DNA from: a virus
Strand: one strand, 5' to 3'
DNA: 18,787 bases
UHGV virus genome: UHGV-0373676
Shown here: one piece after another, positions 1 through 18,787 of the stretch
How positions within the stretch are numbered: the first letter of the stretch is position 1
How the letters are laid out: each line of letters opens with the position of its first letter
Notes under the pieces: generated by a model
Seen by the model: only the letters and a program-made list of their open reading frames with translations
What the model was told of the DNA's origin: nothing
The model's database searches: none
Made by a program: the position numbers and the translations under genes

Positions 1-246
1 ACATATTCCAATGTTGTTGGAAATGATAATACTGCGCAGTATTATTCCGGTAACGTTTCACAAACAGTAACGATAGAAAAAGCAGGTATATACGAGGCAA
101 AGGCCTTCTTTGAAGGATTGGATAAGGCTGGAAGCAATGACGGAGAAGCCATTAATTTATCTGTCACGGACGGAAATGAAACAACCAAGGTTTCGAATGC
201 AATTAAATTAGATGAAACACTCCACGTCCGTCATCCCAGCCACGAA
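1..246 (+). CDS. 3' end of a plus-strand gene running in from outside the window; hypothetical, Ser/Thr/Asn/Gly-rich C-terminus that could be a fibre-tip-like domain
   Basis: Frame 1 is open from position 1 to a TAA at 244-246 with no in-frame ATG; about 35% GC by hand count; converges on and overlaps the tail-fibre ORF by 44 nt. Confidence 0.3.
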
Positions 247-709
247 TAAATTCACCGCGTAAATCAGGCAATTTATTTGTCGGATAAACCTTTGCCAGTT
301 CCGGGTATTCTTCAGCAGAAAAAGCCGCACCGTTGCATTTCAGCCAGCCAGTAGGCGGTGTGGCTGAAGGCCACGGAACAGGCACACCAACGGGTAATGC
401 CGAACCTTCTCCCAAACCAAGGTTTTCGAGAGCCGTTTTCACCGTGCCATCCGATTTGATATCACCAAACGGATTCTTGCGGCTTAACAGCAGAGCACGA
501 AGCGCGGTAAGCAACTGGTCGTTTCGCCCCTTCTCCAGGCTGGCACCGGATGCCTCTACCACGCTGCAGAGTTCTTCCTGCAACATATCAAAGTAGTCAT
601 CATCCAGATCGGTGGCAGGTGTGCCGGTCTGGGGGTTACCACGGGTAAAACCGTTCTTACCCGCGCCGAACTTATCCTTCTGCGCGGTTTTCGTGTCTAT
701 ACGATGCAT
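203..709 (-). CDS. Short tail fibre protein (Mu S / e14 StfP-like), apparently ending within or just after a tail-collar-like motif
   Basis: 168 aa; sits immediately after the gp48-like gene; C-terminal motif [24 protein letters not shown]...[17 protein letters not shown] resembles the phage tail collar domain; ORF stops 9 codons later. Confidence 0.65.
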
Positions 710-712
710 GGA

Positions 713-1297
713 TTACTCCGGATATTTAAAAATTACGTAGGTATGCGACGGGCAGAGTTTGTTAAGCACACATTCGACAACGGTGTCGCCCCAGATACGC
801 AGCGCGGAATCACAGGGATCGCCACATGTCATCCAGGTGGTGTTTGTGGCGGCTGGCATGTTGACCTGCCAGTAATACCGCCATTCCGGCGCATTCACCG
901 CGTCAGTACAGGCCGATGAGCAGGTGAACGTGCTTTTGTCGTATCGCGTGATGTTGGCATCTGGTCTGCCCAGGGCAGCAAGCTGTGCAAGATAAAAATT
1001 CTCGTTGATGCCGCCCGCCAGGTTAACCTTCGCATCCAGCCGTTGCTGACGCTGGCGAAGGGTCTGTGTCCCTGCGGGAATACATTCATCCGGCAGACCG
1101 CACAGACGCTCCCAGCGGTTTATCAGTTCAGTGGTGGTGCGCGGATCCAGCTCCCGCATCAGGGCATCCGCACGCTGATGAACGCGGGTTAATGACGGTG
1201 CCGCACCGGCAATCGACGGATCGCTGGCTGACCACGCCGGACCGGGGGGCAACAGTGCCGACAACAGACGGATGTAATCATCGTTTGTCACGTCCAT
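713..1297 (-). CDS. Mu gp48-like / YmfQ-family baseplate-tail protein
   Basis: 194 aa; position between the baseplate J-like gene and the tail fibre; resemblance to e14 YmfQ-type proteins recalled from memory. Confidence 0.6.
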
Positions 1298-2346
1298 GAA
1301 ATCGTCCCCAGTACCGCCAGTTCATTTTTTGCAATGGAGATATTGTCTGCCGGTGCAAGCAACTGATGGCTGTATTCCCCGTTCGCACCGGAAATCGCCT
1401 CACTGATACGCGATACCTTCAGTTCTCCCTGCGGATACCCATCACGCAGCAGGAACGAACGCAACTCCGCGGTGATGGCAGCCCGTATTTCCGGTGTGTC
1501 CGGCGTCACGCGGATATGAAAATCCACCGTATGTGCCACCGGCCTGAACACATACAAATCAGAGCCTGCCACCGGGGCCAGTGGCCCGATATGTTGTCTT
1601 GCCGCCGTTTCCGTTGATTCTTCCGGAATGGGATTAATCAGGTCACTGCTGGCAATCATCACACCGACAGTTCCCGTACCCATCCAGTGACGGTATGTCC
1701 ATGCGCGGGTAATGCCGGGCACTTCTTTAGCCCAGACGACATAGTCCCCGTCAGCCCCGCCCTGCGGCGTCCAGTAATACCGCTCAATGACGCGGGCGCG
1801 CCACGTTTCCAGCTCTTCAGTATCAAATCCGCCTGTCAGGGTGTCAGCCACACCGGAAGACGGCAGACCATTCACCGGCGTGACCAGGATTAATGCCGTA
1901 CCGTCGTCAGCGTTACCGACCGCGCCTGCATTTGAGCAGGCGATCGGCACGCGCAGGACGCCACCGGAGCTGGTTGCATCGGCAGTTGCAGTATACTGAA
2001 CCAGGTCATCGCGCTGAATAACACTCCCGGCGGTCACCTTCAGGCCATCGCTGACACCTTCCCAGCGCATATACCCGCTGGCAGCCGTGGCCCCCTTGCG
2101 CGGACACCGTTTCATCGCAGCATGTCGCGCCAGCCAGGACTCATCGCACAGGTCAGGCAGCATGTTCATTGCCAGATAATCGATGTACCCGTAAACCGTA
2201 TGCAGCGCCGCCGCATACACCTTTGCCCGCACGTCTTCATCCATGCGCCGGAGCGTGTCGCTGACGTCCAGCCTGGCGAATAAATCGTTACGGAGCATAC
2301 TGATATTTTCTGCCAGCGTCGGGCGCTGAAATTCACTGTCCGCCAT
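1288..2346 (-). CDS. Baseplate J-like protein (Mu gp47 type)
   Basis: 352 aa; conserved position; overlapping stop/start with both neighbours. Confidence 0.75.
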
Positions 2347-2761
2347 GCGTTATCGCACTCCACAGATCATCAAAAGAAATCATTACCGGTCCGTCACGAC
2401 GCCAGAGAGTGATACTGTTACCCAGTTCATTAATCCCGGTGCGGCGGATATCCAGATCAATACGGGACACCACGCCGTCATCAATCATCCATTGCAGGCA
2501 TTCGCGGATATACCCCCTTACCGTCTGCACCAGCTGATTGGTCAGTTTGCTGCGCTGAAGCAGCCACAGTCGGGAGCCGTAACGGTCATTCTGTACCGCA
2601 GGCCAGGTATCCCCCCACCATCCCATCGGGACGTCGGCGTTGTCATCAGGCTCCGCCCGCCGCCAGGTAAACAGGGAAATCACCACGGCGCGGGTCAGCG
2701 GATCCAGCGGTGCGCTGGCGCAGGTGCGTTTACCGTTCACCGTCAGCCACAGTTCCATCAT
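2333..2761 (-). CDS. Mu gp46-like baseplate protein
   Basis: 142 aa; conserved order between the spike gene and baseplate J. Confidence 0.6.
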   Translation of the reverse strand: MMELWLTVNGKRTCASAPLDPLTRAVVISLFTWRRAEPDDNADVPMGWWGDTWPAVQNDRYGSRLWLLQRSKLTNQLVQTVRGYIRECLQWMIDDGVVSRIDLDIRRTGINELGNSITLWRRDGPVMISFDDLWSAITHGGQ

Positions 2762-3306
2762 GCCTCCATCGCTTTATCAGGTTTGTCGGTGTTACTGCCC
2801 TGACCGTTCTCTCTGTGACGATGCCCGTTATAGGCAAGCCGCATCGCTGACATGGTGGTGCCGCCGGAGTCGCACAGGTCTTTCACCTGTCCTGTCACTT
2901 CCAGGTCCATTTCAAAACGTGCCTTAGGCGCATTGCGAAACGTGATCATTTTACCTGCACCGTCCACCACGATCCCCTCCCGGGTCAGCGTCACGGACTG
3001 CCCCTGATCGTCATAAACAGCCACCTCCCCAGTCTGCAGCCCTTTCAGGCGGTAGCGACGGTCCGACACCGTAACAACCACCGCATGAGAACGGTCGCCA
3101 TCCGGAAACAACACCACCGCTTCCGCACCGCTGTTTGCCCTTGCGGTAAAACCGTAGGGTTCAAGATGTTCAACCCCGGCTTTGGGTTCACCGGCAATCA
3201 GGGACACATCCACGGTCTGACATTTCGTGGCGGCACTGATGCTTTTCACCACGGCCCGCCCAATCAGGCCGAGGAGTTGTCGCTGCATAGCTTCAATCGT
3301 CCTCAT
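2758..3306 (-). CDS. Baseplate assembly / spike protein (Mu gp45, P2 gpV-like)
   Basis: 182 aa; follows the hub gene with overlapping stop/start. Confidence 0.65.
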   Translation of the reverse strand: MRTIEAMQRQLLGLIGRAVVKSISAATKCQTVDVSLIAGEPKAGVEHLEPYGFTARANSGAEAVVLFPDGDRSHAVVVTVSDRRYRLKGLQTGEVAVYDDQGQSVTLTREGIVVDGAGKMITFRNAPKARFEMDLEVTGQVKDLCDSGGTTMSAMRLAYNGHRHRENGQGSNTDKPDKAMEA

Positions 3307-4385
3307 CAGAACGGGTCCTCCTGTACTCTGGCTTTTTTCTTTTTCCGCGCGCCGGGGGCTTCGGGTTCAGGCAGATAAGCATCAGGCGGGCCGACACGGA
3401 TTTCCGTCAGGGTGCCGTTCTGGTCCTGAGTAAACGTGACTTCCGAAACAAGCAGTTCGGTATTGTCGAAACCACAGACCGGATCAAAGACAATCACCCG
3501 CTGGTTGGGCTGCCACAGCGTACCGTTACCCTGTCGCCAGCCCTGCACCACATAGGTGGTTTCATCCGTCCGCGCCGCCCGTTGTCGGGCTTCAAAGTCC
3601 GCACGGGCAATACAGCCTGCCCCCGTAGCCTGCCCTGTCTGCCTGATATACATCGGACGGTAACGGGCAATAAATGCGTCCTCTGTGCGGGCCCGCAGCG
3701 CGGTGGTGGTGGCCTCACCGAAATCATCGTCGTTTCCGGCACGCTGCCCCGCCACCTGGTAAACTGAAAACCGCTCCCGGATACTCTTCTCCGTATCACA
3801 GGAAAGGATGTTTTCCCCAAGTACCAGCGCGGTATGTGCCCGCGTTGAGCCAATACCACCAATCACCAGCCTGCCGTGCGGGTCGTCATAAGCCAGCGCC
3901 TGCTGCTGACCGAGTATTTTGTTGATCACCTCGATCACCGTTTCACCGTGATCAGGCTGGACATCCGGAATAACACCCGACGGCGCATCGCTGTTCACCA
4001 CCTCAATGCCGAAAGGCGCAGCAAGCGCCTGCGCAATCTGTACCAGCGATCGTCCGTTAAACTGTGTCGGTTCGGCTGCACAGTCAATCAGGTCAGCAGT
4101 CAGACTACGTCCGGCAATACCGGTGCTGACCGAACGGGCATCGTAACGAACGGGGGTCGCCTCCACCCAGCCGGTGATCACCAGCTCATCACCAATCAGC
4201 ACTTCCACTTTTGAACCATTTTTAATGCGCGGCTGAAGCGTGGTGATACCCTCATCTCCCGGCCACTGGCGGGTGATCTCCACGCTGAAATCCCGCGCCA
4301 GCCGTTCAATACCGGCACCGATGCGCACCGATGTCCAGCCATTCCACTCCCGGCCATTTACCCGTAGCGTGACGTTATCGTTCAT
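3306..4385 (-). CDS. Tail/baseplate hub protein (Mu P, P2 gpD-like)
   Basis: 359 aa; N-terminus MNDNVTLRVNGREWNGW typical of the gpD/Mu P family; lysine-rich C-terminus. Confidence 0.8.
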   Translation of the reverse strand: MNDNVTLRVNGREWNGWTSVRIGAGIERLARDFSVEITRQWPGDEGITTLQPRIKNGSKVEVLIGDELVITGWVEATPVRYDARSVSTGIAGRSLTADLIDCAAEPTQFNGRSLVQIAQALAAPFGIEVVNSDAPSGVIPDVQPDHGETVIEVINKILGQQQALAYDDPHGRLVIGGIGSTRAHTALVLGENILSCDTEKSIRERFSVYQVAGQRAGNDDDFGEATTTALRARTEDAFIARYRPMYIRQTGQATGAGCIARADFEARQRAARTDETTYVVQGWRQGNGTLWQPNQRVIVFDPVCGFDNTELLVSEVTFTQDQNGTLTEIRVGPPDAYLPEPEAPGARKKKKARVQEDPF

Positions 4386-5710
4386 TGCACTGGCACCTTC
4401 AGAGGGATCACCGGCACAAAGCCGGGATGCGTAATGGCATTACGCCGGATAATGTCCGCGTCACGCGCCGCGTTATCAAACCAGGTCGCCGCCAGCACCA
4501 GCGCGGGTAAGACCTCATCCGGCGTGCGCTGAATGATCCGTGCAGACTGTTCAAGGCGCGTGTTGATATCCGCATTCAGATCTGCTTTCACCCGGCGCAG
4601 TGCCAGAAACAGCGCATCACTGGTTGTACGGGACAACTCCTTATCAATTGCCGTATTCAGTGTGTCGCGAATGTCAGTCAGTTCTTCCCACGTTGGCAGG
4701 TCAACCGTGTTTTTCACCGCCGGTGCATTGTTCAGTGCCGGATGCATGACGGAAGGCCAGCCGGTGCTCTGCGCGGGTGTTGTTGACTGCCCCACTGCGG
4801 CATTCTGCATCACCGCGGAAGTTGTTGGCGCAGGCAATCGGGTGATGGCATACGCCGCTTCGCTGATTGCGGTCGTACGAAGGGTGCTGGCAACCACGTT
4901 ACGCTGCTGCGTAGCCTTGGCGGTGGTTTTACTGACTGTTTTCCAGACGCCGCGCGGTTGCAGATCGCTGCCAAGGCTGACACCGGAAAGCGTCTTGATC
5001 ATGGTGACCAGGTCGCTGGCGTTACCATAAAGGCGTTTCCCGGTACGCCACATTTTCTGCACCTGCTCAACGAAGTTTTTGCCTGACGATGGCGGAGGCA
5101 GAAGTACCGAGATATCCCCCTGCAACAGTCTGGCGGCATCCGATACGGCAGAATCCACCACTTTCATCGCATCAGAAACATACCCAAGCATTGTGCTGGC
5201 ATTACCGACGACGTCGTTCTGCACAAAATCCGCCACGCCATCGATACTGAAACCACTGAAACTGTCACTGATGCAGTCATCCAGTGCAGAACAGGATGAC
5301 ATCAGCGTCTGCGCCGTCGCCGCACTTGAAGTGGGGTAAGAGAGTTCTCCCGCTTCGACAAACTTCAGGTCAAAGCGGACAATACGCCCTTCACTCTTCG
5401 ATGTGCTGACCCGAACTTCTCCGTCAACACAGACTTTCAGCTCACCGTAAGTCGGATGGACAAGCGTGCCGGGACCGGGTTTATTCAGCGCGTCAATCAG
5501 GCGATCGCGCTGGTCAAAGCAGTCATCGCCCACCACATAAGCCGTGATGGACGGGCGGAAAGTGACTTTTCCCAGATCTTCGGTATAGGGTTTGTCGCGG
5601 TTCGGATATTCGTGTGTTTCCACACGGCGACCTGTTCCCGCACTTTCTTCTTCAACCTTAAACGGCACACCGCGAAATGACGCGTCCTGAAGCCTGTCTT
5701 TCCACGTCAT
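4382..5710 (-). CDS. DNA circulation protein (Mu N-like); start moved to the internal ATG at 5710
   Basis: ORF track starts at 5758, but that extension overlaps the hairpin-U6 terminator at 5726-5747. The ATG at 5710 has a GGAG 7 nt upstream and gives MTWKDRLQDASFRGVPF, which matches how I recall Mu N-type proteins beginning. Confidence 0.75.
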   Translation of the reverse strand: MTWKDRLQDASFRGVPFKVEEESAGTGRRVETHEYPNRDKPYTEDLGKVTFRPSITAYVVGDDCFDQRDRLIDALNKPGPGTLVHPTYGELKVCVDGEVRVSTSKSEGRIVRFDLKFVEAGELSYPTSSAATAQTLMSSCSALDDCISDSFSGFSIDGVADFVQNDVVGNASTMLGYVSDAMKVVDSAVSDAARLLQGDISVLLPPPSSGKNFVEQVQKMWRTGKRLYGNASDLVTMIKTLSGVSLGSDLQPRGVWKTVSKTTAKATQQRNVVASTLRTTAISEAAYAITRLPAPTTSAVMQNAAVGQSTTPAQSTGWPSVMHPALNNAPAVKNTVDLPTWEELTDIRDTLNTAIDKELSRTTSDALFLALRRVKADLNADINTRLEQSARIIQRTPDEVLPALVLAATWFDNAARDADIIRRNAITHPGFVPVIPLKVPVQ

Positions 5711-5725
5711 ATAAACTCCGGATAT

Positions 5726-5747
5726 AAAAAAGCCCACCGAAGTGGGC
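5726..5747 (-). terminator. Intrinsic terminator downstream of the PH-domain moron
   Basis: Minus-strand RNA GCCCAC-UUCG-GUGGGC (6-bp GC stem, UUCG tetraloop) followed by UUUUUU; lies between the moron stop (5774) and the DNA-circulation start (5710). Confidence 0.55.
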
Positions 5748-5773
5748 ATGAAAGACATAAATTAATGTAAGGT

Positions 5774-6151
5774 TTACCCTGCTATTTTTTGAGCCAGATG
5801 AGCCTGCAATTTATAAATGTTTGCTCCTTTACTGAACTGTTTTTTTATCGGTTCTGCAATACCAGAAATCCATATCTTCATTTCAGCATCAAGATCAAGA
5901 TGCCCGGCGGTTTCAATAGAAAAGTTTGTCACAGATTTATAAGGAATCGAACGATACTCTACTTTTTTCCCTGTGACACCCTGCTTATCAATAAAAATTA
6001 ACCTTCTGTTAGTCAGAATAATTTGGTCACGAATGAGTTTATAGGCAAGTTCGACATTTTCTCCCTCACCTAAAACAGCCCCTAATTCCTGTTGTGCATC
6101 TGATGCATTAATTTCACCGGCATTACCTATAATGGCATGTAACAGCCCCAT
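5774..6151 (-). CDS. Bacterial PH-domain (bPH/YokE-like) protein; AT-rich moron
   Basis: 125 aa from the ATG at 6151 (ORF track begins 27 codons earlier at 6232, inside the tape-measure gene); AAGGGA Shine-Dalgarno 5 nt upstream; N-terminus MGLLHAIIGNAGE and motifs GKKVEYRSIPY and KIWISG resemble bPH proteins as I recall them; about 36% GC versus about 47-67% in flanking lines. Confidence 0.65.
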   Translation of the reverse strand: MGLLHAIIGNAGEINASDAQQELGAVLGEGENVELAYKLIRDQIILTNRRLIFIDKQGVTGKKVEYRSIPYKSVTNFSIETAGHLDLDAEMKIWISGIAEPIKKQFSKGANIYKLQAHLAQKIAG

Positions 6152-6187
6152 AGATTTCCCTTCAGTTGATAACAAACTTAAAGACAA

Positions 6188-6214
6188 ATTATATCTGGTT
6201 CCGTCATCTGCCAA
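6188..6214 (-). promoter_or_regulatory. Putative sigma70-type promoter for the moron (TTGGCA, 15-nt spacer, TATAAT)
   Basis: Minus-strand TTGGCA at 6214-6209 and TATAAT at 6193-6188, about 35 nt upstream of the moron ATG and overlapping the tape-measure stop codon; the spacer is shorter than the 17-nt optimum. Confidence 0.3.
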
Positions 6215-8039
6215 TATGCGTATAGCCAACATCGTGATTCATATCAAAACCGCTGGATCGCGTTTCCATAACCCGCATACCCGGAGGCGAATTCACAAAA
6301 GAGACCTTGATCTCACCGTCAACTTTTGGCGCAGAAGCTTTGTTAATCATGAAGGGATTCGAGCCTGTGGCACCGGAGGCGTTGTTTGCCTGAGCCGGAT
6401 CCACCGCCGGATAAGGTGTGTATCCCCGCGCCGGTATTCCCGTCCCATAAGCATCATAAGCACCCGCGCCCCACTGCGCCGAGTTAATGGCATCGACCGT
6501 GTCACCGGAACTGTCGGTAAACCACTCAATAATTGGCTTCAGCTTATCCCACATATCCTGAAACCACTTAACAACCGGTCCCCAGTTATTGATCACCATC
6601 CCCAGCGGCGACCAGGCAAAAACCTTCTTCAGAAGTTCCCAGCCAGCCTCAAAATAAGGACCAATGGTTTCCCAGAGCTTCTTGAAATAAGGTCCGACAA
6701 CATCCCAGTTAGTGATAATTAATCCCGCAGCCAGGGCTATCGCCGTCGCAATCATGCCAATCGGCGTCATCGACATGATCCTGCTGACAATGCTGATGGC
6801 ACTGCCCACGCCCATCAATCCCAGTTTCAGAATCGCAAGACCGGCAGCAAGCCCGACGACGCCGCGAATAACCCGGGGATTTTCATCCGCAAACTTCGTG
6901 AATTTCTCCCCCAACTCCCCCAGCCACTGCGTGATGTTCTTAGCGTCACCAGAAAATGCGCCGCCAATAGCCGCAAGGCCGTTGGTTGCGGTCCCCGTCA
7001 TTGCCTCCCACAGGTTGGACAGCGTACCAAGCTGAGCCTGAACACGTTTATTCAGGCTGGCCTGTTTATTCATCTTCTGCTGGATCTGATCGTAGCCATC
7101 CTTTCCTTTATCGATCAGGGCATTGACCACCTGAAGGGTTTCGGCATCATCACCAAATATTGCCTTAAGTACGCCTGTTCGCTTAACGTCGGTCAGTTTT
7201 CGCAACTTTGCCAGTTGCCTGAACATGTTATCAAGACCGCCAAAACTTCCTTTGCCGTCAGTAAAATCGAGCTGTACCCCGAGTTTCTGGCGGGCCATGA
7301 CTTTATTGACGTCCCTAATTTTCTTAACACTTAATCCGGACTGGATAACTTTTCGCAGGGCATTACCTGCCGACTCCCCGTTCATCCCCATCTGATCCAT
7401 CATGACGCTGATGGGGGCAAGACTCTGTGCAGCCTGAAGACCGTCCTTATTCACCATCTTCAGAACAGAGCTGGTTTTAGTGAAGAATGACAGCATGTTG
7501 GTGTCGTCAACGCCCAGATAAAACGCCTTCTGAATTGTGTCGAACAGCCCCATCATGTCTTCTGAGGCCGTTCCGGTAGCATCCTGCATCTTTGCGGCAA
7601 ACTCGGCAGCCGCTTCCGGTGTTTTTTTCAGTTGTACCGCAAGATAAGCTGTCGCTTTACCCACACCACCCAGAATGTTTTCTGCCGGGATCCCCTGACG
7701 CACCAGCATCTGCATCATGTTCTGGAAATCAGCCGTTGTACCGGGTAGCTGGTTACCCAGGCCAATAGCCAGTTTATTGATGTCCTGAAAGCTCTTTCCG
7801 ACCTCACCGTTCGCATCCATCATGGCAACTTTCAGCCCGGTGGCGGCGTTTTCCTGATCGGCATAAGATTTCAGGGAAAGCGTCAGACCCGCAGCCAGTC
7901 CGCCACCAAGCGCCAGCCCACCCTGTGACGCTTCTTCCGCCTGGCGTTTAAATCCCCGGATTTTCTTTTGCATTTTCGACAGCGCGGGAGAAAGCCTGTC
8001 GACACCGGTGATCAACGCCTTAAGCTCAAATTCAGCCAT
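6204..8039 (-). CDS. Tail tape measure protein
   Basis: 611 aa; Gly/Ala-rich N-terminal region, long helical middle and hydrophobic C-terminal segments; sits directly downstream of the chaperone frameshift region. Confidence 0.85.
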   Translation of the reverse strand: MAEFELKALITGVDRLSPALSKMQKKIRGFKRQAEEASQGGLALGGGLAAGLTLSLKSYADQENAATGLKVAMMDANGEVGKSFQDINKLAIGLGNQLPGTTADFQNMMQMLVRQGIPAENILGGVGKATAYLAVQLKKTPEAAAEFAAKMQDATGTASEDMMGLFDTIQKAFYLGVDDTNMLSFFTKTSSVLKMVNKDGLQAAQSLAPISVMMDQMGMNGESAGNALRKVIQSGLSVKKIRDVNKVMARQKLGVQLDFTDGKGSFGGLDNMFRQLAKLRKLTDVKRTGVLKAIFGDDAETLQVVNALIDKGKDGYDQIQQKMNKQASLNKRVQAQLGTLSNLWEAMTGTATNGLAAIGGAFSGDAKNITQWLGELGEKFTKFADENPRVIRGVVGLAAGLAILKLGLMGVGSAISIVSRIMSMTPIGMIATAIALAAGLIITNWDVVGPYFKKLWETIGPYFEAGWELLKKVFAWSPLGMVINNWGPVVKWFQDMWDKLKPIIEWFTDSSGDTVDAINSAQWGAGAYDAYGTGIPARGYTPYPAVDPAQANNASGATGSNPFMINKASAPKVDGEIKVSFVNSPPGMRVMETRSSGFDMNHDVGYTHIGR

Positions 8040-8199
8040 GTGTGCGTTTCTCCTGCTCTATCCTGTTTGCCTGACTGACCAGCAAGGGAATTTCACTGAT
8101 CGGCATATTCAGCAATTCGAAGGGATTAATGCGCCAGTAACTGGCGCAGTCAAAGAAGCGATCAGTGAGGTATTCAGCCGTCAGGCCTGGAGGAAAAAA
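8032..8199 (-). CDS. -1 frame extension of the tail assembly chaperone (GT-like frameshift product)
   Basis: The -1 frame is open from the slippery site to a stop at 8032-8034 and would append about 53 residues (PPGLTAEYLTD...RTHG) to the chaperone. Confidence 0.5.
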   Translation of the reverse strand, partial: FFPPGLTAEYLTDRFFDCASYWRINPFELLNMPISEIPLLVSQANRIEQEKRTHG

Positions 8200-8450
8200 C
8201 CAGCCACAAGCCACGCCGCTGCATTCAGGTCTGCCGGAGACATCTGGTCGACAGAGCTTTGCGGCACTTTCGCCAGCCGCACAATGTATTTCGACACCAC
8301 ATGCGCCAGAAGTTTGACTGACTCATCCTGATTCATCTGGTAGGGATACCCCAGCTCGCGGACATCCTTCCCGGTAGGCTCATCAAACTCCAGTACGGAG
8401 AGTGTCTCGCCATGAGCAGTAATCGGTTTCTTTAACTCAAGCTCTTTCAT
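8181..8450 (-). CDS. Tail assembly chaperone (lambda G / Mu gp41-like)
   Basis: 89 aa; between tube and tape measure; start ATG overlaps the tube stop (TAATG); carries the slippery site near its 3' end. Confidence 0.65.
   Translation of the reverse strand: MKELELKKPITAHGETLSVLEFDEPTGKDVRELGYPYQMNQDESVKLLAHVVSKYIVRLAKVPQSSVDQMSPADLNAAAWLVAGFFLQA
8193..8199 (-). promoter_or_regulatory. Slippery heptamer T-TTT-TTC for programmed -1 ribosomal frameshifting
   Basis: Zero-frame codons GGT-TTT-TTC (G-F-F) lie 5 codons before the chaperone stop; X-XXY-YYZ pattern with the -1 frame open downstream. Confidence 0.55.
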
Positions 8451-8806
8451 TACTGGTAATCCCCTTCTTCACCGTGGAACTCAAGATCAACCGTACCTTC
8501 TTCGGCATTATGGTTCGCTTCGCCGTGCAGCCAGGCAGACGACAGTACATAGACCTGACCGTTCGCCAGCTCGGCAGTGATAGTCATCTCATCAGACGAG
8601 GTGATTTTGTTCACCGGAAAATTCTTCGGCACCTTGAAAGTCCCTTTGACATAAGGCGCACGGTGAGTTTCCTTGCGGTCCACTGAACCGTCCAGGCCGA
8701 TGATGTCATCATTGACCGTCCTGTTCATGGGCACCTCAATGCCGCCGGTCAGCGATAGCTGTTGACCGTCAATTTTGAAATAACAGGTTCCCCCGATACG
8801 GGCCAT
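8450..8806 (-). CDS. Tail tube protein (Mu M-like)
   Basis: 118 aa; immediately downstream of the sheath with overlapping stop/start (TAATG). Confidence 0.8.
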   Translation of the reverse strand: MARIGGTCYFKIDGQQLSLTGGIEVPMNRTVNDDIIGLDGSVDRKETHRAPYVKGTFKVPKNFPVNKITSSDEMTITAELANGQVYVLSSAWLHGEANHNAEEGTVDLEFHGEEGDYQ

Positions 8807-10299
8807 TATGCAGACTCCTCTGAATACTGAAGACGGAACTGGTTAACCACGGCAAAGACACGCAACTGGTTAACATAGTCAGGCGGGAACAGCGTGTTCA
8901 GGCGGTTCGGATCGCTGGCATCACGCTCCACAACCAGGTACTGCTTAAACAGTTCGTAGTTTTCCACGATCCCCGCACGCTCAAGCTGACGGTAGGTTGC
9001 CAGCAGTTCCCCTTTGATCACCGCCGGGGTGACAATCGCCTGACCGGGACCAAAGCGGGTACCGTCGCTGGCAAGCTTGTGACGCCCGTACTTACTGGTA
9101 ATGACGGATTTCAGTTTGCGCAGCACATACGCGCTGGTATGCAGCGTCTCGCTGTCGAGGTAGCTGTTATCCGCAACACCGTAAGCGTTTTTCCTGTACG
9201 TGGTGACATCACGCTGAATGCGCAGCACCCCGCTTTCGACATACGCCGTTGCCACGCCATGAGACAGCAGGGTCTGTTGTTCGGTCATCGTGAACCGTTT
9301 CCCCTTCGGCGCAGGCAGCATACCCACCAGCTCACCGGTCTGCGTGGGACGTGCCGGATCGTTGCGAATAAACACCGCTGCGCGGGCGGTACGGCTTGCC
9401 GCCAGCTCGTCGGCAGGCGTCTGGGTCTCTTTTTCGTATCCCGCCAGGGTAATGTGCTGCTGGTTAAACTGGTCACCTGCGGTCACCAGTTCTGACAGCG
9501 TGCCGATCTTTGCCGTATACACATGACCATACAGCTGACGCGCATAGCTCCAGCGACCGCTGGTATCGTTCATCTCGGTCACCAGCGTGTTAACGGAGGC
9601 CGTGTCGTTGAACGGCAGGCCGATATAATCAAACGGCTCATCCGCCATTGCAGCCACCGCGCCGGTGAGAACAGGAGCGCCCGTTCCGGCGGTACCCGTC
9701 GCCACGGCAATCTGTACGCCCGCTGGCAGCACTTCGCCCCCACCAAAGCCGTAGTAATTGAGGCTGACAGGAATTTCATTCCCGCAAAGCCCCTTATGAC
9801 GCGCGGTCAGTGTGACCACGCCTGCCGAAGATGAGGCAGTAAACGGCAGGGTCGGAACGGCATTGATGGCATCTTTGATACTGCTGGCAATCGTCGCGAC
9901 GTTATCGCCGTTGGTCACCGGTGCCTGCACGCGGGTACGTCCCACATAAACATTCACCGTGCCGGTTTCGGTTGCCGCGCCGCTCACCGTCAGCGTAACT
10001 GTTGCCGCCGCGCCCGTGGATTCAGGAACGGCAATCACATACAGTTCACCAAACGGGTCGGTCTGGCGATAAGCCTCGACCATACGCGCCAGCTGACTTC
10101 CCGCACCACAAATCTGGCGTGCATAGTCTGCCGATGGCATCAGCACCAGACTGTTGGCAACAATCTCTGCACCGTTATTGGCATGACCAATCAGCAGCGA
10201 TGCTCCGCTGTCCTGTGCAGTATTCGCCGCCGAGTTATCCATTTCCGCATAAAAAATCGGAACCAGCGTATTCGACGGAATGGTGTTAAAGCTCGTCAT
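8806..10299 (-). CDS. Contractile tail sheath protein (Mu L-like)
   Basis: 497 aa; N-terminus MTSFNTIPSNTLVPIFYAEMDNS typical of myovirus sheath proteins; AAGGTGA Shine-Dalgarno upstream. Confidence 0.9.
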   Translation of the reverse strand: MTSFNTIPSNTLVPIFYAEMDNSAANTAQDSGASLLIGHANNGAEIVANSLVLMPSADYARQICGAGSQLARMVEAYRQTDPFGELYVIAVPESTGAAATVTLTVSGAATETGTVNVYVGRTRVQAPVTNGDNVATIASSIKDAINAVPTLPFTASSSAGVVTLTARHKGLCGNEIPVSLNYYGFGGGEVLPAGVQIAVATGTAGTGAPVLTGAVAAMADEPFDYIGLPFNDTASVNTLVTEMNDTSGRWSYARQLYGHVYTAKIGTLSELVTAGDQFNQQHITLAGYEKETQTPADELAASRTARAAVFIRNDPARPTQTGELVGMLPAPKGKRFTMTEQQTLLSHGVATAYVESGVLRIQRDVTTYRKNAYGVADNSYLDSETLHTSAYVLRKLKSVITSKYGRHKLASDGTRFGPGQAIVTPAVIKGELLATYRQLERAGIVENYELFKQYLVVERDASDPNRLNTLFPPDYVNQLRVFAVVNQFRLQYSEESA

Positions 10300-10453
10300 C
10301 GGTATTCACCTTTTCATTCACGCGCCGGATATCACCCGCTGCTTCACGGCGCAGCCAGTAGTTGTTCTCATCAACATTTCGCCCCTCGGCGGGCAAAAGG
10401 TCGCCGCGGGCAGGGTCAGGAACTGACCGCCCTTTAACAGGTTTCACAAACAT
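10286..10453 (-). CDS. Hypothetical small protein (55 aa) filling the gap upstream of the sheath gene
   Basis: Read by hand (below the ORF-track length cutoff): ATG at 10453, TAA at 10288-10286 overlapping the sheath start by 14 nt; MFVKPVKGRSVPDPARGDLLPAEGRNVDENNYWLRREAAGDIRRVNEKVNTDDEL; no clear Shine-Dalgarno. Confidence 0.25.
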   Translation of the reverse strand: MFVKPVKGRSVPDPARGDLLPAEGRNVDENNYWLRREAAGDIRRVNEKVNTDDEL

Positions 10454-10461
10454 GAAGATTC

Positions 10462-11022
10462 TCAGGAAGGAAGGGTTATTTCGGTGTGATGTTCGATATC
10501 GCCGTCAGGCCCGTTACCGGGATCGAGATAATCAACATCAATCGCCAGCGTTCGCAGTTCATCCAGACTGTTCAGGTCATCCTGCTGGCGGGTATCGTCT
10601 TCGGTCAGCTCGCTGATGACCGAAAAATCGAACTGATAAATCAGCTCATGACGATTCAGATCCAGCAGCGTGCCGCCGTCATAGGTAATCGGGTTACCGC
10701 ACGCTTCCGGGTTCCAGCCCAGCAGAGCCTTAAAGAGCATCTGCCGGACATCGTCCACCACATCATACGAGGCAAACTGACCGCGCTCATCACGCCCGTT
10801 ACTCAGTATGACAACCACGGAGAAGCCCTCTTTCAGCTCCTGCCAGTAGTCGGTCTGGCTTTTGTTTTCTCCCGGAGAGTCATCACCCGGTACCACATAC
10901 GCCGCCGGGAGTCTCAGCTTTCCGACCTCCGGCAGATTTTTGAACTGTGCCGCGCCTGCTACCCGGTTTTCAAAATACGGGCAGCGGGCACGCAGCGCAG
11001 CAATAACAGGCGTCAGTTTCAT
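10462..11022 (-). CDS. Putative tail completion / terminator-like protein; family uncertain
   Basis: 186 aa; position between the head-tail proteins and the sheath; acidic C-terminal half. Confidence 0.45.
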   Translation of the reverse strand: MKLTPVIAALRARCPYFENRVAGAAQFKNLPEVGKLRLPAAYVVPGDDSPGENKSQTDYWQELKEGFSVVVILSNGRDERGQFASYDVVDDVRQMLFKALLGWNPEACGNPITYDGGTLLDLNRHELIYQFDFSVISELTEDDTRQQDDLNSLDELRTLAIDVDYLDPGNGPDGDIEHHTEITLPS

Positions 11023-11525
11023 CTGTGTCGTCGCTCCGGCTTCAGTGATTTACGCAATTCCCGCGCCAGAAAATAGCGTGTCCAGCTGCGGTTCTTTTCA
11101 AGCGTTTCCACCATAAAGTTATTACGTGGAGCCAGCCGCCAGCCGCTGCCACCGGATGCACCACGATGATGACTACGACGACGTTTTGCTCCTCCCCGGA
11201 CACCAAAAAACAGAAACGCCGGATAGAAGTCACCAGAGATCATCCGGTTCCCCTTCCCGTTGCGCTGGTTAGGGGCAATGCGTGTCATAAAACCGGCTCG
11301 CTTTTTACTGGCTCTCGGCACCATGTAACCAATCGAACGAGCCAGGCGTCCGGTCTGATAACCGGGGTTTTCACCCGGTGCCGACCGCGCACGGCGCATC
11401 ACCAGCCGACGGGCATCACGCATATGACGCTGCCCAATCGTGACAAACGCCCGCCGGACACGGGCGCGGTTAAAGCGCATCTCCGCGGGCTGCTGAACAT
11501 CAACGTGAAAAAAGGGAGTCGCCAT
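11019..11525 (-). CDS. Arg-rich head-tail / virion morphogenesis protein, possibly HK97 gp10-family
   Basis: 168 aa, very basic; conserved position between the head-tail joining protein and the tail genes; family assignment from memory is uncertain. Confidence 0.45.
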   Translation of the reverse strand: MATPFFHVDVQQPAEMRFNRARVRRAFVTIGQRHMRDARRLVMRRARSAPGENPGYQTGRLARSIGYMVPRASKKRAGFMTRIAPNQRNGKGNRMISGDFYPAFLFFGVRGGAKRRRSHHRGASGGSGWRLAPRNNFMVETLEKNRSWTRYFLARELRKSLKPERRHR

Positions 11526-11910
11526 TGCTGCCTCCGTGACTCTGCGTAAATTCGCCCAGTTCCGTACACTCCAGCAGCAGAAAGCGCCGCGCCCCGTTCA
11601 GATCGCGCTGACGTTTCACCCGGTACACACTGTCATCACAGACCACCTCATAATCAGCAGTGATCCCCCGGCGGTAGCGAATGGTGATGTAATGGGTGAT
11701 GGCGTCTCCGGTCTGCGCGGTTTCCTGCCAGGTGGTGGCACTGGTCTGGATAACCTTCGCCCATGCCCGGAACGCAACCGGGTATTGAGGCTCCACGCCA
11801 AAGTTATCCGCGGGCATATCCACCCGCTGGCGGATCAGGACGCGTTTATTCAGTTCGCCGGGGTCCGGCAGAATGTAGGTTGCGCTGGTCTGCGCCTGAC
11901 GAATTTTCAT
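11500..11910 (-). CDS. Head-tail joining / head closure protein
   Basis: 136 aa; ATGA stop/start overlap with the preceding connector gene; core ...ITHYITIRYRRGITADYEVV... resembles the head-tail joining family. Confidence 0.55.
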   Translation of the reverse strand: MKIRQAQTSATYILPDPGELNKRVLIRQRVDMPADNFGVEPQYPVAFRAWAKVIQTSATTWQETAQTGDAITHYITIRYRRGITADYEVVCDDSVYRVKRQRDLNGARRFLLLECTELGEFTQSHGGSNGDSLFSR

Positions 11911-12230
11911 AGTGGTATAAGGCGATAAGGAACAACCAACCAGTTAAAACTCATTGGCAACTCCATTTTCTCAACGTCTGTAACCGTTGAGCGGTTTTCG
12001 TAGAAATGGCTGACAAGTAGCAGAAGCGCCAGCTTCACATCATCAGATATCACAAGCCCATCAGGATCATCCGCAGGCCTGTCATCTGCGGTTGCATACA
12101 ACTTACGGTTAAGGAAGTTTTCCGTACGACTCTGAGCGGCCTTACCAAGCAGTTCAAGCAACTCATCTTCATCAGAGAAATCATCATCCAGACGGAGCTG
12201 AAGCTTAATCTCTTCCATTTTTAACAGCAT
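11907..12230 (-). CDS. gp6-like head-tail connector protein
   Basis: 107 aa; first gene after the capsid gene; strong AGGAGG Shine-Dalgarno 6 nt upstream; acidic N-terminus MLLKMEEIKLQLRLDDDFSDEDELL. Confidence 0.6.
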   Translation of the reverse strand: MLLKMEEIKLQLRLDDDFSDEDELLELLGKAAQSRTENFLNRKLYATADDRPADDPDGLVISDDVKLALLLLVSHFYENRSTVTDVEKMELPMSFNWLVVPYRLIPL

Positions 12231-12262
12231 AAAACCTCCTGTGCCCGCCAGAACGCGGGCCC

Positions 12263-12283
12263 AAAAAAAACCGCATTACGCGG
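12263..12283 (-). terminator. Possible weak intrinsic terminator after the major capsid gene
   Basis: Minus-strand hairpin CCGC-GUAAU-GCGG followed by U8; a second 6-bp GC hairpin (12243-12260) lies just downstream. The stem is short, so this could equally be a partial terminator or a stability element. Confidence 0.3.
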
Positions 12284-12309
12284 CGTGCTGTATTACGTAA
12301 AAAGACTAA

Positions 12310-13539
12310 TCAACCACCAACGCTACCTTTCCCCACCAGCGCTTTAATGGCAGAGGTGTCTTCCAGGATACAGTCAAAACGATGGAAGGCCAGAAAACCG
12401 GTCTGATCATATTCCGCGTAACGCTCAACCAGACGTTTAAGAATCATGTATCGCACACGACGGATAATGAAGCGATCAAAGTCACCACAGAACATGAATT
12501 TTTTACCCGCCCCGATATCATCAATTTCCTGATCAATGACATACGGTACATTCAACACTGAAGCAGGTGCCACACCAACAATATCCGGCAACCATAAAGG
12601 GCGTCCCTGACCGTCTTCCATCTCACTGATCAGTTTCAGCGTATTATCGTTAAATGCCAGGCGGAATTTCGGTCCGCGACGATATGCAGGATCAATGCTG
12701 TGTTTCAGAGCCAGAATTTCCTGCCACTTCACCGCATTTGCCGCGGCAGTCTGTGTTGTGCCGGTCACTGATGCTGCCAGCCCTTTGGGTTGTTTAGGCG
12801 TACCAGCCCCCGTCCCCTGAATCAGATAACGGGCTTCACCACGACCAATACGTTCAGCAATGCGACGGGCAAGATAAGCTTCCATATCGATCGCGCTGTC
12901 CTGCAGCAACTCATTAGACACACGAATGATTTTCGATGTCATTTTGAGCGCCCCAAGGCTTCCCATACCGAAATCGGTGTCTTCTTCACCGGCTTCTTCA
13001 TTTTCGCCCAGCAGAACACCAACTTCGGAAGTACCATCAGCTGTTGCCCACTCCATAGTGCGACCGTCAGAAGTGGTCAGAATCTGCGCCACACTGGCGA
13101 TGCCACCGTAGGATTTCATTTTCTCAACAACTTTCGCCAGGAATGTTTCTGGTACGGTATATCCGCCCTTTTCATCCTGAGCTACACCCTGGGCACGAAG
13201 TTCACGCAACGCCTTTCGTTCTTCTGATGTCAGCTCACTGGCACCGTGACGCATCCACTTATCAAAAACCTGAGCTCGTTTCTCATCCTGTTGTGGATTG
13301 TTTTCCGGATCAAGATTCTGACGCTGCTCTTCCTCATTGCTTTCAATGTACGCCTGATCTTGACGACGCAGTTCTTCTTCGCGTGCAATTCGTTCATCAA
13401 GCGCTTCCAGTTCGGATTTTGCTTTGTTCCACTCAGTGCGCTGCTCTTCCGTCCATGCGTTATCACCAATTTTTTCATTCAGGGCGCGCATGTCAGTTGC
13501 GATAGTATTACGTTTCTGTTTCAGTTCATGCAGTTTCAT
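12310..13539 (-). CDS. Major capsid protein, HK97 family, with N-terminal delta (scaffold) domain
   Basis: 409 aa; N-terminal about 100 residues are coiled-coil-like and rich in E, R and K; follows the protease gene; AAGGAAA Shine-Dalgarno. Confidence 0.9.
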   Translation of the reverse strand: MKLHELKQKRNTIATDMRALNEKIGDNAWTEEQRTEWNKAKSELEALDERIAREEELRRQDQAYIESNEEEQRQNLDPENNPQQDEKRAQVFDKWMRHGASELTSEERKALRELRAQGVAQDEKGGYTVPETFLAKVVEKMKSYGGIASVAQILTTSDGRTMEWATADGTSEVGVLLGENEEAGEEDTDFGMGSLGALKMTSKIIRVSNELLQDSAIDMEAYLARRIAERIGRGEARYLIQGTGAGTPKQPKGLAASVTGTTQTAAANAVKWQEILALKHSIDPAYRRGPKFRLAFNDNTLKLISEMEDGQGRPLWLPDIVGVAPASVLNVPYVIDQEIDDIGAGKKFMFCGDFDRFIIRRVRYMILKRLVERYAEYDQTGFLAFHRFDCILEDTSAIKALVGKGSVGG

Positions 13540-13549
13540 GATGTTTCCT

Positions 13550-14152
13550 TTACGCGTTAAGAAGGGTCAGGACGCGTTCACGCGCCATACGTTGATTAAT
13601 GGCTTTCTGTAGCGCGCCGCTGTTGCGCGCCTCCTGCCATGCTTTCATGGAGCGAACAGCCGAGTCAGCCTCCTGATAGGCAGGATATGTCACAGGACTG
13701 ACATCCAGCAGACGGGAAAAGCGGGTTATCTCGCGAATAACAACCCCGTCCTCATCCTGATACCACTCCTCGCCGTCACGGGCGACACGGAAAGCAAAAG
13801 ATGACTGGTTAATATCTCCACGTTGCATCGGGGCCAGCACCAGATCACGAATGGTCTGTGTCTCCGGAGCCTGGATGTCATAGCGCAATCCGCGCTCATC
13901 AACTGAAAGATTCAGCGTGCCTGCTGCACTACGCCCAAGAATAAAATTAGGATCGTGGTTAAACAGTGCGCGTACATCATCACCAAGCACATCGTCAAAA
14001 GCGCCGGGCCGGATGATTTCACGGAATGAACCAAATATCAGCTCAGAACGACAGTCAAACACCGATCCATAACCGATAATGTGCGCAGGGTTATCGTCAT
14101 GCCGCTCAGCACGCACCTCACCGCTGTAACAACGGATTTCACGGTCATTCAT
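13550..14152 (-). CDS. Prohead protease (HK97 family); start moved to the internal ATG at 14152
   Basis: ORF track begins at 14209, but the ATG at 14152 has a GAGGGAAA Shine-Dalgarno and gives MNDREIRCYSGEV..., typical of this family; conserved ...GYGSVFD... motif. Confidence 0.8.
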   Translation of the reverse strand: MNDREIRCYSGEVRAERHDDNPAHIIGYGSVFDCRSELIFGSFREIIRPGAFDDVLGDDVRALFNHDPNFILGRSAAGTLNLSVDERGLRYDIQAPETQTIRDLVLAPMQRGDINQSSFAFRVARDGEEWYQDEDGVVIREITRFSRLLDVSPVTYPAYQEADSAVRSMKAWQEARNSGALQKAINQRMARERVLTLLNA

Positions 14153-15371
14153 TGGTTTTTCCCTCATCATTTTTTGGGGGCTTAAAATCTCCTGCCGGGT
14201 TAGCAGCATTCACGCTTACCAGCATCTCATCCAGCCCTTCAACCGGATTCATATCCTCGAATGCGCGGGCCTCATTACGGCTCATCCATCCATCGGTAAT
14301 AGCGAAGTGATAGAATTGCGCGCGCTCCTGCGGAGTTCCGCGTAAAAGCCCTGTCAGATTGAACCTGACGTAATACCCGGCGGCTAACTCAGCGCGGGTA
14401 AACAAGCGACGGTTAAGCTCCTGCTCCCAGTTCGTCACCCACGGCATCATCGTGTAACGGACAAACTGAATAGCCTGCGCAGAAATATTGGAGAAGGTGG
14501 CTTTTTCGAGGTCATTAATCATGTGCGCAGGAATATTGAAAATACCGGCAATCATTGAACGGTTCAGTTTCATCATGTCAATGATCTGAGCGTCAACTGG
14601 CGACACAGTCAGTGCCTTGTAATCCAGATCGGCTGGCAGCAGCATGGTTTTGTTTTCCTGGCTGCGTAACGCCTGCGATGCCTTCTGCCACTGTTCTTTA
14701 AGCCAGCCCCAGCTGTCCTTATTGAGTCCGCTTTTAACGGATACTATCCCCGCCGGACGGGCATTACCGCTGAAGAAGCTTTCTGTGTATTTCTGACCGC
14801 TCATCCCCATGCCTATTGTTTCGGCATGTTGCATAATCGGACTCAGCCCCATCTTCTGATTATTACCCAGCGCACGGATGTGGATCATATCGTCGGGGCT
14901 GATCGCAAACGCCCCATATTCGTTGTACAAACCGTAGGTGTATCGGCCACCAGTATTCATCAGCGTCGTTTCCCACGGCATACAGCAATCCAGGGATATG
15001 ACTTCACCGCGACGATTACGTTTCACCCAGGTATACCCATTCCCCCAGCCAAGGATGTGACGTTGCTTCAGTTCGCGCCATTTGTAACTGGTTTGCCAGG
15101 TATTGGGCTCATCATGAACCAGATAAAACGCCGGATGATCGCGTGCGGGCTCAACCTTCCCATTGTGCCTGCGCATAACATGCAACGGCATCTGGGCAAG
15201 GCTGGAAGACAGGACATAGATACAGGAATACACCGCAGCCAGTTTCATCGCAGTTTCAGGACTGACATAAACGTCTGCCCGGAACAGCCCATCAGTATCA
15301 ACGGTATCCCCGGTTATCGGGGTGGAAGGATTCTCCAGTGATTTACTTCTGAACAGAGCATCAAGCAGCAC
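14145..15371 (-). CDS. Portal protein (HK97 family), GTG start
   Basis: 408 aa; N-terminus [21 protein letters not shown] typical of portal proteins; start codon is GTG at 15371-15369 with AAGGGGGA upstream. Confidence 0.9.
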   Translation of the reverse strand: MLLDALFRSKSLENPSTPITGDTVDTDGLFRADVYVSPETAMKLAAVYSCIYVLSSSLAQMPLHVMRRHNGKVEPARDHPAFYLVHDEPNTWQTSYKWRELKQRHILGWGNGYTWVKRNRRGEVISLDCCMPWETTLMNTGGRYTYGLYNEYGAFAISPDDMIHIRALGNNQKMGLSPIMQHAETIGMGMSGQKYTESFFSGNARPAGIVSVKSGLNKDSWGWLKEQWQKASQALRSQENKTMLLPADLDYKALTVSPVDAQIIDMMKLNRSMIAGIFNIPAHMINDLEKATFSNISAQAIQFVRYTMMPWVTNWEQELNRRLFTRAELAAGYYVRFNLTGLLRGTPQERAQFYHFAITDGWMSRNEARAFEDMNPVEGLDEMLVSVNAANPAGDFKPPKNDEGKTNE

Positions 15372-15522
15372 GCGTCCCCCTTCTGGCCATAGCCAGTGCG
15401 CCCACCAGCAGTAAACCGCCGGACAGCATCAGAGCCGGAGCCATACCAAACTGCAGGTAAAACCCGCACGTAAGCAGGCCAAAACCAGCCAGCCCGATAA
15501 CATCAGCAATTAGTGATTTCAT
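15361..15522 (-). CDS. Hypothetical small membrane protein (53 aa, two predicted transmembrane helices) between terminase large subunit and portal
   Basis: Read by hand (below the ORF-track cutoff): ATG at 15522-15520 overlaps the terminase stop (ATGA); its TGA at 15363-15361 overlaps the portal GTG start; [53 protein letters not shown]. Confidence 0.4.
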
Positions 15523-17252
15523 AGAATTAAGAGAGCATCGTCCGGATCAAGAGATGAGAGGAAATCGTCGGGTTCTTTGAGCATTGCCCGACCGATCGCC
15601 ATAATCAGTGCAACCGCACCATCGATTTTGTTTTCCGCCTGCTCCTTGACAGGCTTCACCACATCATCGTTACCCGGAATGGTTTTGCCGACCACGTTGC
15701 CGATACACCAGGTCATGATGGGATTGCCATCATGATGAAAGCGCCCCGATTCAATTGCCGCTTCCAGCTCTTTCATCGGGTCGGACATGTTGGTGTAGTT
15801 CTGAATGATAGTGATGGGGTTCAGGTCTTCATCAGCAAGGTCATGTGACAACCCGGTCGCCCCGAAGGGGTCGATGGGTGACTCACTGACCGGGCTGATT
15901 TTGTTCGCCGCTTTGGCCTCCTCGAGGATGTAGCGATAATCCACCTCCGCACCATCGGTAACGGTCAGAACGCCCATTTCCACCCATTTCTGAAAGCGTT
16001 CGGCTGTCCGTCGATCTTCATTTTTCTCGACGCTGTACACCGTGTCATACGGTACCCAGAAACGCGGGGCCACACTGTAGTAATGCGTTTTACCGTCAAT
16101 CTCGCGGGTATAAAGTCGCGCCATGCTGTTCATATCCAGCTTACGCGCCAGGTCAAAGGCCAGAATGCACGGCTGCCCCTCGAACTGCTCAAGGGTCAGT
16201 GATTTATCCTCGCAGCTCTGCCAGCTCACCAGGTTGAAATACGCCGAACGCGCCGACACCCAGATATTGAGGTGTTTTGTTTTAAAGACGTTTGCCAGAC
16301 GGGCGTTATTTTTCGCACGCTGCTGCTGACTTAACAAAAATTCGCGATAAACCGACACGCCAATATTTGGATTGGCTTTTTCCAGCACCTGCGGGTCGGT
16401 CCAGTCGTCACCTTCATCAACGGTATAGATGATCCCGAACAGTTCATCGTTAGGCACCGAGCCGTTGAGCATCTCGATGACTTCCCGCCGTTTGTCGTAG
16501 CACGGCCCCTCAATGTTGTACCCGGCGGTAGTGATAGCCCACATCAGTGGCTGACGTCGCGCCCCCATCCCGGTAAGCATCGTGGTGTAAAGCGCATCTG
16601 TGGCGTGCTCGTGATATTCATCCACCACGGCACAGTGGGGTGATGAACCATCACCGGGGTTACCGATCAGCGGTTCAAACCGCGCACCATCCTCCGGACG
16701 GTTCATGTTTGAGGCGTTAACCTCAATCCCGAACGCTTCCGTCAGCATGGGTGTGCGTTTACACATCAGTCGCGCCGGGCGAAAGACTTCCCACGCCTGT
16801 TTCTCTGTCGTGGCACCGGAATACACTTCCGCGCCAAACTCGTTATCACAGGCAAAACAATACAGGGCGACACCGGCAGAGATTGCCGATTTGCCGTTCT
16901 TACGGGGGATTTCGGTATATACCTCCCGGAAGCGGCGCAGCCGGGAGCCTTTATTGACCCAGCCAAACGCGCAGCAGATCACAAAGAGCTGCCACGGCTC
17001 CAGCGTGATGGGCATCCGTTTGAATGCCCACTCACCCTTGGTGTGCGGCAACAGCTGAATAAATTTCGCGGCCCGTTCAGCCTGGTCCTTGTCGAAGCGG
17101 TAACGAAACGACTTACTTTTTTCCGCCATCAGGTCATCAAGATGGCGCTGGCAGGCCTGAATCACAAACTGGCAGGCCACAATCTTTCCGCGCACGACAT
17201 CACGGGCATACTGATTGGCTGCATTTACGTTGGGGTAAGATTTCCGGCTCAT
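15519..17252 (-). CDS. Terminase large subunit
   Basis: 577 aa; ATGA overlap with the small-subunit stop; ATPase-like N-terminal region and nuclease-like C-terminal region. Confidence 0.9.
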
Positions 17253-17743
17253 GATTCGATAATTTTCAGAAACGGGTTAGTGGCTTTCTTCTGCCCCGCC
17301 AGGCCAATCAGACGCTGGCGGCTGCTGGGGTCGAGTCCGAGCATTGCCCCCGTGCTGCTCATCTCGGACTCCTGTTCTTTCTTGGCGGTCAGCTCCGGAT
17401 TTTTGACCATACCGCCCATTGCACCGGTGATGGTGTTGCCCTGGCTGGCAATATTTTTCACGGCACGTCGCCAGAACTCATAGGCTACGCACCACCGCTC
17501 AAGCACCGCGAGGTCAGTCACGCACAGCAGGCCCTGACCGCAGAGTTCTTTGGTTGTCAGTTGCCACATGATCGTGGCGAGAGGGAGATTTTCTTCTGCG
17601 AACCACTCCGGTGGCTCAACGCCTTTGATGGGCGTAAAAACAGGTTCATCTTTGTTCAGGGCTCGCTTGCCGGGGTTTCCGGCCAGCGCCTTGCGCGCCG
17701 TTGGCTTGGGGCGACGCCCGGAACGCCCCGCCGTTCCAGCCAT
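17249..17743 (-). CDS. Terminase small subunit (P27-family-like); start moved to the ATG at 17743
   Basis: The ORF-track start at 17752 is a GTG; the ATG at 17743 has an AGGAG 9 nt upstream and gives [18 protein letters not shown], typical of the family. Confidence 0.8.
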
Positions 17744-17793
17744 ATGCGGCACTCCTGGTTAAATTTCATTTTTCGCGGGTATAAAAAAACGAT

Positions 17794-17842
17794 GGGGCGG
17801 GCAGTCCGGAAGACGTCAGGTCACAGGGATTTGACCCGCCCC
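17794..17842. other. GC-rich symmetric element GGGGCGGG-N33-CCCGCCCC between the HNH and terminase small-subunit genes; candidate cos / packaging site
   Basis: Perfect 8-bp inverted arms at 17794-17801 and 17835-17842 with nested GGTCA/TGACC symmetry inside; GC-rich motif loosely reminiscent of lambdoid cohesive-end sequences; position matches cos in HNH-terminase phages. Confidence 0.3.
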
Positions 17843-17869
17843 TCCCCCACAGACAGTTGAGAATTATTA

Positions 17870-18220
17870 TCACTTTAACCGTTCACGGGCCGTCTTCGCC
17901 TTATGACACGGCCAGCACAGACTCTGCAGATTACTGTCTGCATCAGTGCCGCCATGCGCTTTAGGGATGATGTGGTCAACGGTTTTCGCCTCACGCACCA
18001 CACCGGCACGCAGACATAACTGACACAGGCCTTTGTCACGCTTCAGTACACGTTCACGGATAGCATCCCATTTCGAACCGTAGCCGCGCTGATGACGGGA
18101 TTGTCCTGGCTTGTATTGCTTCCAGCCTTCGCTTTTGTGGCTTTCGCAGTAGCCTGACGGGTCTGTGGTGGTATGGCGGCAGCCACGAACACGGCAGGCT
18201 TTTGGGATTCGTGATGGCAT
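17870..18220 (-). CDS. HNH endonuclease (terminase-associated); start moved to the ATG at 18220
   Basis: 116 aa from MPSRIPKACRVRGCRHTT; GGAG 7 nt upstream; motifs CRVRGC, DHIIPKAHGG and CWPCH are typical of phage HNH nucleases. Confidence 0.8.
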   Translation of the reverse strand: MPSRIPKACRVRGCRHTTTDPSGYCESHKSEGWKQYKPGQSRHQRGYGSKWDAIRERVLKRDKGLCQLCLRAGVVREAKTVDHIIPKAHGGTDADSNLQSLCWPCHKAKTARERLK

Positions 18221-18340
18221 ATGTACTCCAATGAAGAAGCCACCGACATAGCCTCCTCCATTCATCGTGAAACTATTTTCATCTACCCAGTAATGAATTC
18301 TTTGTAGAGTTGTGATCAATACAACTCACTAATGGAGAGG

Positions 18341-18362
18341 CTTGTCCAACACGTTGGACAAG
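18341..18362. repeat. Perfect 22-bp palindrome CTTGTCCAAC-AC-GTTGGACAAG; putative regulator-binding site or hairpin
   Basis: 10-bp perfect inverted arms around a 2-bp spacer, in the AT-rich intergenic region upstream of HNH; followed on the plus strand by a T-rich tract (TTTCCTGTTTGATTT). Confidence 0.5.
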
Positions 18363-18442
18363 TTTCCTGTTTGATTTACTGGACACTATAGAAGGACAGA
18401 ATGCCTTCATCACTCGAATAACATCAATTAAGGAGGTTCAAC

Positions 18443-18565
18443 ATGTTTCATTCCACAAATCATCAGGCTGTAATTATGGCTGCATCAGCTTGTGCCACAG
18501 ACCTTTTCCGCTTCACTTTAAGCCTGATTCATTTCTACCTGACCGGCTCGCCTCTATCTTTTTAA
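18443..18565 (+). CDS. Hypothetical 40-aa ORF with a consensus Shine-Dalgarno
   Basis: TAAGGAGGT at 18429-18437, ATG at 18443, TAA at 18563-18565; MFHSTNHQAVIMAASACATDLFRFTLSLIHFYLTGSPLSF; no homolog recognised. Confidence 0.3.
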   Translation: MFHSTNHQAVIMAASACATDLFRFTLSLIHFYLTGSPLSF

Positions 18566-18730
18566 TCCCCGCTTTATCCAAATTGCATTGCCATAATGCC
18601 GACAACAGACTGACATTCAAATCCTGACTACCTCCAATAGTCTGACCGTACACCTATATAGTTTTAATTTTCATCAATCCATTTAACTATCGTTTAATTG
18701 TTGTCACATAGGATTCTGCCGTTTTTAACA

Positions 18731-18787
18731 ATGCAGGATAATAAGATGAAAAAAATGTTGTTTTCTGCCGCTCTGGCAATGCTTATT
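18731..18787 (+). CDS. 5' end of an iss/bor-family lipoprotein gene (serum-resistance type); continues beyond the window
   Basis: Reads MQDNKMKKMLFSAALAMLI... from the ATG at 18731, with an alternative start at 18746 (MKKMLF...); this matches the Iss/Bor signal-peptide N-terminus as I recall it; on the opposite strand to the late genes, as bor is in lambda. Confidence 0.55.
   Translation, partial: MQDNKMKKMLFSAALAMLI

What the first reader, a model, noticed from the sequence alone, without database searches (positions are those of the whole stretch)
5710..6214. AT-rich single-gene moron encoding a PH-domain-like protein inside the tail operon
A 125-aa ORF (6151 to 5774, minus strand) sits between the tape-measure and DNA-circulation genes, where Mu-type tail clusters have no gene that I know of. 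By hand count it is about 36% GC against about 47-67% in flanking lines. It has its own expression signals: TTGGCA-15-TATAAT overlapping the tape-measure stop, an AAGGGA Shine-Dalgarno, and a GCCCAC-UUCG-GUGGGC-U6 terminator before the next gene. That is the classic moron layout (promoter, gene, terminator, foreign composition), implying expression from the prophage independent of late transcription. The protein looks like a bacterial PH (bPH/YokE-like) domain and not a virion part. Its function is unknown; roles such as superinfection exclusion, anti-phage defence or lysogenic conversion are speculation.
Basis: partly seen in the sequence, partly recalled or inferred. Interest (0 to 1): 0.8.

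Follow-up and report, generated by a model that had tools for sequence, protein, structure and literature searches.

The report
Bacterial PH-domain moron in prophage tail operon
A small AT-rich extra gene for a ring-forming bacterial PH-domain protein sits in a swappable cargo slot between two tail genes of an SfV-like E. coli prophage; it is a textbook phage 'moron' from a known protein family whose function is still unknown.

Summary
ORF 6151..5774 (-) encodes a 125-aa protein that matches Pfam bPH_1/PF08000 over its full length (E 3e-48). It is about 50% identical to the solved Shewanella PHb1 structures 3DCX and 3HSA. The gene has 38% GC (GC3 29%) against 52-58% in the flanking genes.

Synteny supports the moron reading. 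The flanking tape-measure and DNA-circularisation genes occur together in 847 complete E. coli genomes. About 60% of a sampled set, plus SfV, SfI and SfII, have an empty slot. Others carry a 170-aa signal-peptide protein or a membrane-anchored OB-fold 'Sie-like' protein. Only 28 genomes carry the PH gene, always in this slot, and IS1 disrupts it in four. Edwardsiella phages carry the same gene in the same slot, with dN/dS of 0.02-0.07.

Two corrections apply:
- The terminator belongs to the phage backbone, not to the insert.
- The -35 element lies in the last tape-measure codons, so only the -10 arrives with the insert. The promoter is untested.

In other temperate phages PHb1 genes sit in lysogeny modules, as Xu et al. 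2010 already noted. I infer a lysogen-expressed protective role, probably anti-phage. This is a new member of a known kind, of moderate interest.

The parts
5774..6151 (-). PHb1 (bPH_1/PF08000) gene: 125 aa, soluble, no transmembrane segment
   Evidence: Translation. Pfam bPH_1 E 3.1e-48 over residues 3-122. phrog_7115. PDB 3DCX/3HSA E 4e-39. AF2 pLDDT 80.6 with Foldseek TM about 0.8. Maximum KD19 hydropathy 0.58. GC 38.1%, GC3 29.4%.
5774..6206 (-). 433-bp segment absent from SfV/SfI/SfII-type prophages (the moron insert; boundaries ambiguous by a few nt)
   Evidence: The 1501-nt query spans 1068 nt in empty-slot records. Three-way alignment with SfII and EPP-1.
6188..6214 (-). Candidate sigma-70 promoter TTGGCA-15 nt-TATAAT. 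The -35 (6214-6209) lies in the last tape-measure codons. The -10 (6193-6188) lies in the insert.
   Evidence: Sequence. Only site with at least 11/12 matches in the window. TTGGCA is also present in empty SfII. TATTGGCAGAT is retained in the non-coding remnant of Edwardsiella phages, where the -10 is TATAAC. Activity is untested.
6157..6162 (-). Shine-Dalgarno AAGGGA, 5 nt upstream of the ATG
   Evidence: Sequence. Conserved as AAGGGG in the Edwardsiella copies.
5726..5747 (-). Intrinsic-terminator-like hairpin GCCCAC-UUCG-GUGGGC plus U6. It is resident in the phage backbone and shared by empty-slot relatives.
   Evidence: Terminator scan. RNA fold. Homologous hairpins TCCCAC/GTGGGA (SfII) and CCCGC/GCGGG (L010) at the same site show compensatory changes.
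6204..8039 (-). Tail tape-measure gene (upstream flank of the slot)
   Evidence: Pfam PhageMin_Tail E 1e-26. RefSeq annotation of an identical locus.
4382..5710 (-). DNA-circularisation / Mu gp43(N)-like gene (downstream flank). Start is ATG 5710 behind GGAG 5719-5716, not the longer ORF start at 5758.
   Evidence: Pfam DNA_circ_N E 5e-34. RefSeq start. Sequence.

Best explanation
This is a moron: a 433-bp accessory cassette in a polymorphic cargo slot between the tape-measure and DNA-circularisation genes of an SfV-like (Mu-type tail, lambdoid Q-regulated) E. coli prophage.

Shown:
- Its product is a soluble cytoplasmic member of the PHb1 family (PF08000). That family forms dome-shaped rings and is predicted to dock onto another protein through a conserved patch.
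- It is dispensable for the virion and under strong purifying selection.

Inferred mode of expression:
- In the lysogen, a hybrid promoter fires. Its -35 lies in the last tape-measure codons and its perfect -10 lies in the insert.
- The transcript stops at the backbone's resident terminator, so downstream tail genes stay silent.
- In lytic growth, Q-antiterminated late transcription reads through both the gene and the terminator.

Inferred function: the protein protects the lysogen. The most likely role is interference with incoming phages, either superinfection exclusion or defence acting from the cytoplasmic face of the inner membrane by capping or sequestering a host or phage protein.

My sub-probabilities:
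- Accessory moron cargo: about 0.9.
- Transcribed in the lysogen from this promoter: about 0.55.
- Anti-phage role: about 0.35.
For: Identity: Pfam bPH_1, PDB homologues, model and fold match, no hydrophobic segment.

Accessory status:
- The slot is empty in SfV, SfI, SfII and SfIV and in about 29 of 47 sampled E. coli records that have both flanks.
- The PH gene is in 28 of 5426 complete genomes, always in this slot.
- IS1 disrupts it in 4 of those 28.

Selection: dN/dS is 0.02-0.07 against the Edwardsiella copies in the same slot. PH is 89% identical at the protein level, against 70% for the tape measure and 68% for the DNA-circularisation protein.

Slot as a cargo site:
- Alternative occupants are a membrane-anchored OB-fold protein that hits a PHROG annotated 'superinfection exclusion Sie-like', and a 170-aa protein with a signal peptide.

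Lysogen-type context elsewhere:
- ul36 ORF124 lies between the integrase and the repressor.
- In a Vibrio 186-like phage the gene lies between cI and a SIR2 defence-like gene plus the integrase.
- In 32 non-redundant IMG/VR loci the neighbours are dominated by HTH repressors, ImmA/M78, S24, integrase and Ltp.
- Xu et al. 2010 noted the lysogeny-module location and that B. subtilis YozO is sigma-W controlled (PMC2817789).
- Lactococcal bIL285 Orf2 ('sie285') is a membrane protein with a PHb domain at the sie position (PMC6127208).

Signals: this is the only site with at least 11/12 promoter matches in the window. The hairpin is conserved with compensatory changes. Q antitermination in this phage group comes from PMC3851460. 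The HK97 gp15 precedent is a moron next to the tape-measure gene that excludes phages (PMC3594210).
Against: - No expression data exist.
- The spacer is 15 nt, which is suboptimal and is missed by the standard scan.
- The Edwardsiella copies have TATAAC, which lacks the conserved final T.
- The gene is co-oriented with the late operon and has no terminator upstream, so late read-through alone could express it.
- None of the three cargo proteins hits PADLOC.
- Unlike characterised Sie proteins, the PH protein has no membrane anchor.
- Chromosomal PHb1 genes are stand-alone housekeeping-like genes with no conserved partner. The phage copies keep all family-invariant residues. A generic cellular role, such as envelope stress, is therefore equally compatible.
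- No paper found assigns a function to PHb1.
Confidence: 0.55

Rival explanations
1. Lysogenic conversion unrelated to phages. The prophage supplies its host with an extra copy of a cellular PHb1 stress factor that raises tolerance to envelope or antimicrobial stress.
For: B. subtilis paralogue YozO is sigma-W controlled and induced by antibiotics, heat and alkali. PHb homologues are found in insoluble sub-proteomes (PMC2817789). The phage copies keep all family-invariant residues. E. coli otherwise appears to lack this family: the only E. coli cluster among the hits is this prophage gene. Prophage bIL285, which carries a PHb-domain protein, changes sensitivity to lysozyme and nisin (PMC6127208).
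Against: In that Lactococcus study the prophage increased sensitivity rather than tolerance, and the gene responsible was not identified. The other occupants of this slot, and the neighbours elsewhere (Sie-like OB-fold, Ltp, SIR2), point towards phage-phage conflict.
Confidence: 0.2
2. Late-expressed lytic-cycle helper. The promoter-like site is chance in AT-rich DNA. The gene is transcribed only with the tail operon and acts during virion production, for example by countering a host defence or modulating lysis or assembly timing.
For: The gene has the same orientation as the late operon and no terminator lies between it and the tape-measure gene. The spacer is suboptimal and the Edwardsiella -10 is degraded. 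The gene has stayed in this slot long enough to saturate synonymous sites.
Against: In other phages the family sits in lysogeny modules co-oriented with the repressor and integrase, not in late operons. About 96%-identical tail modules work without it.
Confidence: 0.15
3. Neutral hitch-hiker: a captured bacterial gene with no current function for phage or host.
For: It is rare (28 of 847 genomes that carry this tail module). IS1 knocks it out in 4 of 28 genomes.
Against: dN/dS is 0.02-0.07 with saturated dS, and the protein is better conserved than its structural neighbours. The reading frame is intact in E. coli and in several Edwardsiella-associated copies: phage EPP-1, an unidentified sequencing-run contig, and E. 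anguillarum and E. hoshinae genomes.
Confidence: 0.05
4. Structural or assembly component of the Mu-type tail.
For: Its position inside the tail operon.
Against: It is absent from SfV, SfI, SfII, SfIV and most related prophages that have near-identical flanking genes. Homologues are stand-alone chromosomal genes in many phyla.
Confidence: 0.02

Closest known systems
PHb1 proteins of Pfam PF08000/DUF1696 (Shewanella loihica 3DCX, S. amazonensis 3HSA; Xu et al. 2010, PMC2817789)
   Same: Same family, length and fold: 49-51% identity, phmmer E 4e-39, Foldseek TM about 0.8. All family-invariant residues are kept.
   Different: Those are chromosomal stand-alone genes. This copy is carried in a prophage tail operon with foreign composition. 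Ring assembly was not tested for this copy.
Lactococcus phage ul36 ORF124, Microbacterium phage Min1 ORF77 and a Vibrio 186-like phage PH gene (PHb1 genes of temperate phages)
   Same: Same family (33-40% identity). Accessory cargo of temperate phages. The lysogeny-module location was already noted in 2010.
   Different: Those genes lie beside the integrase and repressor, or in Min1 at the genome end. This one lies in the late tail operon, between the tape-measure and DNA-circularisation genes.
HK97 gp15 moron (Juhala 2000; Cumby 2012; review PMC3594210)
   Same: A single small gene with deviant GC inserted next to the tape-measure gene in the tail operon of a Q-regulated phage. It has its own promoter, is followed by a terminator, is expressed from the prophage and excludes superinfecting phages.
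   Different: gp15 is a YebO-like inner-membrane protein on the other side of the tape-measure gene, between it and the chaperone gene. It has no sequence or fold relation to PHb1. Its function has been shown; the function here has not.
Lactococcal bIL285 Orf2 ('Sie285')
   Same: Contains a C-terminal PHb domain and sits at the canonical superinfection-exclusion position of a prophage. It is expressed in lysogens (PMC2817789, PMC6127208).
   Different: It has a hydrophobic N-terminal membrane anchor (181 aa). According to the paper read, exclusion activity was demonstrated for sie309 and sie312, not for sie285.
B. subtilis YozO (PHb1 paralogue, sigma-W regulon)
   Same: Same family, single-domain soluble protein.
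   Different: It is a chromosomal gene induced by envelope stress. Its function is also unknown.

Membership tests
Pfam PF08000 bPH_1 / PHb1 (DUF1696) | Profile-HMM match above the curated gathering score over the whole domain | tested here: met
   163.2 bits against a cut-off of 27.7. Residues 3-122 match profile positions 2-121 of 122.
Pfam PF08000 bPH_1 / PHb1 (DUF1696) | PH-like fold: seven-stranded beta-sandwich capped by a C-terminal helix | tested here: met
   AF2 model with pLDDT 80.6 has strands at 33-107 and a helix at 112-124. Top Foldseek hits are 3DCX and 3HSA (TM 0.80-0.85), followed by eukaryotic PH domains.
Pfam PF08000 bPH_1 / PHb1 (DUF1696) | Group-1 architecture: single domain of about 125 aa with no membrane segment | tested here: met
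   125 aa. Maximum 19-residue Kyte-Doolittle hydropathy is 0.58.
Pfam PF08000 bPH_1 / PHb1 (DUF1696) | Dome-shaped ring oligomer (C5-based) | not testable with these tools
   Only monomer prediction is available. Inferred from about 50% identity to the crystallised rings.
Moron (Juhala/Hendrix definition) | Extra DNA between two genes that are adjacent in related phages | tested here: met
   A 433-bp indel relative to SfV, SfI, SfII and most E. coli relatives.
Moron (Juhala/Hendrix definition) | Base composition different from the surrounding genes | tested here: met
   GC 38% and GC3 29%, against GC 52-58% and GC3 58-64%.
Moron (Juhala/Hendrix definition) | Own promoter | tested here: inconclusive
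   An 11/12 consensus match that is unique in the window. However, the spacer is 15 nt, the -35 lies in the backbone's tape-measure codons, and the Edwardsiella copies have TATAAC. There are no expression data.
Moron (Juhala/Hendrix definition) | Terminator after the gene | tested here: met
   Hairpin plus U6 at 5747-5726. Caveat: it is the backbone's resident terminator, also present in empty-slot phages.
Moron (Juhala/Hendrix definition) | Expressed from the repressed prophage | not testable with these tools
   Needs RNA-seq or 5'-RACE in a lysogen.
Characterised superinfection-exclusion proteins (HK97 gp15, Sie2009, P22 SieA type) | Small membrane-inserted protein with a hydrophobic N-terminus or transmembrane segment | tested here: not met
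   No hydrophobic segment. By contrast, the OB-fold and 170-aa cargos of the same slot have one.
Characterised superinfection-exclusion proteins (HK97 gp15, Sie2009, P22 SieA type) | Blocks genome entry of the superinfecting phage without blocking adsorption | not testable with these tools
   Needs phage challenge and DNA-entry assays.
Known anti-phage defence systems (PADLOC-DB v2) | Match to a defence-protein model | tested here: not met
   No hit at E up to 0.1.
Conserved Mu-type tail component | Present in all related tail clusters | tested here: not met
   Present in 28 of 847 E. coli genomes that carry both flanking genes. Absent from SfV, SfI, SfII and SfIV.

The most novel reading that the evidence does not exclude
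The tape-measure/DNA-circularisation junction of SfV-like (Mu-tail) prophages may be an unrecognised hotspot for lysogen-protective genes. PHb1 (DUF1696), function unknown since 2010, may be a new kind of prophage-encoded anti-phage factor: a soluble cytoplasmic ring, captured repeatedly by temperate phages of Firmicutes, Actinobacteria, Vibrio and Enterobacteria. It would block infection from the inside, for example by capping an inner-membrane channel or by sequestering an incoming phage protein.
Probability: 0.3. Interest if true: 0.65.

Novelty: new member of a known kind. Interest (0 to 1): 0.4.

Why it matters
PHb1/DUF1696 is a widespread bacterial protein with solved structures but no known function. 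This is a natural, easily manipulated E. coli setting for studying it: a single gene, isogenic-like prophages with and without it, and IS1 knock-outs already present in nature. Its recurrence in lysogeny modules of unrelated temperate phages gives a concrete, testable hypothesis of lysogen protection. The finding also marks one junction in a very common E. coli prophage family (about 20% of complete genomes) as a swappable cargo site with at least four states. That could be mined for further exclusion or defence genes. If the function turns out to be mundane, the case remains a clean textbook example of a moron that uses a backbone terminator and a hybrid promoter.

Tried and rejected
- PADLOC and NCBIfam scans of the PH protein and the two alternative cargos gave no hits.
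- An Rfam scan of 5500-6400 gave only sub-threshold hits; the weak isrB hit is just the terminator.
- I looked for a conserved partner gene. Neighbours of chromosomal homologues (Edaphovirga, Photobacterium and 50 GTDB species) share no family: 115 families among 91 neighbours, none in more than 4. The idea of a two-gene system was dropped.
- I considered a PH plus SIR2 pairing as a defence system. It was seen in only one Vibrio phage and was not generalised.
- Literature searches for a PHb1 function, for PH-domain proteins in anti-phage defence, and for this slot in SfV-like phages found nothing beyond Xu et al. 2010 and the Lactococcus IL1403 paper.
- Mahony et al. 2008 (PMC2570291), the primary Sie paper, is not held.
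- The longer DNA-circularisation ORF starting at 5758, which would translate through the hairpin, was rejected in favour of ATG 5710. The reasons are the SD GGAG, the RefSeq start, and the Pfam domain starting right after 5710.
- 'Recent horizontal acquisition' as the explanation of the low GC was rejected for the E. coli/Edwardsiella lineage, because dS is saturated.
Full report
**1. What is in the sequence**

On the minus strand an ORF runs from ATG 6151 to TAA 5776-5774 and encodes 125 aa. Upstream is the tape-measure gene (8039..6204, Pfam PhageMin_Tail). Downstream is a gene with the DNA_circ_N domain, the counterpart of Mu gp43/N.

The rest of the window is a Mu-type contractile tail and baseplate joined to an HK97-type head module, plus terminase and an HNH gene. 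The DNA is 95-99% identical to Shigella/E. coli phages SfV, SfI and SfII, and to prophages in about 1100 of 5426 complete E. coli genomes.

The ORF has 38.1% GC and 29.4% GC3. The neighbouring genes have 52-58% GC and 58-64% GC3. This is the lowest-GC stretch of the window.

- TTGGCA (6214-6209), a 15-nt spacer and TATAAT (6193-6188).
- AAGGGA (6162-6157), 5 nt before the ATG.
- The hairpin GCCCAC-UUCG-GUGGGC (5747-5732) followed by U6.

The promoter-like site is the only one in the whole window, on either strand, with at least 11 of 12 consensus matches at spacers of 15-19. The tool's own scan requires 16-18 and misses it.

**2. What the protein is**

It matches Pfam bPH_1 (PF08000, formerly DUF1696) end to end at E 3e-48, with bPH_3 as a weak secondary hit. 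It also matches phrog_7115, a family of unknown function.

By sequence alone it matches the crystal structures 3DCX and 3HSA from Shewanella at E 4e-39. An AlphaFold2 model (pLDDT 80.6) shows the beta-sandwich plus C-terminal helix. It superposes on those structures with TM 0.80-0.85 at 49-51% identity. Eukaryotic PH domains follow further down the list.

The protein has no hydrophobic segment, so it is a soluble cytoplasmic 'PHb1' protein. Xu et al. 2010 (PMC2817789) showed that PHb1 forms dome-shaped rings. They predicted that a conserved surface patch binds another protein rather than lipid. The function of the family is unknown, and I found no later paper that assigns one.

**3. Synteny: the slot is a polymorphic cargo site**

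With a query spanning both flanks, SfV, SfI, SfII and most E. coli relatives align in two pieces whose span is 433 bp shorter (1068 against 1501). The tape-measure and DNA-circularisation genes are adjacent there.

A flank-only query found both flanks in 847 genomes. In an evenly spaced sample of 60 records the counts were:
- 29 empty.
- 13 with a roughly 620-bp insert encoding a 170-aa protein, as in phage SKA5.
- 3 with a reverse-oriented OB-fold gene.
- 1 with the PH gene.
- 1 with another arrangement.
- 12 matching only the DNA-circularisation flank (another tape-measure type, as in SfIV, whose slot is also empty).
- 1 stray match to only 20% of the query, under a gp46 gene.

The 170-aa protein has an N-terminal signal-like segment and no annotated function (phrog_8976). 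The OB-fold protein has an N-terminal transmembrane helix, matches Pfam tRNA_anti-like, and hits a PHROG annotated 'superinfection exclusion Sie-like'.

The PH gene occurs in 28 of 5426 complete genomes, always in this slot and always at 99% nucleotide identity or more. IS1 interrupts it in four of them. It is therefore dispensable cargo and not a tail component.

**4. The same cassette in Edwardsiella phages, and selection**

Several Edwardsiella-associated sequences carry the gene in the same slot at 88-91% protein identity. These are phage EPP-1, an unidentified sequencing-run contig (DRR012590) with a near-identical arrangement, and the genomes of E. anguillarum and E. hoshinae. The next relatives are at most 75% identical. 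At 72% (Edaphovirga) and 66% (Photobacterium) the gene is chromosomal and stands alone.

Between the E. coli and Edwardsiella copies, dN/dS is 0.02-0.07 and synonymous sites are saturated (dS above 2). The PH protein (89%) is better conserved than the tape-measure protein (70%) and the DNA-circularisation protein (68%) on either side of it. The gene is therefore an old, selected resident of this slot. The low GC (38-40% in both lineages) is not a sign of recent arrival.

In the Edwardsiella phages the phage's own tape-measure stop is followed by a roughly 45-nt in-frame relic of an E. coli-type tape-measure end ('IDVNHDAEHTSIGR*'), and then by the PH gene. The cassette evidently travelled together with that piece, which contains the TTGGCA.

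**5. Expression signals, re-examined**

The terminator is not the moron's own.
- Empty-slot SfII has TCCCAC-UCCG-GUGGGA plus U6 at the same distance from the GGAG-ATG of the DNA-circularisation gene. The SfII authors annotated it as a terminator.
- Another prophage has CCCGC-UUCG-GCGGG at the same place.
- These are compensatory changes at a fixed site, so the hairpin is a genuine backbone feature. The PH cassette sits just upstream of it.

An internal terminator is tolerable because this phage group drives late genes by lambdoid Q antitermination (PMC3851460).

The -35 TTGGCA lies in the last tape-measure codons and is also present in empty SfII. Only the perfect -10 arrives with the insert.
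- In favour of a real promoter: the match is unique in the window, and TATTGGCAGAT is preserved exactly in the non-coding Edwardsiella relic while neighbouring bases diverge.
- Against: the 15-nt spacer, no TG extension, and TATAAC in Edwardsiella.

No terminator separates the gene from the tape-measure gene. It will therefore also be transcribed with the late operon.

**6. What the family does in other phages**

- Lactococcus phage ul36: ORF124 lies between the integrase and the ImmA-like protease and CI repressor, on their strand.
- Vibrio 186-like phage: the gene lies between cI and a SIR2 protein related to pAgo-associated SIR2 effectors (PADLOC E 3e-64), next to the integrase.
- Microbacterium phage Min1: the gene lies at the genome end.

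IMG/VR holds 142 viral loci with a PHb1 gene. In 32 non-redundant loci outside the SfV group, the proteins within two genes of it are dominated by the following, and many loci lie 1-3 kb from a prophage contig end:
- HTH_3 repressors (12).
- Peptidase M78/ImmA (6).
- Integrase (4).
- S24 (4).
- The Ltp lipoprotein domain (2).
- Bro-N (2).

Xu et al. had already noted the lysogeny-module location for ul36 and Min1. They also noted that B. subtilis YozO belongs to the sigma-W envelope-stress regulon. Lactococcal bIL285 Orf2, named sie285 for its position and hydrophobic N-terminus, carries a C-terminal PHb domain.

Chromosomal PHb1 genes have no conserved neighbour, so no partner can be read from gene context.

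**7. Best explanation and rivals**

*Shown:* a dispensable, selected, compositionally foreign single-gene cassette encoding a PHb1 protein, in a slot that holds different cargo in sister prophages.

*Inferred:* it is transcribed in the lysogen from the hybrid promoter and stopped by the resident terminator, and it is read through by Q-modified polymerase in lytic growth. This is the classic moron logic, with HK97 gp15 as the closest precedent. That moron lies next to the tape-measure gene and excludes superinfecting phages (PMC3594210).

*Inferred with less confidence:* the product protects the lysogen. I favour interference with incoming phages (about 0.35). The slot's other occupants are envelope proteins, one of which is annotated as Sie-like. 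Elsewhere the family also sits where exclusion and defence genes sit. The mechanism would have to differ from known Sie proteins, because this protein is soluble. A ring that caps or sequesters a partner at the cytoplasmic face is the picture suggested by the structures.

*Rivals:*
- A stress-tolerance conversion factor (0.2).
- A late-only lytic helper (0.15).
- A neutral passenger (0.05, contradicted by dN/dS).
- A tail component (0.02, contradicted by synteny).

**8. Novelty and verdict**

Morons, PHb1 proteins and PHb1 genes in temperate phages are all known. What I did not find described is this cassette in the tail operon of SfV-like prophages, or the multi-state cargo slot at that junction.

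It is a new member of a known kind. A specialist would not be surprised, but it offers a tractable E. coli handle on a family of unknown function. Interest is 0.4.

Noticed in passing
L011 1969-2421 (-) and L004 2026-2412 (-); same slot as window 5774-6206: In other E. coli prophages the slot holds a reverse-oriented gene for a 150-aa protein with an N-terminal transmembrane helix and an OB-fold (Pfam tRNA_anti-like). It hits phrog_8545, 'superinfection exclusion Sie-like'. A bidirectional hairpin lies between it and the tape-measure stop. The L004 copy looks N-terminally truncated.
   Followed up: partly
L003 2076-2588 (+) (phage SKA5); same slot: About a quarter of sampled relatives carry a 170-aa AT-rich gene here (phrog_8976, no Pfam or PADLOC hit). 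It has an N-terminal signal-like hydrophobic segment and an RBS (TGAAGGGA) resembling that of the PH gene. Its function is unknown.
   Followed up: partly
L005 2895-2945 and L017 about 5895-5945: Edwardsiella phages keep a second, non-coding but still in-frame relic of an E. coli-type tape-measure 3' end ('IDVNHDAEHTSIGR*') between their own tape-measure stop and the PH gene. The cassette therefore moved together with that piece.
   Followed up: partly
L012 2136-3289 (E. coli EC_J_9 and three other genomes): IS1 is inserted inside the PH gene, at a point corresponding to about window 6062. This splits the gene into 33-aa and 100-aa annotated fragments, giving natural knock-outs.
   Followed up: yes
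L007 3450-5737 (Vibrio phage 10N.286.45.B12_PE001): A PHb1 gene lies directly upstream of a 612-aa SIR2-domain protein related to pAgo-associated SIR2 effectors (PADLOC E 3e-64), between cI and the integrase. This could be a defence island or a functional pair.
   Followed up: partly
window 5711-5758 (-): A longer in-frame ORF for the DNA-circularisation gene starts at ATG 5758 and would translate through the terminator hairpin. The SfII and SfIV records annotate this long form. The SD, the Pfam domain start and RefSeq all favour ATG 5710, so the long form is probably a mis-annotation.
   Followed up: partly
window 8032-8214 (-): A 142-nt gap lies between the tail-assembly chaperone gene (8450..8181) and the tape-measure gene. 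An overlapping 60-aa ORF in another frame sits there, which looks like the usual frameshift-extended chaperone product.
   Followed up: no
window 1-709: The tail-fibre ORF (709..203, Collar domain) is only 168 aa. The sequence beyond it changes character, and a related record annotates stfP as incomplete. The fibre gene may be truncated or rearranged at the window edge.
   Followed up: no
window 18320-18787: This is the second low-GC stretch of the window. It is apparently non-coding and lies upstream of the HNH endonuclease and terminase genes.
   Followed up: no
L013 (NZ_AP023208.1, 70-kb 'plasmid' pMTY18781-3): One copy of the whole head-tail module, including the PH gene, lies on a record deposited as a 70-kb circular plasmid. 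It could be a phage-plasmid, an excised prophage or an assembly artefact.
   Followed up: no

Follow-up and report, generated by a model that had tools for sequence, protein, structure and literature searches.

The small open reading frame (ORF) lodged between the genes for the terminase large subunit (TerL) and the portal protein of UHGV virus genome UHGV-0373676 is a genuine gene in the late operon of a prophage resembling SfV. Its product is predicted to be a 53-residue helical hairpin of the inner membrane, and may serve as an accessory of the head module on its portal side. Our confidence is high for the statements made below on the family and the topology of the protein. In the window, that is, the whole stretch of 18,787 nucleotides that was analysed, the find is an ordinary one, the ORF being already annotated as a hypothetical protein of a catalogued family. 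More broadly, most head modules of the P27/HK97 type in Proteobacteria have a tiny two-helix membrane protein encoded at this place, with a positional analogue in Streptococcus phages and a relative, ymfR, in E. coli K-12 itself. Table 1 gives the coordinates of the features discussed.

Table 1. Features at the junctions of TerL, the small ORF and the portal gene (window coordinates).
Feature	Position	Strand	Remarks
TerL (terminase large subunit)	15519..17252	-	matches PF03354 and PF20441
Last ~20 codons of TerL	about 15522-15585	-	co-vary with portal type; inherited as a unit with small ORF and portal gene
ATGA overlap: small-ORF ATG (15522-15520) and TerL TGA (15521-15519)	15519..15522	-	
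Small ORF, 53 codons plus stop	15361..15522	-	ATG to TGA; two-helix hydrophobic micro-protein of PHROG 7105, identical to RefSeq WP_000838374.1
Predicted transmembrane helix 1, codons 8-25	15448..15501	-	glycine-rich, marginally hydrophobic; G10, G13 and G20 conserved in the family
Predicted transmembrane helix 2, codons 28-46	15385..15441	-	G35 invariant in 45/45 diverse members
Portal Shine-Dalgarno sequence, AAGGGGGA	15375..15382	-	4 nt 5' of the portal GTG, inside small-ORF codons R47-R48-G49
Overlap of small-ORF 3' end (CGT GCT GCT TGA) and portal 5' end (GTG CTG CTT GA), 11 nt	15361..15371	-	
Portal gene, GTG start	14145..15371	-	matches PF04860, E 2e-98; gene with which the small ORF co-varies

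A sequence-only reading of this DNA had placed a 53-codon ORF between TerL and portal, which is confirmed here with the addition that it lies on the minus strand, a point left unstated. That reading was also correct in letting the ATG of the ORF overlap the TerL stop codon as ATGA. It was wrong, by contrast, in letting the TGA of the ORF overlap the GTG start of the portal gene: the two ORFs share 11 nt, and the TGA (15363-15361) lies 6 nt downstream of the GTG (15371-15369), the portal being read in the +1 frame relative to the small ORF. Between the TerL stop and the GTG of the portal gene lie 147 nt (15372-15518). The stretch that carries the portal Shine-Dalgarno (SD) sequence is under dual constraint; the C-terminal R-R-G codons overlap this site, and part of the conservation at the C-terminus may thus be a constraint at the nucleotide level. 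In other family members, the small ORF lies 1-10 nt from the portal gene or overlaps it differently.

No SD sequence precedes the start of the small ORF (the preceding letters are CTCTTAATTCTATGA). Among the members of the window's subfamily in the genomes selected by their TerL, 24/28 have the ATGA overlap with TerL, and an SD-like core is absent in 20 of the 25 whose start overlaps or abuts; these counts favour the translational coupling to TerL that had been proposed from the overlap. Given the missing SD, translation would probably proceed by termination-reinitiation, with ribosomes that finish TerL reinitiating at the ATGA. Synthesis of the small protein would be tied to that of TerL and no higher than it, and the same ribosomes would next cross the SD of the portal gene. 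No promoter-like site was found on the coding strand within ~500 nt upstream of the ORF, and no terminator downstream of it, the sole terminator-like hairpin lying inside the ORF, with counts at the chance level. At the RNA level, the ORF has no match in Rfam and a folding energy like that of shuffled sequences (z -0.66).

That the ORF codes for a protein, in line with the translation argued for in the sequence-only reading, is supported by several patterns of conservation. First, it is intact and of constant length in 81/81 relatives selected by their portal, a set that comprises 80 IMG/VR loci and the window and contains 32 distinct DNA sequences and 23 distinct proteins. Second, dN/dS is 0.24 in its own frame (bootstrap 0.15-0.36), whereas the other two sense frames, both interrupted by stops, have values of 1.0 and 2.3; the reading-frame and dN/dS comparison among relatives that had been suggested as a check thus comes out in favour of a coding gene. 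Third, variable sites fall at third positions twice as often as at second positions (38 vs 19). The in-frame dN/dS is higher than that of the portal, which is 0.05. Finally, an exhaustive profile search of 1.84 billion representative proteins retrieved a family of 121 clusters, nearly all of 48-70 aa, and the exact protein sequence is found on at least 1000 public contigs and in RefSeq, where it is named hypothetical protein. On this conservation, the ORF is a genuine protein-coding gene under purifying selection.

The two hydrophobic segments quoted in the sequence-only reading, which described each as long enough to span a membrane, are both found in the product, and the models support a two-helix hydrophobic hairpin. 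The protein has a GRAVY of 1.13, with Kyte-Doolittle maxima of 1.76 and 1.91 in 19-residue windows, and its AlphaFold2 model is a helical hairpin (helices 2-25 and 27-52, pLDDT 88.7). Averaged over 45 family members, the N-terminus carries 1.2 K+R residues, the loop 0.1, and the C-terminal tail 2.5. Because of this charge distribution, the protein is predicted to insert with both termini in the cytoplasm (N-in/C-in), with a periplasmic turn of 4-6 residues and a tail that is basic and cytoplasmic. A point against this reading is the marginal hydrophobicity of helix 1, for which a simple sum on the Hessa scale gives a rough +2.7 to +3.2 kcal/mol; helix 2 bears a stripe of small residues. G13, G20, G26, and G35 are nearly invariant in family members down to ~35% identity, and the two helices may pack against each other along small residues spaced in heptads, with A6/G13/G20 facing A28/G35/A42. 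Structure searches with the AlphaFold2 model against PDB and BFVD (Foldseek) gave no match at E <= 0.001; a hairpin of 53 residues is too simple for such a search to be informative.

With regard to its family, the protein is, by profile match, a member of the already catalogued PHROG 7105: residues 1-52 align with positions 1-52 of the 52-position profile at E 9.2e-22. An HMM built from the window's family was run over all six-frame ORFs; in each locus with a small ORF in the slot after TerL and before the portal, it singles out that very ORF (E <= 4e-5; next best 1.9). The protein also matches the PHROG 502 profile, labelled 'membrane protein', at E 1e-4. An hhalign comparison of the window's family with the alignment of YmfR and L37 of phage phiP27 gave a probability of 94.6% and E 6.5e-8 with the conserved glycines aligned, although such scores between hydrophobic proteins are inflated by composition. 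An HMM of the YmfR/L37 alignment does not strongly pick up most proteins of the 7105 type. Furthermore, the Y-P-P turn and the L-C-L-x-W-S-W motif of helix 2, both invariant in 17 aligned YmfR/L37 members, differ from what is seen here, where the turn reads Q-F-G-M-A-P and the WSW motif is absent. These comparisons indicate a distant relative of the YmfR/L37 family and not a member of it. By these alignments, PHROG 7105 forms a branch within a wider superfamily of proteins of 48-70 residues, to which YmfR (e14), phiP27 L37, phiE125 gp3, PHROG 502, and PHROG 4810 also belong. Pfam, NCBIfam, and PADLOC returned no match for the protein.

The gene also keeps a fixed place. The sample selected by TerL comprises 79 species genomes, and 65 of them (~82%) carry a small two-helix ORF in the slot before the portal gene. 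It is likewise found in phages SfI, phiP27, phiE125, VPBES, VW-6S, PY54, Ssp-JY37, EPP-1, F1055, and Evi, and in six distant members of the family the order TerL, small ORF, portal holds for every identifiable neighbour, some neighbours being unidentified on the shortest contigs. In every context examined, the superfamily proteins sit between TerL and an HK97-type portal, and this slot is fixed across Entero-, Burkholderia-, Pseudomonas-, and Vibrio-type hosts. A membrane protein between packaging and portal genes had been called unexpected in the sequence-only reading; it is on the contrary the majority arrangement, and one long present in annotations, as phiP27 L37 ('putative integral membrane protein'), phiE125 gp3 ('membrane protein'), ymfR of the E. 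coli K-12 element e14, and DUF1056 of Sfi21. The remaining 14/79 genomes have no small ORF after TerL, and in 13 of these 14 a portal gene of the PF04860 type follows directly, its start abutted or overlapped by TerL at TGATG or ATGA junctions; Pfam was run on 10 of these portals. The small ORF is thus frequent but dispensable in related modules, and packaging and portal function do not generally depend on it.

Where it is present, the small protein shares its inheritance with the C-terminal tail of TerL and the portal side of the head module, and not with the body of TerL. Its identity tracks that of the portal (Spearman 0.91, p 4e-5, n=12) vs a coefficient of -0.16 with TerL (n=12). Phage SfI illustrates this: its TerL is 97% identical to that of the window, its portal is different, and its small protein belongs to a different subfamily, with the breakpoint about 20 codons before the TerL stop. 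The co-variation could be hitch-hiking, as the ORF lies between a co-adapted TerL C-terminal tail and the portal. A search for a transmembrane hairpin fused to the portal N-terminus in genomes that lack the small ORF (a Rosetta-stone check) found none. A programmed frameshift, by which the hairpin would be joined to the +1-frame portal, was also considered and rejected: there is no slippery site (the GCU in the P site would need to pair anew with CUU), the distance from SD to GTG suits ordinary initiation there, and the spacing or overlap is different in other members. One fused protein was encountered among the family sequences, and it looks like a frameshift error.

As to function, the protein may be an accessory inner-membrane factor of the portal or head-assembly step, and could, for example, anchor to the membrane the portal, a prohead that is being formed, or the complex that packages the DNA. 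This role is put forward tentatively. The model behind it is phage T4, in which prohead initiation on the portal gp20 is membrane-associated and involves gp40, a conceptual precedent. HK97, for its part, is not known to use such a membrane protein in assembling its proheads. A bolder version, which we regard as rather doubtful, is that the YmfR, PHROG 7105, and PHROG 502 hairpins, and perhaps DUF1056 in Gram-positive phages, would be an ancient accessory component of HK97-type head modules that would tie the portal, or the packaging complex of terminase and portal, to the cytoplasmic membrane. Prohead nucleation or DNA packaging would in that case take place at the membrane in many temperate phages, as in T4, and be matched to the portal type. 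If the portal or packaging were indeed linked to the membrane in this way, the picture of head assembly would change for a very large group of phages. The joint inheritance of the small ORF with the portal gene and the end of TerL, the conserved glycines, the probable coupling by reinitiation, and the dispensability in ~18% of modules all offer handles for a genetic test.

An alternative is that the protein is directed at the envelope, in superinfection exclusion or in a late modification of the inner membrane, and that its adjacency to the portal is linkage only. The protein is indeed tiny, very hydrophobic, and predicted to lie in the inner membrane, its gene is missing from 14 of the 79 related modules, and its dN/dS is above that of the portal. 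PHROG 502, moreover, has been given the category 'moron, auxiliary metabolic gene and host takeover', and HK97 gp15, a moron that mediates superinfection exclusion, and T4 Imm are small inner-membrane proteins encoded inside morphogenesis regions. However, a gene with neither promoter nor terminator of its own, and usually no SD, would be expected to yield little expression from a repressed prophage, and no PADLOC-DB family was matched at E <= 1. The slot is also fixed across host types and occupied in all 81 close relatives, unlike that of sporadic morons. Injection blockers such as HK97 gp15 are normally specific for a tail or a receptor, and the small ORF moves with the head module across phages of different tail types. 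We consider this alternative unlikely; if the protein were an exclusion or membrane-tuning factor, it would be one further small membrane effector of phages.

An improbable alternative is that the protein acts like a pinholin or an antiholin and would adjust the timing of lysis or the membrane potential late in infection, with the topology of a class II holin and a first helix resembling a SAR domain. In favour of this are two predicted transmembrane helices in an N-in/C-in arrangement, a basic C-terminal tail, a Gly-rich and marginally hydrophobic helix 1, and a small-residue stripe on helix 2; the protein may also resemble the pinholin S21-68. Nevertheless, phages of the SfV type carry a complete lysis cassette (S, R, Rz, Rz1) elsewhere, the small ORF never adjoins an endolysin gene in the contexts examined, and the protein has no match to a Pfam holin even at E 10, nor any match in NCBIfam. 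Its coupling to TerL, a protein of low abundance, would also argue against the high copy number that holins need.

More improbable still is a reading in which the ORF would act chiefly as a translational relay: its translation would hand ribosomes over from TerL to the portal gene and open the portal SD, and its peptide would be functionless. The ATGA overlap with TerL, the lack of an own SD, and the position of the portal SD inside the 3' end of the ORF would all fit a relay, as would the direct coupling of TerL to portal through TGATG or ATGA junctions where the ORF is absent. Yet a relay does not account for the conservation of amino acids, seen in the low dN/dS and in the four nearly invariant glycines, and there is no unusual mRNA structure to be opened. 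The hairpin is also kept in subfamilies, and in the DUF1056 analogue, whose genes have their own SD and overlap neither neighbour. Finally, a chance ORF, or an untranslated spacer or RNA element, for which one could cite the missing SD and the original SfV GenBank record, where the ORF is not annotated, is effectively refuted by a frame kept intact in all the portal-selected relatives, by variation concentrated at third positions, by a dN/dS well below 1 in that frame only, by a deep family with fixed synteny, and by the lack of an Rfam match or any excess of RNA structure.

Several known systems can be compared with the preferred reading, a hairpin accessory on the portal side of the head module. 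The gene for T4 gp40 is not adjacent to the T4 portal gene, unlike the small ORF, and no relationship in sequence or structure is to be expected between the two. Morons of the HK97 gp15 type have their own promoter and terminator and occur sporadically, whereas the small ORF has neither, is coupled to TerL, and holds a fixed slot across distant phages. In phage lambda, gene W lies between the terminase gene A and the portal gene B, and is thus a small gene in the same slot. Its product gpW is a soluble head-completion protein, whereas the small protein is extremely hydrophobic and has no match to the gpW family in Pfam, so that the likeness is one of position only. The anti-packaging protein TerI of Listeria was considered and rejected, being encoded at an unrelated locus and not described as a membrane protein.

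A closer parallel is DUF1056 (PF06341), exemplified by orf59c of Streptococcus phage Sfi21, which encodes a protein of 59 aa with a GRAVY of 1.25, two hydrophobic segments, and the same predicted topology. Its gene again has TerL and portal as neighbours, and the surrounding module has the same general make-up (TerS-TerL-x-portal-protease-capsid). It comes from a Gram-positive host, however, and has no detectable sequence similarity to the small protein: it scores 39.5 bits with the DUF1056 HMM and ~0 bits with the HMMs of the window's family and of YmfR/L37, and conversely PF06341 does not match the small protein even at E 10. DUF1056 can thus be viewed as a positional and topological analogue whose homology is unproven.

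The YmfR type, which comprises YmfR of the cryptic prophage e14 in E. coli K-12, phiP27 L37, SfI_003, and phiE125 gp3 (PHROG 502), shares the slot between TerL and portal, the two hydrophobic helices, and the aligned glycines, in proteins of 58-64 aa. The RefSeq product name of the K-12 protein cites IPR020297. Identity to the small protein is only ~26-38%, and the PHROG and HMM matches are weak in both directions. The turn is Y-P-P instead of the F-G-x-A-P of the window's type, and helix 2 carries W-S-W. The genes usually have their own GAGG SD sequence 9-13 nt past the TerL stop, whereas the window's type has the ATGA overlap, and they go with a different portal clade (27-33% identical). In the searchable literature, ymfR, DUF1056, PHROG 502, and their accessions appear in gene lists only, and no functional work was found. 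Closest of all are the members of PHROG 7105, namely gp50 of Pseudomonas phage VW-6S, FIG00643696 of Escherichia phage Evi, F1055_0003 of Salmonella phage F1055, and gene 3 of Edwardsiella phage EPP-1. They have the size and the two-helix hydrophobic pattern of the small protein, they occupy the same slot between TerL and portal, mostly with the same ATGA overlap, and they differ from it in nothing of substance.

The window covers the head and packaging end of the late operon of an SfV-like prophage, and the genes of this region all lie on the minus strand. Over the junction that holds the small ORF, the window and Shigella phage SfV share 96.7% DNA identity; many E. coli genomes contain prophages 99% identical to the window (1,388 matching records). 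The HNH endonuclease gene is directly upstream of the small terminase gene, an arrangement typical of cos-type HK97-like packaging modules and also found at the locus of a distant member of the small-ORF family (L093).

Genes around the small ORF in the window, and the corresponding ORF of Yersinia phage PY54
Feature	Record	Coordinates	Strand
HNH endonuclease	window	17870-18319	minus
P27-family small terminase	window	17249-17752	minus
TerL (large terminase)	window	15519-17252	minus
Small ORF	window	15361-15522	minus
HK97-type portal	window	14145-15371	minus
S78 prohead protease	window	13550-14209	minus
Major capsid protein	window	12310-13539	minus
Unannotated 65-aa ORF, two hydrophobic segments	PY54, AJ564013.1	2147-2344	minus

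The small ORF is a real coding sequence under selection. Its conservation was assessed in 80 IMG/VR loci, a sample not biased towards it since the portal was the only query. In all 80 it is intact and exactly 53 codons long, with 32 distinct DNA sequences encoding 23 distinct proteins. Nei-Gojobori dN/dS is 0.24 for codons 1-46 (bootstrap 0.15-0.36) and 0.05 for the portal, and reaches 1.0 and 2.3 in the other sense frames (+1 and +2), both interrupted by stops; the frame conservation and dN/dS checks suggested by the sequence-only reading thus came out in favour of its ORF. The exact protein sequence is present on at least 1000 public contigs, and in RefSeq as the hypothetical protein WP_000838374.1. 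For the same region, a search of Rfam gave no match and the mRNA showed no structure beyond expectation. A rival-frame GTG ORF of 51 codons (15314-15469, minus), overlapping both the small ORF and the portal start, was rejected as a gene because its frame contains stops in relatives and has a dN/dS of at least 1. In the SfV GenBank record (U82619.2), the equivalent ORF (2572-2723) is intact yet unannotated. In that record the portal (orf3) is annotated from a GTG that a local substitution has produced and that the window lacks; this start is 16 codons too far upstream, and the extension overlaps the small ORF.

The 53 codons, the two hydrophobic segments and the ATGA overlap with the TerL stop were all found as first described from the sequence. 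The junction with the portal needs correction: the TGA had been said to overlap the portal GTG, but it lies downstream of it (15363-15361 and 15371-15369, respectively), so that the two ORFs overlap by 11 nt. A strong portal Shine-Dalgarno (SD), AAGGGGGA, falls within small-ORF codons 47-49. No SD precedes the small-ORF ATG in the window, and no promoter or terminator of its own was found. A terminator-like hairpin, TGCGGGTTTTACCTGCA, with a T-rich tail lies within the ORF (15452-15468, minus); such sites are as frequent in the region as in shuffled sequence, and this one bears no sign of function. Among genes of the PHROG 7105 type, the subfamily of the window protein, 24 of 28 have the ATGA overlap. 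In 25 of them the start touches or overlaps the TerL stop, and 20 of these 25 lack an SD-like core. Genes of the other subfamily (YmfR/L37 type, PHROG 502) more often start 9-13 nt downstream of the TerL stop, with a GAGG. Given the overlap and the lack of an SD, promoter or terminator, the small protein would most likely be made by ribosomes reinitiating after TerL; its amounts would be tied to those of TerL, and its translation would cross the portal SD.

The window protein has a GRAVY of 1.13, and AlphaFold2, run with a 19-sequence alignment, predicts a hairpin of two helices (residues 2-25 and 27-52, mean pLDDT 88.7). On a crude Hessa-scale sum, helix 1 is marginal in hydrophobicity (about +3 kcal/mol) and helix 2 scores about 0 to +2 kcal/mol; membrane insertion is predicted as very likely. 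Over 45 diverse members, Lys and Arg gather at the N-terminus (mean 1.2) and C-tail (2.5) and are nearly absent from the 4-residue turn (0.1), a distribution that by the positive-inside rule indicates an N-in/C-in topology. In the same set, G35 is invariant and G13, G20 and G26 nearly so. These glycines, with A6, A28 and A42, line each helix with a stripe of small residues at heptad spacing, the predicted packing face of the hairpin.

Across 12 loci compared with the window, small-protein identity follows portal identity (Spearman 0.91, p 4e-5) and is not correlated with TerL identity (-0.16). SfI combines a TerL 97.5% identical to that of the window with a 27% identical portal and a small protein of the other subfamily, whereas in Evi a small protein of the window's own subfamily accompanies an 84% identical portal and a TerL of 36% identity. 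The mosaic breakpoint with SfI/SfIV-type phages is located about 20 codons (60-70 nt) before the TerL stop (window 15522-15590). The motif of the TerL C-terminal tail (DFLSxLDPDxxLLIL versus EDTLSDHIESYGIRSL) tracks the portal type and not the TerL body, even in Evi, which is consistent with a portal-docking tail. Because of this breakpoint and this tracking, the portal and the small ORF are, on sequence comparison, inherited in one block with the C-tail of TerL. Such co-variation is compatible with a functional link to the portal; hitch-hiking of the small ORF between two mutually adapted segments could explain it equally well.

The frequency of the gene was evaluated in 80 species-representative genomes selected by TerL (67-99% identity) from Enterobacterales, Burkholderiales, Pseudomonas, Vibrio and Aeromonas. 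Of 79 evaluable loci, 65 carry a small hydrophobic ORF (frameshifted in one) and 14 do not; 13 of the latter have their next large ORF beginning right at the TerL stop or overlapping it. Ten ORF-less loci were scanned against Pfam, and nine of the next ORFs are PF04860 portals. The tenth, from Lampropedia aestuarii (4201-6213), is a 670-aa fusion of S78 protease and capsid domains directly after TerL, a variant layout with no portal directly 3' of TerL. Since Burkholderia phage BgVeeders33 also lacks the gene, as do these 14 loci, the small ORF is an accessory and not a core part of the head module.

Nothing addressing the function of the small protein was found in the searchable literature. 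We tentatively suggest an accessory inner-membrane factor that might act with the portal or at a head-assembly step, for which the membrane-associated initiation of T4 proheads is a precedent. This idea is limited by the absence of the gene from 18% of related modules and of any portal fusion in the loci without it. A primary role as a holin is unlikely: SfV has a separate S/R/Rz/Rz1 cassette, and the small ORF matches no holin family and is never beside an endolysin at the loci examined. A moron or exclusion role is disfavoured by the lack of own transcription signals, by the fixed position and presence in all close relatives, and by the absence of a PADLOC match. A pure translational relay conflicts with the conserved amino-acid sequence and with the SD that some members possess.

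Over its full length the window protein belongs to PHROG 7105 (E 9e-22), and it weakly matches PHROG 502 ('membrane protein'); no Pfam or NCBIfam family matches it. When 1.84 billion representative proteins were searched exhaustively with a profile, 121 clusters emerged, almost all of 48-70 residues. Six members checked on contigs, down to about 40% identity, show the order TerL, small ORF, portal: all identifiable neighbours are TerL or portal, some on the shortest contigs being unidentifiable, and wherever the contig included the upstream gene, the small ORF abuts it directly or overlaps it by 1-4 nt. Among annotated phages related through TerL, small two-segment hydrophobic ORFs occupy this slot in SfI (SfI_003), phiP27 (L37, 'putative integral membrane protein'), phiE125 (gp3, 'membrane protein'), Vibrio phage VPBES (gene 39), Pseudomonas phage VW-6S (gp50), Ssp-JY37 and EPP-1. 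The PY54 ORF, which an HMM places in the YmfR/L37 type (E 9e-21), sits in a 190-nt 'gap' between gene 2 (TerL) and gene 3 (portal). Reciprocal PHROG matches, an hhalign probability of 94.6% between the two subfamilies with aligned conserved glycines, and a 7105-type HMM that singles out exactly the syntenic ORF among all six-frame ORFs of each locus argue for a single superfamily. Shigella flexneri SFBU0723 (CP182557.1) has two SfV/SfI-type prophage copies, one with an intact YmfR-type ORF and one with a frameshifted ORF (71 aa, diverging after residue 27). Two Gram-positive labels probably reflect mis-binning or contamination: JAEWTL010000102.1 ('MAG: Bacillota bacterium'), whose TerL is 97% identical at the protein level to that of this enterobacterial prophage, and OR844959.1 ('Enterococcus phage Efm 3-10', 1764 nt), with a TerL sequence 87.7% identical at the DNA level.

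The small ORF is a phage micro-protein gene already catalogued, without characterised function, and its modest significance lies in how broad and how old its family is, one that nobody has explained. Of the sequence-only interpretation, the real gene, the predicted membrane hairpin and the coupling to TerL stand; the view that a membrane gene is unexpected at this position does not, since the phage relatives, e14 and Sfi21 all fill the same slot and the arrangement is common and long annotated. Streptococcus phage Sfi21 orf59c (59 aa, Pfam DUF1056), whose sequence is not detectably similar to that of the window protein, likewise has two hydrophobic segments and lies between TerL and portal. 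The cryptic prophage e14 of E. coli K-12 displays the same arrangement, with aaaE (terminase remnant), ymfR and beeE (portal remnant), and YmfR itself falls firmly within the L37 branch.

Follow-up and report, generated by a model that had tools for sequence, protein, structure and literature searches.

The bor gene of bacteriophage lambda (J02459, 46459-46752, complement) encodes a 97-aa protein of the Pfam family PF06291 and lies between the lysis and the packaging genes, convergent with Rz. Lambda Bor is an outer-membrane protein and bor raises the serum resistance of K-12 lysogens (PMC1151598), with bor being transcribed in lysogens and bor lysogens resisting guinea-pig serum (PMC1151598, PMC7067206). 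A second member of the family, iss, is carried by ColV/IncF plasmids. APEC O78-9 becomes sensitive to serum when the iss of its ColV plasmid is deleted; the strain also transcribed a chromosomal iss allele, but overexpression of that allele or of bor did not bring back survival in serum (PMC4313913). A 2025 review gives two proposed mechanisms, one in which Iss interferes with the membrane attack complex and one in which group 4 capsule synthesis requires it (PMC12846712, citing Binns 1982 and Biran 2021), and states that group 4 capsule is reduced when iss is lost (PMC12846712, citing Biran 2021).

The locus described here lies at the right edge of a viral DNA of 18,787 nucleotides (UHGV virus genome UHGV-0373676), the whole of which is referred to as the window. 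The features discussed are the following.

18746..18787, plus strand: 5' end of iss, likely coding sequence, consisting of the first 14 codons (MKKMLFSAALAMLI) of a Bor-family prolipoprotein gene
18731..18745, plus strand: upstream in-frame extension MQDNK, an alternative start that gives a 102-codon reading of iss; contains AGGA
18633..18730, plus strand: non-coding DNA travelling with iss, the presumed site of its own promoter
18516..18641, minus strand: remnant of an SfIV-type o-spanin (Rz1-like), last 42 codons, detected by tblastn
17870..18220, minus strand: HNH endonuclease gene, the left neighbour of iss, in the packaging module beside the presumed cos (Pfam HNH, 60 bits; annotation in C9 and 30EVA2)
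203..709, minus strand: open reading frame with a tail-collar domain, within the tail-fibre region at the left end

The plus-strand sequence from 18731 to 18787 is ATGCAGGATAATAAGATGAAAAAAATGTTGTTTTCTGCCGCTCTGGCAATGCTTATT; its translation is MQDNKMKKMLFSAALAMLI, a run of 19 codons whose frame is still open at the end of the window. The first-pass annotation had placed an Iss/Bor-type lipoprotein signal peptide here; its coordinates and peptide were reproduced exactly on retranslation, and the similarity it proposed is borne out by 57 of 57 nucleotides shared with prophage iss and 56 of 57 with plasmid iss. From 18746 onwards, all 14 residues in the window are those of Iss and 10 of the 14 are those of lambda Bor. 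The N-terminal signal of the family, comprising MKKML, a hydrophobic core, and the LI of LITGC, is present in the window. The chromosome of E. coli C9 (NZ_CP010129), in which PGAP calls iss at this position, is 99.9% identical to the last 988 nt, with a single mismatch at ∼18594 and 100% identity over the last ∼190 nt. At 97-99.8% identity, the same 988 nt are also matched in hundreds of further complete E. coli genomes, and all 20 of the best records listed have two features under the match, 'HNH endonuclease' and 'iss: increased serum survival lipoprotein Iss'. None of the complete E. coli genomes matched at 100%, and a 40-mer that includes the window-specific base at ∼18594 had no match in IMG/VR. 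The exact 57-mer is present in at least 120 IMG/VR viral contigs. Near-identity to the annotated iss of C9, together with the occurrence of the 57-mer in so many viral contigs, argues that the frame did not arise by chance. Judged from the sequence, iss, which encodes a Bor-family outer-membrane lipoprotein, begins in the final 57 bases of the window, and by far the most probable account of the locus is that the 5' end of iss is seen here as a passenger gene ('moron') of an SfV-like prophage.

An alignment of six alleles, comprising the window, the IncF iss, lambda bor, K-12 DLP12 bor, O157 bor, and the CREC_5 hybrid, bears on the position of the start codon. The ATG at 18746 is invariant in all six, and the codon at 18731 is ATG in the window, the IncF iss, and the hybrid but ATC in lambda, DLP12, and O157 bor. 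Alignments of bor-type alleles to the C9 gene begin at query base 16, which is the ATG at 18746, and the PGAP start in C9 and 30EVA2 maps to the same codon, giving the 97-aa form. The sequence AGGA (GGGA in lambda) lies at 18735-18738, 7 nt before this ATG; no purine-rich or Shine-Dalgarno tract was found in the window sequence ahead of the ATG at 18731. Translation most likely starts at 18746 (MKKML...), with AGGA as the putative ribosome-binding site, and hence 14 of the 97 codons (42 nt) probably lie in the window rather than 19. The count of 19 codons given in the first-pass annotation holds for the open frame from 18731 but not for the likely coding sequence, which has 14 from 18746.

The signal peptide consists of the n-region MKK and the h-region MLFSAALAMLI (mean Kyte-Doolittle 2.46), and the window stops at Ile(-3) of the lipobox, with Thr(-2), Gly(-1), and Cys(+1) falling past its end. 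A lipobox, LITGC, had been predicted just beyond the edge, and it is present in C9, in 30EVA2, and in 120 of 120 contigs among the matches listed, where TGCAQQ follows the 57-mer in frame; the pattern used was [LVI][ASTVI][GAS]C after a positive n-region and a hydrophobic h-region. The precursor, MKKMLFSAALAMLITG with cleavage before the C that follows, is likely a prolipoprotein. In the Gram-negative lipoprotein route, Lgt lipidates the cysteine, signal peptidase II removes the signal peptide in front of it, and Lnt then N-acylates the cysteine; Iss would be expected to undergo the same three steps. The residue at +2 decides Lol sorting (the '+2 rule'), with Ala rather than Asp directing the protein to the outer membrane. 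Since residue +2 in the relatives is Ala and not Asp, the mature Iss of ∼80 residues is predicted to be sorted by Lol to the outer membrane, in agreement with the reported location of lambda Bor.

Beyond the window, the gene is read in its relatives. In C9 and 30EVA2 the frame continues as MKKMLFSAALAMLITGCAQQ... to give the 97-aa protein WP_000738423.1, annotated as Iss; the C9 frame past the window edge runs to ...LITGCAQQTFTVGNKPTAVTPKETITHHFFVSGIGQEKTVDAAKICGGAENVVKTETQQTFVNGLLGFITLGIYTPLEARVYCSQ and a stop codon, and the coding sequence in the relatives ends at the equivalent of window position 19039. The best match to the whole window, 30EVA2 (NZ_CP138419; 98.1% identity over 98%), encodes an identical WP_000738423.1. 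This protein of the nearest relatives scores 106 bits against Pfam PF06291 Lambda_Bor (cutoff 25), a match that belongs to the relative because the profile spans residues 19-95 of 97, wholly beyond the window. It also matches PHROG 260, 'Bor-like outer membrane protein', with an E-value of 4e-59. The expectation that the full reading frame would prove similar to Iss/Bor is supported in C9 and 30EVA2 by this Lambda_Bor score, by 91.8% identity to lambda Bor, and by 99% identity to the IncF-plasmid Iss. Matches to lipoprotein signals in NCBIfam (LpoB, HslJ, and the Leptospira LA_3781 family; E 0.002-0.1) fall far below the cutoffs and are uninformative, as this collection has no Iss/Bor model. 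No solved structure with detectable similarity was returned by a PDB sequence search with Iss, and PADLOC gave no defence-system match to Iss.

The 5' end in the window is of the Iss type in the alignment. The full allele is most likely WP_000738423.1, which is encoded by 58 of 115 readable contigs with the 57-mer among the matches listed and by both nearest relatives, although this assignment is less certain than the intactness of the gene. A lambda-like Lys in GIGQKK is found in 20 of 115 contigs with the exact 57-mer among the matches listed, which suggests that recombinant alleles are common. In the CREC_5 hybrid, the upstream DNA with its ATG is of the iss type and the signal-peptide coding sequence is of the bor type, which points to recombination inside the iss/bor locus.

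The DNA upstream of iss contains two blocks that are invariant in the six alleles, GTTTAATT (18692-18699) and CACATAnGATTCTGC (18705-18719). A consensus sigma-70 promoter scan of 1 kb around iss found none. Two candidates picked by eye, TTCATC-17 nt-TTTAAT as a -35/-10 pair (18670-18698) and TAGGAT (18709-18714), which has no -35 element, are weak and are not claimed. The ∼100 nt upstream are presumed to hold the promoter of iss because this DNA travels with the gene. Similarity to the window is lost at 18630-18649 in 76 of 120 contigs and at ∼18660 in 21 more, among the matches listed, which indicates that the unit moving with iss includes these ∼100 nt.

The left boundary of this unit is marked in the window itself. 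SfIV gp53 matches the window end by tblastn on the minus strand (34 of 42 residues identical, E 7e-20), and SfIV and the window align collinearly between 17811 and 18632; past that point the two diverge, and similarity returns within the endolysin gene. Lambda homology (93.9%) extends from 18692 through bor, Rz, and part of R, and IncF-plasmid homology starts at 18621. The spanin remnant and these homology breakpoints suggest that iss arrived within a lambda-type bor-Rz-R module; by comparison of the sequences, an iss-Rz-R module of lambda type replaced the original SfV/SfIV-type spanins, and the o-spanin remnant marks the recombination joint. The remnant provides a clear local example of passenger genes crossing unrelated phage backbones within the lysis module.

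Two further elements lie in the same region. A 40-codon open reading frame on the plus strand (18443-18565; MFHSTNHQAVIM...) has a strong AAGGAGG ribosome-binding site ahead of it; it is a 'hypothetical protein' in phage vB_EcoS-640R1, is not called by PGAP, and had no match in Pfam, PHROG, or PADLOC. As it also overlaps the spanin remnant on the opposite strand, it may be spurious. A hairpin with a 13-bp stem (GAGGCTTGTCCAAC ACGT TGGACAAGTTTC) and a T-rich tail is present on the plus strand at 18337-18366, in the spacer between HNH and iss, and is conserved in C9. It is terminator-like on this strand and might serve as putative insulation against plus-strand read-through.

All late genes identified in the window lie on the minus strand, as the first-pass annotation had stated in describing iss as opposed to the late operon. 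Pfam identifies genes for a tail collar, a DNA circularisation protein, tape measure, sheath, capsid, terminases (both the large and the small subunit confirmed), and HNH, and portal and baseplate genes were assigned by collinearity with C9 and 30EVA2. The AT-richness claimed for the segment is evident, with a GC content of 35.5% over the final 228 nt and 39.6% between HNH and iss as against 54.1% in the late operon; the iss coding sequence of C9 has 41.5% GC. After iss, the C9 and 30EVA2 prophages and phage vB_EcoS-640R1 carry convergent Rz, then endolysin and holin genes, and the C9 prophage is located at tRNA-Thr, beside proA. The placement of the gene resembles that of lambda bor, in that the orientation against the late genes and the packaging side are read in the window, and the convergent Rz side is read in C9, 30EVA2, 640R1, lambda, DLP12, and O157, that is, only in relatives. 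The likeness to lambda proposed at first reading extends to the gene family and its placement but not to the phage: the host is an SfV-like myovirus, with a contractile tail and an HK97-type head, that has acquired a lambda-type bor-Rz-R module. The ends of the linear SfV and SfIV genomes map to the junction of window positions 17810 and 17811, and those of SfI and SfII lie within ∼60 nt of it. Because the two former ends coincide there, cos is presumed to lie between the HNH and the small terminase genes, in a G+C-rich stretch (...gacccgcccctccccca...).

Elsewhere in the window, a 152-aa open reading frame on the minus strand (5774-6232) encodes a bacterial PH domain (Pfam bPH_1, 162 bits; PHROG 7115, function unknown) and is flanked by the tape measure and DNA circularisation genes. 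Strain 30EVA2 has this frame and the otherwise collinear C9 prophage lacks it, and hence it may be a second passenger gene; PADLOC gave no match to it. The tail-fibre region at positions 1-407 is the least conserved part of the window relative to the nearest prophages and SfV, with matches beginning at 222 or 406-408, and this left-end divergence is the usual host-range mosaic.

The ∼100 nt of its own upstream DNA and its orientation against the late operon lead to the expectation that iss would be transcribed in the lysogen from its own promoter, independently of lytic late transcription, as lambda bor is. Outer-membrane Iss would then modestly raise survival in serum and complement, either by interfering with the terminal complement complex or through the requirement for group 4 capsule. 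By analogy with lambda bor and plasmid iss, we infer that the prophage gene is a lysogenic-conversion gene for serum resistance, as was first proposed. The phenotype of the allele in the window is the weakest link of this explanation.

Alternative readings of the locus concern its start, its completeness, and its function. Initiation at the ATG at 18731, giving a 102-aa precursor (MQDNKMKKM...), is unlikely. This ATG is in frame and shared by the iss-type alleles (window, IncF-plasmid iss, and CREC_5 hybrid), and the frame from it is open in 120 of 120 viral contigs among the matches listed; against this, the bor alleles of lambda, DLP12, and O157 have ATC there while the ATG at 18746 never varies, the AGGA serves 18746 whereas 18731 has no Shine-Dalgarno tract, PGAP prefers the 97-aa form, and the longer precursor would place an Asp in the n-region, where an acidic residue is atypical of signal peptides. 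The choice has little consequence because both precursors would yield one mature protein after cleavage by signal peptidase II; under the standard lipoprotein pathway the mature protein should be identical from either start. The second alternative is that only a 5' remnant is present, the gene being truncated or disrupted past 18787 by an insertion sequence, a deletion, or a frameshift, with no functional lipoprotein made. The 14-19 codons are all of iss that the window displays, and such remnants exist: in E. coli E110019 (NZ_CP035751, 506383-507713) the first 79 nt are shared and an IS3-family element then interrupts the gene after ∼21 codons, the copy lying in lambdoid surroundings (nohD/ylcI) and being annotated as a partial 'lipoprotein bor', which demonstrates that a 5' end identical to that of the window can belong to a dead remnant. 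Among the matches listed, disrupted frames of 58 and 76 codons account for 2 of the 115 contigs readable to a stop; the other 113 have an intact frame of 101-102 codons from the first ATG, as do all 19 readable copies whose upstream context is that of the window. Of 3937 matching E. coli records, 3922 (99.6%) keep at least 80% of the gene, and the two closest relatives, C9 and 30EVA2, are intact and encode identical proteins. Loss of the gene past the edge is, on these counts, highly improbable, and as inferred from the relatives iss is almost certainly intact beyond 18787.

With iss taken as intact and starting at 18746, what remains to be weighed is whether the lipoprotein confers serum resistance. 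A minority possibility, but one to be taken seriously, is that it is made and expressed without doing so, having been selected for another envelope role, such as capsule or O-antigen assembly or outer-membrane integrity, or for phage biology. This reading draws on the failure of overexpressed chromosomal iss or bor to rescue the plasmid-iss deletion in APEC O78-9 (PMC4313913), on the lowering of group 4 capsule when iss is lost (PMC12846712), and on distribution, as 3499 of the 5426 complete E. coli genomes carry iss/bor, among them the laboratory strains B and C41(DE3) and K-12 derivatives, a range far wider than that of the invasive pathotypes. In the loci compared, iss/bor always adjoins the spanin gene Rz. 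However, a single residue in 97 separates the predicted prophage protein from plasmid Iss, such that a qualitative difference in activity would be surprising, the negative complementation result comes from a single strain (PMC4313913), and lambda bor, at 92% identity, does raise the serum resistance of K-12 lysogens (PMC1151598). The adjacency to the spanin gene and the presence in about two thirds of complete E. coli genomes also underlie a stronger version, to which we give little credence, in which prophage iss is not a complement-resistance factor but has an envelope or phage function, with serum resistance a strain-dependent side effect. If this were true, the role of the Bor family would lie in capsule or O-antigen assembly, in stabilisation of the lysogen's outer membrane, or in exclusion of other phages. 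The reading of iss as a lysogenic-conversion gene for serum resistance is retained here with the reservation about phenotype given above.

For annotation, the appropriate label for the right edge of the window is iss, 5' end (Bor family), with a likely start at 18746 and a 97-aa precursor. The label marks the prophage as carrying a widely used but weakly predictive virulence marker of E. coli, and the presence of chromosomal iss should not be equated with demonstrated serum resistance. Beyond correct annotation the importance of the locus is small, and the first-pass annotation needs correction on three points only: where translation starts, which kind of phage is the host, and how firmly the function is claimed.

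Set against the known systems, the locus shares with lambda bor the ATG at 18746, the conserved upstream blocks, and a gene product whose nearest full-length relative is 91.8% identical to Bor. In lambda, however, the signal peptide (MKKMLLATALALLI) differs at 4 of 14 residues, the upstream ATG is ATC, and homology to the window begins only at 18692; lambda is a lambdoid siphovirus, in contrast with the contractile-tailed, SfV-like phage of the window and its HK97-type head. The ColV/IncF plasmid iss (AP026464, pMTY1887_NA1) has all 19 codons and 56 of 57 nt, the exception being a synonymous G/A at 18760, and has upstream DNA in common with the window from 18621, interrupted by a 4-nt deletion ∼70 nt upstream of the gene. 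Its full protein is 99% identical to that of the nearest relative, with one of 97 residues differing (Phe in the plasmid, Leu in the relative). The plasmid copy lies beside IS2, whereas the copy in the window lies in an apparently complete prophage late region. The late operon of Shigella phage SfV is 97.4% identical over 90% of the window and shares the HNH gene; in the alignments compared here, SfV and SfI match only up to that gene, and SfIV up to 18632. SfIV has no iss and carries its own spanin pair at the position of iss, of which the window keeps the last 42 o-spanin codons. The closest counterparts are the prophage iss genes of C9 and 30EVA2, which are identical to the window over its 57 nt and 130 nt upstream, have the HNH left neighbour and the SfV-like backbone in common with it, and carry Rz, endolysin, and holin genes to the right. 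Over the whole window these records are only 98% identical, which indicates that it derives from a strain other than either. The gene, the kind of place it occupies, and the kind of prophage that carries it are all known already, and PGAP annotates iss in hundreds of genomes with the same context.
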